In this document: positions 1 to 64,000 of the stretch, one piece after another
Position numbering within the stretch: position 1 is the first letter of the stretch
Layout: each line of letters begins with the position of its first letter
Assembly (NCBI GenBank): GCA_964542645.1
Contig: CAZIUG010000008.1
Span: 516,338-580,337, forward strand
Direction of reading: 5' to 3'
Source of the DNA: an uncultured Opitutales bacterium
Lineage (GTDB): Bacteria > Verrucomicrobiota > Verrucomicrobiia > Opitutales > UBA2987
Length of the DNA: 64,000 nucleotides
Notes under the pieces: model-generated
What the model was told of the DNA's origin: nothing
Seen by the model: the letters and a program-made list of their open reading frames with translations, nothing else
Databases searched by the model: none
Made by a program: the position numbers and the translations under genes

Positions 1-181
1 CGATCCCTTTGGATCCTGCCTCAAGCAGCGAGATCATGTCGGAAAAGAATGGATACACTTTCCGCTTCTCCCTTCTAGCAATGGTTTGATCGGCAACTGC
101 CAGATCCACCAAGATACTGTCTTCAGCTATTACGGCTCCTATTGAATTGGAACCCTTATGGGTGTAAGATACGAGTTTCAT
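1..181 (-). CDS. Partial CDS (N-terminus), probable fumarylacetoacetate hydrolase family protein
   Basis: Manual translation from ATG at 181: MKLVSYTHKGSNSIGAVIAEDSILVDLAVADQ...FFSDMISLLEAG, open to the window edge; resembles FAH-family N-termini. Confidence 0.55.
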   Translation of the reverse strand, partial: MKLVSYTHKGSNSIGAVIAEDSILVDLAVADQTIARREKRKVYPFFSDMISLLEAGSKGI

Positions 182-420
182 TTGACCAAGATCCCTTTAA
201 GTTTGAAACCGAAATATCGGAGAACCACTACAGTGGAACAAGCAAAAAGTCTCTCAAATTTACAAAATACTTCCAATCTCACGTCAATCGCACGTGCTTT
301 CGGTGAAACTTTGGAACCAGTCGCCATTCGATGTCCTTAAAGTTTAGATTACACTTACAATTTCTACGATCGTTTCCATATATAATTCGTGATTTCAGTC
401 TAATTTAAATTTCCGATCAC

Positions 421-1617
421 ATGATCTTAAGTCTTCTCGATAACGATCTCTACAAAATGACCATGATGCAGGCTGTTTGGCAAAGATATCGCCATGAAAA
501 AGCCACCTACGAGTTGATTAACCGCCAACCAGGCAACCTATTTACCGAATCATTCTGTGATCGCCTTAGAGATGAACTCTCACTCTTTAGCAAATTAGGT
601 TTCCGTAGCGATGAGAGAGATTGGCTAGAAAATACAGGATTATTCAGAAAGGAATTTATTGAATTTCTTACCTCGTTTAAACTGGATCCTTCAAAGATCA
701 ACTTACGACTTTCTAGAAATTTTAGCCTCGAAATCGAGATCTCAGGCTCATGGTTGGAAACAATTCTCTGGGAAGTTCCCCTGATGGCCCTCATTAATGA
801 AATCTACTTTAACAAGATCAGCAAGGGATGGGATAGAGATCTCGATCATTATCGTGAGAGAACCACCGAAAAAGGGAATAAACTGGCACGAGCCGGTTGC
901 CACTTTAGTGATTTCGGGACCAGACGAAGGCGCAGCTTAGCCGTACATCAAACTGTCATTGATGCCTTTACTAAATTAAAGGAGGGGAAGAAAGGCTGTT
1001 TTCTAGGTACCAGCAATATGTATCTGGCCAGGAAATTTGGAATTACTCCCGTCGGAACTATGGCACATGAATGGATCATGGCTCATGCGGGAATTTATGG
1101 TATCTCCGGAGCGAATCGAAAAGCCCTTCAGGTTTGGAGGAACGTCTACGAAAACAAGCTTCTTATTGCTCTCGCCGATACCTATACGACCGAACTCTTT
1201 CTGAAGGAATTTTCCGGTCCTCTCGCTCGACAGTACGAAGGAGTACGCCATGACAGTGGGAATCCTTTTTCTTTTGCTCAGAACGTAATTAGCTTCTACC
1301 GTTGTGAGGGAATCGACCCATCGACCAAAACAGCCGTATTTAGTGACAATCTAAATGTCGACCGTGCCATCGCAATACAGCGAAGAGTCGGTGGCAACAT
1401 CCAGCCTCTTTTTGGAATCGGAAATCATTTCACCAATGACTTTCCAGGGAGCGCAGCACTCGATATAGTGATTAAAATGACCCGAATCAACGGGCGTCCG
1501 GTCACCAAAATTAGCGATAACCCGCATAAGGCAAGTGGTCTGCCAAGAGCGATCGAAGAATCGCTCGCGACCATTAAAGGGGAGTTGGCAAGATCTCGAA
1601 CTAATACACCAACATAA
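421..1617 (+). CDS. pncB: Nicotinate phosphoribosyltransferase
   Basis: SLLDNDLYKMTM, DFGTRRR, GTSN, GTMAHEW, GVRHDSG, KISD motifs. Confidence 0.95.
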   Translation: MILSLLDNDLYKMTMMQAVWQRYRHEKATYELINRQPGNLFTESFCDRLRDELSLFSKLGFRSDERDWLENTGLFRKEFIEFLTSFKLDPSKINLRLSRNFSLEIEISGSWLETILWEVPLMALINEIYFNKISKGWDRDLDHYRERTTEKGNKLARAGCHFSDFGTRRRRSLAVHQTVIDAFTKLKEGKKGCFLGTSNMYLARKFGITPVGTMAHEWIMAHAGIYGISGANRKALQVWRNVYENKLLIALADTYTTELFLKEFSGPLARQYEGVRHDSGNPFSFAQNVISFYRCEGIDPSTKTAVFSDNLNVDRAIAIQRRVGGNIQPLFGIGNHFTNDFPGSAALDIVIKMTRINGRPVTKISDNPHKASGLPRAIEESLATIKGELARSRTNTPT

Positions 1618-1703
1618 CAACCGCCTCCTTCAGAAAATTCCCACCTTGACTCTTAGTCCTTCATCCCATCGTCTAAATCCGAGTACTCAAATTTGTGATT
1701 TGT

Positions 1704-2261
1704 ATGCCGTTCCGAAGCGCCTTGATCATCGTTGATCTCAACAATGACTTTATGCCGGGTGGCGCGCTTGCCGTGAAGGGAGCGGATGAGATCCTGGGCC
1801 TTATCAATCCGCTAGCCGCAGAAGGCAAATATAACTACGTAGTCGCGACCCAAGACTGGCATCCCAAAGACCATATCTCATTTAAAAATTGGCCCGTACA
1901 CTGTGTTGCGGAGACACGCGGTGCTGAATTTCATCCCTCTTTTGACACAAAAAATGTCCACGCGGTAATTAAGAAGGGATTTACCAAAAATGCCGATAGC
2001 TACAGCGGCTTCTATGATGAACAAGGGCGCAGCAATGGACTAGCAGAGCTTCTCATAACTAATCACATTGACGAGGTAGACATCGTCGGGATAGCAACAG
2101 ACTATTGTGTTAGAGCAACTGCCATTGAAGCTGTTCAAAAAGCCGGCTTCAAAACCCGCGTGCTTCTCCATGCTTGTCGAGGTGTCGGACTCAAACCTGA
2201 CGATATCCCAAACTCAATTGAGGAAATGAAAAAAGCCGGAGTCGCGATAGTTACCAACTAA
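1704..2261 (+). CDS. pncA: Nicotinamidase/pyrazinamidase (isochorismatase family)
   Basis: VDLNNDFMPGGALAV, QDWHP, WPVHC, DSYSGF, GIATDYCV; follows pncB; ATG at 1704 preferred. Confidence 0.92.
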   Translation: MPFRSALIIVDLNNDFMPGGALAVKGADEILGLINPLAAEGKYNYVVATQDWHPKDHISFKNWPVHCVAETRGAEFHPSFDTKNVHAVIKKGFTKNADSYSGFYDEQGRSNGLAELLITNHIDEVDIVGIATDYCVRATAIEAVQKAGFKTRVLLHACRGVGLKPDDIPNSIEEMKKAGVAIVTN

Positions 2262-2376
2262 CATCGGCGGACAGAGACCGGGACATCACGAAGGAAACCC
2301 AAAGGATCGGCTAGGAAAGCCGAAAGCGACCCTGAATCCTATCAGGTTTCACTAGATAGAAGCAGTCTGTTGATCT

Positions 2377-3327
2377 CTAAACCATTCTTAGCACTTCTTT
2401 TTCCAACTCATCTACAAAATCTTTGTAGGTCGATACCAGGCCTTTCTCCAATCCGATCTTTGGAAACCAACCAGTCTCTTTGAGGCGTGAGATGTCTAGT
2501 AGTTTTCTCATCGGACCATCCGGTTTAGAGGTGTCAAACTCGATTTCTCCTTCGTACCCTACTACTCTCCTAATAGTTTTCGCCAACTCTAAGATGCTCA
2601 GATCCTTTCCGGATCCCAAATTAATCCAATCCGGAGGATTCCCAAGGTTAAGTAAATGAAGAATAGCATCTGCTAGATCGTCGACATGCATGAATTCGCG
2701 CTTCGGCCGTCCAGTTCCCCAAAGCACAACTGAAGGATCACGACGCACCTTAGCCTCATGAAATTTACGGATCAAAGCTGGAATCACATGGCTATTTTCC
2801 AAGTGGTAATTGTCTCCTGGACCATAAAGATTAGTTGGCATAGCGGAGTGAAAGAGGACCCCAAACTGCTCCCGATACTTTTGACAGAGTTTAAGCCCAG
2901 CAATTTTTGCTATAGCGTAAGCCTCATTAGTCGGTTCCAAAGGGCTCTCGAGAAGGGACTCTTCCACCATCGGTTGAGTCGCCTCGCGGGGGTAAATGCA
3001 AGAACTGCCCAAGAAAAGCAGACGCTTTGATGCATACCGATACGCTGCTTCGACCATGTTAAGTGCAATCGAGAGGTTAACGCGAAGAAATTCCGCAGGA
3101 TAGGTCGCATTCGCTTGGATACCTCCAACCTTAGCAGCAGCCACGATCACGATCTCAGGCTTCTCCTTTTCGAAGAACCGATCTACAGCGCCAGCATCAC
3201 AAAGATCCAATTCCTCTCGAGTCTGAGTCAGCAGATTCTTAAACCCTGATTCTATCAACTTCCGCATCAGCGCCGACCCGACCATGCCCCGACTTCCGGC
3301 AACATAGACTCTATCTTCCTTTTCCAT
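2377..3327 (-). CDS. fcl: GDP-L-fucose synthase
   Basis: [44 protein letters not shown]. Confidence 0.95.
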
Positions 3328-3564
3328 GCCGCTCCTTTAAATCAGTTACAAATACCCCGCTCAATTCTAAACCACATTGGCTAAGATTCTAAAAAGTTTT
3401 TCAAAACATCCAATCTGGAAAATCACCAAAGCTTTCTCCTTTTTCTTTGCTCCTTGGGATTTTTGATTCTCCTCTCCATACATCCATTAATAACGTCAGT
3501 TCTGCATCTGGATGTAATCTCCACCCAAACCGGAGCACGCAAAGATTGGAGCAAGACTTATGAA

Positions 3565-4587
3565 CTAAGAAACCTCCGCCGTGGCCTGTTGATAGGCGAG
3601 CTCCTTTTTAGCCATCGCTAAATCTGATTCGATCATAATCTTGACCAGCCCCTCGAATGTAACCTTTGGCTCCCAATTCAGTTTCTTTTTCGCTTTCGAT
3701 GCATTACCGATCAAAAGATCTACCTCCGAAGGTCTCTCATACCTCGAATCGTGCTCAACGTAGGACCTCCAATCCAGATCAAGAAGCTCGAATGCTACCT
3801 CGCAGAACTCCTGAACCGAGTGCGTTTCATTAGTAGCAATCACATAATCGTCTGGATCGTCCTGTTGAAGCATCAACCACATCGCTTCCACATACTCTGG
3901 AGCGTAACCCCAATCCCTACGGGCATCGAGATTACCCATGTAGAGCTTACTCTGTAGCCCCATTTTGATCCGCGTTGCAGCACGACTAATCTTACGGGTT
4001 ACAAAGGTCTCGCCCCTTCTAGGTGACTCGTGATTAAAAAGGATCCCATTACTTGCATGGAGCTTATAGGCCTCACGGTAATTAACCGTCAGCCAATAGG
4101 AAAAGACCTTAGCGCAGCCGTAGGGAGAACGCGGATGGAAAGGAGTTGTCTCTGACTGAGGAACCTCATGAACCTTTCCAAACATCTCTGAGGAAGAAGC
4201 CTGATAAAAACGGATTCTCCCCTCTAAACCCGCCTCCCGAATCGCTTCCAGAATCCGTACAGTACTCAAACCAGTCACATCACCGGTATACAACGGGATA
4301 TCAAATGAGACTCGGACATGACTTTGGGCACCAAGATTATAGATCTCATCCGGAGTTAAATCGTAAAGCAGCTTCACTAAATGGACGCTATCGGCAAGAT
4401 CCCCGTAATGAAGAAACAAGCGGTTACCATTGATGTGAGGATCCTGGTAAAGGTGGTCAATTCGAGAGGTACTAATGGTCGACGATCTGCGCTTGATACC
4501 ATGCACCTCATATCCTTTCTCTAACAGAAGTTCTGCCAGATAAGAACCATCCTGCCCCGTAATTCCTGTTATCAATGCTTTTTTCAT
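3565..4587 (-). CDS. gmd: GDP-mannose 4,6-dehydratase
   Basis: [46 protein letters not shown]. Confidence 0.97.
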
Positions 4588-4907
4588 CTTTCTTTTTTCT
4601 TCCCATCAAAGAATCAGCATACTGTCCTTTGGTAGCTTACTGCATTCCCTTTAATTTCGATTTGCGTAATTCCGTATTTTTTATTTGGGTTTTCGCGCAC
4701 ACTTTGGGATGGATTGCTCAAAACCCTGAGTCTTTCCCAACAATAGCCGAGAACGGCTAACAGCTAATTAGCAACTGACAAAGTCAATCCGAATCCGTGG
4801 CAAGATGTAGAAAGGTAGGTTTCAGATATTAGGAATGGACCGCTTCCCCATTCCCAGGCCCGTTCAACAAATCCCTGAATAGAAGGTCCATAATACCAAA
4901 CCAAGCA

Positions 4908-6083
4908 ATGGATATACCGAGTCAAAATGATATCTCGGTTAGCCGCCTTCGGCGGATAAATCGAAGTTTTAATATCGCCGTAGCCTTCGACCTCGAGCTG
5001 AATCAAGCAACGGAAATTTTTCAGGGGATTACAGACTACTCACATTACCAGCCATCCTGGAATATAATTCCTATCAATTTTCAATTCGAGGAACTTCTAG
5101 GTGAACTTGTAGCGTCGAATGAAATTGACGGTGTAATCGGGAGTTTTGTTAGCGATACTTGGTTGGAAAGGCTTGGGAAAGAGACTCCACCAACAGTAAA
5201 TTTATCAAAGCTCTCACGAATAGAATCGGTCACGACGGTGGGAGTTGATGACCAAAAAGTCGGTGGATTTGCTGCAGAAGCGCTGAAAACAAGCGGACAT
5301 GTCCAATATGCATTTATAGGAATACGTGGAAATCGATTTTCTCAACTTCGATATGAAGGTTTCAGAGACCGACTCTTAAAAGAAGGTAAAGCATGTGAGG
5401 CTTCCTATTCTGGCCAACCCTCCGGCCTAATCGAATGGCTGCGGGCACTTCCAACCCCCATCGGCATCTTCTGTGTCTCCGACTACCTAGCTAGGATAGC
5501 AATCCTAAAGTGTCGTAGCTTATCAAAACAGATACCAAAGGACATCGCTATCATGGGTGTAGGAAATAATCCTCTCGATTCAATCCTGTCTGGTATACCT
5601 CTAACCAGTATCGCACTTCCCAGCCGCGAAATCGGTTATAAAGCAGCTGAAGAGCTGAACCGTATAATCCAAGAAGAACCTTACACCGTGAGACAGATAG
5701 ATCTCCCTCCAGGTGAACTCTACCTGAGAGAATCTACCCTGTTAGGGAAACAACTCGACCTTGCCCTCGAAAAAGCATTGAACTTCATTCGTCAGAATCT
5801 ATCTCAACCAATCGGCGTCGATGATGTGGCACGCGAATCAGGTGTATCAAGAAGAAATCTTGAAATGAGATTCCAGCGAAGTTTGGGCCGAAGCCCCTAT
5901 CGAGAATTGACACGCTTTCGAATGGAAGAAGCCCAAAGGCTTCTCACTGAATCGAATCTCCGCATCTACGAAATTGGCGAGCGCTGCGGTTATCCCGAAC
6001 AACAACAGTTCAGCACTGCCTTCAAAAATTGGTGCGGCCAAAGTCCTAGAAATCACAGGAAGGAGAGACAGACGAAGAAATGA
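4908..6083 (+). CDS. XylR-type regulator (LacI-like sensor domain plus C-terminal AraC HTH)
   Basis: Periplasmic-binding-like core (PIGIFCVSD, LTSIALP, IGYKAA) plus AraC tail (SRRNLEMRF, GYPEQQQFSTAFK). Confidence 0.88.
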   Translation: MDIPSQNDISVSRLRRINRSFNIAVAFDLELNQATEIFQGITDYSHYQPSWNIIPINFQFEELLGELVASNEIDGVIGSFVSDTWLERLGKETPPTVNLSKLSRIESVTTVGVDDQKVGGFAAEALKTSGHVQYAFIGIRGNRFSQLRYEGFRDRLLKEGKACEASYSGQPSGLIEWLRALPTPIGIFCVSDYLARIAILKCRSLSKQIPKDIAIMGVGNNPLDSILSGIPLTSIALPSREIGYKAAEELNRIIQEEPYTVRQIDLPPGELYLRESTLLGKQLDLALEKALNFIRQNLSQPIGVDDVARESGVSRRNLEMRFQRSLGRSPYRELTRFRMEEAQRLLTESNLRIYEIGERCGYPEQQQFSTAFKNWCGQSPRNHRKERQTKK

Positions 6084-6296
6084 CCCTCAGCATGTGAACT
6101 GTTGAGAAAGGGATTTAAATTTAAAGATTGAAACAGGTAGAACCGACTCCGAGCTCTTCACTTAAAGGTCTTCTATTCCCTCCGATTTTGCTCTTGCCCG
6201 TCACATCGTTGGCATGTTTACCTCCCTACCAGGAGACTAGGAATATCCTCCCTCCCGCGAAGCAACGTCGCTAGAATTTTGCGCCAGTGGAATTCC

Positions 6297-6373
6297 GGGG
6301 GATTAGCTCAGTTGGTTAGAGCGCTTGCTTCACACGCAAGAGGTCACTGGTTCGAGTCCAGTATCTCCCACCA
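6297..6373 (+). tRNA. tRNA-Val (CAC)
   Basis: Acceptor GGGGGAT/ATCTCCC, D-arm TAGCTCAGTTGGTTAGAGC, anticodon arm CTTGC-TTCACAC-GCAAG, GGTTCGAGTCC, encoded CCA. Confidence 0.96.
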
Positions 6374-6503
6374 CTTTAAAAGTTTTAACATAAACCAGTT
6401 AAGAAACTGTATTTGAGGGAATTAAGAAGACCGAAAAGCCTATTTTAAAGATTCCATTTAAATGCAGGCCCCTTGTTCCATTCACGCGAAAAGGTAGTTC
6501 TAA

Positions 6504-7388
6504 CTACTGCCTTAATAACCCGAGCTTTCCGAGCTTTCCCTTCAGGATTTCGCGTTCTTCAGACGTCAGAGCAGGCTGCGGTGGGCGAGGTTCCCCACAT
6601 TCGACTCCGAGTCTCTCGCTCAAAGCCGCTTTAAGGCTAGCGTGGTATAGTCCTTCGATTTGGAAGTTGCTCACTTCCGTAGCCCGGGCCTGAGCAGTCT
6701 CTGCGCGCTTCAAATCTCCCTCCTGATATGCATCCCAAATTTTGATCCAGAATTCAGGCGCGACATTCAGCGGTCCATCGATACAGCCACTCCCACCAAT
6801 AGTTAGGGCCGGCAGCATTAGGTTACTATTCCCAACAAAACAAGAGAGTCCCATCTTAGCAAAATCACGGATATAAGAAAGAGTTGGAGCGGAGTGCTTG
6901 AGTCCGGTCAATTGTGGAACTCCATCCCGGATTTTTCCCATCAATTCAGGGGTTATCTCGACACCCGTGCATTCCGGAAGATTGTAAACAAAAAGGGGCA
7001 AATTTGCGGCGGCGCCTACTATCCGATAATGCTCTACAATTCCCTTCTCGCTCGTTCTAGAGAAAAACGGGGGCACGCAACAAATGGCATCGACCCCAGC
7101 TCCCGCGGCATGCTCGGCCATATGAGCCGCTCGCTTCGTTGTCGGAGCCCCGACATGCATTATATTTTTCGCCCTTCCTCTTGCCTGGCCTACAGCGAGC
7201 TTCGCTATTCTCTTATTCTCGTCATCGTCCAACAAAACACTCTCTCCAGCACCGCCCGCGATCCAAAACCCATGGACACCAGCTTCAATATTGAACTCCA
7301 TTACCTTGCAAAACACCTCCTCGTTGAGGCAGCCCTCCGAACTCATAGGTGTGATGCTTGCTGGGTAAACTCCTTTAAACTCTAGCAT
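6504..7388 (-). CDS. DHDPS/N-acetylneuraminate lyase family class I aldolase
   Basis: GVYPASITP, GGAGE, VYNLP, Schiff-base Lys in GLKHS. Confidence 0.88.
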   Translation of the reverse strand: MLEFKGVYPASITPMSSEGCLNEEVFCKVMEFNIEAGVHGFWIAGGAGESVLLDDDENKRIAKLAVGQARGRAKNIMHVGAPTTKRAAHMAEHAAGAGVDAICCVPPFFSRTSEKGIVEHYRIVGAAANLPLFVYNLPECTGVEITPELMGKIRDGVPQLTGLKHSAPTLSYIRDFAKMGLSCFVGNSNLMLPALTIGGSGCIDGPLNVAPEFWIKIWDAYQEGDLKRAETAQARATEVSNFQIEGLYHASLKAALSERLGVECGEPRPPQPALTSEEREILKGKLGKLGLLRQ

Positions 7389-7504
7389 GCTAATTATCCT
7401 TTCCTCAATCTTAAATCAGCATCGGTGATGCCAAGAACCTTCCCTTTTCTCGAGGCGACTATACAGAACATGTTAATACCCACTCTTTATCAACACTGTT
7501 ATTC

Positions 7505-8293
7505 TCAATAATACCCTTTGCTTCCACCCCCATCCACTGAAATCCCCGTGCCATGGATATGGCGTGCGTGGGAACCGCATAAGTAGGCAACCAATTCCGA
7601 AATATCTTCTGGTCGCCCCAGCCGACGCAACCCATCTGAAACAATCGCATCTTGACGAATATCCTGGACACTCTTGTTTTGCAGATGCGCCCGTTTCTCA
7701 AATATAGCTTGAGAGCGCTCGGTCTCAGTCAATCCTGGGTTAATCCAGTTAACATTGACGTCATCAATCAATCCTTGGTTCGCCAGCCCCTTGGAAAAGT
7801 TGGCTAAGGCAGCATTGACCGCGCCGCCGACGAGGAAGTCGTTAGTCGGGGTACGAGCCATCCCTCCTACGATATTGATCACACAGCCCTTAGTCTTCTT
7901 CAATTCCGACCACAATAGACGGCACAGTCGGACTGCGGAGTGAAACTTTAGAGAGAAACCATCTAGCATTTCTTCATCTGGCTGATCCAGGAATTTCCCA
8001 GCTTTGGTGGCTCCAGCCGAGTTAATTAAAATGTCACACTTTCCAAAAGCTTTCATGAATGAACCCACTGCTGCTTCACATCCTTCCAAAAGACGTAAAT
8101 CAGCGGCATGGATTTCCACTAGTGCTGTGTTTTTTTTTCGAATCGCATCCGCTGAAAATTTCAACTTCTCAAGGTTTGAGGACACCAGAAACACGTTGGC
8201 ACCTCCCGATGCAAGACGCATTGCACAGGCAAATCCTATTCCTCGTGATCCACCAGAAACGAAAGCAACCTTGTCCTTAAAACTATTCATCAT
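7505..8293 (-). CDS. Short-chain dehydrogenase/reductase
   Basis: SGGSRGIG, LINSAG, VNWINPG, VDGG; canonical YxxxK Tyr not evident (GGAVNAAL). Confidence 0.88.
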   Translation of the reverse strand: MMNSFKDKVAFVSGGSRGIGFACAMRLASGGANVFLVSSNLEKLKFSADAIRKKNTALVEIHAADLRLLEGCEAAVGSFMKAFGKCDILINSAGATKAGKFLDQPDEEMLDGFSLKFHSAVRLCRLLWSELKKTKGCVINIVGGMARTPTNDFLVGGAVNAALANFSKGLANQGLIDDVNVNWINPGLTETERSQAIFEKRAHLQNKSVQDIRQDAIVSDGLRRLGRPEDISELVAYLCGSHARHIHGTGISVDGGGSKGYY

Positions 8294-8513
8294 GTAGAAA
8301 ATCTATTTAGCCAAATAAACGAAACCGGTTGAGCTGCCAGAGCAACCTCCTCAAACGATCCAAATACCCTACCTCTAGGGCTTAACTTTATAAACTTGTA
8401 AGCAACCAATTTTAGTAATGATAGTCGCAATTGCAAGGATCTCGCTTCAAGGTAATCGGTATGAAGGCTACAAAAAATATTTCTACATTCCGCTCAAATA
8501 GACTAATACAACC

Positions 8514-10013
8514 ATGAGCAACGCAGAAAAGTCTCAATACGTATCAAAGGAATTGGCGCTTAACTTCCACCTCATGCATCCTGGAGGAGACAGCGCACCC
8601 GGTGATCCCAACCCCGCCTACTTCTTGGATGGCACCTATCATCTTCACTATATCCTTCGTCATCCATGGCATGGCGAACCCTCAAGCGGTAGGCCCCAAG
8701 ATCACGAAAACGCAAGATCTTACTCTTTCATCCATGTAACCAGCCCCGACATGTTGCACTGGACTTGGCAGCCGACCAAATTGCAACCCTCCTTTACAGG
8801 CCACGGCATGTTCAGTGGAACCGGGTTCTTCACCAAAGAGGGAAGGCCGGCAGCTATCTACGCTGGACTTTCAAATCCTCGGAATAGCTACATCATTGTC
8901 GCTAAAAACAATCGTCTAGGTTGCTGGGAAAAGCCTTTCCCAGTGCTTCCGAAAGGTGGGCCTTCCGGTAAGGATATTAACCTTCTCGGCGATCCTGACT
9001 GCTTCCTGGTCGGCGATACCTACTACGCTTTTTCCGCTGCAAACGACGTCCCTCTATTTAAATCTACCGACCTAAAAAATTGGGCCTATGTTGGTCCGAT
9101 GTTCAAACACCATCTACCTGACGTTGCAATCGGAGAGGATGTCTCATGCGCTAATTTTTTTGAACTTGATGGCAAATGGATGTTGCTGTGCATCAGCCAT
9201 CAATTCGGCTGCCGTTACTATCTTGGCGAGTGGGATCCTGAGATGGAGCAGTTCGTGCCGGAAAAGCACGAACGGATGAATTGGAGACGGCCCAATCAAG
9301 GAATCATAAAAACTGAATATCGCGATTTCTTCGCTCCAGAAAGCCTGCTTGCGGCTGACGGCCGAAGGATTATGTGGGCTTGGCTTTGTACTGCGGATCC
9401 ACCACTGAACTTGAAATCAATTCAATCGCTCCCGAGGGAATTGAAACTAGCGGACGATGGATCGCTACGTATACAACCTCTACAAGAATTGGAATCTTTA
9501 CGTTACAGTGCAAAGATTCTCAAAGAAATTACAGTCTCATCGCCAGACCGACCTGCCCACGACAGCAAGGGTCTCCAAAAAATCACCACCCTCGATGGAG
9601 ACGCTTTTGAGATTAGGATTACCATCGACCACAATCAGACGCTGAGAAAACGCTTTGGAGTTCTGCTCTTTACCAACGACGAGAACGAAGGACTGCCCAT
9701 CGTCATTCACCCTGAAACACGCACCATCCGGCTTGGCGCAGTAGAAGCTCCATTCGATGTGTCAGATCTTTCGGATAACGAAGACCTCGATTTGCGCATA
9801 TTCATTGACAAGTATCTCGTCGAGGTTTTCGCATCCAACCGCCAAGCGGTTCTGACTACATATGCGGACTACCAATCCGCCAATGGCCTATCAGCCTATT
9901 GCTTCGGCACAAGTATAACTTTTCGAAAGATTGAGATCTGGAAATTACGGCCTACAAATGAGGGCTTCTTTGAAGCCCAGAAGAATCCGATCTGGGAACC
10001 TGATGCGGAATAA
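8514..10013 (+). CDS. Glycoside hydrolase family 32-like protein (beta-propeller plus beta-sandwich)
   Basis: FHLM..GDPN, FSGTG, FFAPES, GRRIMWAW, SLPREL, LRIFIDKYLVEVF. Confidence 0.85.
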   Translation: MSNAEKSQYVSKELALNFHLMHPGGDSAPGDPNPAYFLDGTYHLHYILRHPWHGEPSSGRPQDHENARSYSFIHVTSPDMLHWTWQPTKLQPSFTGHGMFSGTGFFTKEGRPAAIYAGLSNPRNSYIIVAKNNRLGCWEKPFPVLPKGGPSGKDINLLGDPDCFLVGDTYYAFSAANDVPLFKSTDLKNWAYVGPMFKHHLPDVAIGEDVSCANFFELDGKWMLLCISHQFGCRYYLGEWDPEMEQFVPEKHERMNWRRPNQGIIKTEYRDFFAPESLLAADGRRIMWAWLCTADPPLNLKSIQSLPRELKLADDGSLRIQPLQELESLRYSAKILKEITVSSPDRPAHDSKGLQKITTLDGDAFEIRITIDHNQTLRKRFGVLLFTNDENEGLPIVIHPETRTIRLGAVEAPFDVSDLSDNEDLDLRIFIDKYLVEVFASNRQAVLTTYADYQSANGLSAYCFGTSITFRKIEIWKLRPTNEGFFEAQKNPIWEPDAE

Positions 10014-10238
10014 TAGACCAGCTTACTTCAAGTTAAAACCCTTACAGATCTAGAGCCAGGTCCCATAGGGCTAGAACGGCCTAATTCCCCTTGAATAGAA
10101 TCATCACAATTGTGAGAATCGCTTACTACGATTGAGGTTTTATTTTTCGGGTCCTAGGTATTTTCTTTGTTTACGAGTCTACTCCTTCGAACTATCTCTG
10201 GTTGGTGAAAATTTTCGATTCCTGAGTACACTCTAACA

Positions 10239-11027
10239 ATGAAGATACTTATCACCGGTGCTTACGGACTTGTCGGTAGCGTTGTCTACCAACATCTCTT
10301 GAAAGTGAAGCCAGAAGTAGAGATCTTTGGTCTTGGACGCAGGCGCCAAATCTCCGACCGCATCGACCCAGGAAACACCTTCGATATTCCCGAAGACCAT
10401 CTTTTCATTTCGGATTTGTCAAATCTCGAAGAAGTCTATGAAATACTTAAAGGCTTTGATACTGTTGTCCACATGGCAGCCGATCCACGGCCGGACGCCC
10501 CTTGGGAAAGCATCCTTAAAAGCAACATTCTAGGAACCTACAACATCCTTGAAGGTAGCGTTCGAGCTGGCGTCAAGCGAGTCATAGCAGCTAGTACCGT
10601 CATGGTTTCATGGGGATATTTCGAAAAGGACCCTCATAAATCAATCCGATTGGGAACCGCAAATTCGCAAACAGTAGAGAAATATCGAATCTTACCTACC
10701 GATCCCGTTCAACCCACCTGCCTTTATGCTTCCAGCAAAGTTTGCGTCGAGGCTATGGCCAAAACCTACACTTCTACCCATCCAATCTCAATCTTCTGTC
10801 TTCGAATCGGTGCTGTAAATTCAGAAGATCAACCAAGCCCAGGATGTCTGGACTGCTGGTGTAGCCACCGGGACATATCCCAAATTGTTGAAAAATGCAT
10901 TGAGGCAAAGCCCTCTGCCAAATTTGGGATTCACTATGCTGTCTCGGAAAGTTTATGGCGTAGTTTTGACATTGAGAGTGCAAGGCGCGAACTGGGATAT
11001 GTACCCATGGATCGGGTCCCAGGTTGA
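10239..11027 (+). CDS. NAD-dependent epimerase/dehydratase (uronate dehydrogenase-like)
   Basis: ITGAYGLVG, VVHMAA, YASSK, LRIG, WCSHRD. Confidence 0.82.
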   Translation: MKILITGAYGLVGSVVYQHLLKVKPEVEIFGLGRRRQISDRIDPGNTFDIPEDHLFISDLSNLEEVYEILKGFDTVVHMAADPRPDAPWESILKSNILGTYNILEGSVRAGVKRVIAASTVMVSWGYFEKDPHKSIRLGTANSQTVEKYRILPTDPVQPTCLYASSKVCVEAMAKTYTSTHPISIFCLRIGAVNSEDQPSPGCLDCWCSHRDISQIVEKCIEAKPSAKFGIHYAVSESLWRSFDIESARRELGYVPMDRVPG

Positions 11028-11253
11028 GAGAGTAGGGAATTGCCCCTCCTGCTCGTTGTTATTCTCGGCAGTCCTATTGTATTTCCAAAAATTAGGCAGA
11101 TATCCCTTTAAGTTTCCGCCCCATTGATCTGAGTTTCTACGAGCTCTAAACCTTGTTCCGCGGAAGAACTCGTGACCTAGCCTAATTTTCCAATCGGCAG
11201 GCTTCATTATCTCCAATACACCAAAAGGCGCGTGATTACCCGACTCCTTCAAC

Positions 11254-12201
11254 TCAATGCAAGTGAAGGGAGGTATCATACTCCACACGTACATTGGGAA
11301 TAGAACAGAATACAGACGCCAACTCCTGCAAACTCGATGCTCCAATGGCAACCAAAGCTCCCACTACTTGCGGATCAATAGTTCCCTCCCAACACTCAAC
11401 GTAAAGCTCTCTACCAACCCTTTCAACGTGTAGGATTCTTCCTGCTTCTGCACGGACAAAGCCCTTTAGACGCACCAAGGTTTCAGGCAGTGCACGCATT
11501 GCCTCCTCCAGAGCTACCTGATCGACTGGATCAGGGAAAAAAATACGACAACTTTTCCATCCAATGGGAGGTCCCGTGTCGGCTGTATCTAGATTTCGTA
11601 CTCGCTGTGCCGCCAAGGTCAGCTCTTCTATTTCCACTCGGCAGTAATTAGCCACGATAATTGGAGCTAATGGATTCACCTCACGCACTGCGTTTCGTGC
11701 TGTGCGACGACACTCTTCAGTTGCCTCGTCATAGTGATTCATTAAGATAATATCTGCCCCCTTAACCTGGTTATCTATCTGCACAATAGCACCGCGAGAG
11801 GCAACGTGCCGCAGAGTGTGAACAACAGTGATTTGGCGATTCAGTTCGACCCATTCATTCAAAGGTTCACTCTCCAAAATCTGTGCAATTCTAGCAGGAT
11901 TCGAAATTCCAGATGCCTCTAGCACAACACGGTTAAACGGAGCCGCTTCAGACTGAAGAAGATCTTCCAATCCGAGCAACAACTCGTCCTGAATATCGCA
12001 GCAGACACAACCCCCAGGCAATTCAAGCAAACCTGATGCCGTATCAGCCATTCGCTGCGCATCGACCGAAACCATGCCGAGGTCATTGACCACAATCGCT
12101 ACACGCTCCCCCGCCCAATTTCTCGTCATAAGGCGACTGATCAAAGTCGTCTTACCTGAGCCCAGGAATCCCGTGACTAACCAAATTGGTGTTCGGAACA
12201 T
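11254..12201 (-). CDS. CobW/COG0523 family GTP-dependent metallochaperone
   Basis: TGFLGSGKTT, VNDLG, GGCVCC, EASG, RLKGFV. Confidence 0.9.
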   Translation of the reverse strand: MFRTPIWLVTGFLGSGKTTLISRLMTRNWAGERVAIVVNDLGMVSVDAQRMADTASGLLELPGGCVCCDIQDELLLGLEDLLQSEAAPFNRVVLEASGISNPARIAQILESEPLNEWVELNRQITVVHTLRHVASRGAIVQIDNQVKGADIILMNHYDEATEECRRTARNAVREVNPLAPIIVANYCRVEIEELTLAAQRVRNLDTADTGPPIGWKSCRIFFPDPVDQVALEEAMRALPETLVRLKGFVRAEAGRILHVERVGRELYVECWEGTIDPQVVGALVAIGASSLQELASVFCSIPNVRVEYDTSLHLH

Positions 12202-12231
12202 ACTCAGACAATCACACCTCTGGCGTCCTCC

Positions 12232-13200
12232 TTATTCGCGTTTAAGACTAGTCAGATCAAAGGGGTTCGACCAGGCTTTAGAGCCATCCGGACCAATTAT
12301 CTCAAACCGCACCCAACGTGCATTTGGTCTTAAGGTGAAAGTTGCAGTCTCGAAGGTCTCTCCTGGTTTCCGATATTCCGTACCGTACACATCATGGACA
12401 GCTGTGACTCCCTGGGCCTCCGTTGAACATACAGTCGCTTCCACCAATTGGTCTTGATCCCCACACCGATCGATACGACGAAGATCGATATTATGTATCT
12501 CAGGCCCAGTACTGCCGTAACTCGTGCCGTTTTGCAGAGCCTCGCATATAGCCTCTGGCGTGCGTTCTTTAACCCGGACCATAGTCCATCCCTGGTAGGT
12601 ATCATTCCTCTCGTTATCTAAACTATGGGCGTCGTCATCAGCCAGAGCAGGGTAGAGGCGATTCTCAAGCTCCATCCAATCGTCCCAAATAACAGACGAC
12701 TCACCACGCCCGTGAGTCCGACAGATCGTATTGAAGACCTCCACTCCCGAAAACCCGTTCAGGGGAAGTGTATCACGCATGATCTTGACAGAACTCCAAT
12801 GGGGATGGGCAAGCCAAACTGAGCCTCCCTGCTCATTGACACGATCGATCACGTGCTGGGGAGCCATATTCTCAGAATCCATGTCTTCGTGAATATTGAG
12901 ACAGACGAAGTGATGAACCTGACCTCCGAATGGATTTTTTGGATGCAACTCAGCACCCTGTATCAGCACGAAATCATTCGGTGCTTTGACCGTCTCGATG
13001 CGAGTGATGGTATAGTGGTCAGAAAGGCAGAGGAAGTCATACTCATGTTCAACATATCCGTCCAGTCGCTGCTGAGGCGTCGGCCTGCCGTCAGAATTAG
13101 TCGTATGGGAATGTAAATTGCCCTTAAGCCAGAAATACCCATCAGCCGAACTCAACCCAAATGGGCTTGTTAGAGAATTATCAGGATTGTTCATCTTCAT
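12232..13200 (-). CDS. PHP-fold CehA/McbA family metallohydrolase
   Basis: KGNLHSHTTNSDG, LSDH, AHPHWS, DDAH, AWSNP. Confidence 0.85.
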   Translation of the reverse strand: MKMNNPDNSLTSPFGLSSADGYFWLKGNLHSHTTNSDGRPTPQQRLDGYVEHEYDFLCLSDHYTITRIETVKAPNDFVLIQGAELHPKNPFGGQVHHFVCLNIHEDMDSENMAPQHVIDRVNEQGGSVWLAHPHWSSVKIMRDTLPLNGFSGVEVFNTICRTHGRGESSVIWDDWMELENRLYPALADDDAHSLDNERNDTYQGWTMVRVKERTPEAICEALQNGTSYGSTGPEIHNIDLRRIDRCGDQDQLVEATVCSTEAQGVTAVHDVYGTEYRKPGETFETATFTLRPNARWVRFEIIGPDGSKAWSNPFDLTSLKRE

Positions 13201-13290
13201 TTTTTCCTATCTTTAGTAATTGCAAAACAGTGAGTATAACCTACATCGCGTGATTCCTTGTCAACGGAACCTGAATCGCGGAAAGCTAAG

Positions 13291-14187
13291 CTAACTCGAC
13301 TTTAATTTTCTTGAGATTTTGCGTCCAATGTTTGCTTGTTCTTCGCCTCCTCCAGAAATAATTCTAACACCCCAATCCATTAGGAATCTGACCTGAGCTT
13401 CAGTATCTAACGAAGGATCATTCCAAGAACTCAAGAATGCGACTCCCGCTCTGTCGCAAGCAAATTTTACTATATTTCTTGCGGAGTCTACTTCGGCTGG
13501 ATACGGTGGATCGTGAGCATCCGAGTGTCCAAACGACATGCCCATGTCGCCAGGTCCCCATTCGGCAAAAGCAATACCTGGTACATTTGCGATATACCTT
13601 GCATTCGCCGCACCCTCTCTGTCTTCAATCTTTAGACCTAATAACAATTCTCCGTCTGGATTGAGAGGCCATGGATCAGCTAATTTGGTGTATTCCTGGG
13701 GCGTAAGCCCCCAGATACCAGCCGCGAAACCCTGACCTCCAGCTCCCCGCTGACCCTGCTGTAATCCACCTCCAAGACCCGCCTCCTGGAATGGATAGCG
13801 ACATTCCTCAACAAACGCCTGGACTGCGTTCGCTTGCCTTGCATGGGTGTGAAGGACACCCATACAGCCAGAGGCAAGGACTTGCCGTATCTGCCATGAA
13901 TTAGATCGAACCTCGTCTACAGTCTTAGCATTAGAGGGTAGCGTAACGATGACAGGAGGTAGGCGGTGGCCCGATCTAGTAGGACCGCCATCAACGAGCC
14001 CCTGTAAAAATAGCCGAAGTCCCTTTATATCAAACGGGCTGTGTTCGAAATCAACGAGAAGGAAATCTGCCCATGTATTTGTTTGCTTCTTCCCATTTTC
14101 GTAACTCAGTTCACCGGGTCCAGTATAGTACAGATACTCCCCTTGCTCCAATAATTCAATACTTCGATTTATTCGCTTTCTAGCCAT
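13291..14187 (-). CDS. HpcH/HpaI aldolase family protein
   Basis: DFEHSP, GQRGAG, LKIEDREG, EWGPGDMGMSFG. Confidence 0.8.
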   Translation of the reverse strand: MARKRINRSIELLEQGEYLYYTGPGELSYENGKKQTNTWADFLLVDFEHSPFDIKGLRLFLQGLVDGGPTRSGHRLPPVIVTLPSNAKTVDEVRSNSWQIRQVLASGCMGVLHTHARQANAVQAFVEECRYPFQEAGLGGGLQQGQRGAGGQGFAAGIWGLTPQEYTKLADPWPLNPDGELLLGLKIEDREGAANARYIANVPGIAFAEWGPGDMGMSFGHSDAHDPPYPAEVDSARNIVKFACDRAGVAFLSSWNDPSLDTEAQVRFLMDWGVRIISGGGEEQANIGRKISRKLKSS

Positions 14188-14383
14188 TCTATTTTCCCGT
14201 TAAAGTTTAGTTATTTTTCTATCTTCATAGCGTCCTTCGTGTACAAGGACCCATACCACATCCAGGTCTAAAATAACACATTGGGTGATTATGGTAAAAA
14301 ATCTGAGCTTCCTGCAAGAGTCTCTTTTTCACCGGAAAAGAAAATGTGGACCTTTTAGCGACTAATTCTTAATATTCTGGGTC

Positions 14384-15466
14384 ATGAAAAGATTTAAAGC
14401 CGCACTAATCGGTTGCAGCCGAATGGGAGCATTTATCGACAATGAAATGCCAAAAGGAGGAAGACCAGGTGCATACTCGCATGCTGCTGGCTATGAAGCC
14501 TGCAACCGCACCGAATTGGTGGCCTGTTCCGATCTCCGCACCGAGGTTTTGGAGCAAACCGGTCTCCGCTACAACGTTCCGAAGCAAAAACAGTACCTCG
14601 ACTACAAGGAAATGATCGATCGAGAGCAGCCCGAGATCATCAGCATCGCTACCCAACCCGAGCATAGGAGTGAAATCGTTATCTACGCTGCAGAGCACGG
14701 AGCTAAGGCTATATATGCAGAGAAAGCAATGGCAGCTTCAATGACGGATGCCGACGCCATTGTCGAAGCAGTGGAAAAGAACAACGTCTTCTTTAACATG
14801 GGCACTAACCGGCGATGGGATCCTGGTTATGATACTATGAAGGCCGTTATCGATAGCGGACGCATCGGCAATCTAATAGCCCTGGTCATCCACTCAACCG
14901 GCCATCTTTTTAACACGGCTAGCCATAGTTTCGATCTCTTGCAACGGCTAAACTCGGACTGCCCTGTATCCTGGGTTCAGGCCCATCTTCCAAACGGGGA
15001 TGAAGTCATCGACGGAGAAAGGCTGATAGAAGATCCGATAGGCCACGGTATTCTACAGTTTGAGAACGGAGTGACGGCCTACGCACTAAATACCGGTCGT
15101 GGAATGGAAGTGGAAGCCCACGGTAACCACGGTTGTGTAATGTCGCGAAGCAACGAAAAAGAATGGCTTTTGCGCGAATCGAGCAATACGGATTACAGGG
15201 GGCGAGATGTTCTGGTTGATGGAGAATTTCCTACTTTTAAACCAGATAGTTCGACGCGACTTTTGATCGAAGATCTGGTCCATTCAGTTGAATCAGGTCA
15301 ACCCCCTCGAGGAGGAGTCCGTCTGGCACGAGCCAATACCGAGCTGATCTTTGCATTTATCAAATCGCACCTTCAAGGTGGAGCTCGCATTGATCTCCCT
15401 TTAAGTAGAAGTCGGCATCGCCTGATGCGCAATCGGGAACCACGCCAGCCAAAGTATCAGCGGTAG
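14384..15466 (+). CDS. Gfo/Idh/MocA family oxidoreductase
   Basis: ALIGCSRMG, AEKAMA, NRRW, ASHSFD. Confidence 0.88.
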   Translation: MKRFKAALIGCSRMGAFIDNEMPKGGRPGAYSHAAGYEACNRTELVACSDLRTEVLEQTGLRYNVPKQKQYLDYKEMIDREQPEIISIATQPEHRSEIVIYAAEHGAKAIYAEKAMAASMTDADAIVEAVEKNNVFFNMGTNRRWDPGYDTMKAVIDSGRIGNLIALVIHSTGHLFNTASHSFDLLQRLNSDCPVSWVQAHLPNGDEVIDGERLIEDPIGHGILQFENGVTAYALNTGRGMEVEAHGNHGCVMSRSNEKEWLLRESSNTDYRGRDVLVDGEFPTFKPDSSTRLLIEDLVHSVESGQPPRGGVRLARANTELIFAFIKSHLQGGARIDLPLSRSRHRLMRNREPRQPKYQR

Positions 15467-15680
15467 CTTGGAGGTTTTAAGACAACTATAAAAAAGGAGC
15501 CTTTATCTTCAGAATAGGAAGTCTCCTTGGTATTTCCCCGCCACCTTGTATCCTAAATCGAAGCTTCAGATTGATTTGGAGACCATCTTATCCGAATACT
15601 CCAATATCCAAGATTGGCCGTACAGATCTCCTAAGTAGTCGAAAACCTCAACCAACAGCAAAGTTTAATCCAACTGGACT

Positions 15681-16511
15681 CTACCCTCTTCGAATCGATG
15701 TAAACCGTTCTGTTTGCTTTGTTATAGCGCGTTCCGTAGGCAACCGCTCCATTGAACTTGCACCATAAAAGCCATCAATATTGGTACATCTTTTAATTAT
15801 AAAGGAAGCGTCTTCTGGTTCCGCGATAGGGCCTCCGTGGCATAGCACAATGACATCTTCACGTATAGCCTTAGCTGTCCCAATGATGTCGTTAATAGGT
15901 TCGACACAATCTTCCAGCGTCAAGGCCGTCTTAGCTCCAATTGAACCCGAAGTCGTCAGGCCCATGTGCGCAACCAAGATGTCCGCTCCAGCTTCGGTCA
16001 TCGCTCGGGATTCATCAGTATTAAAAACATAGGGAGTGGTCAGTAGCTCCAGATCGTGGGCGATCCGAATCATATCGACCTCTTTGTCGTATCCCATATT
16101 AGTCTCCTCCAGATTAGCTCTAAGGGTACCATCAACCAGACCAACAGTGGGAAAGTTCTGTACTCCGGCGAATCCAATCGCTTTTACCTCTGCCAAGAAA
16201 TGACCCATTCTCCGCATTGGATCGGTTCCACAGACTCCGGCCAAGACCGGAGTCTCCCGCGTCACTGGCAACACCTCATTAGCCATTTCCATGACAATGG
16301 CATTAGCATCACCATAGGGCATTACCCCAGCTAATGAACCATGTCCCGCCATACGAAAGCGCCCTGAGTTGTAGATAACAATTAGATCGATACCACCAGC
16401 CTCCTCACATTTCGCCGAAATACCAGTTCCAGCACCGCCTCCAATGATGGGTAACCCTTTGCTGATTTTCTTCCGAAGCCTTGAAAGGATCTCTGAACGT
16501 GTCTGCGCCAT
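15681..16511 (-). CDS. TIM-barrel signal-transduction / phosphoenolpyruvate hydrolase-like protein
   Basis: [54 protein letters not shown]. Confidence 0.88.
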
Positions 16512-16712
16512 AATCTATAATACTGTATTTAGAATGTCACTGATCCAAAATTGCAATACCGATAGTAATTCTCAGGCTGTCTATACATAATCGGGTTAAC
16601 CGAATGATCATTGAAATGCTTACCGAGACCCGATCAGCCGAACTTTCTCTCTAAAGTTACGCGGTCCCAGAAGATGGAATACAAGAAACCCGTTTTTCCT
16701 CTACTGGAGGAT

Positions 16713-17921
16713 TCATTTGAGATTCACCATCAACTCATCGGCGCATCGGACCGCAAATACTGAATCATTGATCTCGCAGTCCATTTCAACGACTTTGATA
16801 TCTTCGCGCAAATTCGATTTCAAAGTCTCACAAAATGCAATATTCGCCTCAGGGAGATAAAAGTCCTCTCCTTCCAAATCGATCATACTGAATCCTTTGA
16901 GAGGCAACAAAACAGTGACAGGAGCTGTGCTCTGATTCAACTTCTCAGCCATTACTTTGCCCAGCATACAACACTCCTCAACAGTAGTCCGCATCAGGGT
17001 AATGTTTGGATTATGCTGATAGAACTTTCGGTCCTTGTATTTTTCCGGAACGGTATTAGGCGCCCCCCAATTTACCATATCTAAACAACCAGGTGCGATA
17101 ATTGCAGGCACTCCGAACTTTGCAGCCGCTTCCAGACGAGTCGGCCCCGAAGAAAAAACACCTCCTGCAATTTCATCTGCCCATTCTGTTGTAGTCATAT
17201 CAAGGACACCTTCGATCTGGCCAGATTCGATCAGGCTTTCCATGGTTAACCCCCCAGTTCCGGTGCAATGGAAGACCAGAACTTCATAGCCAGCATCTTC
17301 GAGGATCTCGCGAGCACAGTTGACTGCTTGGGTCGTATTACCAAACATTGTAGCAGCAATTAAAGGCTTATCACTCCCTTCCGAAACCTCAGTCTCTACC
17401 ATCCCACAAATTGCTCCAGCCGCCTGCATGAAGATTTCCCTACTAATTCTGTTGATACCTGCCACATCAACAATGCTGGGAATCATGACGATATCTTTTA
17501 CACCCACATAACCCGATACATCTGTTCCCGCCGCCGTTGATACCATCACCTTCGGAACACCTAGCGGCAGGGCACGCATAGCCCCACATGCTACTGAAGT
17601 TCCACCAGTTCCTCCCATAGCCATTACAGCATCAAATTTACCCTCAGCATAGAGTTGTGGCAATAACACCGCCGCTCCATCACTCATGGCCGCTACTGCT
17701 CGCCCACGATCCCGTTCCCTTATCAAGAGCCTCAGATCGATGCCAGCTGCCTCTGCTACCCTCTCTCGCGTTTCATCCGGGTTAATTAAAGGAGATTCCA
17801 AAACACCGACATCGATCAGTAGCACATTATGCCCGCGAGCTTCTATAGCATCTCGCAGGAATCCATATTCCACTCCTTTGGTATCGAGAGACCCAATTAA
17901 GGCTATTGTCTTTCCAGCCAT
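16713..17921 (-). CDS. Tm-1-like ATP-binding domain protein (UPF0261)
   Basis: GSLDTKG, GGTGGT, PKVMVST, DVAGIN, TMFGNTT, FHCTGTGG, HNPNITLMRT; ATG at 17921 preferred. Confidence 0.9.
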   Translation of the reverse strand: MAGKTIALIGSLDTKGVEYGFLRDAIEARGHNVLLIDVGVLESPLINPDETRERVAEAAGIDLRLLIRERDRGRAVAAMSDGAAVLLPQLYAEGKFDAVMAMGGTGGTSVACGAMRALPLGVPKVMVSTAAGTDVSGYVGVKDIVMIPSIVDVAGINRISREIFMQAAGAICGMVETEVSEGSDKPLIAATMFGNTTQAVNCAREILEDAGYEVLVFHCTGTGGLTMESLIESGQIEGVLDMTTTEWADEIAGGVFSSGPTRLEAAAKFGVPAIIAPGCLDMVNWGAPNTVPEKYKDRKFYQHNPNITLMRTTVEECCMLGKVMAEKLNQSTAPVTVLLPLKGFSMIDLEGEDFYLPEANIAFCETLKSNLREDIKVVEMDCEINDSVFAVRCADELMVNLK

Positions 17922-18441
17922 CCTGATATCATTTGTGCTTGCCCGTTGAGGTTCACAACCGGAAACCATTTTATCCCAATCGAAAAATAAAGCACACGCC
18001 GATCCACCATTATTGTAGGCGGAAAAACAGATCTACAAAATGCTCTAATATTCTTAGCATTGAGACTTCGGCCTTGTGGGATAATTTCATCCATCTCACT
18101 TTTGCATTTCGCACTAACTAGCACCATGCCATCTCAATACGAACAACAAAGACACCGTAAAGCGTCGTTATAAAGAACAATTTTTAGAAATGTCATCTGA
18201 TTCTATAAAACTTCAACCCCGTTCTAGAATTCCGGTCCATTGTTTTTGCACTTTTAATAAGTAACAAACTTGAGAATCCAGTTTTTCCTGATCCATACTA
18301 CTCTGAAACAGAACTAGTAATCGGTTCTGACTCCGAAAGTAGACATCTTTCTCAATTGGGAAAAGACCAAAGTCTATTCTTCATTAGACTGGCTGTGATC
18401 TCTTGACGACACAAGCACGCTAACCAATACTAACCATTCCA

Positions 18442-19449
18442 ATGAGATCCGTTATTTGCGTGCACGAAAGCTACGACGCACACTGGCCGTTCACAGCCGA
18501 TCATTGGTACGAACGCTGGCAAAAAGAGGGCGGGTGCGAACTCTATCGGACTGAAGACAAAGGTGCTCGTGTGCCCAATCTCGTACAGGATCCCCAGACA
18601 GTCCAGCGTCTAGTCCTCCTCGGTATCTCCGTCGAGAGTGGGGATCTCAAGCTATTCACCACCCTTAAAGAATGCTACGCTTCAGAAACTTACTTTGGTG
18701 GTTCAAGTAAGGGAATTGAAGAAGCCAAGGCACGCAATGTAACAATTTACTCCCCTCGTGGAGACATTCAATGGGGCCAGACTGTGGCGGAATACGCGCT
18801 AGGCTTAACTCTATGTGCCCTGCGACGTATCCCTCACACTTCGACAGCGATGATTAAAGGTCACGAAACATGGGAATACATTCCTAAGGTTGGGAAACCC
18901 GGCCAACGCGGAGCACAGTTCGGTGACACCAAAGACTTCGTCAGCGGAACCCTTCAAGGTAAGAGAGTACGCATTGTTGGGATTGGAAATATCGGGGGTC
19001 GCTACGCAAAATGGTGTGCCATGATGGGAGCTCAGGTCTCTGTCTGGGATCCATTCGCTTCTGATGCTTCATTTGACATCGCAGGCGTCACAAGGTGTTT
19101 CTTTCTGTCCGAACTAGTCAAAGATGCAGAGATATTTGCACCCATCGTTCCACTTACAAAGAGTACAACCGGACTAATTACGGCGGCACACATCAACGCC
19201 ATTCCGGACCAAAGTCTCGTAGTTCAGGTAACGCGTGCTGCTGTTTGCAACACCGAGGCCCTCTACAAACGGGTACTTAAAGATGAATTATTCCTGGCTG
19301 CCGATGTTTTTGATAAGGAACCCGTACCTCTGGATTCACCCCTCCTCGGTCGGCATAATGTCGTTCATACTCCGCACAACGCGGGCCGAACGATCGACGC
19401 AAACCGTGCTCGCGCCGACGACGCGATTGCAAGATTCAAACCGAGATGA
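18442..19449 (+). CDS. D-isomer-specific 2-hydroxyacid dehydrogenase
   Basis: VAEYALGL, GIGNIG, VTRA, DVFDKEP, TPHNAG. Confidence 0.88.
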   Translation: MRSVICVHESYDAHWPFTADHWYERWQKEGGCELYRTEDKGARVPNLVQDPQTVQRLVLLGISVESGDLKLFTTLKECYASETYFGGSSKGIEEAKARNVTIYSPRGDIQWGQTVAEYALGLTLCALRRIPHTSTAMIKGHETWEYIPKVGKPGQRGAQFGDTKDFVSGTLQGKRVRIVGIGNIGGRYAKWCAMMGAQVSVWDPFASDASFDIAGVTRCFFLSELVKDAEIFAPIVPLTKSTTGLITAAHINAIPDQSLVVQVTRAAVCNTEALYKRVLKDELFLAADVFDKEPVPLDSPLLGRHNVVHTPHNAGRTIDANRARADDAIARFKPR

Positions 19450-19464
19450 AGCCTGAATCTGCAA

Positions 19465-20214
19465 TCAAAGTTTGAGCAACCTCTTTGCGTTCTCACCTAA
19501 AATTAACCGTTTGGCCTCATCATCAATGGCTGCCGTTATGATTTTCCCCATCTGGGGACGTGGGTCCATCAACGGAGTATCGGAGCCAAAAAGAACCCGC
19601 TCAGCTCCTACACCATCTACCAATTCTTCAACTACTCCTGGGGTGCGAAAAGTGGAACAAGTTTCCAGGTAGACGTTATCCCATTCCTGCGCTGCTTTAA
19701 TAGCTTGGCTACGGTAAGGCTCGCAGTTGCCTGCATGACCTGCTACAAATTTCACCTTGGGAAATCTAGGCGCAACCTCTAGAAGATGGCATGGCTCAGC
19801 CGTCTTTTCCGGACCCGTATGAAGAATTACAGCTAATTCCCTCTCGTTGGCGAAGGCATAAATCGGATCCCAAATGGATTCACAAAGCAAGTAAGGCGTG
19901 TAGGGAGGATAAAGCTTGATTGCCAAAAACCCGAGCTGATCGATAGCTCGTTCGAGCTCAGGCACCATTAAATCGGGAAGGAGAGGAGAAACATATGCAA
20001 ACCCAATAAATCGACTTGGATTACGAGCTACAAAGTCAGCAGTCTCATTATTTCCTGTTCTTCCATCCGGATGGAAAATGTTGAAGACGCAACTTCGATC
20101 AATTCCAATAGCATCCATCGCGTGGAGCATTTTTTTTGGATCGTCCACTACTTGGAGATCATCCCACCGTCCCACGTGCCCGTGAAAATCAATGACTTCG
20201 CTTCCTTCGATCAT
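19465..20214 (-). CDS. Amidohydrolase_2 family protein
   Basis: IDFHGH, KLYP, ILHTG, GHAG, LFGSD; ATG at 20214 overlaps upstream stop (ATGA). Confidence 0.88.
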   Translation of the reverse strand: MIEGSEVIDFHGHVGRWDDLQVVDDPKKMLHAMDAIGIDRSCVFNIFHPDGRTGNNETADFVARNPSRFIGFAYVSPLLPDLMVPELERAIDQLGFLAIKLYPPYTPYLLCESIWDPIYAFANERELAVILHTGPEKTAEPCHLLEVAPRFPKVKFVAGHAGNCEPYRSQAIKAAQEWDNVYLETCSTFRTPGVVEELVDGVGAERVLFGSDTPLMDPRPQMGKIITAAIDDEAKRLILGENAKRLLKL

Positions 20215-20963
20215 TTTCCACCCTGTAGTATACGTTCCAAATTTCCCGCGCAAATGGCCGATAAATCTTTATCGTCGATATCAACGTGGTGCAAATAGTA
20301 CAACACTGGGCCCATCGCATACCGAGGGAAATAGGATCCATAGAGCAACCGTTTGGCGCCAAACTGCTTTGTCAGTTTCTCGATGCCGGCAAGATTCTCG
20401 AACCGGCTCAACTCTAAGAAAGCATTTGGTAACTTACACAACATCGGAGCCAAAACCGCAGAATGCACATAATGTGCCCCAACAAGCACAGTAACAAGCT
20501 CAGGAAACTTTGGAAGCGTATCCATAATCTGCGCTGGCGATAAGTCAGCCAAGGATACCCAAAGTGGTATCTTTTCAGACGAAAGCCATTCCAGAAGAGG
20601 GCCGTAAAGCCAATCAACAAAAGGAATTTCGTCTCTCAACGGCGAGCTATGGAGACGCACGCTTTTTACCATTTTGGAAGCGTGATACTCTGCTAACTGC
20701 CGAAGCACATCGTTTCCGCTACCGGCACACCACTGCAGCTGGAATGCCTCATTATCCCAATCCTGCAATGCTTCATTCGCCCAGATAGAACTAATAGCCT
20801 CACCCTGAACATGATAGATCAAGGCCTTATGTACCCCATGGCGCTGCATCTCTTCAACAACCCCATTCGCATCCGAGTAAGGCAGAACCCTATCGTGGCG
20901 ATGTCCCACTCCAACGTTGGCATCAAACACCGAGACTCGTGACTGGAAATTCAAGGAAGTCAT
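20211..20963 (-). CDS. Amidohydrolase_2-like protein with degenerate metal site
   Basis: FDANVGVG in place of DxHxH; LLYGSYFP in place of GSD; GNLERIL tail. Confidence 0.75.
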   Translation of the reverse strand: MTSLNFQSRVSVFDANVGVGHRHDRVLPYSDANGVVEEMQRHGVHKALIYHVQGEAISSIWANEALQDWDNEAFQLQWCAGSGNDVLRQLAEYHASKMVKSVRLHSSPLRDEIPFVDWLYGPLLEWLSSEKIPLWVSLADLSPAQIMDTLPKFPELVTVLVGAHYVHSAVLAPMLCKLPNAFLELSRFENLAGIEKLTKQFGAKRLLYGSYFPRYAMGPVLYYLHHVDIDDKDLSAICAGNLERILQGGK

Positions 20964-20989
20964 TTTCTAAAAGGTTGAAAAGAGAACGT

Positions 20990-21256
20990 TCATCTCCGCT
21001 GCTCAGTCAGTGGCCATTCTGGATCCTTAAGCGCTTCGTAAATGACACCTCCCTCAACGTGTTTAGGCATTGGGGCACCGATCAAATAAAAAACGGGTGG
21101 CGAAACATCTACTACTCGGATCTGACGCTGAAGCTTCCCCACCGAACTGACCTCAGCACCAGCCATAATAAAAGTCGAATGCTGTCCTGTCATTCCGAAT
21201 TCCATACTGGCACCATCCATGCCAACAATAATGGCGCGTTTCGCTGGACTATTCAT
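20990..21256 (-). pseudogene. Internally deleted alkaline phosphatase/nucleotide pyrophosphatase family gene
   Basis: 88 aa: N-terminal AIIVGMDGA joined directly to C-terminal STFIMAG...IRVVDVSP...GAPMP..VEGGVI; central catalytic region absent. Confidence 0.7.
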
Positions 21257-21364
21257 GTAATGATTCTTCCAGTTCCAACATTGAAACCAATGTCATTAGG
21301 CGTTTTCTCAAAGCTTTGACCCCTACCTCTATACTAGTGATCTTCCCTTTGCAATCTAGATTCC

Positions 21365-22615
21365 TCAACATACAGGACGCTGAAATTGGCCCCGGAATGG
21401 CAGCATGATACATATGCCGATCGCAATAATGGCCGCCGCAATCCATCCCACTACCATAGGATCTGATTTCCCAACCAGCCAATAAGCGACAAAGGGAGCA
21501 ATTGCCCCGCGGACGCCTGTGAAAAACGTATTGATACTCATGTATGTAGACAAGTTCTGCAATGGAGCTATCTGAACAACCCACAACATCCATATGAGCC
21601 GTCCACCACTTAACGCGACACCGAACAGACTCATGCCAACCGCAATAACCCAAAGGGAGGAAGTAAAAAAGATAGTGAAAATCGATATCATAGAGATCAC
21701 GTTCGTTGTAACTCGGAGAACGATAAAATTCCAACGATCGAAGCAATAACCCCAAATCTTGGTAGAACCAATATAGGTAAGGAAAGGAACCACCCCGACA
21801 ATTAGACCAATCTGCTCATTTGTAGCATTAATGCCATAGCGATCATTAGCCAGATACTCGATGCGAATAGGAATTGTCATAATTTGCCCAAATCCCTGAA
21901 ACATCCACCCTATTAGCATCAGACAGAATACTCTGTTGCGAATAGCTTCTTTGAAGTCATGTACCGAACTCGGGGATTGCTCAGGCCGAATCGCGACATC
22001 AGGCATAGCCTTAAATGCAAAGACATTGAGAAAAAGAGCCAGAGCCGGAACGGCGAATAGAACCCGATAGTGCTCAATATCAAGATCTAACAATCGTCCT
22101 CCTCCGTAGGAAAAGCCAGCGGAGATTAAAGCCGAAAAGAGCATCGTGGTCGCGTATCTCGAACCGCGCTCATTCTCCGCATAATTCGAGGCGTAAATTG
22201 TAGTAAGGAGAGGAATTGTCTGCGCCAAGAAAACTGCCACAAAACCGATACAAATTAAGAAAGCCGGCAGAGCCCTAACTGAAATTGCTCCGAGCATAGC
22301 AAGCCCTCCTAGAAAAGAAAAGAGGGCGCAAATTCGCCCTGCGCTCCATCCCAATTTCGAACCGATAATAATCGTTAGTGGCGAGATCAAAAGCCCCACA
22401 GGCAAAGCCCCCGGAAGGATTGCCTTTAGCATATCTGGCGCGTGAAAAACTCGGATTGCCACAAGCAGACTAAAGGTAAGTAAAGAGGTCTCAACAAACC
22501 CTTGCATGCTCCCACGCAGCAGATCCAAGCGAAATGTCCTCGTTGCTACATCACTAGCTTCATTTAGAAATACGGCCGCAGTCTTCACTCCACTCTTATC
22601 AAGTCGTCCAGTCAC
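21365..22615 (-). CDS. MFS transporter
   Basis: About 12 hydrophobic segments, NERGSR and WGYCFDRWN loop motifs. Confidence 0.85.
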   Translation of the reverse strand: MTGRLDKSGVKTAAVFLNEASDVATRTFRLDLLRGSMQGFVETSLLTFSLLVAIRVFHAPDMLKAILPGALPVGLLISPLTIIIGSKLGWSAGRICALFSFLGGLAMLGAISVRALPAFLICIGFVAVFLAQTIPLLTTIYASNYAENERGSRYATTMLFSALISAGFSYGGGRLLDLDIEHYRVLFAVPALALFLNVFAFKAMPDVAIRPEQSPSSVHDFKEAIRNRVFCLMLIGWMFQGFGQIMTIPIRIEYLANDRYGINATNEQIGLIVGVVPFLTYIGSTKIWGYCFDRWNFIVLRVTTNVISMISIFTIFFTSSLWVIAVGMSLFGVALSGGRLIWMLWVVQIAPLQNLSTYMSINTFFTGVRGAIAPFVAYWLVGKSDPMVVGWIAAAIIAIGICIMLPFRGQFQRPVC

Positions 22616-22986
22616 ATAATTTCCGTTTTTGGTTCAACTTCCATTTTTTATCCTGGAAATGCGTTACCTCATCCGCATCTCTTGGCAACCCGAGGGAATG
22701 AACTGAAGCAGCAAATCTTTCACAAGGGTGCTTAGTTCCACACGGCCTTAGCAAGAAAAATCCCAATTCGCTTCTTTCGAATGCACGAATGTTTCATCCA
22801 TATTGCCACCGTTTCACTACTTCCAAGTTTCTCCGTTATCAACTTCGACTATGTTCTTAATAATACTCTGTTGTATTTTTTCTCAAGCCACCCTTTGAAC
22901 ATGGTTTTGATAAAACTCTTCTATCGAGCTTGCTTTATTAACCCTAAATCTTTGACCTGCCGTTTTAACCATCGATTCTAAAGCTA

Positions 22987-24033
22987 ATGATCACAAAAAA
23001 AGCAGACGATCTCTATATCCTGGTAAAAGAAATTTTCACTAAGGCCGGGAGCAAAGTGCATAATGCCGAGGACCTGGCCGACCACCTGATTCTAGCCAGC
23101 TTAAGCGGAGTCGACACCCATGGAATATGGCACGTATTGCGGTATCTTAATTCGATCCGTGATGGAGAAATTCTACCCTCCTCTATCCCAGAGATCGTCA
23201 AAGAAACTCCCACAAGCGCACTGATCAAAGGAAACTGGTGCTTCGGTCAGGTCTCAGCTAAGTATGCGATGAAAGTCGCTATCGAAAAGGCGAAGCAATC
23301 GAATATCGCAGCTGTGGGCCTAGTAAAAACTCACCACATTGGTCGATTAGGACACTACGTGGAAATGGCTACCGCCGAAGAGATGATAGGGATGATCTGG
23401 GCTGGAGGATTTGGTGAAGAAGAACCTATGACAGCACCCTTCGGAGGACGAGAACGAGTCCTGCACACAAATCCAATCTCGATGGGATTCCCTATCGTTG
23501 AAGAAATTCCCCTGATGTTCGATTGGGCTACCACATCCCTTTCCGGTGTCAAAGTCATTAATGCCGAGCGGCGTGGGGAATCGCTGCCCCCAAACTGTAT
23601 TATCGACAAAGAAGGGAATCCCACCACAGATGCATCGGGCATTTCCGACGGCGGAAGCTATCTTCCCTTTGGCGCACACAAGGGCTATTGCCTGATGATG
23701 GCGGTCGAGTACCTCGGACGAATCTTCACCGGCGCTGATGATTTCGTGGAGCCTGGTAGGGGCGGCCCTATTTTCCGACATCAGGGCGTCACAATGATCG
23801 TAATGAAATCGGACCTTTTCCGTAGCCTCTCCGATTATTCAGAATCGGCCCGAGAAATGCGCGAAAGGGTCAAGGCATCTAAACCCGCCCCAGGATTTGA
23901 CGGAGTCCTCGCCCCTGGCGATATGGAATCACGCAATCGCGAAATACGCAGGCGCGACGGCATACCCATCGCTGACGATGTCTGGCAATCTATCTGCGAA
24001 GCAGCCGAACGAATGGGCGTCAAAACTCCTTAG
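22987..24033 (+). CDS. Ldh_2 family (malate/L-lactate/sulfolactate type 2) oxidoreductase
   Basis: GVDTHG, HHIGRLG, TNPISMG, FDWAT, HKGYCL. Confidence 0.9.
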   Translation: MITKKADDLYILVKEIFTKAGSKVHNAEDLADHLILASLSGVDTHGIWHVLRYLNSIRDGEILPSSIPEIVKETPTSALIKGNWCFGQVSAKYAMKVAIEKAKQSNIAAVGLVKTHHIGRLGHYVEMATAEEMIGMIWAGGFGEEEPMTAPFGGRERVLHTNPISMGFPIVEEIPLMFDWATTSLSGVKVINAERRGESLPPNCIIDKEGNPTTDASGISDGGSYLPFGAHKGYCLMMAVEYLGRIFTGADDFVEPGRGGPIFRHQGVTMIVMKSDLFRSLSDYSESAREMRERVKASKPAPGFDGVLAPGDMESRNREIRRRDGIPIADDVWQSICEAAERMGVKTP

Positions 24034-24064
24034 CTTGAAGCTTACGAATTGCTCCGAGCCATAG

Positions 24065-25534
24065 ATGAAAGGAATACCTAATGTACTCTGGTACTGCAGT
24101 GACCAGCAGCGCTTTGACACAATTGGCGCCCTAGGAAATCCTCATATTAACACACCTCGCATTGATCGATTTCTGGAACGGTCTGTCGCATTCACCCACG
24201 CCTTCTGCCAATCGCCTATATGCTCTCCGAGCCGTGCAAGTTTTCTGACAGGCGTTTATCCGAGCGTAATAGGGGTCAATGGTAACGGGTATGAATTTTT
24301 CCCTAAAAACTATGAAGACCGACTGATTTCACATCAACTCGCTCAAGCCGGTTACGACTGCGGATTGGTAGGCAAGCTTCACCTTTCGGGAGCTGCCAGA
24401 GGACGAGAAAATCGAGTTAACGATGGATACCGATACTTTCAATATAGCCATTCTCAAAAAGGACCGGATCAAAAGGGCCATGACTACGCTAGGTGGATCC
24501 ACGATCGAGGGGCAAACCCTCACGAATTGATGGCTCCAGAGAGCCCACAAACCTATCGATTCGGGTCCAAGGTTAAAAGCTTTTCAGGGCTCTATGAACC
24601 CTCGCTAGATCAAGACAATATACCGCCCGCACTCCACCAGACTTTCTGGTGCACCGAAAAGGGCATCGATTTTATTCAGCAACCCCGTCCCCCTGGTCAA
24701 CCATGGCTCTTGAGCGTCAACCCTTTCGATCCGCACCCTCCTTTTGATCCGCCCTTTGAGTACTACCGCCGTTATGATCCGGATACCTTACCAGGAGCTC
24801 ATTTTGAGAAAACCGACCTCGTTCACCAATCAATGCTGACCAACGCCGGAATCGATTTTCAGTCCGAGCCCCATCCACCAGAGCATTGGGAGCATCAGAA
24901 AGTCCAAGCTTCCTATTATGCCATGATCGAACAAATCGACCATGAGTTCGGGCGATTACTTGACGCTCTTGATACATCCGGACAGCGAGATAATACCATC
25001 GTCATTTTCGCCAGTGACCACGGCGAAGCACTTTGTGACCACGGACTCGTCGGCAAAGGATGTCGCTTTTTAGAAGGCATGGTTCGAGTGCCTCTGATCA
25101 TCTCGTGGCCTGGCCATTACCAGGAAGGGGTCGTCACTGACACTCTCGTAGAACTGACGGATCTCGCTCCTACTCTTTATGATGCAGTCCAACTACCTGT
25201 CCCAAGTTTTATCCAGGGTAAATCCCTCCACACCATGCTCCGGGGGGAAGCCTTCGAGTATCATCGCGATTTCGTCCGTTGCGAATTCTTCGGCGCAATC
25301 GATTATCCCGACCAAACTCATGCTACTATGTATCGTGACCACAAATGGAAACTTAACTGCTATCACAGCAAAGATATTTGTGAACTCTACGACCTCGAAA
25401 CCGATCCATGGGAACATAATGACCTCTCCCAAAATCCCGACTTCCTAGAATTGAAATCTCAACTTCTCAGCAAAAGCCTAGATGCTATGGTTTACGCTCT
25501 CCCATCGAGTCCAGCAAGAGTAATGCCGTTTTAA
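24065..25534 (+). CDS. Formylglycine-dependent sulfatase
   Basis: PNVLWYCSDQQR, CSPSRASFLTG, GKLH, PHPPF, SDHG. Confidence 0.93.
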   Translation: MKGIPNVLWYCSDQQRFDTIGALGNPHINTPRIDRFLERSVAFTHAFCQSPICSPSRASFLTGVYPSVIGVNGNGYEFFPKNYEDRLISHQLAQAGYDCGLVGKLHLSGAARGRENRVNDGYRYFQYSHSQKGPDQKGHDYARWIHDRGANPHELMAPESPQTYRFGSKVKSFSGLYEPSLDQDNIPPALHQTFWCTEKGIDFIQQPRPPGQPWLLSVNPFDPHPPFDPPFEYYRRYDPDTLPGAHFEKTDLVHQSMLTNAGIDFQSEPHPPEHWEHQKVQASYYAMIEQIDHEFGRLLDALDTSGQRDNTIVIFASDHGEALCDHGLVGKGCRFLEGMVRVPLIISWPGHYQEGVVTDTLVELTDLAPTLYDAVQLPVPSFIQGKSLHTMLRGEAFEYHRDFVRCEFFGAIDYPDQTHATMYRDHKWKLNCYHSKDICELYDLETDPWEHNDLSQNPDFLELKSQLLSKSLDAMVYALPSSPARVMPF

Positions 25535-25564
25535 TAGATCACCTCTAGCCTTCTGGCTCATTTA

Positions 25565-27415
25565 TTACCATCGGTATGAGAAGGAGGAGGAGATCTGCCT
25601 CCCCACCCCAGGCGTACCAGGAATCTCTTCGAAATCGCTGTCGAACAAGTTGTCTACAGTAAATCCCAATCGCAATCCAGTGAACCGAGGCACTATCCAA
25701 TGCAAACTAAGAGCGCTGAGAACAGCAGTGTCTGCACTGCGTCGCAAAAGGTTCTTATGCTGAGAACGCAATTCAGTGTCCATACGCATTTCAAACTGAT
25801 CGAAGAAGCTATAAGTGAAAGCAGCCGTGAAACGATGACGTGGATAATTCAATGCGTAAAAACTAGCGTCAATATTTGCGCTCTCGTAATCTTCAGTCTT
25901 ACTAAGGTAGGAGTAACCCAATATTAAATTGATATCCTTTAAACCTGCAAAAAACATAAACTCTCCCCCAAATGTATCGATATCGACATGATTTGCGGAT
26001 CGGGCAGAAGTGCTGCCAAAGCTATATGTCCAGTCCAATAAATCGTGATCTACCCGGTAGAAGAAAGCGACGCGACCTTTCCAATTTGGACGACCAAACT
26101 CCGCCCCAACCTCAACATTCTGGCTGCGCTCGCGCGCGGCATCTGGTTTACCACGAAAGAGACCGCCTTTGGCGTTTGCACCAAGAACCGTATATCCGGG
26201 GACCTGGCTGCTCTCAGCGAATTCAAAATAGATACGCTGACCGCTACCATAACCATCACTTCTAGAAAAGGCTATTGCAGCCACTGGAGACAGTTCTGAA
26301 CCCTCTCGGTTGGTGTCGTCGTAACTAGCGCCGACGCGTAAAGCTAACTCCTTCCCATTTCCGTAGAGATGACGCCACTCAGGCAGAAAGGAAAATTTGT
26401 AGTAATCTCGTGAGCGAAAAGGGCCATATACGAGGTTTGTTGAGGTTATCTCATCGGAAACGAATTGTCCGCTATAGTTTAACGCAAGAACTTTGAAAAA
26501 TTCCCTTCCCGAAAATCCTGCCGCCCAAACAATCGTCTCATGTTGAAAAGGATTATACTGCCCGGGATAGTGACGATTGAATTCATAATCATCTCGATGT
26601 CTGCGGTAATAGCCTGTGAATTCAAAAAAATCTCCTTCTACGCTATCTCGTCTATGGTTGATCAAGTAAAGAGTTGATTGGAGATTCTCGGTTTCATCGA
26701 CATTAAAAGGAGTATACATGTTAGGCCATCCAAAGAACTTTGATTGATATCCAGCAAAAAGATCCGTCTGTGCCCGCTCCTCTTGAAACTGGATTCTTCC
26801 CGAGAACCGATTGAAATCGTGGTCCCCTTTAGAAATCGTTCCGTCGGAATTCGAACGGGCAAAGGAAAAGTCAAACCCTAGGTTTTTCCTACCGTCACCG
26901 AATCCTAACGACTCCCCTGTATAGATCCTTTGGATACTGGAATTGTTGTCACCGATACCGCCGATAGCCTCACCTCCCTTGCGTATAGCGTCCCAGCTGT
27001 AGTTCACCGTCCCTACCGTGGAATTGAATCCAACATGCGTATTCTGAATTCCGGTAATGACTTCCGGGGCAGAGATCATTGCAGGATCGATCGGGATTTC
27101 CGCGAAATAATGTCCGGTCTGCGGATCGAACAATGTTGCTGCTCCAACCCTAAACCCAGTATTCTCAAAAATGCCCCCACGAATCGTTACGTCGCTTTGG
27201 GCTTCGGCAAAGTTTCGACTCTGGAGATCGATCAGAGGCTCATAGCGGAGCTTCGTAACCACGGTGGGATAGCTCTCTGAAGGATCGGTGTTGGCTACCC
27301 TTGAATCCGTTACTGTCAGCTCCGGTAAAATAAAGAATGTCGCGGAGTTCTTAGATGCCGTCTGAGCAAAACATACTAAGGGAGAAATAAAGATTACCCA
27401 AAAATGAATCTTCAT
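25565..27415 (-). CDS. TonB-dependent outer-membrane receptor
   Basis: Signal peptide, LPELTVT TonB-box-like, plug (IRGG..ENTG), VDNLFD, C-terminal SFSYRW. Confidence 0.88.
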   Translation of the reverse strand: MKIHFWVIFISPLVCFAQTASKNSATFFILPELTVTDSRVANTDPSESYPTVVTKLRYEPLIDLQSRNFAEAQSDVTIRGGIFENTGFRVGAATLFDPQTGHYFAEIPIDPAMISAPEVITGIQNTHVGFNSTVGTVNYSWDAIRKGGEAIGGIGDNNSSIQRIYTGESLGFGDGRKNLGFDFSFARSNSDGTISKGDHDFNRFSGRIQFQEERAQTDLFAGYQSKFFGWPNMYTPFNVDETENLQSTLYLINHRRDSVEGDFFEFTGYYRRHRDDYEFNRHYPGQYNPFQHETIVWAAGFSGREFFKVLALNYSGQFVSDEITSTNLVYGPFRSRDYYKFSFLPEWRHLYGNGKELALRVGASYDDTNREGSELSPVAAIAFSRSDGYGSGQRIYFEFAESSQVPGYTVLGANAKGGLFRGKPDAARERSQNVEVGAEFGRPNWKGRVAFFYRVDHDLLDWTYSFGSTSARSANHVDIDTFGGEFMFFAGLKDINLILGYSYLSKTEDYESANIDASFYALNYPRHRFTAAFTYSFFDQFEMRMDTELRSQHKNLLRRSADTAVLSALSLHWIVPRFTGLRLGFTVDNLFDSDFEEIPGTPGVGRQISSSFSYRW

Positions 27416-27845
27416 CCGACGAAGAAAGCCGCTTTTTAAGTAGAGATCAACCGTCAACTCTACCCAATCCCATTAGGAAACTTCGCTTTGGAAGCAAGGA
27501 TTGGAATAAATCAATGGTTTCAGATTCATCAGATCAGGACGCTAATGGACGATCTGTTCATATTAAGTGAATAATTCAGGTACCCTCTGGAGACTACAGC
27601 AGGCAAATGCTATATAACTGGAAAGCAGTTCCTCCTTGCCACTAAATTTCTATTGAAAATTTCAAGCCGCGCTAGGGATATTCACGCAAGACCCGCATAT
27701 GCGACTGTCCCAGAAGAAGTAAAATTACAGATTGCACAAATAATTCTATTGACCGCACTACTCAAGGCTCGACGGCCCAGCCAAATAAGATTTGGCTACT
27801 TGTTGTTTCCCCATGAAATGTTATAATTGCTAAATCTGAAGCTTG

Positions 27846-28298
27846 ATGGGAAGAATCGAAGGAACATACCACACCTCCTACACGGTAAGCGATATGAAGC
27901 GCTCGTTGGCTTTCTATCGTGACCTAATGGGATTCGAGGTTTTCAGCGAACGACCTGCTGTCACGAGCACTTACTTCCGCAGGATTGTTGGATTTCCAGA
28001 TGCAAAAGTGTACGCTGTTTTACTTAGGATTCCTGGTTCTGACCATGTCCTTGAGTTGCTTGAGTACAGGCACCCTCAGGGTATCAAGCAGGATCTGACA
28101 CCTAATAACCCAGGAAGTAGTCACATCGCCTACATCGTTGATAACCTACAATCGATCTATGAGCGCCTACGAAAAGCAGAGATAGAATTTATCTCACCAC
28201 CGGTCTACTTGGACGAAGGACCCAGCAAGGGGGGGTGGGCCCTCTACCTAAAGGATCCTGATGGGATTATAGTCGAACTGTTTCAGGGAGCGCGATGA
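27846..28298 (+). CDS. VOC (glyoxalase-like) family protein
   Basis: HTSYTVSDMKRSLAFY, LELLEY, HIAY, DPDGIIVEL. Confidence 0.9.
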   Translation: MGRIEGTYHTSYTVSDMKRSLAFYRDLMGFEVFSERPAVTSTYFRRIVGFPDAKVYAVLLRIPGSDHVLELLEYRHPQGIKQDLTPNNPGSSHIAYIVDNLQSIYERLRKAEIEFISPPVYLDEGPSKGGWALYLKDPDGIIVELFQGAR

Positions 28299-28470
28299 TA
28301 GGTCTAGAGCTTCATAATCGGCCGTATAATTATATTGTGGTACATAGTAGTTACACTCGTTCGTACCCTCATTGTTCTTGGGTGATTCCTTATTCCCATT
28401 TTTGATTTAAAAATCCTCTCCTTCTAACCACTAAATTGTGAACCTTTAAACCCTGAATGAGATAATTTTC

Positions 28471-29241
28471 ATGGGTGAATTAGAAGGAAGAATCGCTATA
28501 GTAACTGGCAGCGGAGGTGGCATTGGGTTTGGAATTGCAGAGAGGCTTGGTCGGGCAGGAGCCAAGGTGGTCGTTGCCGAAATCAATCCAGCAACTGGAA
28601 AGGAAGCCGTCCAACAATTGAAAGGTGCCGGCCTTAAAGCGTCACTGGTCGAGACTGATGTCTGTAGCCCAGAGAGCGTAAATTCGCTTGTTAATAGCGT
28701 TATGGCTGATTACGGCCGGATTGATATCCTCATCAACAATGCTGGTGTGGCGAAAATGGGGCCTACTGAAACCTTCCCTCTGGATGACTGGTATACTCAG
28801 TCAGATATCATGTACAATGGAGTCTTTCTGTGCATCCGTGCTGTTGGACAAGTAATGTTGGAACAGAGGAAAGGAGTTATTCTTAACGTTTGCTCAATCG
28901 GAGGTATGGGAGCCTGGCCCCTACGCGCTTCATACAACAGCGCTAAAGCCGCGGTTATCAGCCTAACGGAAAATATTGGCGCTGAATGGGCACGGCGCGG
29001 GGTGCGTGTGGTCGGAGTAGCACCTGGAGTAACCTGGACAGCTATGTTAAAAAATGCGGTCGAGCAAGGATTTGCCTCGCTCGAAGAATATAACAGCCGG
29101 ACACCAATGGGTAGAGTTGGCGAAGTAGATGAAATTGCCTCAGTGGTCCAGTTTCTGGTCAGCGACCGTGCCAGCTATATTACTGCCACCGTCGTAACTG
29201 TGGACGGAGGATGGGTGGCATGGGGAAACTTACCTTTTTGA
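28471..29241 (+). CDS. SDR oxidoreductase
   Basis: TGSGGGIG, NNAG, YNSAK, VDGG. Confidence 0.93.
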   Translation: MGELEGRIAIVTGSGGGIGFGIAERLGRAGAKVVVAEINPATGKEAVQQLKGAGLKASLVETDVCSPESVNSLVNSVMADYGRIDILINNAGVAKMGPTETFPLDDWYTQSDIMYNGVFLCIRAVGQVMLEQRKGVILNVCSIGGMGAWPLRASYNSAKAAVISLTENIGAEWARRGVRVVGVAPGVTWTAMLKNAVEQGFASLEEYNSRTPMGRVGEVDEIASVVQFLVSDRASYITATVVTVDGGWVAWGNLPF

Positions 29242-29262
29242 CTTAAATCGGAGGAAATCAGA

Positions 29263-30033
29263 ATCAAGTTTCAAGACAAAGTCACGTGTATTACGGGAGC
29301 AGGGAACGGCATTGGCTTCAGCTTGGCGGAGGCTTTTGCAAAAGAAGGCTCAACCGTTATCATCGCGGAAATCGACCCCGAAATTGGTAAAAAGGCAGCC
29401 AAAAAACTAGATGTGACCTACGAACAATTAGATGTTCGTGATCCCATTGCGGTCAAAAAAGTCGTGGAGTCGATAAGAGATCGCTTTGAACGTATAGATA
29501 TTTGGATCAATAATGCAGGAGTTGCTCACAAAGGTACGGTCGTAGATCTCGATCCAACCGAATGGGATACAGACATCGATGTAATGCTGAATGGCGCCTT
29601 TTATTGCGCTAACCAAGTCGGTAAGATAATGTTGGAACAGGGCAGCGGGAACATGATCAATATCGCTTCGGTTAATGGGCTCCTAGCTCAGAAAGCTCGT
29701 GCTTCTTATTGCTCGGCCAAGGCTGGATTGATAATGTTGACGAAAGTGTTGGCGTCTGAATGGGCGGAACATGGAGTGCGGGTAAACGCTGTGGCTCCGG
29801 GTGTGGTTATGACCGACCTCGTTCAGGAAGGAATCAGAAAAGGTATTGCCACCGAAGAGACCTACTTAGGGCGAATCCCCATGGGTCGTCTGGGGAACTT
29901 ACAAGAAGTCGTCGAATCCGTACTCTTCTTAGCTAACGATGAGGAATCATCCTTTATAACCGGTGAGATTCTAAGGGTAGATGGTGGTTGGACTTCCTAC
30001 CATTTCTATCATCCGTTTCAAAGTAAGTCATAG
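29263..30033 (+). CDS. SDR oxidoreductase; start uncertain (ATC at 29263 after GGAGG, or readthrough from upstream SDR)
   Basis: Frame upstream of ORF-track start encodes IKFQDKVTCITGAGNGIG (Rossmann motif); NNAG, YCSAK, VDGG. Confidence 0.85.
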   Translation: MKFQDKVTCITGAGNGIGFSLAEAFAKEGSTVIIAEIDPEIGKKAAKKLDVTYEQLDVRDPIAVKKVVESIRDRFERIDIWINNAGVAHKGTVVDLDPTEWDTDIDVMLNGAFYCANQVGKIMLEQGSGNMINIASVNGLLAQKARASYCSAKAGLIMLTKVLASEWAEHGVRVNAVAPGVVMTDLVQEGIRKGIATEETYLGRIPMGRLGNLQEVVESVLFLANDEESSFITGEILRVDGGWTSYHFYHPFQSKS

Positions 30034-30078
30034 TGAGTTTTCAAGGGGGCGTTGAAGATAAAATAAGCCGCGACAATG

Positions 30079-31479
30079 TTACCAACCGATTCTCGAACTG
30101 GGTATTTCTCCGTACGCTCGATGGCGCGCGATCGCCATTGGCATTGTTTCAACATATTCACCCCTTATCGCATAGAGCCGCGCACTGTTCAGCTCAACCT
30201 CAACACGAATAAACTGTCCTCTTAGCGATCCCATCCTTTTACCTGATCTCCACTCTGGAGACCAGGCAGTGTCGTCACCAGAAAAGGGCTTGCAGTCTTC
30301 GAAAGTGAACCCGTCCAGCGGGGTGCCAACCTGATCGGTAACCTGCGCTCGCGCAGATCCACCTTGGCTTGAAACATTCAGTTCCACCTCTCCATCACAC
30401 CAGTATATGGGTCTCATCCCTACCAAGCCAATACCGCCACAGCTCTCCAGATAGCAAAACCCGTCGCGACGCAACCAATAGACCACAATGGAACCAGATC
30501 CTTTAGGAGGAACCCCATGTTCGTGAGTACAAGCCGAAGCATAGATCAGGAGCGACCCATCTGCCTGCACTACAACCGATCCAGGGTAAACGCACCCAGA
30601 ATCGGGTTCACCTGGGTTACCGTTAGGAATAAAGGGATCCCGTAGACCCCGGTGCCAATGCCAGCCGTTGAGACTGTAAACCAGCTGACAGTCAATGTGG
30701 CCTCCTCTAAACCGGCGGATCGAAGGATCCCAAGGTACTGGGTGAAAGAGCCATAGAAAACCGATGTAATAGCCGGAATAGGGTAATACTGCCATGCCGT
30801 ATGGCTCAGTCAGCGGGGAGTCCAGACCATCCGGATGAACAACCAATTCCGGATCCGAGTAATGGATCCAGTCTGTCGTCTCCACCGCAGCAATCCGCCG
30901 ATCAAGAACCTCATGACGTGTAAGAATAACATAGCTCTGGCGCACTTCATTCCAGAAGGCAAATATACCAGGATCACCTCCAAATTTAAGCCAGGCACCC
31001 TTTTCTTTGCGCCTCCACCGGAGCCCATCGGGTGATACAAGTAATACAGCACGCCCACCACCCGCAATTCCTTTCGGAAACGAAATTTGGAAAGCTTTGA
31101 TGCGCTCTCTAGGCTCCGCAAGTTCATCGACGAAACAGGAGCCCCACTCCATATTCTCCTCGACGGGTACGACCTGGTGCAATAGGAGCCTTTCCGAAAG
31201 GTCGACCTCCATAGAGGTATCTCTTGGAGACCATTGAAGTCCATTACTGCTCTCAGCTAGGACTTGAGCAAACTTTTCGGGGGGATTAACAGCAGTTTGA
31301 TAGACCATCCGCCAAGTCCCACTCTTCTCATTCCAGAAGACCGTGGGATAGCCGTAGGAAATGTCTCCATACGTGTCGCGATAAATGGCATCATCAATTC
31401 GCTTAGGTTGACCGAGTTTTCGAATCACATTGAAGATTCGGTTTAGTCTATGGTCGTCAAAAAGAAGTGTGGTGGTCAT
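30079..31479 (-). CDS. Hypothetical protein, probable five-bladed beta-propeller glycosidase-like fold
   Basis: Repeated SxD/NGxxW turns (SSNGLQW, SPDGLRW, SLNGWHW), GDPG, EPYGM, RRDGF, C-terminal GFTFEDC sandwich. Confidence 0.6.
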   Translation of the reverse strand: MTTTLLFDDHRLNRIFNVIRKLGQPKRIDDAIYRDTYGDISYGYPTVFWNEKSGTWRMVYQTAVNPPEKFAQVLAESSNGLQWSPRDTSMEVDLSERLLLHQVVPVEENMEWGSCFVDELAEPRERIKAFQISFPKGIAGGGRAVLLVSPDGLRWRRKEKGAWLKFGGDPGIFAFWNEVRQSYVILTRHEVLDRRIAAVETTDWIHYSDPELVVHPDGLDSPLTEPYGMAVLPYSGYYIGFLWLFHPVPWDPSIRRFRGGHIDCQLVYSLNGWHWHRGLRDPFIPNGNPGEPDSGCVYPGSVVVQADGSLLIYASACTHEHGVPPKGSGSIVVYWLRRDGFCYLESCGGIGLVGMRPIYWCDGEVELNVSSQGGSARAQVTDQVGTPLDGFTFEDCKPFSGDDTAWSPEWRSGKRMGSLRGQFIRVEVELNSARLYAIRGEYVETMPMAIARHRAYGEIPSSRIGW

Positions 31480-31628
31480 AAACTCTTTCTTCTAAAGGTA
31501 CAATTATCGAGATCCATGAAATTCACCAGTAAACCCGCAGTTAATGGGATTAATTCATCATACTTTGGATCATCCGGATCCTGAAGAATCCATTCGACGA
31601 TCTCAAAAGAAAAAGCAATTATTGGAAA

Positions 31629-32537
31629 ATGATCCTCGGACCTGAAAGATTCATACCAATGAGAACAGCACTATTTGTCCCAGGCAATCGCCCCGACCGC
31701 ATAAACAAGGCTATCGCGACTGCTGCGGATGCTGTAATCATTGATCTGGAAGACTCTGTTTCCCTTTCAAGAAAAGAGGAAACACGAGAATTGGTTAGAA
31801 ATAAACTTTCCGAGTTCCGAGGCCATGAAAGAAATCTCATTGTGCGAGTCAATTCCCTGGAGTCAGGTCTACTGGAAGATGACTTGAATACCGTCGTCGC
31901 AGACAATCTTACTAGTATTTTGGTCCCAAAAATGGAGGGGCCTGAGCAAGTCTTGGAAATCAATTCATATCTTCTCAAAGCCGAGAAGGGAAATAGAATT
32001 GTCGAAGGACGCATTTCCCTGATGCTCCTCATTGAATCCGCAAAAGGGGTACAGAAGGTATTCGAGATCCTTTCGACGACAACAACTCCTCGCAGATTCA
32101 CGACTGCCGCCTTTGGAGCTGCAGATTTCTCGTTAGATCTCGGTATCGAGATTACCAAAGAAGGTTATGAGTTGGATTACCCTCGCTCTCGGATCCCAGT
32201 AGCCTGCCGCGCAGCAGGGATCCCACCCCCATTAGATACACCTTTCATGATTGATTTGAAGGATCTGGATGCACTCCAAACCGATGCAATACGCGCCAAA
32301 CACCTCGGTTTCCAGGGAAAGCTCTGCATTCATCCTAACCAGATCAAAATCTGCAATGACGTTTTCTCGCCTAGCGAAAAACAAATCCTCGAGGCAAAAA
32401 ATGTAATCCGCGCCTTTGCTGAAGCAGAAGCGAAGGGGGTATCGGCTATTCAGTTTAAAGGAAAGCTGATTGATGCTCCTTTCGTCGAACATGCAAAACG
32501 AATTCTTAGACTAGCAACAGTTAGCAGAGAGAGCTAG
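31629..32537 (+). CDS. CitE-like CoA ester lyase
   Basis: RTALFVPGNRP, IDLEDSV, VRVN, LIESA, GKLCIHPNQ. Confidence 0.92.
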   Translation: MILGPERFIPMRTALFVPGNRPDRINKAIATAADAVIIDLEDSVSLSRKEETRELVRNKLSEFRGHERNLIVRVNSLESGLLEDDLNTVVADNLTSILVPKMEGPEQVLEINSYLLKAEKGNRIVEGRISLMLLIESAKGVQKVFEILSTTTTPRRFTTAAFGAADFSLDLGIEITKEGYELDYPRSRIPVACRAAGIPPPLDTPFMIDLKDLDALQTDAIRAKHLGFQGKLCIHPNQIKICNDVFSPSEKQILEAKNVIRAFAEAEAKGVSAIQFKGKLIDAPFVEHAKRILRLATVSRES

Positions 32538-32777
32538 TCCTAATGAGTCTTACCAGCCAACTTACAAAACGTTCACAATACATATGACCGTACTCGATAG
32601 GATATATGCGTATTGATAAGATCACTTACAATGTCGACTCACTCCCTATATCAACCAAATTGCCTGATCAAGAAATTCCTCGATGACACCGAGATTTTAA
32701 TGGAGACAGGCGAGGCGATTTGCACTCGGGCAGCCCCTTTTATTGGGGGTCAGTGTAATAAATTCAACGATCCGTCA

Positions 32778-33923
32778 TCAATTAGTATCCACCGCAGACC
32801 ACTTTTCAATAGTTTCAGCCCTGAGGTTAAACCCGAAGCCCGGTCTATTTGGGACAACCATATAACCATCACGAATCTCGGGTTGTTCTACGGGTAAATC
32901 AAACCACATGGGGTCCCGGGTATAATCGGGGAAAATCTCGACACAGAGTCCGTGGGCCACCCCTGCCAAGAGATGGAGAGCTACCTGCGGTTCTTCATGA
33001 TGGGCCATAGTCACCCCAAATGAATGGGCCATCCCGGCTATCCGTCGCCATTCTGTAACGCCAGCTGCAATAGTAGCATCAACGTTGATGATATCAACAG
33101 CACCACGCGTTATCAATTCCCGGCATCCATGCCGAGAGATCTCACCTTGGCCTGCATTGACCGGAATACCAACCGTGCGTACACGCGCATTTCCTTCAAT
33201 CTGATCGTGCCATCGGACCGGTTCCTCCAACCAAGCAAGATTGAGATCGTAAACCCCTCGTGCAAATTTCATTGCTTCGTCCACGGTCCAGGCTTGATTA
33301 GAATCGGAGCAAAGGTGAAAATTAGGACCCCCGGCCTTGCGGGCCAGATGGGCCCGTTCGATGTCCTCGTCGACTGACAGTTTGCCCACCTTCATCTTAA
33401 TTCCATGAATCTGTTCCTCTTTGTAACGCCCTATCTCAGTTTCAAGATCAACAAATGAATCCCCCTCTCGCAAGTATCCACCGATCGCGATAACGGGGAT
33501 ACGATCGCGGTAGCCACCGAGAAGTTTATAGACGGGTTGTTGAAGAGACTTTCCGAGGGCATCCCACATAGCGATATCAACTGCGGCAATTGCTTGAGTG
33601 AGCACACAGTGCTTTGCGAGATCTAGACTGTGAATCCCACGATTGCTCAAATCGACTTGTGTCGCCCACATTCTCTCCCAGTGAGCCTCCACATCTCTAA
33701 CGTCCCCACCCACAAGGAGGGGGCGGTAAACCGTATTCACGACCCGACATACTTCGAGTTGATATTGGTCTTCGTCGCCACCAAAGGTCTCGCCAACCAC
33801 TCCGTTATCGAGTTCAACACGGGTAACAATCGTATTCCGGCTCGTTATCTTGTAGGTGCCACCCTGAAATACTTCCTCCAGTTCCCGTACAAGAGGGATG
33901 GCTTCTATGTGTTTTACTATCAT
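32778..33923 (-). CDS. Mandelate racemase/muconate lactonizing enzyme family
   Basis: AVDIAMWD, KMKVG, DSNQ, WLEEP, GQGE. Confidence 0.92.
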   Translation of the reverse strand: MIVKHIEAIPLVRELEEVFQGGTYKITSRNTIVTRVELDNGVVGETFGGDEDQYQLEVCRVVNTVYRPLLVGGDVRDVEAHWERMWATQVDLSNRGIHSLDLAKHCVLTQAIAAVDIAMWDALGKSLQQPVYKLLGGYRDRIPVIAIGGYLREGDSFVDLETEIGRYKEEQIHGIKMKVGKLSVDEDIERAHLARKAGGPNFHLCSDSNQAWTVDEAMKFARGVYDLNLAWLEEPVRWHDQIEGNARVRTVGIPVNAGQGEISRHGCRELITRGAVDIINVDATIAAGVTEWRRIAGMAHSFGVTMAHHEEPQVALHLLAGVAHGLCVEIFPDYTRDPMWFDLPVEQPEIRDGYMVVPNRPGFGFNLRAETIEKWSAVDTN

Positions 33924-34068
33924 TGGTTCAAGATGAGGTTTTGGTAGGCTACACAGCGGCAGGAAACAGTGTAGTTTTTAATCAATATTAAGTCCCAGAG
34001 AAATTTCAAGAGTGTAGGCTGCTTTGTTTAACCCTGATTAGAAACTTAAGTCGATCGTGTACATTGAA

Positions 34069-34401
34069 CTATGGGAAATCCCCAAAGCAAAAGGCCTGAT
34101 TTAATTGGTGCACGATGAGTTTCCCTTCCTTATCGGTTTCAAGAACTTCCTTCATGTGCTCGTTCCAGCGCTGTGAAATGGAGTGTCTATTGACGCGCTC
34201 CCACAATTCATCACTGGGTGCCGTTCCATAGCAAAAGATGAAATCCTCGAAACGATAAATCACCATGTTGATTCCATTTTCTCGCATTAGATCCGCCAAC
34301 TCAGGCCACAATTCATCGTGTCGCCGCTTGTATTCCTCATAACAGTTTGGTCGCAACTTAAGGACCGATCCAACCGGGCTCATACTTTTCATCAATCGCA
34401 A
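34069..34401 (-). CDS. L-rhamnose mutarotase family protein
   Basis: EEYKRRHDELWPEL, QRWNEHM; start could be a downstream ATG. Confidence 0.82.
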   Translation of the reverse strand: MRLMKSMSPVGSVLKLRPNCYEEYKRRHDELWPELADLMRENGINMVIYRFEDFIFCYGTAPSDELWERVNRHSISQRWNEHMKEVLETDKEGKLIVHQLNQAFCFGDFP

Positions 34402-34915
34402 CGAATAGAGATCAAAGGCAGTGTCTTAACCTACGTTATCTTTTCACGGAACCCTTTAACAACAGCAAAACAGCTCATCTAAGAAGAAACCCCATGAATA
34501 ATCTGTTAGGAATCACCGAATGGGTAAAGGTCCAGCTTGACTCTGAAGCAGATTCGCATCACCCAATAGGCTCTTCTCAATAGTTAACAAGTCATCGCCA
34601 TAATAGACACCTCAGTCTGAGTCTAATCCACCTGCCATTCCCATCAATTCCATGATAATAACTAATTTTCCCTATTCCTCTGATAATTGAATCTGTGCAA
34701 CGAGGATCTGCCCAGTTTTCCTCAACCATCTACACTACCGTCACTAACATGTTCGGTTTTCTCCGCTTCTTTGCCCTCGCAAGATTCCAATATAGTTTCA
34801 AACCACAAACCTGGGAAGATTTCTCCCTTATTCGAGGTACCGGAATATTCTAGATCAAAGAGTTTTCAGTTGGCAGAAAGTGCTTTGAATCTAAATCACA
34901 ATTGATAATTTTATA

Positions 34916-35275
34916 ATGGCTCAAAACGTAATTGGCACCGAACTAATCCACTGTTGCACAGATCCATTGACGGGATTCTTCCGCAACGGGAAATGCGATA
35001 CTAATGGCGAAGATGTTGGTATGCATACAGTCTGTGCGGAAATGACGCAGGAGTTCCTCTCTTTTTCCAAAATTCAAGGCAATGATCTTTCCACCCCAAA
35101 CCTAGAATTTGGATTTCCCGGGCTCAACCCTGGCGACCATTGGTGCATATGTCTGGGGCGATGGATTGAGGCGTACCAGAGTAATTTCGCACCAAAAATC
35201 AATCTGGAAGCAACCCACATTTCTGTCCTCGAATATGTCGATCTTGATGTCCTATCGAAGTACTCACTGACATGA
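34916..35275 (+). CDS. DUF2237 family protein
   Basis: NVIG..L..CCTDPLTGFFRNGKC, HTVC, GNDLSTP, FPGL.PGDHWCIC. Confidence 0.9.
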   Translation: MAQNVIGTELIHCCTDPLTGFFRNGKCDTNGEDVGMHTVCAEMTQEFLSFSKIQGNDLSTPNLEFGFPGLNPGDHWCICLGRWIEAYQSNFAPKINLEATHISVLEYVDLDVLSKYSLT

Positions 35276-35379
35276 GGATTGAGTAGATTTCTACTCATAG
35301 AAGTCAGCGGTTTCTCCAGACACATGATACCAAAGTCTGGGACATCTCTCAACCCACCCAGGCTACCGGTAGGACCTGT

Positions 35380-35425
35380 GACTCTTAATCTTTTGGTCGT
35401 AGGTCGAGCCCTACAGGGGGCACCA
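35380..35425 (+). pseudogene. 3' half of tRNA-Lys(CTT), probable att-site remnant
   Basis: GACTCTTAATC anticodon loop, GGTCGTAGGT(-)CGAGCCCTAC T-arm lacking one T, GGGGGCACCA end; no D-arm or 5' acceptor strand upstream. Confidence 0.75.
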
Positions 35426-35483
35426 TTTATTCTTTTATTATTTTTATAGCTGTACCAAAGGTACTTTAATCCAAAAAATAAAC

Positions 35484-36779
35484 TTAATATCTAACGTCTT
35501 GGTTGGCAGAATTTTTCTTTGGTCTTTTTTTGTGCCAAACAGCCTTTCCTCTCGAAGGCCTTGCCTTTAATGAGCTTTCGAAGCGTACCCGGGACCTGCC
35601 TTTACCTTTGTTACCTGCTTTAGGTTTTCGAGGAGCAGATCTTAAATTTTCAGTTGGCTCAAAACCCTGGATGACCTTGCGTGGAATATCATCTTTTAAT
35701 AGCTTTTCAATATCGAACAATAATTTTTGCTCGTCAGCACTTACTAGAGAAACAGCCTTCCCTGCTTGGCCGGCTCTGGCGGTTCTTCCTATACGATGAA
35801 TGTAATCTTCCGGTACATACGGAAGGTCAAAATTAACAACTTGGGGTAATAAATTAATATGTATGCCTCTGGAGGCAATGTCAGTAGCTACTAATACCTG
35901 TGTCTTGGCATCTTTAAAATCTTTTAAAGCTCTTGTTCTCTGAGCTTGAGATTTGTTTCCATGAAAAGCATCTGCGTCTATACCTTCTTTGTTTAATTGA
36001 ACTGCCAGTTTGTTCGCACCATGTTTTGTCCTTGAAAACACTAAAACTTGAAACCAGTTTTCTTCTTTTATGCAATAAGCCAGTAACTCCCTTTTCCTTG
36101 CTTTATCTACTAGATAAACCACTTGTGTGACTTTATCTGCTGTAGAATTATTTGAAGCAACTTCAATCCTTTTTGGAGAATTTAGTAAGCTATCTGCCAA
36201 TGCCTTTATTTCTTGTGGAAAGGTAGCAGAGAAAAGGAGGTTTTGTTTTTTCTTTGGAAGGCAGGTCGAAATTTTCTTTATGTCTCTTATAAAGCCCATG
36301 TCCAGCATTCGGTCTGCTTCATCTAAAACAAACACCTGCAGTTCAGAAAGATCTAAGGTCTTTCGATCTAGATGATCTAAAAGCCTACCAGGAGTTGCCA
36401 CAACAATATCCACCCCTTTTCTAAGCTTATCAATTTGAGTGTTTATACTTACCCCGCCATATATCATAGAGGTTCTGAACCTTAAATTATTACCATAACT
36501 TCTAAAGCTATCGCCTACCTGAGAGGCCAATTCTCGGGTTGGGACTAGGACCAAAGCTCTCACTCTTCTTCTTTTAGATTCGTCTTTCTGAAATTTCTGC
36601 AAAATAGGTAGAGCAAATGCCGCTGTTTTACCTGTACCAGTTTGCGCACGAGCCATAATATCGTTACCTTTTATAATTTCAGGAATAGCTTGTAGTTGGA
36701 TATCAGAAGGATAGACGTAACCCTTATCTTCAATAGCTTTTTTAAGCTCTGAAGAAAGACCCAAGGTGTTAAATGACAT
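35484..36779 (-). CDS. rhlE: DEAD-box RNA helicase, RhlE-like
   Basis: AQTGTGKT, PTRELA, TPGRLLD, DEADRMLDMGF, SAT, HGNKSQ, HRIGRTARAG; basic tail. Confidence 0.9.
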   Translation of the reverse strand: MSFNTLGLSSELKKAIEDKGYVYPSDIQLQAIPEIIKGNDIMARAQTGTGKTAAFALPILQKFQKDESKRRRVRALVLVPTRELASQVGDSFRSYGNNLRFRTSMIYGGVSINTQIDKLRKGVDIVVATPGRLLDHLDRKTLDLSELQVFVLDEADRMLDMGFIRDIKKISTCLPKKKQNLLFSATFPQEIKALADSLLNSPKRIEVASNNSTADKVTQVVYLVDKARKRELLAYCIKEENWFQVLVFSRTKHGANKLAVQLNKEGIDADAFHGNKSQAQRTRALKDFKDAKTQVLVATDIASRGIHINLLPQVVNFDLPYVPEDYIHRIGRTARAGQAGKAVSLVSADEQKLLFDIEKLLKDDIPRKVIQGFEPTENLRSAPRKPKAGNKGKGRSRVRFESSLKARPSRGKAVWHKKRPKKNSANQDVRY

Positions 36780-36840
36780 ATTGATACTCTTACCGACAAC
36801 TATGATAGATAGTTATCTGATTGTTGGTTTATTAGAATTT

Positions 36841-36853
36841 GGCGCGCAGTATA
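36841..36853 (-). promoter_or_regulatory. Putative -10 box TATACT with GC-rich discriminator GCGCGCC for rhlE
   Basis: Minus strand reads TATACTGCGCGCC about 60 nt upstream of the rhlE ATG; -35 weak. Confidence 0.5.
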
Positions 36854-36946
36854 CCCTTTGAATGTTCGTCTCTATAATTTTAAATAGAGAAAGCTTCAAG
36901 TTATAGATAAAGATTCTGCTTCAATATCCAAATCAATAACCTTCCC

Positions 36947-36994
36947 TGTGAACCCGATGTGAACCTATTTAAGGTTTTGCCTCTCGTGTGAACC
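36947..36994. repeat. Three direct TGTGAACC repeats
   Basis: Copies at 36947-36954, 36958-36965 and 36987-36994. Confidence 0.7.
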
Positions 36995-37090
36995 TATGAA
37001 AGCTATATGGTTAATGGTCTAGACCGTAAGAGCTACTGACTCTCTAATATTGCGATTGAAACCTTTTTCCAGTAAGGTGAAACTAGCTAA

Positions 37091-38566
37091 CTAGGATTCC
37101 CTTAAGGCCATCGACACAAACTTCGTTTCCAAGTATGCATCAAGGCCCTCGATCCCGTTTTCGCGACCAACCCCCGACTCCTTAAGTCCTCCAAAGGGCC
37201 CTTGGGGCGTAGCCGGAACAGTGTCGTTGATCCCAATAGTTCCAAACTCCAATCCATCTGCACATTTCATCGCCGCGGTCAGATCATTGGTCAGGACATA
37301 GGCTGCGAGACCAAAGTTAGTATTATTGGCCTTGGCAATTGCTTCGTCAATTTCATCGAAACTGAGAATTGGCATAACCGGTGCGAATGGTTCATCTGTC
37401 ATGATTTTCATGTCATCCTGCATGCCAGTCAGGACTGTTGGCTCGAAAAAGTAGCCCTTCTCAAATCTCTCCGATCGGCTACCCCCGAGAATACAATTAG
37501 CCCCTTTACTTAACGCATCCTTAATTAAGTTATCCGTCTTGTCCAGTGCACGAGCTTCGAACATCGGCCCGACGTCTACTTCTTCCTCAAGCCCATTGCC
37601 TAATTTCACTTTTTTCGTCTCCTCTACACACGCATCGAGAAAATCCTGCTCAATTGATTTTTCAGCATAGAACCGAGTCGGACAGATACAAACCTGACCG
37701 TTATTACGGAATTTCCCTATGACTGAGACTTTGGCAGCCGCCTCGATATCAACATCGGGAAAAACTAGAACTGGAGCGTGGCCGCCTAACTCAAGACTTA
37801 ATCTCTTAACCTGTTCACTAGATCGTTTAAGTAGCTCTTTTCCCACCTCCGTTGAACCAGTGAAAGAAATTTTACGGCAGATCCGATTGCTCATGAACTC
37901 CTCCATGATTTCGGCTGGGGGTCCCATCACCAAATTGACTACACCCTTCGGAAGGTCTGCCACATCCTCAATAAGCTCAAACAGCCGGATCAATGAAAGC
38001 GGCGTTTGACTAGACGGACGCGATACTGTTGTGCACCCAACGGCCATAGCCGGTGCGATCTTACGCGCCTGTAGCAAAATAGGAAAGTTCCAGGGAGATA
38101 CCGAAGCACACACACCGACAGGATGGCGTACTGTAAAAAGCCTCTTGTGTGAGAAACTTGCTGGAATTGTCCTCCCATAGGCCCGCTTTGCCTCTTCAGC
38201 AAACCACTCAAAAGTTCCAGCTGAACCGAGAATTTCAGCACGCGATTCTACCAGCGGCTTCCCCTGCTCCATAGTCAGAGCCACTGCCAGATAATCGATA
38301 TTTTCGCGGATCGCATCCGCGATCTTCTTGAGCCGGACAGCTCGTTCGTAGACAGTCATTCCCCGCCAATCCACCAGTGCTGCCTGGGCCGCTTCCAAAG
38401 CCCGTCTCGCATCCCCTGCTGTCCCATATGAGACTTCAACAATCGTCTCTTCCGTAGCAGGGTTAATGACCCCAAAAGTTGCTCCTTCTTCGCCGTCTAC
38501 CCACTCTCCATTAATGTAGAGCTGAGTCTTCTTCATTTCTAATGTCTCGCTCGCCGTTGCGATCAT
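37091..38566 (-). CDS. NAD(P)-dependent succinate-semialdehyde dehydrogenase family aldehyde dehydrogenase
   Basis: PWNFP, FTGSTEVG, LELGGHAP, NNGQVCIC, PFGGLKESGVGRE. Confidence 0.9.
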   Translation of the reverse strand: MIATASETLEMKKTQLYINGEWVDGEEGATFGVINPATEETIVEVSYGTAGDARRALEAAQAALVDWRGMTVYERAVRLKKIADAIRENIDYLAVALTMEQGKPLVESRAEILGSAGTFEWFAEEAKRAYGRTIPASFSHKRLFTVRHPVGVCASVSPWNFPILLQARKIAPAMAVGCTTVSRPSSQTPLSLIRLFELIEDVADLPKGVVNLVMGPPAEIMEEFMSNRICRKISFTGSTEVGKELLKRSSEQVKRLSLELGGHAPVLVFPDVDIEAAAKVSVIGKFRNNGQVCICPTRFYAEKSIEQDFLDACVEETKKVKLGNGLEEEVDVGPMFEARALDKTDNLIKDALSKGANCILGGSRSERFEKGYFFEPTVLTGMQDDMKIMTDEPFAPVMPILSFDEIDEAIAKANNTNFGLAAYVLTNDLTAAMKCADGLEFGTIGINDTVPATPQGPFGGLKESGVGRENGIEGLDAYLETKFVSMALRES

Positions 38567-38794
38567 AGTGTGCGTCCTTCCATATTAAACATCCGTGTTC
38601 TTTCGATCCAAAATACCAAATGATGAGACCGATAGGTGATTGCCAGACAAGGGTCAAGGGTTGAGTAGAACGAGTAATCAAAGTTAATCTTAAATGGACG
38701 ACATTGCTTTCCCTATAGCCATGAAAAAATCTACCCAAACTACCAATTGAATGCTCAACTCATGCAATAATTAAGAAGATACCCAAAGGATCAC

Positions 38795-39790
38795 TCAGGT
38801 AATTAGCACCTTCAGAACCCGGTCCTCTCTTAGAGAAAGCATTGGCTCCAAAACTGGCATCACACCTTGTTCCACAGCTACATAGTGAAGATTTTCCAAA
38901 CCCCGAGGAATGTGCTTTAGAAACGCAGGTTTCTTTTTCACTAACCCCAGAAACCCGTAAGCCCCAAGCACCTGCATCAACCGTTGCACAGCACAACGCA
39001 GCAATTGTCCACGAAAATCAGCATTATTACTTTTTGATTCTACGAAACAAATCAAACCCTCACGCTCCTCTTTACTCATCACTACGTATGGATCGAAGAT
39101 TAATGATGCCACATCGTATTCAGGTAGACCGTAACGCATGCCTTGGAAATCAATCAGCGCCGGCTTGCCCTTCCAAATCAAGACATTCTGGCTCTGCAAA
39201 TCACGGTGCACAAGACAGCGCGGTCGGGCTGAGAGTTCTACCCGAAGATATTTCAATTCCGCTGATTCACGCACAAACCGGATTTCATCTCTCGTGGCAG
39301 CACTCAAGCGATTCACAAAATTATCCATAAAATACTCGAATTCCCAACGATAGAGATCCGCGTCAAAAGGTGGATTTAGAATTGGTGAATGGCTGATTAA
39401 CCGTTCGTTGAGTGAATGCAGTTTTCCTACCTCTAGTAAAGCTGATTGATAGAGGGGCTGTCGCACAGAGAGCCAGTCACTGTCACGGTAGGACCAGAGA
39501 TTCTCAACCCCAAAATCCTCTATCCAAAGACATCGATTTTCCCGATCCTGAGCCAAAACCCGCGGAACACGGACCCCATATTCGACCAAAAATTCAGAAT
39601 GATCCGCAAACAATGAATTCTCCTTTTTCTCGATACCATACCGGCAGAAAATCAACTTTAAAGAATCATTCCCAACCCGGAAATAATGGCGATCCGATCC
39701 GCCCCCGTGTATCTTAGAAACCTTTAGTCCATCCCCGAAAAGCTCGGGCAATTTCTCCAAAGTCAGTTGAATAATGGTATCATCGTTCAT
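38795..39790 (-). CDS. amgK: AmgK-like anomeric MurNAc/GlcNAc kinase (APH family)
   Basis: GGSDRHYFR, HRDLQSQN, IDFQG, YDVASL, QRLMQVLGAYGFL; next to murU-like gene. Confidence 0.78.
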   Translation of the reverse strand: MNDDTIIQLTLEKLPELFGDGLKVSKIHGGGSDRHYFRVGNDSLKLIFCRYGIEKKENSLFADHSEFLVEYGVRVPRVLAQDRENRCLWIEDFGVENLWSYRDSDWLSVRQPLYQSALLEVGKLHSLNERLISHSPILNPPFDADLYRWEFEYFMDNFVNRLSAATRDEIRFVRESAELKYLRVELSARPRCLVHRDLQSQNVLIWKGKPALIDFQGMRYGLPEYDVASLIFDPYVVMSKEEREGLICFVESKSNNADFRGQLLRCAVQRLMQVLGAYGFLGLVKKKPAFLKHIPRGLENLHYVAVEQGVMPVLEPMLSLREDRVLKVLIT

Positions 39791-39866
39791 CGCAGGAATC
39801 GTTAGTATTCGTAGCCCGTATCCAGCGACTTGTATTGTCTAGAGAACAATTGATTCCCATAAGCTG

Positions 39867-40826
39867 TCAAAGGTCGACTCCTATATGTCGACCTGAAATT
39901 CTTCGGTCATTACCTATTGAAACACCCGCTACGATACAGCCAGAAAGTTCCGTTCCTTGAAGAACTTGAACCCCTTCCCAAAGAATGGAATCAATTATTC
40001 TTACGCCAGGTTCGATATCGCATTTCGATCCCACAACGGATACAGGATCAACGAATGCAGAGGAATCAATTCGTGCTGTAGGATGAATTCGAGATGGCTT
40101 CAATGTATGCCTCGAAACCTCCGAAAATCCAGTACTCGAGAAGGACCGAGAAACCTCAAGATAGGTCCTTCGGTCACCAAGATCCCACCAATGTCCCTCG
40201 TCCACCAATACACCTCCAAGCGCATCCTGTTCTCGAATTAGTCGAAGCCAAGCCATAATAATCGACTCATTGACAGGCGCAATCAACTCCATGAATTCTC
40301 GATTCACAAAGCTAACGCCAGTAAACTGAACCCGGAGCCCACCATCCACGCCAAAATGATGACGAAGATCACACACCTTGCCTTTCTCCTCATTCAAAGT
40401 GACATTTCGGTTCGGCCCCTCTGAACGCAGAACCAGCGTCACCAAGTTATTGGATCGCCGATGAGCTTCGGCTGCTTTCTCCAAGGGCAAATCAGTCAGA
40501 ATATCGCCGTTGTAAACTATTAGTCCCTCCTCCTGGACATGTTCTGCGATGTTAGCCAACCCTCCTCCTGAATCCAGGATATCCGGAAACTCACGGACGA
40601 AGGTTATAGAAGATTGGCTATACCTGCCATCCGGAAACACAACATCATAGCATTCCGCTAAATGATGAGTATTTACTATTAGCTCCTCCACCCCAAAATC
40701 CAACAGATGATCAAATGCATAGGTAATCAAGGGTTTATTCCAAACCGGGATCAAGGGCTTAGGAATTTGCTTCGTCAATGGCCTCAAGCGCGTCCCCTCT
40801 CCTGCTCCGAGAACAAACGCTTTCAT
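39867..40826 (-). CDS. murU: MurU-like sugar-1-phosphate nucleotidyltransferase with C-terminal hexapeptide-like repeats
   Basis: LGAGEGTRLRPLT, PKPL, NTHHL, NGDI, WWDLG. Confidence 0.72.
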   Translation of the reverse strand: MKAFVLGAGEGTRLRPLTKQIPKPLIPVWNKPLITYAFDHLLDFGVEELIVNTHHLAECYDVVFPDGRYSQSSITFVREFPDILDSGGGLANIAEHVQEEGLIVYNGDILTDLPLEKAAEAHRRSNNLVTLVLRSEGPNRNVTLNEEKGKVCDLRHHFGVDGGLRVQFTGVSFVNREFMELIAPVNESIIMAWLRLIREQDALGGVLVDEGHWWDLGDRRTYLEVSRSFSSTGFSEVSRHTLKPSRIHPTARIDSSAFVDPVSVVGSKCDIEPGVRIIDSILWEGVQVLQGTELSGCIVAGVSIGNDRRISGRHIGVDL

Positions 40827-41353
40827 TAGTCAAATATCCTGAAATGTTCTCTGATTTGCGTCATTTCACTGCACTGCTTTAACGTAAGGCGACAGACCTT
40901 AACTATTCGATCCTCTTTCACCATGAACACAACCTGAAAATTGTTACAAAGTACTCAATAGGGTTAGGGAAGGGAGCCGATGCTCTCTGTGCTAACAGTA
41001 AATTATTAGCACGAGATGGAAATTCTCTAATCGAAACCTTGATATTTACTCCAAAAGCCTCTTCCTTCATTGGAGTATAGGTTTGTGTTCCCAGCTCTCT
41101 CATGCCTGAGAATTAAAGCAACCCCAACTGACTTCTTAGGAATTCGGCTAGATCGCGAAGCAAGCTGCCTGTTTGTCCTGACTGATATCTCATATACTTT
41201 CCACCCATCCAAATTCGAGTGGACTAACCCAAACGATACAGGGTTTGCTTGACCCGAAAGCTCATCCGAAAAAGATCGTAAGAAGGAAACGAGATTTTAT
41301 CGTTATTCTCCTTCGGTAAAAAGCATGCCAACAAGAAGAACCTGGAGAGAACT

Positions 41354-42577
41354 ATGCCATTCGAACTGATCCTAAAAGGCGGCCACCTAATTGATCCAAA
41401 GAACAACATTGATGGGCCGAACGACATTGGAATCAAAGGAGGAAAAGTAGCCGCCATTGAATCGGAACTGCCTGTCGAAAATGCCGCCCAAGTTATCGAT
41501 GTCAACGGCCACTACGTGACTCCTGGTTTAGTAGACATACACATACACGCCTACGCCACAGCTGGTCATCGGAATGCCTGGGCAGGCGATAACTCAATTC
41601 TTCCGGATGGGTTTAGCTTTCGCAGTGGAGTGACAACCATGGTGGATACAGGGAGTTCCGGCTGGCGAAATTTCGAAGACTTTCGCTTCCGGGTAATCGA
41701 CCGATCCCAGACCCGTCTCTTCGCCCTAATCAACATCATCGGCACTGGCATGATATCCACCGACCTCGAACAAAACCCCTATGATATGGATACCGATAAG
41801 ACAGCGGCTATCGCTAACAAACATAGTGACGTCGTAGTCGGCATCAAGACCGCTCACTACCAAGGACCAGAATGGATCTCAGTGGACCGATGTCTGGAGG
41901 CAGCTGGAAAAGCATCTCTTCCGGTCATGATTGACTTCGGTTTCTTCAGAAAAGAACGCCCCTACCATCAACTCCTAACGGAGAAACTAAGGCCTGGGGA
42001 TATCAGTACACACATCTTTCGGGCTCCCACCCCCTGGTTCAATGAGGAAGGCACGGTTCTACCTTACCTGCACCAGGCGCGGGAACGGGGTATTATTCTC
42101 GATGTAGGTCACGGTGCCGGCAGTTTCTGCTTCCGCAACGCTGTACCGGCCATCGCCCAGGGGTTTTATCCAGACTCGATTTCGACCGACCTTCACACCC
42201 TGTGTATGAACGATGCTATGCTCGACATGACAACTACAATGTCGAAATTCCTTGCCATGGGAATGCCTCTTTTTGAAGTGGTCCGAGCTTCAACCATCAA
42301 TCCAGCCAACGAAATCGGCCATCCGGAATTGGGTCATCTCTCAATTGGCTCTGTCGCCGACATCGCTGTACTCAATCTAATGAAAGGCCGTTTTGGTTAC
42401 AATGACTCTCTTGGAGGGCGGATGGAAGGAAACAAAAGACTGTTTTGCGAACTCACCCTTAAGGATGGTAAAATCGCCTGGGATTGGAACGGCAGATCTG
42501 GTATCGACTATCATAAGATGGATCCAAACGATGGTATTCGTCCGGGAGAGTTTCTCATTTTTCCAGAAGATGCCTAA
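41354..42577 (+). CDS. Amidohydrolase/deacetylase family metallohydrolase (dihydroorotase-like)
   Basis: PGLVDIHIH, GVTTMVDTGSSG, GIK, DVGHGAGSF, ISTDLH. Confidence 0.88.
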   Translation: MPFELILKGGHLIDPKNNIDGPNDIGIKGGKVAAIESELPVENAAQVIDVNGHYVTPGLVDIHIHAYATAGHRNAWAGDNSILPDGFSFRSGVTTMVDTGSSGWRNFEDFRFRVIDRSQTRLFALINIIGTGMISTDLEQNPYDMDTDKTAAIANKHSDVVVGIKTAHYQGPEWISVDRCLEAAGKASLPVMIDFGFFRKERPYHQLLTEKLRPGDISTHIFRAPTPWFNEEGTVLPYLHQARERGIILDVGHGAGSFCFRNAVPAIAQGFYPDSISTDLHTLCMNDAMLDMTTTMSKFLAMGMPLFEVVRASTINPANEIGHPELGHLSIGSVADIAVLNLMKGRFGYNDSLGGRMEGNKRLFCELTLKDGKIAWDWNGRSGIDYHKMDPNDGIRPGEFLIFPEDA

Positions 42578-43748
42578 CAGATTCTCAGGACGCCATTTTC
42601 TACAGATTCCTGGACCGACCAACATCCCTGATCCGGTGTTGCGATCGATGGCTCGCCCCACCATCGATCATCGAGGTCCCGAATTCGCGGACCTATCGAA
42701 GCGGGTCCAAGAACGACTCCAAGGGATCTTTCAAACTTCTCAGCCTGTCCTTATATTCCCATCATCGGGAACCGGAGCGTGGGAGGCGGCTCTCGTCAAC
42801 ACCCTCTCCCATGGCGATCAAATCTTGATGTTTGAAACCGGATATTTCGCCCAGCTCTGGAAACAAATGGCAGAACGTTTAGATTTGGTAGTCGATTGGA
42901 TAGATGGAAACTGGCGCTCTGGCGCGGATCCTAACAAAATTGAAGAAAGACTCCAAGGGGATAGGGATCACCGCATAAAAGCGGTCGCGGTGGTACATAA
43001 CGAAACATCAACAGGAGTGACCAGCCAAATCTCCGAGATTCGGGAGGCAATCGACCGCTGTGATCATCCGGCACTCCTCATGGTGGATACAATATCCTCT
43101 CTAGCCTCCATCGACTATCGTCATGAGGATTGGAATATCGATGTGTCTGTCGGCGCATCACAAAAGGGACTCATGCTCCCCCCTGGCCTAGGATTCAATG
43201 CGGTCAGCAACCGAGCCTTACAAGCTTCCAAAAATGCAAATCTTCCTAGATCTTATTGGGATTGGGGGAATTACTTGGAATTGTTCTCTACCGGGTTCTT
43301 TCCTTACACTCCTGCAACCAATCTTATTTATGGTCTCGATGTCGCCCTTGATCTCCTATTAAGTGAGGGTTTGGAAAAAGTTTTTGCTCGGCACCGAAGA
43401 CTGGCTGAGGCAACTCGAATCGCTGTCACTTCCTGGAACTTAGAAATCATGTGCGAAAATCCGGTAGAATATTCTGAAAGCGTGACGGGTATTTTTATGC
43501 CCGATGGTCATAACGCTGATAAGCTTCGTAAAATTCTCCTTGATCGATTCGATATTGCCCTTGGAACCGGCTTGGGGAGGATGCAAGGTCGAACCTTTAG
43601 AATCGGCCACCTCGGCGACTTCAATGATCTCATGCTCGCCGGAACACTTTCTGGAATCGAAATGGGCCTACTTACCTTGAAAGTCCCCTTTCATCCTGGG
43701 GGTGTCCAGGCAGCTCTCGACTTTCTGGCAACCCATGTCAAACCGTAA
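42570..43748 (+). CDS. Serine/alanine-glyoxylate aminotransferase (class V PLP)
   Basis: FLQIPGPT, SSGTGAWEA, HNETSTG, SQKGLMLPPG, FRIGHLG; ATG at 42570 overlaps upstream stop. Confidence 0.92.
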   Translation: MPNRFSGRHFLQIPGPTNIPDPVLRSMARPTIDHRGPEFADLSKRVQERLQGIFQTSQPVLIFPSSGTGAWEAALVNTLSHGDQILMFETGYFAQLWKQMAERLDLVVDWIDGNWRSGADPNKIEERLQGDRDHRIKAVAVVHNETSTGVTSQISEIREAIDRCDHPALLMVDTISSLASIDYRHEDWNIDVSVGASQKGLMLPPGLGFNAVSNRALQASKNANLPRSYWDWGNYLELFSTGFFPYTPATNLIYGLDVALDLLLSEGLEKVFARHRRLAEATRIAVTSWNLEIMCENPVEYSESVTGIFMPDGHNADKLRKILLDRFDIALGTGLGRMQGRTFRIGHLGDFNDLMLAGTLSGIEMGLLTLKVPFHPGGVQAALDFLATHVKP

Positions 43749-43979
43749 TTTTAGCATGGAAAACCTTATTCAGGATTGAAACCAGCTGATCTTTCCAATT
43801 CAGGCGTTGGGAAAATACTGGCGTTAATCAATATCAGAAAGTCTTTGTTTTCCATATTTATCTAGTTTCTCTGCCTAGAATTTTCTCAGAAAATAACAAG
43901 CCGTGAGAACTTGCTCAGAATTTTTGTCTATTTGTTTACAGATGGCTCTTAGCCTGAAATTCCAACAGGTTTACCCAAT

Positions 43980-46940
43980 ATGACTCGAAAACGCCATTCT
44001 AGCCGCTCTCTCGAGCAAGCACTTCAGGACAAAATCAAAGGCGAAGTCCGTTTCGATCCTGTAAGCCGCGCCATCTACTCCACCGATGCCAGCGTCTTTG
44101 AGATAATACCTGAGGGAGTCGTAATACCAAAATGCCCAGATGACATTATTAACACAGTAAAAATCTGTCGCGACCAGGGAGTGTCCATTACAGCAAGAGG
44201 TGGAGGAACAAGCCAAGCAGGGCAAGCGGTGGGCCAAGGAGTTCAACTCGACTACTCTAAGTATCTCAACCGGATCATCCAATTAGATGTACAGGATCGT
44301 ATTATTGAGGTAGAGCCTGGAATCGTTCTGGACGATCTCAATGCCCAAATTGCTCCTCACGGCCTACAGTTACCCCTCGACATCTCCACATCGAACTGCG
44401 CCACCATCGGGGGGATGGTTAATAATAATTCAGCCGGAACTCGTTCAATTCTCTACGGAATTACAATCGATTATGTACTAGAACTTTTAGTGGTTCTCTC
44501 CGATGGCAGTGTGGTTCGGCTCAAACAAATCAACGCTGAAGCTTTGGATTTAAAGTGTAACCAGAAGGATTTGGAAGGCCACTCATATCGGGTGGTGCAA
44601 AACCTGGCCAACTCGCATCAGGAAGAGATTAAGAAACGCTACCCAAAGATCCAGCGCCGCGTAGGTGGATTTAACCTTGATGCGTTTACTCCAAGTAAAG
44701 GTGTCGATAAATTCAACCTTTGTAAGATGATCGTTGGTTCGGAAGGGACTCTGGCTCAGGTTTTGGCCGTAAAACTCAAACTGGTTCAGCTTCCGCAAAG
44801 ACGCGCCGTGGTATCCATTCAGTTTCGAGAACTCCTCGAAGCAATGAAAGCAACTCCTCTCATCTTAAAACACAATCCATCAGCAGTGGAACTCGTTGAT
44901 GACCTAATTCTGGGAATGACTCGGGATAAACCAAAATACGAACCTCTTCGCAGCTTTATCGATGGGGATCCCAAAGCAGTCCTAATCATCGAGTTCACAG
45001 ACAACGGTAAAACTGAACTTTCAGATCGAATCGAGAATCTGATCACAGAATTAAAGGATACAGGGCACGGCTACCATTTTCACCGTGCCCTCGACAAAAA
45101 AGAGCAAAGGGATATCTGGAATCTCCGCAAAGCGGGATTGGGCCTCTGTATGGCTCAGAAGGGCGATGCCAAATCAATTTCGTTCGTGGAAGATACCGCA
45201 GTGGATCCGGCGAATCTTCATGACTACATCCGAGACTTTACTGAGATACTCAAAGCACACGATACGGAAGCAGGTTTCTATGCTCACGCCTCCGTTGGCC
45301 TCCTTCACATAAGACCGATCGTCAATATGAAAACCGCAGATGGGATAGTTAAATTCCAGGCCATTGCCGAACAAGTCTCAGACCTGGTTTTAAAATACAA
45401 TGGAGCCCTCTCCGGAGAACACGGCGATGGACTTATCCGTGCACCTTTTCAAGAAAAAATGTTTGGATCGGCGCTCTACCAGGCATTCAAAGAAATAAAG
45501 CAGACCTTTGATCCTCATGGGATTTTTAATCCTGGAAAAATCGTCGACGCCCCGAAGTTGACGTCAAATTTGCGGTTTGGGGCCACCTACAAGACTCCCG
45601 ACCTGAAGACTGCAAACAATTTTTCAGACTTTGGAGGGCTTGCTCGCGCCGCGGAACAATGTGGTGGAGTTGGGAACTGTCGTAAGAACCTTGAGGGTAC
45701 GATGTGTCCCTCTTACATGGCAACTCGGGAGGAAAAGGATTCGACTCGAGGTAGAGCAAATGCACTCCGTATCGCACTCAGTGGGAAAATAGGTTTTCAG
45801 GGACTCTCTGATCCAGACCTCTTTTCGGTCTTTGATCTATGTCTCGAGTGCAAGGCCTGTAAAACCGAATGCCCTACCGGGGTCGATATGGCCCGGATAA
45901 AAAGCGAGTTCCTCTACCAATACGCGAAAAAGAACGGTTATGCTTTTCGCTCCCAAATGATGGGTCATACCAGAAAATTGGTTGAAATTAGCAGTCAATT
46001 TACACCAATTTCCAACTGGATCCAGCGATTCCCGTTTTCCAGCAGACTTCGTGAATCCCTTTTTGGCATTTCAGCACAAAGGGAGCTTCCCATGCTTGCG
46101 TCTCAGTCATTTGTCAAATGGTGGAGGCAGAACAGTCCAGATCCCGATTCGGAAAACCAAGATCGTCCTCTTATCGCCCTGTTTCCGGATACCTTCTCTA
46201 ACTTTTTTGAGCCAGAGATCCCTCAAGCTGTTAGCCGAATCGCGAGACGGCTCGGCTTCAAAGTATTACTCGTAGAACCAGTATGCTGTGGTCGTCCTTT
46301 AATCTCAAAAGGACTTCTGTCAGAGGCTAAGCTTCAGGCTAAGAGGCTTCTTTCCGCTATGTACCCATTTGCCAAAAATCACATACCTATAGTATTTTGT
46401 GAGCCTAGCTGTTACTCAGCCGTTACCGATGATTTCCTTAATTTTTTCACCGGACCTAGTCGAACACGTGCCGAGCAAGTTGCAGAGGTAGCTATCCTCT
46501 TTGATGATTGGGCCCTAAAGCAAATTGAAAACCCGCATAAAATCCCTGTTTCGGGCACTGTGAGAAATGCTTCTGCCAACAGATTGCGCTTTTCCCAATC
46601 AGGGCCATCACGGGTAATAATCCATAATCACTGCCACCAAAAAGCACTATTGGGTAACGACTTCACCAAATCCCTTCTGGGAAAACTACCAAACTGTGAA
46701 GTCTCCACACTAAATACAACCTGCTGCGGTATGGCTGGCTCCTTCGGATATGAAAAAGAACATTATGCTATCTCTCAAGCAATCGGGGAACAACGACTTT
46801 TCCCTACCATTCGGAGTGCATCGAAAAATACAATCGTCGTCGCAAATGGGTTTTCCTGCCGCCACCAGATTTCCCACTTTACTGGTGTTAAACCCTTGGC
46901 ATCAGTGGCTCTACTCGAATCTCTCATGAACCGAAAGTAG
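43980..46940 (+). CDS. FAD-linked oxidase with 4Fe-4S and CCG domains (GlcD/GlcF fusion, YdiJ-like)
   Basis: RGGGTSQAGQ, GSEGTL, GEHGDG, CLECKACKTECP, CCGRP, CCGMAGSFG. Confidence 0.9.
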   Translation: MTRKRHSSRSLEQALQDKIKGEVRFDPVSRAIYSTDASVFEIIPEGVVIPKCPDDIINTVKICRDQGVSITARGGGTSQAGQAVGQGVQLDYSKYLNRIIQLDVQDRIIEVEPGIVLDDLNAQIAPHGLQLPLDISTSNCATIGGMVNNNSAGTRSILYGITIDYVLELLVVLSDGSVVRLKQINAEALDLKCNQKDLEGHSYRVVQNLANSHQEEIKKRYPKIQRRVGGFNLDAFTPSKGVDKFNLCKMIVGSEGTLAQVLAVKLKLVQLPQRRAVVSIQFRELLEAMKATPLILKHNPSAVELVDDLILGMTRDKPKYEPLRSFIDGDPKAVLIIEFTDNGKTELSDRIENLITELKDTGHGYHFHRALDKKEQRDIWNLRKAGLGLCMAQKGDAKSISFVEDTAVDPANLHDYIRDFTEILKAHDTEAGFYAHASVGLLHIRPIVNMKTADGIVKFQAIAEQVSDLVLKYNGALSGEHGDGLIRAPFQEKMFGSALYQAFKEIKQTFDPHGIFNPGKIVDAPKLTSNLRFGATYKTPDLKTANNFSDFGGLARAAEQCGGVGNCRKNLEGTMCPSYMATREEKDSTRGRANALRIALSGKIGFQGLSDPDLFSVFDLCLECKACKTECPTGVDMARIKSEFLYQYAKKNGYAFRSQMMGHTRKLVEISSQFTPISNWIQRFPFSSRLRESLFGISAQRELPMLASQSFVKWWRQNSPDPDSENQDRPLIALFPDTFSNFFEPEIPQAVSRIARRLGFKVLLVEPVCCGRPLISKGLLSEAKLQAKRLLSAMYPFAKNHIPIVFCEPSCYSAVTDDFLNFFTGPSRTRAEQVAEVAILFDDWALKQIENPHKIPVSGTVRNASANRLRFSQSGPSRVIIHNHCHQKALLGNDFTKSLLGKLPNCEVSTLNTTCCGMAGSFGYEKEHYAISQAIGEQRLFPTIRSASKNTIVVANGFSCRHQISHFTGVKPLASVALLESLMNRK

Positions 46941-47025
46941 ATTAGTAGTATAAAGTATGCTATTGCCCCCAGCCACACCTGGGGCAAGCTTCCTTTTAAC
47001 GTCAACTGAAACTCTGAACCTAATC

Positions 47026-48135
47026 ATGTCTAAAATATATACTGCCGCTGTCATTGGCCTCGGTCGCATAGGAAGCACCTTCGATGATGAAATCGAGCAG
47101 GGAGGCGCAATCTATCTTCCTTATTGCCACGCCCCGACTTACGTTGCGGCCCCCAACATAAAACTGATTGCTGGAGCTGACCCACACCAGGAACAACGTG
47201 AGATTTTTGGCCAACGCTGGGGACTCGCCAGCGATCATCTTTACGAAGATTATCGTGATCTTCTCGACCGCGAGAAGCCTGATCTTGTCAGTATCGCAAC
47301 AACCGCTAGAGTCCGGGCGGAGATTACTATAGCCACAGCCCAGTCCGGGGCCAAAGGTATTTGGGCAGACAAGCCAATCGCCTTATGTCTTGAAGATGTC
47401 GACACGATGGTCGACGAGTGTGAAGCCAATGGAGTTCCCATGGTGATTAACTGTGGACGGCGCTATAGCCCTTCCTTTGTAGAAACCCGACGAATGATTG
47501 ATGAAGGCATTCTCGGTGAAATTCTCCAAGTGACAGCGTATACAGAGTGCGGGCTTTCTCATAACGGGAGTCACGCGATTGATATCGTGCGATACCTGGC
47601 CGGTGGCAACGTACAATGGGTTTTTGGGGAAATGCAGTCTGACGAAGCCGCCAACGGAGAAAACGATCTATCGGGTAATGGCTACCTCGCTTTTGACAAC
47701 GGGGTCAGGGCATATATTCGGGCAACTTCATGCGGTGTCTCTAATTGGGAAATCGACGTCATTGGCACCAAAGGTCGCGTCCGGTCAATCGCCAATGCGC
47801 TCGACACAGAGTGGACTTACCTGACCCCAGGCGGCCCCAAGGGACGAGGCATCCCAGCTCGGTCTCCAATCGCAACGCCAGCCCGGCCCGAGGGCGGCGG
47901 CCTTGCCTTAGTCCGGGATCTCATCAAGGCGATTGAGTCTCAATCCCAGCCAAGGTGCTCTTTATACGACGCTCGCGATGCCCTCGAAATTGCTGTAGCT
48001 CTCCGAGAATCCCATCGAAAAGGATGTGTTCGGTTCGATCTACCAGTCGAAGATCGTTCTCTCAGAATCCTATCCGCTGAGATCCATCAGGATGACAAAC
48101 CAGCCCGTATCCGTAGACTAGAGGCTGCCACCTAA
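47026..48135 (+). CDS. Gfo/Idh/MocA family oxidoreductase
   Basis: IGLGRIG, ADKPIA, HNGSHAID; ATG at 47026 preferred. Confidence 0.88.
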   Translation: MSKIYTAAVIGLGRIGSTFDDEIEQGGAIYLPYCHAPTYVAAPNIKLIAGADPHQEQREIFGQRWGLASDHLYEDYRDLLDREKPDLVSIATTARVRAEITIATAQSGAKGIWADKPIALCLEDVDTMVDECEANGVPMVINCGRRYSPSFVETRRMIDEGILGEILQVTAYTECGLSHNGSHAIDIVRYLAGGNVQWVFGEMQSDEAANGENDLSGNGYLAFDNGVRAYIRATSCGVSNWEIDVIGTKGRVRSIANALDTEWTYLTPGGPKGRGIPARSPIATPARPEGGGLALVRDLIKAIESQSQPRCSLYDARDALEIAVALRESHRKGCVRFDLPVEDRSLRILSAEIHQDDKPARIRRLEAAT

Positions 48136-48232
48136 GGACTAATGCTACATCTCTTCGTTAAAAAACACTCCTCCCAACATCGAAACCCCACTATTAGCCA
48201 AACTATCGGCTTAAATTGAACAATCTGGATGA

Positions 48233-50131
48233 TCAAATCAGACCCAGGTCCAATAACCTGCGTGCAAACTCTCTCCGATTTAGGTTCTTTTCGCCCACCA
48301 GCGTTACGCCAATTTCCTTGTCGGCATCCCTAATCCAAGATTCTTGAGCTTCCGTCGTGAGAGGGGAGTCCGGTTTGAAACACAGCGAGTCATCCTTTTC
48401 CCAATGTCCATACTCCAAGACCATCCGCTGAATCGCTTCGAATGCCCCACTTTCTACTGGCACATCGATGAGCCAATTTAGAGGTACCCCTTCAGCAAGC
48501 AGTGCATACTGAAAAGAACGTAATAGTGAAGGGTTCTTTTGGATAACTCGCGGTTCCTTATCCTGCTCCAATGCAAACGCCACCACCAATCCAGCCGCTT
48601 CACCAATATTCCATTCAACTGGATGTAAACGATAACATCCATTCGTTATGTGAGTTGTGCCTATGTTCTTATTCGCTGCGATGAGGTTTTTAACCCGCTT
48701 AGGAAGTAGTGCTCCAAGTGGAATTTGAAAAGGCTTCGTTCGGGTGCTCACACCAACTTCATCCTCGCTCACCTGATGAATGTCTATAGGATACCAGCCG
48801 ACTCCGACCGAATCATGGAAATAAGCTGCTCGTGATCCCACCTGATGGGTTGTTGTAAGTTCTTGCTCCACAATCGTCTTTATGGCTTTTATTCGTCGGC
48901 TCTCGCGAATGTAAGGGTATTTGCTAAGCCCATCTTGGGTACCCATAACATCCGGCCGCAGGAGTAGATTGGCAAACCCTGAGGCTCCCCCTCGGTTAGG
49001 CACCTCTTTTTGCAACCAATAGGCAAAGCCCAAACTCACCTGCTTAGCATCTTGTAGAGCTCTGGCCATTTTTTCCGGTGACTGGTCGACTAACGGCACA
49101 TCGCGATAATCATTTCCCGGCCAATTAAAAAGCGTTAGGTCATAACCAACATAAGTCGGGAATTGGTCAGCATCTAGCAATCGACGGTATTGCCAAAGCG
49201 GGCCTTTAGTCCCCTCTGTCTCATCGAACACCTGATAGTCCAACCATCCAGTGGTTTCGCCGTAAATCTCACCTCCGTGAACATGGATCCGGAGACTGTA
49301 GGGTTGCAGGTCACGGTAGTGCTCGTACTTGCGTGGTCTTGCGATGTGGTTGTTCTCATATTCGGGCCTTTTCTCCATCACGAAAGGGTAGGTGCAACTC
49401 TGCATACAATGCAGCATCGCTTCTTTCGGCTGAGCATGAGGCTCTGAAGTCTCTTCGACGCATTCCGCACCGACCACATACTCTGTTCCTGTTAACGGCA
49501 GTAAGTCACCCAGTTCGGTCGCGTCCAGTACGTATTGAAATATAATTCGGAGGCTACAACCATCATCTAGGTTTATTGCCGTGACTGAAACAACCTGATC
49601 TCCGTCCATTTCTGCTCCAACTGCTTTTGTCCGAAGGAAGACCCTGAGACGGCCTTCTGCAACTTCGCTTTCCAAGAGTTTGTCAACTGCGTTGACTGCC
49701 ACCTCAGGCTCAAAAGCCAACCGACTCACCCAACAACGGCCTGGATTCAGAGGCTCATCGAACTTTGCTTCACGATATAATTTTCTATAGTGTTCGCGAA
49801 TAGTCTCGCAGAGCTGATAGTAAGACCTTGTTCCGCCAAACGACTCAATGTGCTCATGTTCGTCCAGAGCCGCCACACCTTGGCTAGTAATTTGGCCTCC
49901 AAGCCAATCTGTTTCTTCTAACAAACATACATTGTGTCCCCTTCGCGCCGCAATCCAAGCCGCAGCTACTCCCCCCATACCGCCTCCAACCACAAGTACG
50001 TCGCAGGACTCTTCACTATCTGGGATATCATCTCCAACGATGACAATCGCACTGGAAGGATCGCCATCCATAGGCACCTTCATGACATCGACAACAGCTT
50101 TCAATCTACGGTTCTTTATGGTCATATTCAC
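48233..50131 (-). CDS. FAD-dependent oxidoreductase
   Basis: DVLVVGGGMGG, EETDWLGGQ, DATELGD, YIRESRR, YPIDIH, YRLHPVEW. Confidence 0.88.
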   Translation of the reverse strand: MNMTIKNRRLKAVVDVMKVPMDGDPSSAIVIVGDDIPDSEESCDVLVVGGGMGGVAAAWIAARRGHNVCLLEETDWLGGQITSQGVAALDEHEHIESFGGTRSYYQLCETIREHYRKLYREAKFDEPLNPGRCWVSRLAFEPEVAVNAVDKLLESEVAEGRLRVFLRTKAVGAEMDGDQVVSVTAINLDDGCSLRIIFQYVLDATELGDLLPLTGTEYVVGAECVEETSEPHAQPKEAMLHCMQSCTYPFVMEKRPEYENNHIARPRKYEHYRDLQPYSLRIHVHGGEIYGETTGWLDYQVFDETEGTKGPLWQYRRLLDADQFPTYVGYDLTLFNWPGNDYRDVPLVDQSPEKMARALQDAKQVSLGFAYWLQKEVPNRGGASGFANLLLRPDVMGTQDGLSKYPYIRESRRIKAIKTIVEQELTTTHQVGSRAAYFHDSVGVGWYPIDIHQVSEDEVGVSTRTKPFQIPLGALLPKRVKNLIAANKNIGTTHITNGCYRLHPVEWNIGEAAGLVVAFALEQDKEPRVIQKNPSLLRSFQYALLAEGVPLNWLIDVPVESGAFEAIQRMVLEYGHWEKDDSLCFKPDSPLTTEAQESWIRDADKEIGVTLVGEKNLNRREFARRLLDLGLI

Positions 50132-50489
50132 AAATTGGCTCTCAGCTGGTCATCTCGGCGTCAAGCCGGCCTAATTTGCCATGCTCGCCAGTGAAATAGA
50201 CGTACCCTCATTCAATATGAATGTCCCGCCATAACAGAAATTTTGTTCAAGTATATTGGCGGAAGTCCAACTCTACGAGCAATGAAATTCAAACTGACAT
50301 TGGAAATTTCAGCACTAGCTGCCAATATGTCCGAAATAACAGCCCAGTCTTAAATGTCTTTGGCCACCGTCACCCTCGACACTCTTGCCTCGGGTTTATG
50401 CTTCAAGTAATGGGAGGGTAGTCCCCTCTTCCGGATTTGCTGCGTCGAAAGATCTCGCCACAGTCACCACAGAGAGGAACGGCGGCGGA

Positions 50490-50512
50490 TGGAGGTGGGG
50501 GGAGTCGAAACC
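50490..50512 (-). other. Fragment resembling the tmRNA (ssrA) or tRNA 3' end; possible att scar
   Basis: Minus strand GGTTTCGACTCCCCCCACCTCCA; 5' T-stem strand and rest of the RNA absent. Confidence 0.55.
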
Positions 50513-50653
50513 GTTGTCGAGGAGAAGGATAATGGATTGCCTAATCGCTTTGCAACCTGTCAGACTATTAACCTATTTTCCTTGGGGGGATTTGTCGAAC
50601 TATCAGGACCGATAGATTTCTCGTGAACCATCTCGTCCTTTCGATTACTGCCT

Positions 50654-52108
50654 ATGACATTACACGTTCGAATAAGCACCCTCGTCTTGTTCGCCGGTGT
50701 TTTACTCTACTGGCTCTTTGCCGACACATTAAGTCGGCACGGGAAGATCAAAGATGAGCAACCATTGGTGGTGGCTCATTGGGGCGGCTATCAAGCCTAT
50801 CAGATGTGGAAGGAGATCTTTGCGGCGTTTCGTCTGAAACATCCGGAGATCGAGTTTGAAAGTCGCCATATGCCATCGACAAGGTACCACCAGAAGATCC
50901 AACAGCAGATTGTCTCCGACACGGCTCCTGATCTTTTCATGATGGAGAATGAATCCTTTCCAAAACTAATTAAATCGGGCAAGATCGAGAACATTTCTCC
51001 CTTTGTGAAAGCAATGGGTCGATGGGGAGAAGACGGGGAGGATTTGAGGAATCAGTACTGGAATACTGCAATCCGTGATTTCGGCGAATTCAATTCGGCT
51101 AATGGGGACTGGGAGCAATGGGGCATGCCGTTGTATGGCGGGTGTAACTTGCTCTTCTACAATAAGGCGAATTGGAGTCGCGCCCAAATTCGGGTCAGCG
51201 AGAACCCCGATTCTCCCGGCCTCATAAAATCGAATTCGGGTTGGTGGTACGTCAATGACGAGAAGTGGAACCTGGACGAATTCATTGCGGTCTGCAAGCG
51301 GCTGACCATAGATCTGGACGGAGATGGTCGAATCGATCAGTACGGACTATTCGTACCTCAGAAGCATTGGCAGACCTTTCACTGGATCATGGGGGCAAGC
51401 TTTTTGGACGAGACCTATACGCGGTCCACGTTCTATGGGCCGGAATGCGAAGCCTCGTTGGGACTCTGGCAAGATTTCCACCTCAAGAGCAAGGTTATGC
51501 CCACCCCTTCTGCTCTGAGCGCACTGAATACAAATACCGGGTTCTTCACCGGCATGATCTCAATCTTGAACACTAACACCTCGGCTCTGATGTTTCTGAA
51601 TGCGACCGAGGTGGACTATGATACGCTGCATCTCCCCAGGGGCAGTAGCGGAAGGCGTTACACTCGTTTTTTCTGGGAAGGCATGGCTATGAGCAGTCTG
51701 TCTCAAAAAAAAGCTGAAGCGTGGATAATGCTCGATTTTCTGACCTCTATCGAGGCGCAGAAGATCATCGCTGACTACCAGATGTCTCTGCCAAGTCTAA
51801 TCGCCTCGGAACCGTACTTTCTGAAGGGCGGAAAAGATCAGGCCCGAGACGTGGATTTGCACAAATTTATCGAAGCAGCTGAGAGCTATGCTAGACGCCA
51901 GCCTATTAGTTTACACTGGGGGCCGATGACTCGAGCGCTTACCAGATGCTGGGAGTCCCTCATCAGTCAAAACGAGGAATTCCGGATGACCCCTCGACAG
52001 GCCATTGCTCGGTATCTTTTCGAAAGTCCCGACCTCTCAGAAAAACTACCGCCGATTGACCCTGCCGCCGCCGAAGAGTATAGACCGGACTGGGAAGCAA
52101 TACGCTAA
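50654..52108 (+). CDS. ABC-type sugar-binding protein (SBP family 1) with N-terminal membrane anchor
   Basis: N-terminal TM, APDLF, LLFYNK, DLDGDGRIDQYG, AWIMLDFLTS. Confidence 0.82.
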   Translation: MTLHVRISTLVLFAGVLLYWLFADTLSRHGKIKDEQPLVVAHWGGYQAYQMWKEIFAAFRLKHPEIEFESRHMPSTRYHQKIQQQIVSDTAPDLFMMENESFPKLIKSGKIENISPFVKAMGRWGEDGEDLRNQYWNTAIRDFGEFNSANGDWEQWGMPLYGGCNLLFYNKANWSRAQIRVSENPDSPGLIKSNSGWWYVNDEKWNLDEFIAVCKRLTIDLDGDGRIDQYGLFVPQKHWQTFHWIMGASFLDETYTRSTFYGPECEASLGLWQDFHLKSKVMPTPSALSALNTNTGFFTGMISILNTNTSALMFLNATEVDYDTLHLPRGSSGRRYTRFFWEGMAMSSLSQKKAEAWIMLDFLTSIEAQKIIADYQMSLPSLIASEPYFLKGGKDQARDVDLHKFIEAAESYARRQPISLHWGPMTRALTRCWESLISQNEEFRMTPRQAIARYLFESPDLSEKLPPIDPAAAEEYRPDWEAIR

Positions 52109-52321
52109 AGAATGGAAGATTTGGGCTTGCCTGAAAATGGTGAACTTGGAGTAATAGACCCCGCTCCACGTATTTCTGAGAAGTTTGCGTTCATTGGTTC
52201 TTTCCAATTTAGGAAGATTCTTCTTCCCTTGTATCATTTGTGCTCTTCTGTATCCTTGAGGGGTAGAAAATCAAGAGTGCTTGAATGATTGATACCCTGA
52301 TTCATTGATAATAAATAAGAT

Positions 52322-52396
52322 TGCTCGGTAGCTCAGCGGTAGAGCAGGTGGCTGTTAACCACTTGGTCGCAGGTTCGAATCCTGCCCGAGCAGCCA
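52322..52396 (+). tRNA. tRNA-Asn (GTT)
   Basis: Acceptor TGCTCGG/CCGAGCA, anticodon arm GGTGG-CTGTTAA-CCACT, GGTTCGAATCC, discriminator G, CCA. Confidence 0.96.
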
Positions 52397-52531
52397 TTTT
52401 GCCATTCCAAATAGCTGTGGAAAACCATGGAAGGCAGGAGTTAACATTTTGGTTAGAATGGCTCTACTTTTTGTTCAAGACCGAGGACTTGACAACTTTT
52501 GTATAGTGAGCGTGTGTGCAGATCGTCCATA

Positions 52532-52888
52532 ATGAAAGCCGTCAGAAGTTTATTGCATTTGCTCTCAGCTGCTACCGTCTTGCTTTTGCTATATGCAGGC
52601 AGCAGTGGTGATCTGCACAGGCTGCTTCATGAGCATGGAGACAAGGCTGGATCGGGATCCCCCTATGAAGGTTCCTGTAATTCTAATTCCGATGATCCAT
52701 TAGATGAAAGTTCCTGCAACAGCAGTTGTGCTGTTCTTCTATTCTCCAGCGGTCTGGTCCTGAACAATCCAATTGAGCCTATACCCGTCGAAAGGCATCT
52801 GCTGGCGATCCATATTGACAGAACGCCGGACAAACTGGTTCAAGGGGTCCAGATACCGACACAAGCCCGGGCACCACCGGTTCTCTGA
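52532..52888 (+). CDS. Putative metal-responsive leader/arrest peptide (DUF2946/CruR-like) ending in RAPP
   Basis: Signal-like N-terminus, HRLLHEH, SCNSSCAV, C-terminal QARAPPVL-stop, 86 nt upstream of a TonB receptor. Confidence 0.78.
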   Translation: MKAVRSLLHLLSAATVLLLLYAGSSGDLHRLLHEHGDKAGSGSPYEGSCNSNSDDPLDESSCNSSCAVLLFSSGLVLNNPIEPIPVERHLLAIHIDRTPDKLVQGVQIPTQARAPPVL

Positions 52889-52971
52889 AAAATGATCCAT
52901 TTCCATTGGCCTGCCAATTCTGAGCAATCAGATGAGCATGCCTTCGCCTTTTTCATCATTTTAAGAGAACC
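52879..52971 (+). promoter_or_regulatory. Predicted RNA structure sequestering the TonB receptor ribosome-binding region
   Basis: GGTTCTCT (52879-86) pairs with AGAGAACC (52964-71); AAAATGAT (52889-96) pairs with ATCATTTT (52955-62); internal hairpins at 52905-18 and 52919-32. Confidence 0.7.
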
Positions 52972-52974
52972 CTC

Positions 52975-55062
52975 ATGCAATTTTTCAGAAAATCCAAATC
53001 GAAATCCGTTAGATCCGCCATTCTTGGCTCAATCGCTTTCTTACCATCCTTTTCGCTGGCTGACACTAGAACCAGCGATCATTCACATTCTAAAATCCAT
53101 GAACTAGACCCATTTGTCGTTAACGCTTCCCTTACTCCACGGAGTAGTCGTGACATGCTAACACCTACCACGGTGGTTGCTTTGGATAAGCTCGAAATCA
53201 GCTTGGCACCCACACTTGGCGAAGCGTTGGACAACCAACCGGGCGTGAACTCTACTGCCTTCGGCGCAGGGGCCAGCCGACCCGTGATCCGCGGACTGGA
53301 GGGTAACCGCCTACGAGTGATGGAAAGCGGAGTGGACATCGGGGACCTCTCTGCTGACAGCCCCGATCATGCTGTTTCCTTGGAACCGTTCTTCATCGAG
53401 CGTATCGAAATCCTGCGCGGTGCGTCGACACTTCAATTTGGCAGTTCTGCGATTGGAGGTGTCGTCAATGTCATCGACACCCGTATCCCCCGCACCCGAC
53501 CTCCGAAGAATTCCTCACTGGAAGCCATAACAGATTACCAATCATCAGCTGATGGGTGGAGTTTTGGTGGTCTGACAACGGTTTCCATACAGGGTATTGC
53601 TGTTTCGGTAAGCTACCTAGACAGGGACCACAACGATTACTCGATTCCCGGGCATCCCGATCATGATGAGGAACAAACGGAAATCCTTGAGAATTCATTT
53701 CTGGAATCCAAAGCCACCTCTGTAGCTCTTTCATGGTTCGCCTCCGGAAGTACGCGGTTCAGCATCGCTCGGACAACCTACGAATCCCAGTATGGTGTTC
53801 CCTGGCACGAGCACGGCACGCACGAGGAGCATGAAAATGAAGAAAACCACGAAGAACATAAAGAAGAGGAATTGCATCACGAAGACGATGAGCATGGCAT
53901 CTCCATCGATCTAAACCAATCGACAGTGGATCTTGATTTTGAGCATACCATCGAAAACTCTTGGCTAAATGCAATTGAAGGAAGATTGCGGCATGTCGAA
54001 TATGATCACCAGGAACTGGAGGGGGACGAAATTGGAACCGACTTTAACCGTGAATCCACAGAGGCCCGTCTTATCGCCACCTATCTTACCGGACCGAATG
54101 ACCAAGGAGCATTTGGCATACAGTGGCTATCACTCGACTCCATGGCTGTCGGTGAAGAATCGCTCACTCCAGACTCGACCACAACAGACACAGCGCTGTT
54201 CCTATTGCAGGAAATGCAGATCAATAATATCCGCGTTGAAGGAGGCATACGAGTGGAACATCGGGAGATCCAAATAACGGATGACGAAGGTTACGATGGC
54301 TGGGCACTCTCAGGATCACTTGGTGCAAAGATTCAATTGACTGAACATTGGTCGATTGGGACTCTTTTCAATCACGCTGAGCGGCATCCCGTGGCGACAG
54401 AATTGTATGCATCTGGCCCGCACGCTGCTACCCAGCAATTTGAGATTGGCGATTCATCCTTCGATTCTGAATCAGCCAATGGTATTGATTTATCGCTTCA
54501 TTGGGATGCAAGCGACTTGAGCGCCAGCCTAACGGCTTTTCATACTGATTTTTCCGATTTCATCTACGCTGCTCCAACAAAGGATGAGCAACATGGATTT
54601 CGCGTGTACCAGTATACACAGGCAGACACAACCTTCTATGGTCTCGAGGCTGCATTGACCTGGCATGCATGGCAGGCTAGCAATGCCTATTTCGACATCA
54701 GTTTTCAAGTAGACACCGTGAATGCCAATATCGAGAAAACCAACGACCTCCTGCCACGGATTCCCCCATTGCGTCTCGGACCCCGGGTACAATTCGGATC
54801 CAAGGACTGGATGATCAATTCGTCTATTCTCCATAGTTTTCCCCAAGATAGGACATCACCATTCGAAGCCTCCTCCGATGCCTACACCAATTGGTCTGCA
54901 TCCTTGCTAATCGATTTACCATTCCAAACAGGTAATTGGCATCTCATTGTCAGTGGACGAAACCTGCTGGATGAAGAAATTCGTCCCCATACGTCTCCTC
55001 TGAAGGAGGTTGCTCCGGCTCCGGGTAGGCACGTGAAACTTACTCTTTCAACCGCCTTTTAA
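52975..55062 (+). CDS. TonB-dependent receptor, ZnuD-like, with His/Glu-rich loop
   Basis: TLGEAL..QPGV, GASRPVIRG, SPDHAV, IEILRG, ELYASGPHAAT, HEHGTHEEHENEENHEEH loop, terminal F. Confidence 0.88.
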   Translation: MQFFRKSKSKSVRSAILGSIAFLPSFSLADTRTSDHSHSKIHELDPFVVNASLTPRSSRDMLTPTTVVALDKLEISLAPTLGEALDNQPGVNSTAFGAGASRPVIRGLEGNRLRVMESGVDIGDLSADSPDHAVSLEPFFIERIEILRGASTLQFGSSAIGGVVNVIDTRIPRTRPPKNSSLEAITDYQSSADGWSFGGLTTVSIQGIAVSVSYLDRDHNDYSIPGHPDHDEEQTEILENSFLESKATSVALSWFASGSTRFSIARTTYESQYGVPWHEHGTHEEHENEENHEEHKEEELHHEDDEHGISIDLNQSTVDLDFEHTIENSWLNAIEGRLRHVEYDHQELEGDEIGTDFNRESTEARLIATYLTGPNDQGAFGIQWLSLDSMAVGEESLTPDSTTTDTALFLLQEMQINNIRVEGGIRVEHREIQITDDEGYDGWALSGSLGAKIQLTEHWSIGTLFNHAERHPVATELYASGPHAATQQFEIGDSSFDSESANGIDLSLHWDASDLSASLTAFHTDFSDFIYAAPTKDEQHGFRVYQYTQADTTFYGLEAALTWHAWQASNAYFDISFQVDTVNANIEKTNDLLPRIPPLRLGPRVQFGSKDWMINSSILHSFPQDRTSPFEASSDAYTNWSASLLIDLPFQTGNWHLIVSGRNLLDEEIRPHTSPLKEVAPAPGRHVKLTLSTAF

Positions 55063-55189
55063 TCATGGGTAAATGACCCTTTCGAACCACGAATACATTT
55101 TTGCCACGGATTCAATCGGTCCTTAATCTGAACAAATCTGGTCTAGAGCTCGAATTTATACCTACATGGAATGAGCTGCCATTGGACGC

Positions 55190-56305
55190 CTACAGCATCC
55201 GAACGACCAAATCTCCCACAATATACGCGACAATAGCCACCCCAAGTCCAACAGCAAACATATCAGCTCCACTGCGAATAATACTCCGGCCCGTAAAGAT
55301 GCTACGCGTTGCTCCCACGACAAAATGGGATAACATGGAAACAGCGAAGGAGGTCACGATGGCGGACTTACCTTCGAGAAAGAAGAAGGGAGCGACTGGA
55401 ATAAGCGCACCAACCGCCGTGGCTAGCCCAGTGACCCATCCCTCCTTTATGGGTGTGGTGTGGAGATCTCCAATTCTAAATTCTTCTCGGACCAATTCCT
55501 GAAGCGCCCTCTCAGGGTCCTGCATCACCACACTCGCAAGTTCCCTCGCCCTATCTTCATCCATTCCTTTCGACCGGTATATCAGAGTTAGTTCATCCTC
55601 CTCAAGTTCCGGCATGAGCTTGATCTCCTCCTTCTCCATTTCAATCTCATGGGCATAAACCTCCCGCTCGCTCTTAGCAGCAAGGTAACCGGAGGAACCC
55701 ATAGAGAGCGCATCTGCAATCATTCCAGCGATACCTGTGACTAAGATCAGTCGATAGTCCACTGACGCCCCAACAACTCCTGCTACAAGCCCGAAATTCG
55801 CTGTAAGTCCATCATTGAATCCGTAAACAACATTGCGCAAAAAACCACCTGACTCGATCCGATGCCAGGGCTCCCCTGTTTTATCTGCAATCCCGCTCAA
55901 TGTCAGCGCGTGTTGAGCTGACTCTTTGGCCAGTAATAGCGCCGCCTCCTTTGGATTCTCACTTTCACTCTGATTATAGAGAGCCAGATATCCTTTCACT
56001 TCCTGGCCCTCTTCCTTTAGAAGCATCTCTAAAAGCGAACCCGGCCCGTATCGGGAAGCAAACCAGGCTAATAACCGAGCACGCAAAGAGGGTCTCGTCT
56101 CAGGAACCGCAAAGCCCTCATCAGAAATCAAATTTCTCCAAATACTGGCATGTCGATCTTCAACTTCGGCAAGTTTTTGATAGATACCCGACCTCTTCGA
56201 ATCCAACTCAAGTTCAGCCAGCCTTCGATAAAGGAAGGCAGCATCCGCCTCGTCCTGAAGATGATCCTTCCAGACGGTCAAATCCCGTTTTTCAGCTAAT
56301 GCCAT
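55190..56305 (-). CDS. VIT1/CCC1 family transporter with N-terminal rubrerythrin/ferritin-like domain
   Basis: DEADAAFLY, EDRHA, ESAQHA; VYGFNDGL, ALSMGSSGYL, GALIPVAPF. Confidence 0.88.
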   Translation of the reverse strand: MALAEKRDLTVWKDHLQDEADAAFLYRRLAELELDSKRSGIYQKLAEVEDRHASIWRNLISDEGFAVPETRPSLRARLLAWFASRYGPGSLLEMLLKEEGQEVKGYLALYNQSESENPKEAALLLAKESAQHALTLSGIADKTGEPWHRIESGGFLRNVVYGFNDGLTANFGLVAGVVGASVDYRLILVTGIAGMIADALSMGSSGYLAAKSEREVYAHEIEMEKEEIKLMPELEEDELTLIYRSKGMDEDRARELASVVMQDPERALQELVREEFRIGDLHTTPIKEGWVTGLATAVGALIPVAPFFFLEGKSAIVTSFAVSMLSHFVVGATRSIFTGRSIIRSGADMFAVGLGVAIVAYIVGDLVVRML

Positions 56306-56817
56306 ATCTCGATCAAAGGCCCTCTCTCCCCACAAAAAGGATCCATCGGGGGAAGAGGAACACGAGCAATAATCTCATCCTCTCCCGGCCGCTGTCCCTT
56401 CTGACCATAGCACATATCCATCCGTTGACCCCGCGGATAGGCTCCCACCACTCCGAATCGAAAACTTGATCCCAGATTCTTATGAACTACTCCAGATGGA
56501 ATAACCACCGCATCCCCTACTCCTACCTCCTTTTCAATTCCATTTTCTCCGCCAAACTGAAGGACAGCAGTTCCATTGTATATCCCAAGTACCTCGTGAG
56601 TGTTGGCGTGGTAGTGATGGAAACCGTAGACCCCGTTACGCCAGCTGTGGACCCACCCATTCTCAGCCAATAGTTCTTCGAATGCATCTGCCGTTACTTT
56701 TGACGGCGGAATCACCCTCTGGTAATAGAGCAAGGGCAGTGTCCCGTCGGTTGACATTTTCCCGGTACCACCTAGAGGGAAGCTACTGACATTAAGTTCT
56801 TGGGGTTCTATTCGCAT
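56296..56817 (-). CDS. Cupin domain protein (YjlB-like)
   Basis: LPLLYY, WRNGVYGFHHYHANTHEVLG, IPSGVVH, VGAYP; GAGG RBS before ATG 56817. Confidence 0.85.
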   Translation of the reverse strand: MRIEPQELNVSSFPLGGTGKMSTDGTLPLLYYQRVIPPSKVTADAFEELLAENGWVHSWRNGVYGFHHYHANTHEVLGIYNGTAVLQFGGENGIEKEVGVGDAVVIPSGVVHKNLGSSFRFGVVGAYPRGQRMDMCYGQKGQRPGEDEIIARVPLPPMDPFCGERGPLIEIWH

Positions 56818-56967
56818 TAACCTCGGCTCTAATATCGTCTGGAGAATTTTAGTTCTGCCGTCCACAAGAATTTAATTTCGGCAAGCCTCATTGGATCTAA
56901 GGCTTCTGCTAACCCGAAAAAATCGGCTGCCTAGCCAAATCACCCAAAGTTCTTTCTTAATTAGACT

Positions 56968-57720
56968 TTAACCCGCCTCCTCGATTCTTTGCTTAAAATC
57001 ATTCGCCCCATCCTCCAACCAACCTGCTACGCTGGTCATGACTACCTTAACTCCGGCCGAGACAAAGTCAGCGACATTGCTATTATTTGTCAAAGTCCCT
57101 GCGATGCGACCTGCCGCCTGGATGCGTTCGAGACTCCTGAAGATTGTATTTTGTACTTCAGGATGACTCATATTACCGATGTGCCCCATTGAAGTCGCCA
57201 GGTCCGAAGGCGCTACAAAAAAAACATCTATGTGTTCTGTGGTAAGTATCTCATCCAAATTCTCAACCGCGACAATATCTTCGATTAAAGCAATAAGCAA
57301 TGTCTCATCGTTAGATGTTTCAAAGTAGTCGCTCACCCCGAATCCCTGCCGGCTCGTGTACATCCCACGACGACCAATCGGAGCAAATTTACCGCCCTCG
57401 ACAAGGTTCTGTGCTTCTTCCTTGGTATCCACATGCGGCACCACGATCCCTTGTGCGCCCCGATCCAGAGTTCGGTAAATCAAAGCCTGATCGTTGCGAT
57501 TAATGCGACATACCGACGTCATGCCCCAGATATCACAGGCCCGCGTCAAGTTTCCGAGGTCCGCTGCGTCAACTGCACCGTGTTCCCCTTCTAACCACAC
57601 ACCATCAAACCCGTTGGGCCCGAAAGCATCTATATCGTCGGGGTGCGTAATTCCAGAAACTATACTAGCGACTTCACCCTTCGCTATTTTTTCTTTTATT
57701 CTGTTGGGACGAATCTTCAT
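56968..57720 (-). CDS. HpcH/HpaI aldolase family protein
   Basis: LEGEHG, LDRGAQGIVVPHV, APIGRRG, LIED, APSDL. Confidence 0.9.
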   Translation of the reverse strand: MKIRPNRIKEKIAKGEVASIVSGITHPDDIDAFGPNGFDGVWLEGEHGAVDAADLGNLTRACDIWGMTSVCRINRNDQALIYRTLDRGAQGIVVPHVDTKEEAQNLVEGGKFAPIGRRGMYTSRQGFGVSDYFETSNDETLLIALIEDIVAVENLDEILTTEHIDVFFVAPSDLATSMGHIGNMSHPEVQNTIFRSLERIQAAGRIAGTLTNNSNVADFVSAGVKVVMTSVAGWLEDGANDFKQRIEEAG

Positions 57721-58230
57721 TGTTTCTCCTTAAGCTTGAAGTTTACGCTATGCCACCGTTGGTGGCGTCCTTTGAAATATCACTCATTTTCGCCCAAAGG
57801 GAAAGGGTTTTTTCCATGTCTGTTTTCACAAGGTGGTAAGCACCGGAAGCCGTTCTCGTCCTCCTCCTATTCTTTATCGCCTTAAACCAAGACCCCAACG
57901 ATAAAGATTTCGAATTGGATCCCCCCAGCGGCAGATCGGCAACAATTGTACTCCATAATCTCTCAGCCTAAACAAAATTAAAAATTTCCCTTGTTCAGTA
58001 GGGAAAGGTCTACTTAGACAAAAGCTTGTAGTGCCAGTTAATCATTTCCACCAACAAGGAATCAAACGAACACGACATACCATCACAAAAACACTCAAAG
58101 CAGCGTCTGCTCTTTTACTGAATTCTTCGCCAGGACCTGCCCCATATTTAGTTCCAAAAGCCGCGGATTGAAATTCATTTGATTCTGTGTTGTGATCATC
58201 AACGAAATTACTATTTCGGCAATATTAATT

Positions 58231-59169
58231 ATGAAATACACAAAATTAGGGAGAACTGGATTGAGAGTTTCCAAACTCGGGTTCGGAACCGGCGGACACT
58301 TTTGTTTAGGCCAAAGGGATGGTGTACCGGAACCGGAAGTCCATAGGCTTATTCGTGAGGCATTGGACCTTGGGTACAATCTTTTTGATACATCCCCTGA
58401 TTATCTGGACAGTGAATTGATCCTAAGACGATCTTTGAAAGGAGTACCACGTGATCGCTATTTTCTGAGCGATAAGGTAGTCGTGAGCGACGAGAAGAGA
58501 GGGATCCCAAGTCCAACCCAAATCAGACAATCGGTTGAATACAGCCTGAAGAGACTAGGAATCGATACTCTAGATATCCTTCTGATCGCAGGTTCATGTC
58601 TCTCCAGTCACTTTGAAAGGGTACGGAACGAGCATTTCCCAGTTCTCGATAAGTTAAAAAAAGATGGAAAAATTCGCTTCGTAGGCTCTTCGGAGAAATC
58701 ATCTGTCGACGGCCCACATGACTGGCTTAAAAGGCTGCTCGAGGCCGACCTCGTCGACGTAGTTATGGCAGGATATAATATCTTCAACCAGTCGGCAGAT
58801 AGGAGCATATTTCCATTATGCCAAAAGAAGAATGTTGGGGTTCTCAGCATTTACACCGTCCGCAACGCTTTTCGTGACAAGGAACGGCTCATGGAGACCA
58901 TTGCGGACTTAAAGTCCCGTGGTCTCCTGGAAGACAAATTTACTACAGAGGAGTTCCTCGCGTTGATTCCAAGAGAAGAAACACTGGCTAGTGTAGCTTA
59001 CAAGTTCGCCGCTGCCAACAAAGCTGTGACCACTACGATGGTGACGAGCAGCAATATTGCCCATCTTAGAGAAAATAGTTCCATATTCGCCACTCCAGCT
59101 TTGCCAGATGATCTTATTTCCAAGTTCCGGGAACTTTTTAATAGAATCGCTATTCCCGTTGGAACCTAA
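58231..59169 (+). CDS. Aldo/keto reductase
   Basis: LGRTGLRVSKLGFG, FDTSPDY, SLKRLG, GKIRFVG. Confidence 0.88.
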   Translation: MKYTKLGRTGLRVSKLGFGTGGHFCLGQRDGVPEPEVHRLIREALDLGYNLFDTSPDYLDSELILRRSLKGVPRDRYFLSDKVVVSDEKRGIPSPTQIRQSVEYSLKRLGIDTLDILLIAGSCLSSHFERVRNEHFPVLDKLKKDGKIRFVGSSEKSSVDGPHDWLKRLLEADLVDVVMAGYNIFNQSADRSIFPLCQKKNVGVLSIYTVRNAFRDKERLMETIADLKSRGLLEDKFTTEEFLALIPREETLASVAYKFAAANKAVTTTMVTSSNIAHLRENSSIFATPALPDDLISKFRELFNRIAIPVGT

Positions 59170-59196
59170 TGAGGGTTAACTTCTTCTTTATAAATC

Positions 59197-60390
59197 ATGA
59201 AAATCACCAATGTTAGAACTATCTTTGTAAATCCTGGCGGAACAGTGAACTATGGGACCGGCTATAACCGTAGTTGGGCCTTTGTAAAAATATATACAGA
59301 TTCCGGTATCACTGGAATCGGCGAAGCTTTCCACAGTCTTGATGAGCTAGTTGAAGGAGCCATCAGGAAGTATAAGCGTTGGCTGATAGGACAGGACCCA
59401 TCTCGAATCAATTACCTTTGGCAAGGAATCTACCGGGGACTCCGGTATCCTTTAGGTACGGCCGAACTTTCCGCTCTGAGTGCAATTGAGCATGCTCTTT
59501 GGGACATAAAGGGAAAGGAGCTTAATGTACCTGTCTACTCCCTCCTTGGCGGTCCCACCCGCGATCGTATCCGCTTGGCTGCTAATCCCCATATGTTTAG
59601 TTCTGGACAAAGTGATTCGGAGATGAATGACATCGTTGAATCTATGCGAATCTTGAAAAAAAAAGGCTTTACCGCTGCTAAATTTGACCCTCAGCCGGAG
59701 GGTTGGGAGAGCATGTCAGCCTCAGAGATCGTTGCTCAATCAATCCTTAGGATTAAACGCATCCGGGATGCAGTCGGTGAAGAGATCGACCTCTGCCTGG
59801 ACTACCACGGACGAGACCTCAATCCTGCTACTGCGATCCGCTTGGCTCAGGAACTTGAACCTTTCCACCCGCTCTACTATGAAGAACCGGTCATGAGCCA
59901 ATCATCTGAGATGATGGTTGAAGCGAGGAACAAAATCAAAATCCCTATTGCCGCCGGTGAACGAGCTGTTACCCGAACCCTGATGACCGACCTCATTGTT
60001 AAAAAAGCCGTCCACATAATCGAACCTGAACCCACCGCCAATGGAGGAATCGCTGAAACCCTGAAACTTGCCGCCATGGCTGAAATGTTCGACCTACTGG
60101 TTGCCCCCCATCAGGCTCAAGGTCCGGTCTCCCTCATGGTTTGCGCCCACATCGATGCTGCTATTAATAACTTTCTTATTCAAGAGTTTAATAACACCCT
60201 TCAGATGGAGAGCTCCTGCTATCGCGATGTGTTTATTGGAGGACCGGAAATAACAAATGGTTTCCTAGTCCTGCCAAATGTCCCAGGACTCGGGATCGAT
60301 ATCGAAGAAGAAGCTGCCAAGGACTACCCCTTTAAACCTTACGACCGCCCCATCATCTTCAACTTGGATGGTTCTGTAGGATTGGAGTGA
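59197..60390 (+). CDS. Enolase superfamily acid-sugar dehydratase (galactonate dehydratase-like)
   Basis: SAIEHALWDIKGK, LDYHG, YEEP, AAGER, APHQ, IQE. Confidence 0.88.
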   Translation: MKITNVRTIFVNPGGTVNYGTGYNRSWAFVKIYTDSGITGIGEAFHSLDELVEGAIRKYKRWLIGQDPSRINYLWQGIYRGLRYPLGTAELSALSAIEHALWDIKGKELNVPVYSLLGGPTRDRIRLAANPHMFSSGQSDSEMNDIVESMRILKKKGFTAAKFDPQPEGWESMSASEIVAQSILRIKRIRDAVGEEIDLCLDYHGRDLNPATAIRLAQELEPFHPLYYEEPVMSQSSEMMVEARNKIKIPIAAGERAVTRTLMTDLIVKKAVHIIEPEPTANGGIAETLKLAAMAEMFDLLVAPHQAQGPVSLMVCAHIDAAINNFLIQEFNNTLQMESSCYRDVFIGGPEITNGFLVLPNVPGLGIDIEEEAAKDYPFKPYDRPIIFNLDGSVGLE

Positions 60391-60478
60391 ATTCTGGTCC
60401 TGAAACCCTCCACCGTTATATAGCCAATATTATTGGCGAGATTTGGAAGGGTCAATTTCCTTGATACCCGGATTCAAA

Positions 60479-61348
60479 CTATAGATTATTCCACCGGCTC
60501 GGATTAATTCCTGGCGCGGCTTTTTCCATGCCCTTTGGTTTATGAGGTTGAACCCATTCCGCGCCTGTTGTGTTTAAACTTTTAAGGAAGGGCCGAGCGA
60601 TCTTCGGCGCGGTCTCGACAAGTCGCGGGTCCCACTCGTCCACCGGCTGGATCGGACCCGCCCAACTAGGACGATACCCTAGCTGTACCAACTCACGAGG
60701 ATTGGAGTCTTTGTTTGGATGACTACCGTGCAGTAGCATAGATGGCACCACCACGGCGGTGCCGGCCGGCGCCACAATAGTGATTTCTTCCGGATGCGAC
60801 TTATAGCGAACATAAGGGCTCGCTTCGGCATGAAATGAAAGATGGGACCGAGGGATCAGCCGAAAAGGAGCTCGTTCTGGAGTTAACTCGTCAAGATAGT
60901 ATAATACTCTTATGAGTCGCGGACAGCTTCCCTCATACCCAAATAGATTAGACCCATGAGGTTGCCCATCAGTATGTATCGAGATACCTGGACAACCCGG
61001 TTGCGTAAGTTGATAAAATCCCCGAGTGAAAACAATATCAGGTCCCATTAGATCAATGAGAAAATCCATCATCGGGCGATACCCAATTAATTCCGCTACG
61101 GCCTGACTAGCCCACTGGGGTTGAACCTTCGCACGAGATTGGTTGATACTGTAGTCTGCGTGACCCATCTCGATTTCAGCCAGCTCCTCTTTCATTCGTC
61201 CAATCAACTCGGAACTGAGGATCTCCGGGAAGACAACATAACCCTCTACTTCCAAATGACGAATCTGCTCCGGTCGACTCATCGACACAAAGTCCGTTTT
61301 ATCCAAGTTCATAAACCCGATCTCTTCTTCAGGTAAAATCTTCTCCAC
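60479..61348 (-). CDS. PhyH-family Fe(II)/2-oxoglutarate dioxygenase
   Basis: EGYVV, IHTD (HxD), IPRSH, LLHGS..N...R; GGAGGG RBS before GTG. Confidence 0.85.
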   Translation of the reverse strand: MEKILPEEEIGFMNLDKTDFVSMSRPEQIRHLEVEGYVVFPEILSSELIGRMKEELAEIEMGHADYSINQSRAKVQPQWASQAVAELIGYRPMMDFLIDLMGPDIVFTRGFYQLTQPGCPGISIHTDGQPHGSNLFGYEGSCPRLIRVLYYLDELTPERAPFRLIPRSHLSFHAEASPYVRYKSHPEEITIVAPAGTAVVVPSMLLHGSHPNKDSNPRELVQLGYRPSWAGPIQPVDEWDPRLVETAPKIARPFLKSLNTTGAEWVQPHKPKGMEKAAPGINPSRWNNL

Positions 61349-61460
61349 TTTTCCCTCCTATCCCACAACTAGGCGTTTTTCTAAGCATTCACCACTATTA
61401 CCCACCCCCTTTTTGTCCATCTTTTCTAACCACTACCCCCGGAAGAATATCGTAAACTAA

Positions 61461-62657
61461 TCAACCCGTTAATTCTTCCATCAGCCTCCGAATCAAAAAT
61501 TCCACATCCCTCTCCTTAATACAGAGCGGGTTGATAATCAGTTTGCCCTGGGCCAGGTAGCCGTGCCCAACGTAAATTGGGGGCGATCCCTTTCGTAACC
61601 TCCAACAAACTTCAGTAGCAGACTTCCTTAAAGCTAATTCATCTATTGTAACTTCAAGCAAGGGTATAGATTCGGAGTGTCGGCCTCTGTTTATTCGCAT
61701 TGTCGCCAGAGTTGAACAAAGACCCACAGAAACAGTTTTTAATAGGTCTTCAAACCGATTCACATGATCATAGGCACCACCCACGAATAGATCCAGAGCC
61801 GTAAGGAACGCAACAATCTCCTCCTTTGAAACTTTGAGAGAACGCCCAATCCCATGCCGGGGAAGTCCCTGAATATTCCCTCTATCAATCAACTCATCCG
61901 GAGGGTCCCACAATTCCAAATGTTCATCCATATCGAGCATTTGGAGGGCGGCTGAGGAAATTAGATCCCTACGGCCACATAGTAATCCGGTCGACTGCGG
62001 ACCCCTAATTGACTTCCCTCCACTGAATGCAACCAAATCAGCACCACTTCCAGGAATTATAGTTAAATTCTCACGTGGCGGCAATTCCCCAGCTGCATCC
62101 ACTAGGACAGGGAGATGATGCTTTTTCCCAATTTCAACGACTGTCTCAAGAGACGGGTGCGAATGCGGTGAAACAACATAAAGAATTCCAGCTGTTTCTG
62201 ATGTCACCGCCATAGCGTAATCAACTGGCTCGGTACGCCGGACACCAGCCCCCGATATTATTTCGTTGTAACCGACGTCAACTAATTCAGCACCTGCCGC
62301 CCGAACAGCGTGGTCATATCCACTCCGTTGGTCTCTTGAAATTAGAAACTGATTGGGAAACCCTCGAGAGCACGGCAACGCATCCATACGGGCAATATCA
62401 TGTCCTGCTAGAATAGCGGCTGTTCCCATGGTCAAAGCACCTGCCGCCCCAGTAACCACTAGACCCGATTCCGTCCCAGTAGCCTCAGCAATTCGAAGGG
62501 AAGCAAAGCCTTGTAGCTGCTCCAAGGGGACCCAATCCTCTGCCGCTGCGTTGAAAGCCTCCAAAACTTTTTCTGGCATAGGGGCTCCCCCGAGCCGCGT
62601 CACTCCCCCAGAGGCATTGATTATAGGCTGGAGGCCAAAATCACGATAAATGCTCAT
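61461..62657 (-). CDS. SelA-like PLP-dependent enzyme (DgaE-related)
   Basis: IINASG..TRLGG, GAAGAL, VDAAGE, FSGGKSIRGPQSTG, GIGRSLKVSKEE. Confidence 0.85.
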   Translation of the reverse strand: MSIYRDFGLQPIINASGGVTRLGGAPMPEKVLEAFNAAAEDWVPLEQLQGFASLRIAEATGTESGLVVTGAAGALTMGTAAILAGHDIARMDALPCSRGFPNQFLISRDQRSGYDHAVRAAGAELVDVGYNEIISGAGVRRTEPVDYAMAVTSETAGILYVVSPHSHPSLETVVEIGKKHHLPVLVDAAGELPPRENLTIIPGSGADLVAFSGGKSIRGPQSTGLLCGRRDLISSAALQMLDMDEHLELWDPPDELIDRGNIQGLPRHGIGRSLKVSKEEIVAFLTALDLFVGGAYDHVNRFEDLLKTVSVGLCSTLATMRINRGRHSESIPLLEVTIDELALRKSATEVCWRLRKGSPPIYVGHGYLAQGKLIINPLCIKERDVEFLIRRLMEELTG

Positions 62658-63110
62658 TCTAGTGAAGGTTTTGATGGTCCAGTCTTTCTCCGGATCCAGA
62701 CCCTTTGATCTATTTTCGATAGAAATTTTTTCTGTTGTACTCTCTTCAAAGCTCTACCGAGTCTCCCCAAGACAGCTCTGATTGGGCTAGTAGACCCTAA
62801 AGATCGATAACCCACCTCAGACTCTATGGTCCAGGTTACAACCCAAAATGAACCGGATCTCCTCGTTGACATTCTACCACATGACATGGATCTTGTGTAC
62901 AAAGGTGGCAATCTTGTTTCCATATTTAATTTCTGAAATCCAAATCCTGAGGATAAAACAAAAAGCGATAAGAAATAAATACAATCCAGACGATTGTTTC
63001 ATCCCAATGATCTCCCCTTCTGCTAAAGAGCAGAATTGTTGACTCTACTCCAATCAGAACATCAGGGGAAAGTTCTTTTCGAAGCCATTATTAACAATCC
63101 GTAAACAACA

Positions 63111-64000
63111 ATGTCCGACCAACCTAATCTCCTATATATCCATTCCGACCAACACAGCCCTTTTGTGACAGGCTGCTATGGTGATCCGATAGTTGAGACA
63201 CCTCACCTGGACTCCCTCTCTGCGAATGGCGTGGTCCTCGATAACGTATACTGTCCATCGCCCATCTGCGTCCCTTCTCGCATGTCAATGCTAACCGGCA
63301 GGCATCCTTATGAAAATCGCGTCTGGACAAACAGTCAGATCCTAAGTTCGGGAATCCCCACCTTCGCCCACGCCATGGGAGCTGCCGGATACCGTCCTAT
63401 GCTTATTGGACGTATGCACTCCTTAGGCCCGGATCAGCTTCATGGTTATGCCGACCGCCTGGTGGGAGATCACGGAGCTAATCAAGCAGGCACCGGGGAA
63501 GGAGTTAACCGAGGTGCGCTCCAAGGTTGCGCAGGTCCATCACGGGTAAGTCTTACAAATTCCGGTCCTGGACAAAGCTCTTATCAGGTTCATGACGAAG
63601 ACGTTACCGCCGCCACGGTCAATTATCTAAATCGTTTGGGCGTTAAGAAACGATCTGGGATTGGAGACGAACCGTTCTCGGTCTCGGTTGGCTTTATGTT
63701 ACCCCACCAGCCCTTTGTTGCGCGCCGCGAGGATTACGCGATTTACGAGGGGAGAATGTCCTTGCCCCGAACTGCTGAACCATTCTCGGAGAAATTACAT
63801 CCGCATATTGCGCAGTGGCGGAAAGCCACTGAAACGGTTGAGGTCACCGAAGAAGAAATTCTCCGCGCCCGAACCGCCTACTGGGCTTTGGTCACCCGAA
63901 TGGACCTCATGATCGGAGAAATCCTCGAAGCGTTACACCGCAATAATCTGGCTGAAAACACGCTCATCCTATACATGTCCGACCATGGCGAACAGGTTGG
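63111..64000 (+). CDS. Partial sulfatase (choline-sulfatase-like), runs off window
   Basis: Manual translation MSDQPNLLYIHSDQH...CPSPICVPSRMSMLTG...GRMH..GPDQLHGY...PHQPF...SDHG. Confidence 0.9.
   Translation, partial: MSDQPNLLYIHSDQHSPFVTGCYGDPIVETPHLDSLSANGVVLDNVYCPSPICVPSRMSMLTGRHPYENRVWTNSQILSSGIPTFAHAMGAAGYRPMLIGRMHSLGPDQLHGYADRLVGDHGANQAGTGEGVNRGALQGCAGPSRVSLTNSGPGQSSYQVHDEDVTAATVNYLNRLGVKKRSGIGDEPFSVSVGFMLPHQPFVARREDYAIYEGRMSLPRTAEPFSEKLHPHIAQWRKATETVEVTEEEILRARTAYWALVTRMDLMIGEILEALHRNNLAENTLILYMSDHGEQV

What the first reader, a model, noticed from the sequence alone, without database searches (positions are those of the whole stretch)
52532..55062. RAPP arrest-peptide leader controlling a ZnuD-like TonB receptor: candidate non-copper metal-sensing switch
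Seen: 118-aa ORF with signal-like N-terminus, HRLLHEH, three Cys (CNSSC rather than CxxC) and RAPP two codons before the stop, 86 nt upstream of a His-rich receptor. Established: RAPP-type motifs stall ribosomes (ApdP/ApdA class), and DUF2946 leaders CruR (Bordetella, before a TonB receptor) and CutF (Rhodobacter) use CxxC plus a C-terminal proline motif for copper-responsive control. Inference: an analogous system in a non-proteobacterial lineage sensing periplasmic Zn, Ni or Co through His/Cys on the exported nascent chain; stalling under limitation turns the importer on.
Basis: partly seen in the sequence, partly recalled or inferred. Interest (0 to 1): 0.85.

Follow-up and report, generated by a model that had tools for sequence, protein, structure and literature searches.

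The report
Arrest-peptide leader before a zinc receptor
A small exported peptide that ends in the ribosome-stalling motif RAPP sits in front of a zinc-type outer-membrane receptor gene in a marine Verrucomicrobium, and probably switches that receptor's translation on and off according to metal supply.

Summary
Window 52532-52888 (+) encodes a 118-aa peptide with a hydrophobic N-terminus, LHRLLHEH, Cys49/62/66 and RAPP-Val-Leu-stop. It lies 86 nt before a His-rich TonB-dependent receptor (52975-55062).

It is not chance. A profile of the peptide finds it in 84 of 401 genomes of the same order (87 copies). 66 of 87 end in RAPP or RGPP, and 86 of 87 keep a Pro-Pro near the C-terminus. 84 of 87 are followed by a homologue of this receptor.

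The peptide is a distant relative of DUF2946 (CruR/CutF), below Pfam's cut-off. It keeps that family's anatomy, including 46 residues between the Cys and RAPP.

The receptor is ZnuD-like, not CrtA- or OprC-like. All four ZnuD zinc ligands are kept in 19 of 19 receptors checked.

This helix covaries across loci, so a stalled ribosome would unmask the start.

The metal, the compartment and the direction of control are inferred, not shown. This is a new variant of a known kind. Zinc is the likeliest signal.

The parts
52489..52507 (+). Promoter-like element TTGACA-N7-TATAGT (TGnTATAGT reads as an extended -10), 25 nt before the leader ATG. This is a candidate only.
   Evidence: One search gives 2 matches in the window against 1.7 expected, so it is not significant alone. 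CTTGAC(A/G) recurs 30-45 nt upstream of many leader homologues in the partial listing. The sigma-70 scan found none.
52532..52888 (+). Leader ORF of 118 aa (P0001): a DUF2946-like arrest-peptide leader.
52535..52603 (+). N-terminal hydrophobic helix (residues 2-24): a signal peptide or Nin-Cout anchor ending in the conserved AGSS.
   Evidence: The AlphaFold2 helix spans 2-24 with pLDDT about 90. A22 is invariant, and G23 and S25 are nearly invariant. No signal-peptide predictor was available.
52613..52636 (+). LHRLLHEH (residues 28-35). L28, H29 and H33 are invariant; these are proposed metal ligands on one helix face.
   Evidence: Alignment A3. HxxxH is present in 62 of 84 distinct leaders. 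The model has a helix at 26-37.
52715..52729 (+). CNSSC (Cys62-x3-Cys66). Cys66 is invariant; in most relatives the partner is His at -2 (HxC).
   Evidence: the Cys is present in 84 of 84. In 83 of 84 it lies 45-49 residues before the xxPP motif, and in 42 the distance is exactly 46, as here.
52868..52879 (+). RAPP arrest motif (Arg113-Ala-Pro-Pro116). The expected stall has Pro115 (52874-52876) in the P site and Pro116 in the A site.
   Evidence: for the motif. The stall geometry is taken from PMC10951233 and PMC12992588. It was not measured here.
52879..52896 (+). 5' arm of the masking helix: the last base of Pro116, then Val, Leu, the first base of the stop (52879-52886), then AAAAUGAU (52889-52896).
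   Evidence: MFE -34.7 kcal/mol, z -3.12, with 2 of 200 shuffles as good. Covariation is shown.
52908..52942 (+). Inner hairpin of the intergenic region.
   Evidence: One G:C to A:U double change against the sister genome (columns 42 and 74 of alignment A6).
52955..52971 (+). 3' arm of the masking helix: AUCAUUUU (52955-52962) and AGAGAACC (52964-52971). It ends 4 nt before the receptor ATG and covers the place of a ribosome-binding site.
52975..55062 (+). ZnuD-like TonB-dependent receptor, 695 aa.
   Evidence: Pfam Plug and barrel. NCBIfam ZnuD scores 380.6 bits, the best family but below its 950 cut-off. The best PDB match is ZnuD 4rdr at E 3.6e-49, against OprC at 7.3e-6.
53365..53370 (+). 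Asp131-His132, aligned with ZnuD zinc ligands Asp99-His100.
   Evidence: conserved in 19 of 19.
53791..53898 (+). His/Glu-rich surface loop (residues 273-308; 9 His and 15 Asp+Glu in 36 residues) at the place of ZnuD loop 3.
   Evidence: An acid-rich loop is present in all 19 receptors, with 2-16 His.
54013..54015 (+). Glu347, aligned with ZnuD ligand Glu340.
   Evidence: 19 of 19.
54421..54423 (+). His483, aligned with ZnuD ligand His499.
   Evidence: 19 of 19.

Best explanation
The 118-aa ORF is a cis-acting regulatory leader, a distant member of the CruR/CutF (DUF2946) kind of metal-sensing arrest peptides. It controls the ZnuD-type zinc receptor gene that follows it.

Proposed sequence of events:
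1. The ribosome translating the leader stalls at RAPP, with Pro115 in the P site and Pro116 in the A site.
2. A ribosome parked there covers 52879-52896, the 5' arm of a helix that otherwise pairs with 52955-52971, just upstream of the receptor's ATG.
3. While the stall lasts, the receptor's start region is open and the receptor is made.
4. When the metal is plentiful it binds the nascent chain at His29, His33, Cys62 and Cys66. Zinc is the most likely metal, judged from the receptor. At the stall Cys66 sits 49 residues from the peptidyl-transferase centre, just outside the exit tunnel.
5. Metal-induced folding pulls the arrest open, the ribosome terminates and leaves, and the helix re-forms.
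6. The receptor's start is masked again. The untranslated, C-rich message may also be ended by Rho.

Shown here: the anatomy, its conservation, the link to the receptor, the covarying helix and its geometry, and the ZnuD-type ligand set.

Inferred: that the motif stalls this organism's ribosome, the identity of the metal, the compartment where it is sensed, and the direction of control (stall = on).
For: Conservation and linkage:
- The profile of 23 homologues finds the leader in 84 of 401 genomes of the order (87 copies). In a phylum-wide sample of 401 genomes all 30 positives lie in that same order.
- 84 of 87 copies are followed on the same strand by a homologue of the window's receptor.
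- In five same-family genomes without a profile hit, four also lack the receptor at E 1e-30. The fifth has the receptor with a more divergent leader ending LARAPPSPASAH.

Arrest motif:
- 36 RAPP and 30 RGPP within 8 residues of the stop. A further RGPP copy, L110, lies 32 residues from its end. The other 20 are RDPP, RSPP, CGPP, HAPP or QAPP.
- RAPP and RGPP are the strongest arresting variants in PMC12992588. That paper also shows CruR arresting with Pro-Pro in the P and A sites (passages).

Family anatomy:
- The Cys is present in 84 of 84 distinct leaders. In 83 of 84 it lies 45-49 residues before the motif. This matches the 45 +/- 2 spacing that is functionally required in CruR (PMC9426467).
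- hhalign of the family against a true PF11162 protein in the same position in genome G080 gives probability 80.9% and E 1.2e-5 over 110 columns.

Helix:
- Window fold: -34.7 kcal/mol, z -3.12.
- Own-arm duplexes average -13.7 kcal/mol against -7.4 for mismatched loci in 30 loci, and -11.25 against -7.42 in 77 loci. 33 of 77 reach -12 or better, against 9.9% of cross pairs; Mann-Whitney p 2.5e-11.
- In a covariance-model alignment, 11 of 16 pairs change on both sides, 97.3% of cells are paired, and 0 of 500 shuffles reach this.
- In the 33 strong cases the 5' arm starts +4 to +9 from the first base of the P-site codon (+6 in 19). The 3' arm ends 1-16 nt before the AUG (7 nt in 13).
- The true DUF2946 locus L005 has the same arrangement (z -4.83).

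Receptor: the ZnuD evidence is given under parts.
Against: - No experiment was done. Stalling, metal response and direction are inferred by homology and geometry.
- The window's peptide scores 13.9 bits against PF11162 (cut-off 23.7). The whole-genome family search did not pick it up at E 0.1.
- The helix is weak or absent in 44 of 77 loci. These are mainly the RGPPH(L/R)F and RDPP clades and the loci with 100-180 nt spacers. Ten of the 87 loci were dropped from that test.
- MAFFT plus RNAalifold on five close loci did not recover the helix. The covariation count rests on 7 rows fitted to the model, one of which is dubious and one misaligned.
- Cys62 is not conserved; only 3 of 84 leaders have CxxxC.
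- The true DUF2946 leader before the same receptor type in G080 has CxxC, a copper-type motif.
- The receptor is far below NCBIfam's ZnuD cut-off (380.6 against 950). No ZnuA-family binding protein was found in the genome, and no Zur box was identified.
- The leader has an export signal, and Sec-driven pulling could release the arrest regardless of metal.
Confidence: 0.6

Rival explanations
1. It is an ordinary CruR orthologue. The leader senses copper through its cysteines, and copper relieves the arrest. The output is Rho-dependent termination in the spacer, as in Bordetella, rather than masking of the start codon.
For: There is a distant DUF2946 relationship with the same Cys-RAPP spacing. 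A true DUF2946 leader with CxxC sits before the same receptor type in G080. The spacer and the first 170 nt of the receptor gene are C-rich and G-poor, as rut sites are: GC skew runs from -0.26 to -0.47 over 52900-53140. The CruR mechanism is in PMC9426467.
Against: The receptor is ZnuD-like with all four zinc ligands. It matches OprC's family only at 48 bits against a 472 cut-off and OprC's structure at E 7.3e-6. CrtA/BfrG is described as a cluster distinct from all TonB-dependent transporters of known structure (PMC12914433). The conserved ligands are mostly His (HxxxH, HxC). The covarying helix that masks the start has no role in the CruR model. Rho termination could still act in addition.
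Confidence: 0.15
2. The peptide is mainly a working exported protein, for example a periplasmic or membrane-tethered metal-binding partner of the receptor. The C-terminal Pro-Pro only slows translation or couples the two genes, with no metal-dependent switch.
For: The export signal and the His/Cys motifs are conserved. The N-terminal 34 codons are 98-100% identical at the DNA level between the two sister genomes. A metatranscriptome contig covers 52541-52779.
Against: Apart from two N-terminal helices the protein is predicted disordered (mean pLDDT 60.5), as reported for CruR. Sequence between the Cys and RAPP is not conserved, but its length is. That fits a ruler between sensor and ribosome, not a fold. 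The post-RAPP codons are constrained by RNA pairing. CruR and CutF were not detectable as stable proteins.
Confidence: 0.12
3. It follows CutF-type logic. Metal binding to the exported part of the nascent chain prolongs the stall, so the receptor is induced by the metal rather than by its lack.
For: CutF has the same parts: a signal peptide, CxxxC, a Pro-rich end and a stem-loop over the next gene's ribosome-binding site (PMC9973294 and the 2025 preprint). The window's leader has CxxxC like CutF.
Against: Inducing an importer when its substrate is plentiful is the wrong direction for homeostasis. CruR, the one characterised leader before a receptor, is relieved by the metal. No data here decide the direction.
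Confidence: 0.08

Closest known systems
CruR (Bp2923) of Bordetella pertussis, DUF2946. PMC9426467 (abstract and passages read); arrest shown in vitro in PMC12992588.
   Same: [quoted passage not shown] It is followed by a TonB-dependent receptor, and stalling keeps the importer on.
   Different: CruR has CxxC and senses copper. Its receptor is CrtA/BfrG, a separate family followed by a PepSY_TM gene. Its output is Rho-dependent termination in a 162-nt spacer. Here the motifs are HxxxH plus CxxxC or HxC, the receptor is ZnuD-like and usually the last gene, and an 86-nt spacer forms a helix that masks the start. The Pfam score is below cut-off.
CutF of Rhodobacter capsulatus, DUF2946. PMC9973294 (passages read); bioRxiv 10.1101/2025.02.05.636593 (abstract read).
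   Same: It has a signal peptide, CxxxC, a C-terminal Pro-rich stall and a stem-loop that hides the next gene's ribosome-binding site and is opened by the stalled ribosome. The same paper already notes clusters with His-based sites and possible non-copper metals.
   Different: CutF controls a copper-detoxifying oxidase and is stalled by copper. Its motif is PPP-type and needs EF-P. Here the target is an importer, so the opposite direction is expected. Zinc is not mentioned in that paper's main text.
RAPP/RGPP uORFs upstream of TonB-dependent receptors, surveyed in PMC12992588 (passages read).
   Same: These are small proteins with signal peptides and RAPP/RGPP near the C-terminus, upstream of TonB receptor genes, reported across Gram-negative phyla.
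   Different: The main text I read names no zinc receptor and describes no masking helix. Verrucomicrobiota appears only in a figure legend on motif avoidance. Its source data and supplements were not visible to me and may list this clade.
ApdA/ApdP and SecM arrest peptides. PMC10951233 and PMC7897499; the first in passages, the second from the search listing only.
   Same: [quoted passage not shown] They have an export signal, and the stall opens the downstream gene's start region.
   Different: Those monitor Sec/YidC activity and precede secretion genes. Here the downstream gene is a metal receptor, and the leader carries conserved metal ligands.
ZnuD of Neisseria meningitidis. PDB 4rdr; PMC4557270 (passages read).
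   Same: It is the best structural relative of the receptor. Asp99, His100, Glu340 and His499 all align with identical residues. There is a His/acid-rich loop at the place of loop 3.
   Different: The score is only 170.9 bits (E 3.6e-49). The receptor is below NCBIfam's ZnuD cut-off. The passages I read did not cover how ZnuD is regulated; Zur control and the lack of an arrest leader there are from recall, not from a call.

Membership tests
DUF2946 (Pfam PF11162; CruR/CutF-like) | Score at or above Pfam's gathering threshold (23.7 bits) | tested here: not met
   The window's peptide scores 13.9 bits, E 0.096, although the match is end-to-end (11-116 on profile 9-117 of 117). 4 of 13 relatives match at E up to 1, the best at 5.2e-4; 5 of 13 match DUF6153. 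The family is not found in its own genome at E 0.1.
DUF2946 (Pfam PF11162; CruR/CutF-like) | Profile-level homology to a bona fide member | tested here: met
   hhalign of A3 against the 120-aa PF11162 protein of G080 (25.7 bits, over cut-off) gives probability 80.9% and E 1.2e-5 over 110 columns. That protein occupies the same position before the same receptor type.
DUF2946 (Pfam PF11162; CruR/CutF-like) | Conserved Cys motif (CxxC in CruR, CxxxC in CutF) | tested here: met
   The window has CNSSC at 62-66. Cys66 is present in 84 of 84 relatives, but the second ligand is usually His (HxC); CxxxC occurs in 3 of 84.
DUF2946 (Pfam PF11162; CruR/CutF-like) | C-terminal RAPP or Pro-rich motif a few residues before the stop | tested here: met
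   The window ends RAPP+VL. 66 of 87 relatives have RAPP/RGPP within 8 residues of the stop, and 20 have another xxPP.
DUF2946 (Pfam PF11162; CruR/CutF-like) | Spacing of about 45 residues (+/- 1-2) between the Cys motif and RAPP | tested here: met
   46 residues in the window. 45-49 in 83 of 84 relatives, with a mode of 46. CruR has 45.
DUF2946 (Pfam PF11162; CruR/CutF-like) | N-terminal signal peptide or Nin-Cout segment | tested here: inconclusive
   There are a basic N-terminus, a 16-residue hydrophobic core and AGS-S. The model has a helix at 2-24 with pLDDT 90. No signal-peptide predictor was available.
DUF2946 (Pfam PF11162; CruR/CutF-like) | Copper-dependent control of the downstream gene | not testable with these tools
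   This needs a reporter or cell-free assay.
RAPP-type ribosome arrest peptides (ApdA/ApdP class) | [quoted passage not shown] | not testable with these tools
   The motif is present and conserved. Stalling is taken from PMC10951233 and PMC12992588.
RAPP-type ribosome arrest peptides (ApdA/ApdP class) | Encoded upstream of a Sec/YidC pathway gene | tested here: not met
   The downstream gene is a TonB-dependent receptor.
ZnuD zinc receptors (NCBIfam NF038289) | Score at or above the curated cut-off (950 bits) | tested here: not met
   380.6 bits over positions 16-681 of 685. It is the best of 31 families and the only such gene in the genome.
ZnuD zinc receptors (NCBIfam NF038289) | High-affinity zinc site Asp99, His100, Glu340, His499 | tested here: met
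   These align with Asp131, His132, Glu347 and His483. They are identical in 19 of 19 receptors next to leader homologues.
ZnuD zinc receptors (NCBIfam NF038289) | His/Asp/Glu-rich extracellular loop 3 | tested here: met
   Residues 273-308 hold 9 His and 15 Asp+Glu. A comparable loop is present in all 19 receptors.
ZnuD zinc receptors (NCBIfam NF038289) | Zinc or Zur regulation | tested here: inconclusive
   A Fur-family gene follows the receptor in 4 of 20 loci, but its subtype is unresolved. No Zur box was recognised upstream of the window's leader.
Copper receptors OprC (TIGR01778) and CrtA/BfrG | Family-level sequence match | tested here: not met
   TIGR01778 scores 48 bits against a 472 cut-off. 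The OprC structure 6fom matches at E 7.3e-6, against ZnuD at 3.6e-49. No CrtA sequence could be fetched. Its paper places it apart from all transporters of known structure.

The most novel reading that the evidence does not exclude
This is a natural zinc-sensing arrest peptide. A His2-Cys(His)-Cys site on the nascent chain, held a fixed 46 residues from RAPP, folds around zinc as it leaves the ribosome and pulls the arrest open. Translation of a ZnuD-type zinc receptor is therefore switched directly by zinc, through a helix that masks the start codon, without a protein regulator. That would be the first non-copper member of the CruR/CutF kind with a defined target. It would also be a natural counterpart of the laboratory finding that zinc-dependent folding of a zinc finger releases SecM arrest (PMC4571824; seen only in a search listing, details recalled).
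Probability: 0.4. Interest if true: 0.75.

Novelty: new variant of a known kind. Interest (0 to 1): 0.6.

Why it matters
Metal-sensing arrest peptides are a young class, and both characterised members (CruR and CutF) sense copper. This locus offers a compact, well-conserved test case: 87 natural variants within one bacterial order. Here the same kind of device is attached to a zinc-type receptor. The sensor residues have shifted from Cys towards His, and the output can be read from the RNA, because a covarying helix ties the post-RAPP codons to the receptor's start.

If zinc is the signal, the class extends to a second essential metal. It would also show how a fixed ruler between sensor and arrest motif is reused. 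Marine Verrucomicrobia would then adjust zinc uptake at the level of translation.

The clade-specific motif variants (RDPP, RSPP, CGPP, HAPP, QAPP) are also a natural series for asking which sequences can arrest a ribosome.

Tried and rejected
Dead ends and negative results:
I used the genome search with A3 instead.
- The taxonomy copy has no entry for Candidatus Moanabacter.
- The sigma-70 scan found no promoter in 52000-55400. The three terminator-like sites equal the chance expectation, and none lies in the spacer.
- MAFFT plus RNAalifold on five close loci found no long-range helix because the spacers align badly. The helix was then tested by a mismatched-locus permutation and by a covariance model.
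- The search for what follows the receptor gave no metal-transport operon. In 20 enlarged loci the next gene is often convergent. The hits were a Fur-family gene in 4, DUF5069 in 2, ThuA in 1, and cytochrome bd, RuvC, TauE or a kinase further on. The Fur subtype could not be assigned.
- I looked by eye for a Zur or Fur box upstream of the leaders and found none I could defend. The script stopped early with an error, so only 21 of the 30 loci were printed.
- The 135 nt upstream of the leader is poorly conserved between the two sister genomes (50% ungapped). The ungapped receptor figure in that call (0.28) is meaningless because of an indel.
- The structure prediction gave no fold beyond two N-terminal helices, so no fold search was run.
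- RNA libraries: only short Logan contigs were found. One of 240 nt lies on 52541-52779 in X20, and two of 151 nt lie inside the receptor gene in X19. None bridges leader and receptor, and DNA carry-over cannot be excluded. The uncovered parts say nothing.
- The second R[AG]PP-ended ORF in the genome (contig C7, 50 aa) looks like chance.
- Searches for papers that link ZnuD with DUF2946, or CruR with zinc, found two papers that hold the first pair of words without linking them and none for the second.
- Supplements are closed. Lists in PMC9973294, PMC9426467 and PMC12992588 may include this clade.

Full report
**What is there.** The ATG at 52532 opens a 118-aa frame ending at 52888.
- It has a basic and hydrophobic N-terminus and the motif LHRLLHEH at residues 28-35.
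- It has three cysteines (49, 62, 66; CNSSC at 62-66).
- It ends in Arg113-Ala-Pro-Pro116 (52868-52879), followed by Val, Leu and TGA.
- A tRNA-Asn gene lies just upstream (52322-52396).
- After 86 nt comes a 695-aa TonB-dependent receptor (52975-55062) with Plug and barrel domains.
- The next gene is convergent: a VIT1-family gene at 55190-56335 on the minus strand. The unit is therefore leader plus receptor.

**Is it more than chance?** Alone, no. Of 9914 mechanical ORFs of 50-250 aa in this 2.7-Mb genome, 2 carry R[AG]PP in their last 12 residues, and scrambled control motifs give 2-6. Conservation settles it.
- The word-indexed protein search found one relative, 84% identical, named by its source as a hypothetical protein of Candidatus Moanabacter tarae. 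It ends in the same ARAPPVL.
- The exhaustive HMMER search found 11 cluster representatives, and a profile search found 17 proteins.
- In the 23-sequence alignment A3 the invariant positions are Ala22, Leu28, His29, His33, Cys66, Gly74, Arg113, Pro115 and Pro116.
- With that profile, 84 of 401 genomes sampled from the window's order have a match, 87 copies in all. In a phylum-wide sample of 401 genomes, all 30 positives belong to that same order.
- I fetched all 87 copies. Their C-terminal motifs are RAPP in 36 and RGPP in 30, each 2-7 residues before the stop. The rest are RDPP in 9, CGPP in 5, RSPP in 3, HAPP in 2 and QAPP in 1. One copy, L110, has RGPP 32 residues from its end.
- 84 of 87 are followed on the same strand by a homologue of the window's receptor. 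The three exceptions are partial matches in two genomes.
- Among five genomes of the window's own family without a profile hit, four also lack the receptor at E 1e-30. The fifth has the receptor preceded by a more divergent leader with EQHSNIH, GHTC and LARAPPSPASAH.

**Relation to DUF2946.**
- The peptide matches Pfam PF11162 from end to end, but at 13.9 bits against a cut-off of 23.7. 4 of 13 relatives match at E up to 1. A whole-genome search with the family misses the window's own copy. Strict Pfam membership is therefore not met.
- The same search found a 120-aa protein over the cut-off in genome G080 of the same order. Its source names it as from a Puniceicoccaceae bacterium, and it is precomputed as PF11162.
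- That protein has PLHIALEH, CPIC and SRAPPVQIAA, and it sits directly before the same His-rich receptor type. hhalign of A3 against it gives probability 80.9% and E 1.2e-5 over 110 columns.
- The family's functional hallmark also holds. In CruR the CxxC and RAPP motifs are 45 residues apart. [quoted passage not shown] Here the Cys is 46 residues before Arg113. It is 45-49 residues before the motif in 83 of 84 distinct leaders.
- I therefore read the leader as a divergent branch of the CruR/CutF kind.
CutF itself has CxxxC (PMC9973294). Across the 84 leaders the second ligand next to the invariant Cys is usually His two residues before it (HxC). CxxxC occurs in only 3, and HxxxH near the N-terminus in 62. 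The conserved ligand set is thus His-rich.
- AlphaFold2 on A3 gives only two confident helices (2-24 and 26-37) and disorder elsewhere (mean pLDDT 60.5). CruR was reported as similarly unstructured.

**The receptor.**
- NCBIfam's best family is ZnuD (380.6 bits over nearly the whole model), well below that model's cut-off of 950. The copper receptor model TIGR01778 gives 48 bits.
- Among solved structures ZnuD (4rdr) stands alone at E 3.6e-49. The next best is BtuB at 4e-10, and OprC is at 7.3e-6.
- ZnuD's buried high-affinity zinc site is made of Asp99, His100, Glu340 and His499 (PMC4557270, passages). In the HMMER alignment these fall on Asp131, His132, Glu347 and His483 of the window's receptor.
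- All four are identical in 19 of 19 full-length receptors next to leader homologues, and all 19 have a His/acid-rich insertion at the place of ZnuD's loop 3.
- CruR's own receptor, BfrG, now called CrtA, is described as a cluster distinct from all transporters of known structure (PMC12914433).
- The genome has this single ZnuD-like gene, three Fur-family genes and no ZnuA-family binding protein.
- A Fur-family gene follows the receptor in 4 of 20 enlarged loci, but its subtype is unresolved.

**The RNA.**
- Folding 52865-53000 gives -34.7 kcal/mol (z -3.12; 2 of 200 shuffles as good). The structure is a two-part long-range helix. 52879-52886 (the last base of Pro116, Val, Leu and the first base of the stop) pairs with 52964-52971. 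52889-52896 pairs with 52955-52962. The receptor's ATG is at 52975.
- The same arrangement, with different sequences, appears in most of the 30 loci first fetched.
- As a test that needs no alignment, I computed duplex energies between each locus's post-stall segment and the 30 nt before each locus's receptor start. In 30 loci the own pairs average -13.7 kcal/mol against -7.4 for mismatched pairs, and 12 of 30 own pairs are the best of their row.
- In 77 of the 87 loci the figures are -11.25 against -7.42. 33 of 77 own pairs reach -12 or better, against 9.9% of cross pairs (Mann-Whitney p 2.5e-11). Ten loci were dropped: six where my rule found no start codon, one without a terminal Pro-Pro, and three without a receptor.
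- Loci are related, so the p-value overstates independence.
- A covariance model built from the window and its sister genome recovered four more loci plus one dubious hit. On that model-fitted alignment of 7 rows, 97.3% of cells pair and 11 of 16 pairs change on both sides. 0 of 500 shuffles reach this, and slid controls give 40-56% paired.
- In the 33 strong cases the 5' arm begins +4 to +9 from the first base of the P-site Pro codon (+6 in 19). The 3' arm ends 1-16 nt before the AUG (7 nt in 13).
- A ribosome arrested with Pro-Pro in the P and A sites protects roughly 15 nt downstream; that footprint figure is from my own knowledge. It would therefore hold the 5' arm and free the receptor's start region.
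- The true DUF2946 locus in G080 folds the same way (z -4.83).
- The helix is weak or absent in 44 of 77 loci. These are mostly the RGPPH(L/R)F and RDPP clades and the loci with long spacers. The output may differ there.
- The spacer and the early receptor gene are C-rich and G-poor (GC skew -0.26 to -0.47), so a Rho component as in CruR cannot be excluded.

**How it most likely works.**
- Shown: anatomy, conservation, linkage, helix and geometry.
- Inferred: the rest.
- I commit to CruR-type logic with a CutF/SecM-type output. Without metal the ribosome stays arrested at RAPP, the helix cannot form, and the receptor is translated.
- When metal is present, it binds His29, His33, Cys62 and Cys66 of the nascent chain. 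The fixed 46-residue ruler puts Cys66 just outside the exit tunnel. Binding folds the chain, releases the arrest and lets the helix mask the start.
- Zinc is favoured by the receptor's ligand set and by the His-rich sensor. Copper is not excluded.
- Whether sensing is cytoplasmic (as proposed for CruR, which works without its signal peptide) or periplasmic (as proposed for CutF) cannot be told from sequence.

**What is known already.**
- DUF2946 leaders before TonB receptors, CruR's RAPP arrest, and CutF's stem-loop unmasking are published.
- PMC12992588 reports RAPP/RGPP uORFs with signal peptides upstream of TonB receptor genes 'universally' in Gram-negative bacteria.
- PMC9973294 notes clusters with His-based sites and possible nickel or cobalt sensing.
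- None of the main texts I searched mentions zinc or Verrucomicrobiota in this connection.
- Library searches for ZnuD with DUF2946, and for CruR with zinc, gave no paper that links them.
- I therefore file this as a new variant of a known kind.

**Expression.** The evidence is thin. One 240-nt contig from an RNA library lies on 52541-52779, and two 151-nt contigs from another lie inside the receptor gene. None bridges the two genes.

Noticed in passing
window 52322-52396: A tRNA-Asn(GTT) gene lies 135 nt upstream of the leader. The sister genome has the same tRNA 3' end in the same place, so the leader's promoter must lie within those 135 nt.
   Followed up: partly
window 52489-52507; loci L035, L037, L040-L045, L049, L050, L055: A CTTGAC(A/G) element, often followed after 7 nt by TAnnnT, recurs 30-45 nt upstream of the leader start in many loci. 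The 7-nt spacing is not that of a sigma-70 promoter. TGnTATAGT in the window reads as an extended -10. The script that printed these regions stopped early. In the window the pattern is no more frequent than chance.
   Followed up: partly
loci L101, L104, L114, L117-L119, L121, L122, L134 (RDPP); L103, L105, L111 (RSPP); L106, L116, L127, L132, L135 (CGPP); L123, L124 (HAPP); L128 (QAPP): Whole clades of the leader family replace RAPP/RGPP by ARDPP, ARSPP, CGPP, HAPP or QAPP at the same distance from the Cys and from the stop. Whether these motifs arrest a ribosome is unknown. In these clades the masking helix is mostly weak.
   Followed up: partly
loci L066 5401-5835 (-), L070 4306-4782 (+), L074 4126-4560 (+), L077 4103-4540 (+): A Fur-family regulator gene follows the receptor on the same strand in 4 of 20 enlarged loci, giving leader, receptor and Fur-like gene in a row. 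NCBIfam cannot tell Zur from Fur or PerR. DUF5069 proteins follow in 2 other loci.
   Followed up: partly
window 55190-56335 (-): The convergent neighbour is a VIT1/CCC1-family iron/manganese transporter (209.9 bits) with a weak N-terminal rubrerythrin-like match.
   Followed up: no
window 52532-52633 and locus L002: The first 34 codons of the leader (signal sequence and LHRLLH) are 98-100% identical at the DNA level between the two sister genomes. The rest of the ORF is 80-90% identical, and third codon positions overall are 84% identical. This suggests extra constraint on this stretch.
   Followed up: no
locus L110 (G112:C9): One copy has RGPP 32 residues before the end of its frame instead of 2-7, as if the stop had been lost or the frame shifted. 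It is a second copy in its genome.
   Followed up: no
genome contig C7 455662-455814 (+): This is the only other ORF of 50-250 aa in the genome with R[AG]PP in its last 12 residues. It is 50 aa and ends ...GRVRAPP. No Sec/YidC-type RAPP leader was seen in this genome by this crude scan.
   Followed up: no
window 52900-53140: There is a C-rich, G-poor stretch (GC skew -0.26 to -0.47) over the spacer and the first 170 nt of the receptor gene. This composition fits a Rho loading site.
   Followed up: no

Follow-up and report, generated by a model that had tools for sequence, protein, structure and literature searches.

A long-range RNA helix joins the end of a RAPP leader ORF to the start of a ZnuD-like TonB receptor gene and probably forms a translation switch

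In the window analyzed here, the whole 64,000-nucleotide stretch of DNA from an uncultured Opitutales bacterium, the last codons of a short leader ORF are complementary to the region immediately upstream of a TonB-dependent receptor gene. The resulting helix is stronger than expected by chance, lies between the Pro-Pro codons of the leader and the receptor ATG, and recurs across the order with different sequences. We regard it as probable that this RNA helix masks the receptor start and is opened by a ribosome stalled on the leader, so that the element functions as a translation switch. The parts of the locus are as follows.

52532..52888, + strand: leader ORF, 118 amino acids plus TGA stop, MKAVRS...TQARAPPVL-stop (ORF list, sequence).
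52532..52606, + strand: putative N-terminal export signal or membrane anchor, with K2, R5 and the hydrophobic stretch LLHLLSAATVLLLLY (read from the translation).
52616..52630, + strand: codons H29 to H33 (HRLLH), a candidate metal ligand pair (leader alignment).
52715..52729, + strand: C62-N-S-S-C66, a CxxxC motif; C66 is the invariant Cys of the family.
52868..52879, + strand: codons CGG GCA CCA CCG of R113-A-P-P116, the putative arrest site (sequence).
52874-76 and 52877-79, + strand: putative P site and A site, assigned after the CruR toeprint as given in PMC12992588.
52879..52886, + strand: helix 1 5' arm, GGUUCUCU (GGTTCTCT as DNA; sequence, folding).
52889..52896, + strand: helix 2 5' arm, AAAAUGAU (AAAATGAT as DNA; sequence, folding).
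52919..52932, + strand: inner hairpin UCUGA-GCAA-UCAGA, in the MFE and centroid structures.
52955..52962, + strand: helix 2 3' arm, AUCAUUUU (ATCATTTT as DNA), -20 to -13 from the receptor ATG.
52964..52971, + strand: helix 1 3' arm, AGAGAACC, -11 to -4 from the receptor ATG.
52975..55062, + strand: TonB-dependent receptor, 695 amino acids, ZnuD-like, with a His/Glu-rich insertion (Pfam, NCBIfam and PDB matches).

The leader stop codon TGA occupies 52886-88, and 86 nt separate leader and receptor. A promoter scan of 52200-53200 found no promoter-like site. In a seawater metatranscriptome (X1, one run), a 240-nt contig covers 52541-52779 inside the leader ORF; apart from an unrelated tRNA contig it was the sole contig recovered, and neither extends over the helix or the receptor start.

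Both helices can be read directly in the sequence, and a repeat search returns them as well: GGTTCTCT (52879-86) and AGAGAACC (52964-71) are exact reverse complements, as are AAAATGAT (52889-96) and ATCATTTT (52955-62). Between the two helices is a 2x1 internal loop, made up of GA (52887-88) in the 5' strand and A (52963) in the 3' strand. The last paired base is 52971, after which come CTC and the ATG at 52975. The initial annotation had thus described correctly two perfect 8-bp helices with a 2x1 internal loop that end 3 nt before this ATG. It had also placed the start of the 5' strand at the last Pro codon, within the footprint of a stalled ribosome, and this holds: the second Pro codon, CCG, is 52877-79, and 52879 is its third base. 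The 5' arm of helix 1 consists of that base, the Val and Leu codons, and the first base of the stop codon; with the first P-site base as reference, helix 1 covers +5 to +12, beginning at the third base of the A-site codon.

Folding of 52860-52990, which the initial annotation had proposed as a check, strongly favors the structure (MFE -34.7 kcal/mol; z = -3.19; 0 of 200 dinucleotide shuffles as good), with both helices in the MFE and centroid. They are kept in a 281-nt context, a stretch that as a whole is unexceptional (z -1.39; 19 of 200 shuffles as good). Mean pairing probabilities in contexts of 161, 351 and 795 nt are 0.97-0.99 for helix 1 and 0.94 for helix 2. The duplex between the leader end and ATG-25 to +6 has an energy of -19.3 kcal/mol (z -6.3 to -6.75), which 0 of 500 and 0 of 300 shuffles reach. 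In a control set of 384 ordinary ORF pairs from this genome, both members on one strand, 4 have p<=0.01, 12 have p<=0.03 and 18 have p<=0.05; none has z<=-4.

Of the two hairpins proposed to be enclosed by the helices, TCTGA-GCAA-TCAGA (52919-32) is present in the MFE. The arms of ATTGG-CCTG-CCAAT (52905-18) are complementary, yet the MFE and centroid replace this hairpin with another local pairing. An alternative pairing of 52881-93 with 52980-92 is absent from both structures and was discarded. A candidate second switch, a 10-bp perfect pairing of the leader 5' region (52515-24) with codons 27-30 (52610-19), was also set aside, as it is not kept in G001, a relative of the same genus (-36.1 kcal/mol vs -19.3 kcal/mol in G001).

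The initial annotation had suggested covariation in orthologues as a further check, and pairing between leader end and receptor start indeed recurs with different sequences. The leader is present in all 106 related loci that were fetched, and pairing was evaluated in the 102 with a callable downstream ORF. Complementarity reaches p<=0.01 in 18 of these, p<=0.03 in 35 and p<=0.05 in 43; by sequence cluster, the median p is <=0.03 in 24 of 73. Each of the 35 significant loci achieves complementarity with a different sequence. In 31 of 99 loci, compared with 5 expected, the cognate start region outperforms non-cognate regions at p<=0.05, and 27 loci pass both ways (mean energy -11.98 kcal/mol for cognate vs -7.72 kcal/mol for non-cognate pairings). 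Within the immediate clade, the arms are GGUUCUCU-GA-AAAAUGAU / AUCAUUUU-A-AGAGAACC in the window, CUCCGGUUUC-C-UGAUACG / CGUAUCA-A-GAAACUGGAG in G318, GUUCUCUGACUA.. / ..UAGUCAGAGAAU in G345, and GGUUCUC..AAUACAG / CUGUAUU..GAGAACC in G171. Judged from these sequences, the changes among the four are compensatory.

The position of the arms is also constrained. In 31 of the 35 significant loci, the 5' arm begins at +1 to +3 relative to the first base of the second Pro codon, despite tails of 2 to 6 codons. However, with a 5' segment that reaches further upstream, the best duplex enters the RAPP codons in 16 of the 35 loci; thus, the sharp start at +2 is partly set by the window chosen for the test. 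For the 3' arm, the median end point in the 35 loci is 3 nt before the ATG (range -5 to +11), and in a scan of entire intergenic regions 20 of 28 significant partners have their end at -3 to 7 nt from the ATG.

Not every member of the leader family has the helix, since 59 of the 102 loci have no significant leader-end/start pairing at p<=0.05 in this narrow test. Pairing-negative loci mostly have intergenic regions >105 nt, a class in which 9 of 59 loci have p<=0.03. In the large group with ARGPPHRFR tails, the closing helix ends ~22 nt before the ATG. The genome G001 adds little, as it is so close (about 90% similar) that it shares 34 of 35 arm bases; the last base of its helix 1 3' arm is U (G-C to G-U), and the inner hairpin at 52919..52932 is unchanged. 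In a MAFFT alignment of the five own-clade regions, the 3' arms are out of register, and RNAalifold predicts 0 pairs from a MAFFT alignment of 17 short-intergenic relatives in which the arms are likewise out of register. Because the alignments lacked register, covariation was judged by shuffles, by cognate versus non-cognate pairings and by clusters rather than by a column-wise count.

The leader begins with MKAVRS and a 15-residue hydrophobic stretch, read from the translation as a probable export signal. It is matched by an HMM of the leader family at 5e-40, and this HMM finds matches in 103 of the 401 sampled genomes of the order. Against Pfam DUF2946 (PF11162), the leader scores 13.9 bits (E 0.096), below the 23.7 cut-off, in a weak alignment that covers profile positions 9-117 of 117. 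DUF2946 is detected at E<=1 in 19 of 79 family leaders (best 2.5e-5), and a six-frame DUF2946 search of the genomes of 41 relatives gave nothing above the cut-off. Thus, by sequence comparison, the leader would at best be a divergent relative of CruR/CutF-type DUF2946 leaders. A search of genome contigs with the single leader recovered no related locus; the same search of metagenome contigs recovered one, L158, which is identical to G001 across the region. A relatives search from G318 returned the same 7 genomes and no further orthologues of this type.

Among the 79 aligned leaders, H29 and C66 are invariant, and position 33 is His in 62. The Cys motif is C62-NSS-C66 in the window, and many members have HxC instead. 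The spacing from Cys to the Arg of the arrest motif is 46 residues (C66 to R113) in the window and, in the 79 leaders, 45 (7 leaders), 46 (32), 47 (21), 48 (17) or 49 (2). The motif is RAPP in 38, RGPP in 25, CGPP in 8, RSPP in 3, HAPP in 2, RDPP in 2 and MGPP in 1. It lies 2-7 residues before the C terminus in 78 of the 79 leaders, with the tail RAPP+VL in the window; an xxPP motif lies 2-7 residues ahead of the stop in 105 of the 106 related loci.

The receptor has Pfam Plug and barrel domains. Its top family and structure matches are to ZnuD, a zinc-piracy receptor of Neisseria: the NCBIfam ZnuD model (NF038289; E 1.7e-113) leads the next-best family (2.1e-38) by 75 orders of magnitude in E-value, and the best PDB match is ZnuD 4rdr (3.6e-49). 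However, the NCBIfam score is far under the cut-off (380.6 vs 950 bits), so the match does not fix metal specificity. The downstream ORFs of related loci match the ZnuD model at E<=1e-10 in 92 of 97 cases. The ZnuD-like character of the receptors speaks for a different metal from copper; a controlling metal, if there is one, would probably be zinc or copper.

These observations suggest the following model. The leader would be a CruR/CutF-type (DUF2946-like) peptide that is exported, carries a His/Cys motif and has RAPP as its terminal arrest motif, and the two 8-bp helices would be the closing helix of the 86-nt intergenic RNA, joining the leader ORF end to the receptor start. In free mRNA, positions -20 to -4 before the receptor ATG would be paired, and initiation at the receptor is therefore proposed to be disfavored. 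A ribosome whose P site is occupied by Pro115 and whose A site is occupied by Pro116 would hold 52879-86 in its mRNA channel; sequestration of the 5' arm of helix 1 would release -11 to -4 and make the start region cheaper to open. A ribosome continuing to the stop codon would open the helix only briefly, so we propose that the length of the arrest sets the amount of receptor. By analogy with CruR, the nascent His/Cys motif may bind metal (zinc or copper) and thereby relieve the arrest and turn the uptake receptor off. We infer that ribosomes arrest at RAPP, that the arrest depends on metal with this polarity, and that masking limits synthesis of the receptor.

The initial annotation had named AAGAGA, in the masked strand, as the initiation region that stalling frees. 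AAGAGA is not a Shine-Dalgarno (SD) core, and SD-like motifs are not enriched before the ORFs of the window (12 of 42 vs 14 of 42 in a control region). GGAG or AGGA does occur inside the 3' arm in a few relatives. As judged from sequence, the masked element appears to be the start-proximal region as such, and a role for AAGAGA as an SD is unsupported.

Several other explanations were weighed against a stall-opened helix. Rho-dependent control as in Bordetella CruR, which we consider unlikely here, would have the arrested ribosome shield a C-rich rut site or block Rho's access to the polymerase. Upon release of the arrest, transcription would end before the receptor gene, with the helix serving for pausing, for structure or as a further layer of control rather than as the main switch. 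CruR, the sole characterized RAPP leader before a TonB receptor, is described as acting in this way (PMC9426467). Moreover, C exceeds G in intergenic regions both with and without a start-masking helix (26.7% C and 15.1% G in the window; family means of 31% C vs 20-22% G), a C-rich, G-poor composition that fits a Rho-utilization site as in CruR, and two thirds of the family loci have no significant start-masking helix. However, the intergenic region in the window is just 86 nt and is mostly enclosed in structure, and neither a rut site nor a pause requires a 3' arm at the ATG with compensatory changes in many lineages. Plain translational coupling, to which we assign a low probability, would need no regulated arrest: receptor translation would depend on ribosomes passing the last codons of the leader, which would set a fixed ratio or block receptor synthesis from untranslated mRNA, and RAPP would cause constitutive slowing only. 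Modeling bears on this point. Opening -15 to +5 at the locus is calculated to cost 8.2 kcal/mol in free mRNA, 5.2-4.3 kcal/mol with a ribosome at RAP/P and 3.8 kcal/mol with a ribosome at the stop codon. The start still costs 4-5 kcal/mol to open under the stalled ribosome because helix 2 and local pairings persist (the drops are bigger, 4 to 11 kcal/mol, in 6 of 7 other loci tested). A terminating ribosome is thus predicted to be no less effective than a stalled one in opening the start, and coupling would therefore not strictly depend on arrest; the stop codon also lies within the 5' arm in 23 of the 35 significant loci. Yet it is the Pro-Pro codons that fix the position of the 5' arm, whereas the distance to the stop varies from 2 to 6 codons. 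The leaders also keep an invariant His and Cys at 45-49 residues from the arrest motif in 79 of 79 cases, a spacing that points to a sensor and that plain coupling would not require.

It is very improbable that the inverted repeat acts outside translation, whether as a chance occurrence, a protein-binding site in DNA, an RNase III or stability element, or an intrinsic terminator. The 17-bp interrupted helix could be an RNase III substrate, and AATGAT/ATCATT presumably resemble halves of metal-regulator boxes. Chance is opposed by the shuffles, none of which reaches the helix (0 of 200, 500 and 300), and by the 384 control gene pairs, none of which reaches its z-score. A DNA site is opposed by the relatives, which keep complementarity and not sequence. 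No U-run follows the 3' arm, and a terminator scan of 52200-53200 found nothing at the helix, its one weak site lying inside the leader ORF at chance level. When Rfam covariance models were run on 51500-54000 (E<=1), the tRNA-Asn directly upstream of the leader ORF was the sole match.

The initial annotation had likened a stall-opened helix to secM/mifM coupling. The coupling is supported by the computations; the family label (SecM, MifM, VemP, ApdA/ApdP) was rejected, as the downstream gene encodes a TonB-dependent receptor and no protein localization component. Like SecM-secA, MifM-yidC2 and VemP-secDF2, the proposed system would use near-C-terminal arrest of an exported leader to disrupt, through the stalled ribosome, a structure that hides the RBS, as described for these systems in 10.1101/2025.02.05.636593. 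However, those leaders monitor Sec/YidC machinery encoded downstream; the force or ligand that ends the arrest must therefore differ here, where the downstream gene is a receptor. For the same reason, CutF and CruR are the nearer systems.

In cutF-cutO, a stem-loop is reported to shield the cutO SD and to be opened by CutF stalling (PMC9973294; 10.1101/2025.02.05.636593). According to these sources, cutF-cutO shares with the locus an exported leader, a CxxxC motif (of which the present family keeps just one Cys), a C-terminal proline arrest motif, an intergenic RNA structure that masks initiation at the next gene, and a stalled ribosome that is proposed to melt it. The cutO product is a multicopper oxidase that is described as copper-induced via stalling, whereas the target here is an uptake receptor; because of this, the opposite polarity is expected. 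Also in contrast to cutF-cutO, no SD is evident, and a long-range helix encloses the full intergenic region, with its 5' arm in the last codons of the leader.

As described for CruR (Bp2923)-bfrG of Bordetella pertussis (PMC9426467), the leader here carries a probable signal and a Cys motif at a spacing of ~45 residues (45 +/- 1-2 in CruR; 46 here), ends in RAPP a few residues before the stop, and is the first gene before a TonB-dependent transporter. Its arrest is reported to occur with two Pro codons in the P and A sites (PMC12992588). However, CruR is described as acting by Rho-dependent termination over a 162-nt GC-rich intergenic region, compared with 86 nt here, and the text of that paper describes no start-masking helix and does not contain the words 'Shine' and 'hairpin' (PMC9426467). 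CruR has CXXC, whereas only one Cys is invariant in the present family; also unlike CruR, the leader in the window falls under the Pfam DUF2946 threshold, and the receptor is ZnuD-like. A 2025 survey in EMBO J (PMC12992588) reports signal-bearing RAPP/RGPP peptides upstream of TonB receptors across Gram-negative phyla, a class that the present leader family fits as the class is described there; the main text of the survey does not mention stem-loops, secondary structure, Shine-Dalgarno sequences, intergenic regions or zinc.

Arrest leaders of the DUF2946 kind were recognized recently, and the two studied examples, as reported, use Rho termination (the CruR receptor operon) and SD unmasking (CutF). 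The locus and its relatives provide a sequence-level answer, for one large clade, to how RAPP/RGPP leaders before TonB receptors act, since a helix anchored at the Pro-Pro codons and the receptor ATG links this receptor class to an unmasking mechanism. They also suggest that masking of the start region can work where Shine-Dalgarno pairing seems little used, and dozens of natural sequence variants are on hand for direct tests. A broader proposal, which we offer tentatively and consider doubtful, is that nascent-chain metal sensors throughout the order (His29/His33 plus an invariant Cys, 45-49 residues from RAPP/RGPP) gate translation of ZnuD-like receptors via a helix unzipped by the arrested ribosome. 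If this is true and the ligand is zinc, the leader would be the first zinc-responsive arrest peptide. The receptor would be the first of the TonB type for which control acts on translation initiation, either instead of or in addition to Rho or a Zur/Fur repressor, and the CruR-type and CutF-type read-outs would be interchangeable modules of one leader family.

The last codons of a 118-aa leader ORF are complementary to the region just upstream of a TonB-dependent receptor gene. The elements of the locus are as follows.

52322-52396: tRNA-Asn (GTT), just upstream of the leader
ATG 52532 to TGA 52886-88, plus strand: leader ORF, 118 aa, C-terminus ...TQARAPPVL (ORF list)
52879-86, plus strand: helix 1 5' arm, GGTTCTCT, perfect complement of 52964-71 (from the sequence)
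52889-96, plus strand: helix 2 5' arm, AAAATGAT, perfect complement of 52955-62 (from the sequence)
52955-62, plus strand: helix 2 3' arm, ATCATTTT (from the sequence)
52964-71, plus strand: helix 1 3' arm, AGAGAACC, ending 3 nt 5' of ATG 52975 (from the sequence)
52975-55062, plus strand: receptor, 695 aa, with Plug and barrel domains (Pfam)
55190-56335, minus strand: VIT1/CCC1-family transporter, convergent to the receptor (Pfam VIT1, E 5e-62)

Both arm pairs are also recovered by a repeat search of the sequence, and helices 1 and 2 are separated by GA opposite A. The structure predicted for 52860-52990 is favored (-34.7 kcal/mol, z -3.19, with 0 of 200 shuffles equally stable); the MFE and centroid folds each include helices 1 and 2. 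In contexts of 161, 351, and 795 nt, helix 1 is paired with probability 0.97-0.99 and helix 2 with probability 0.94. Both are also retained in a 281-nt context, which as a whole is unremarkable (z -1.39). The two perfect 8-bp helices, internal loop, and 3-nt distance to the ATG described in the initial annotation are therefore confirmed. That annotation also had the 5' strand begin at the last Pro codon of RAPP; base 52879 is indeed the third base of that codon. Of the two inner hairpins it proposed, UCUGA-GCAA-UCAGA is predicted, but AUUGG-CCUG-CCAAU is displaced by another local pairing. Nucleotides 52881-52893 of the 5' arm can alternatively pair at 12 of 13 bases with receptor codons 2-6 (52980-52992). 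This pairing is absent from the MFE and centroid, and would likewise mask the receptor start region.

The leader has a signal-like N terminus, H29xxxH33, C62xxxC66, and R113APP116, and matches DUF2946 (Pfam) weakly over its full length (13.9 bits, below the cut-off of 23.7). A direct repeat within it, ATGAAGGTTCCTGTAA (52665-52680) and ATGAAAGTTCCTGCAA (52704-52719), encodes two E-G/S-S-C-N-S copies that supply C49 and C62, as if the Cys-bearing segment had been duplicated within the leader. Because tRNA-Asn adjoins it upstream, the leader heads its own unit. An inverted repeat 3' of the tRNA (52401-10 and 52453-62, 9 of 10 bases complementary), followed by a T-run, is possibly the tRNA terminator. 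If so, the leader's own promoter would have to fit within the remaining ~55 nt, in which a search for sigma-70-like sites found none. Nucleotides 52515-52524 in the leader 5' UTR (-17 to -8 from the ATG) form a perfect 10-bp complement with 52610-52619 (codons 27-30, D-L-H29-R). The extended duplex (-36.1 kcal/mol, versus -19.3 in the same-genus genome G001) is not kept in that relative, and the match may thus be due to chance.

In Bordetella, the DUF2946 leader CruR combines a Cys motif with a C-terminal RAPP at a fixed distance of ~45 residues, and is described as controlling a TonB transporter by means of an arrest that copper relieves and of Rho-dependent termination (PMC9426467). In toeprints, the ribosome arrested on CruR has the two Pro codons occupying its P and A sites (PMC12992588). 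In the related CutF, an SD-shielding stem-loop opened by the stalled ribosome controls cutO (PMC9973294; 10.1101/2025.02.05.636593). A 2025 survey reports RAPP/RGPP ORFs with signal sequences preceding TonB receptors across Gram-negative phyla (PMC12992588); its main text does not mention stem-loop, secondary structure, Shine-Dalgarno, intergenic, hairpin, or zinc. No paper connecting ZnuD or zinc to arrest peptides, DUF2946, or CruR came up in a literature search.

Several receptor orthologues in related genomes are preceded by ORFs ending in RAPP or RGPP. An alignment of seven leaders matched 103 of 401 genomes in a sample of the order. All 106 matching places contain a leader ORF, and in 105 of these xxPP is followed by just a few C-terminal residues. 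Among 79 non-identical leaders (27 of the 106 were left out as duplicates or because no Met gave 90-150 aa), H29, C66, and both Pro residues are invariant, and the Cys-to-Arg spacing is always 45-49, compared with ~45 as described for CruR. The putative arrest motif is RAPP in 38, RGPP in 25, CGPP in 8, and another variant in 8. The Arg can be replaced by Cys (CGPP, 8/79) or His (HAPP, 2/79), often in leaders ending LPPxCGPP; the loci concerned are L089, L105, L123, L127, L135, L141, L146, L147, L149, L151, L156, and L157, and L099 and L111. DUF2946 is matched at E<=1 by 19 of the 79 (best 2.5e-5), and a language-model look-up, as a lead only, placed DUF2946 clusters among the nearest.

The receptor matches the ZnuD model NCBIfam NF038289 over its full length (1.7e-113, below the curated cut-off; next family 2.1e-38), and its best PDB match is ZnuD (4rdr, 3.6e-49; OprC, 7e-6). 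ZnuD, a zinc receptor, is thus its nearest match. Receptor residues ~275-305 (about 53795-53890) form a His/Glu/Asp-rich insertion, HEHGTHEEHENEENHEEHKEEELHHEDDEHG, and HSHSKIH lies at the mature N terminus; both are metal-binding-like, in keeping with a ZnuD-type receptor. The convergent VIT1/CCC1-family product would place a metal exporter beside a metal importer; a weak rubrerythrin-like match at its N terminus (E 0.016) falls under the curated cut-off. The ZnuD model is matched at E<=1e-10 by 92 of 97 downstream ORFs scanned across the order (the remaining 5 of 102 were short or duplicates). Together with the leader features, these matches indicate that the family, found across the order and coupled to ZnuD-like receptors, is a divergent branch of the CruR/CutF kind.

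Pairing of the leader end, taken from the first Pro codon through 12 nt beyond the stop, with the start region (ATG-25 to +6) was compared with shuffles by RNAduplex at 102 loci; four of the 106 were left out, three without a callable downstream ORF and one without PP. Pairing is significant at p<=0.01, 0.03, and 0.05 in 18, 35, and 43 loci, compared with 4, 12, and 18 of 384 pairs of ordinary neighboring ORFs in the genome that carries the present locus, on which the test is well calibrated. The locus described here has z -6.3; no control pair reaches z<=-4. When loci are grouped into 73 clusters at 70% nucleotide identity, the median p is <=0.03 in 24 and <=0.01 in 12. The cognate start region is preferred over those of other loci at p<=0.05 in 31 of 99 loci (5 expected), and 27 pass both row-wise and column-wise. 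Arm sequences are wholly different among lineages, yet complementarity is kept. Within the clade of the present locus, the non-coding half of the 5' arm is AAAAUGAU, UGAUACG, CUA..UGUAU, or AAUACAG, each with a matching partner. G001, with 34 of 35 arm bases identical and one G-C to G-U change, adds little because overall identity is ~90%. Chance, a DNA-level site, and an intrinsic terminator were ruled out by the controls, the compensatory changes, and the absence of a U-run.

In 31 of the 35 loci significant at p<=0.03, the 5' arm begins at an offset of +1 to +3 nt relative to the second Pro codon's first base, although 2 to 6 codons follow PP. Of the 35, 23 have the stop codon inside this arm, and 16 have duplexes that extend into the RAPP codons when the 5' segment is lengthened upstream; the 3' arm stops short of the ATG by a median of 3 nt. 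In a scan of whole intergenic regions, 28 of 101 loci are significant, with 20 partners ending -3 to 7 nt from the ATG. Loci with short intergenic regions have the helix most often (12/23 below 70 nt, 14/20 at 70-105 nt, 6/36 at 105-130 nt, and 3/23 above 130 nt). At one orthologous locus, L062 (genome G318), the Pro-Pro codons CCUCCG pair with GGAG 8-11 nt before the receptor ATG, so that the codons of the putative arrest site act as an anti-SD. In a subgroup with ARGPPHRFR or RSPP tails (L061, L082, L094, L097, L116, and relatives), the 3' arm of the closing helix ends ~20-35 nt before the ATG (~22 nt with ARGPPHRFR tails), and a separate GCAGG...CCUGC hairpin comes after it. This is a different architecture, which may work by rearrangement or Rho.

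A ribosome with Pro115 in the P site (52874-76) would cover the mRNA to roughly 52886-89, and thus the entire 5' arm of helix 1. The modeled cost of opening -15 to +5 falls from 8.2 kcal/mol to 5.2-4.3 with a stalled ribosome and 3.8 with a terminating one; across seven relatives, starting costs of 8.8-14.1 drop to 1.2-7.8. From these costs, arrest would prolong an open state that each passing ribosome makes briefly. A CruR-like polarity, in which metal ends arrest and the receptor is switched off, would be natural because the gene encodes an uptake receptor. As far as computation can go, the helix, its conservation, and the opening costs support the proposal that stalling frees the initiation region. 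ORFs of the window show no enrichment of preceding SD-like words (12/42 versus 14/42 in a control region); AAGAGA is therefore not supported as an SD, and the masked element is the start-proximal region instead.

Plain translational coupling without regulated arrest is possible, and terminating ribosomes also lower the modeled cost. However, it accounts neither for invariant His and Cys residues at fixed spacing nor for a 5' arm anchored to PP rather than to the stop. Rho-dependent control of the CruR type may operate alongside the helix, or prevail at loci that lack it, because the intergenic sequences are rich in C and poor in G at this locus (26.7% versus 15.1%) as well as across the 102 loci (mean C 31%, G 20-22%). 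This composition, reminiscent of Rho-utilization sites, occurs with or without the start-masking helix.

Like CruR, the leader precedes a TonB-type receptor and carries RAPP near its C terminus; as in CutF-cutO, RNA structure hides an initiation region, although the cutO stem-loop is described as shielding the SD and this helix covers the start-proximal region. Arrest leaders of these types are known; what differs here is the long-range start-masking helix and the ZnuD-like receptor. Sequence and modeling support an element, conserved across the order, that functions as a CruR/CutF-like leader, with putative arrest, whose long-range start-masking helix would control a ZnuD-like receptor.
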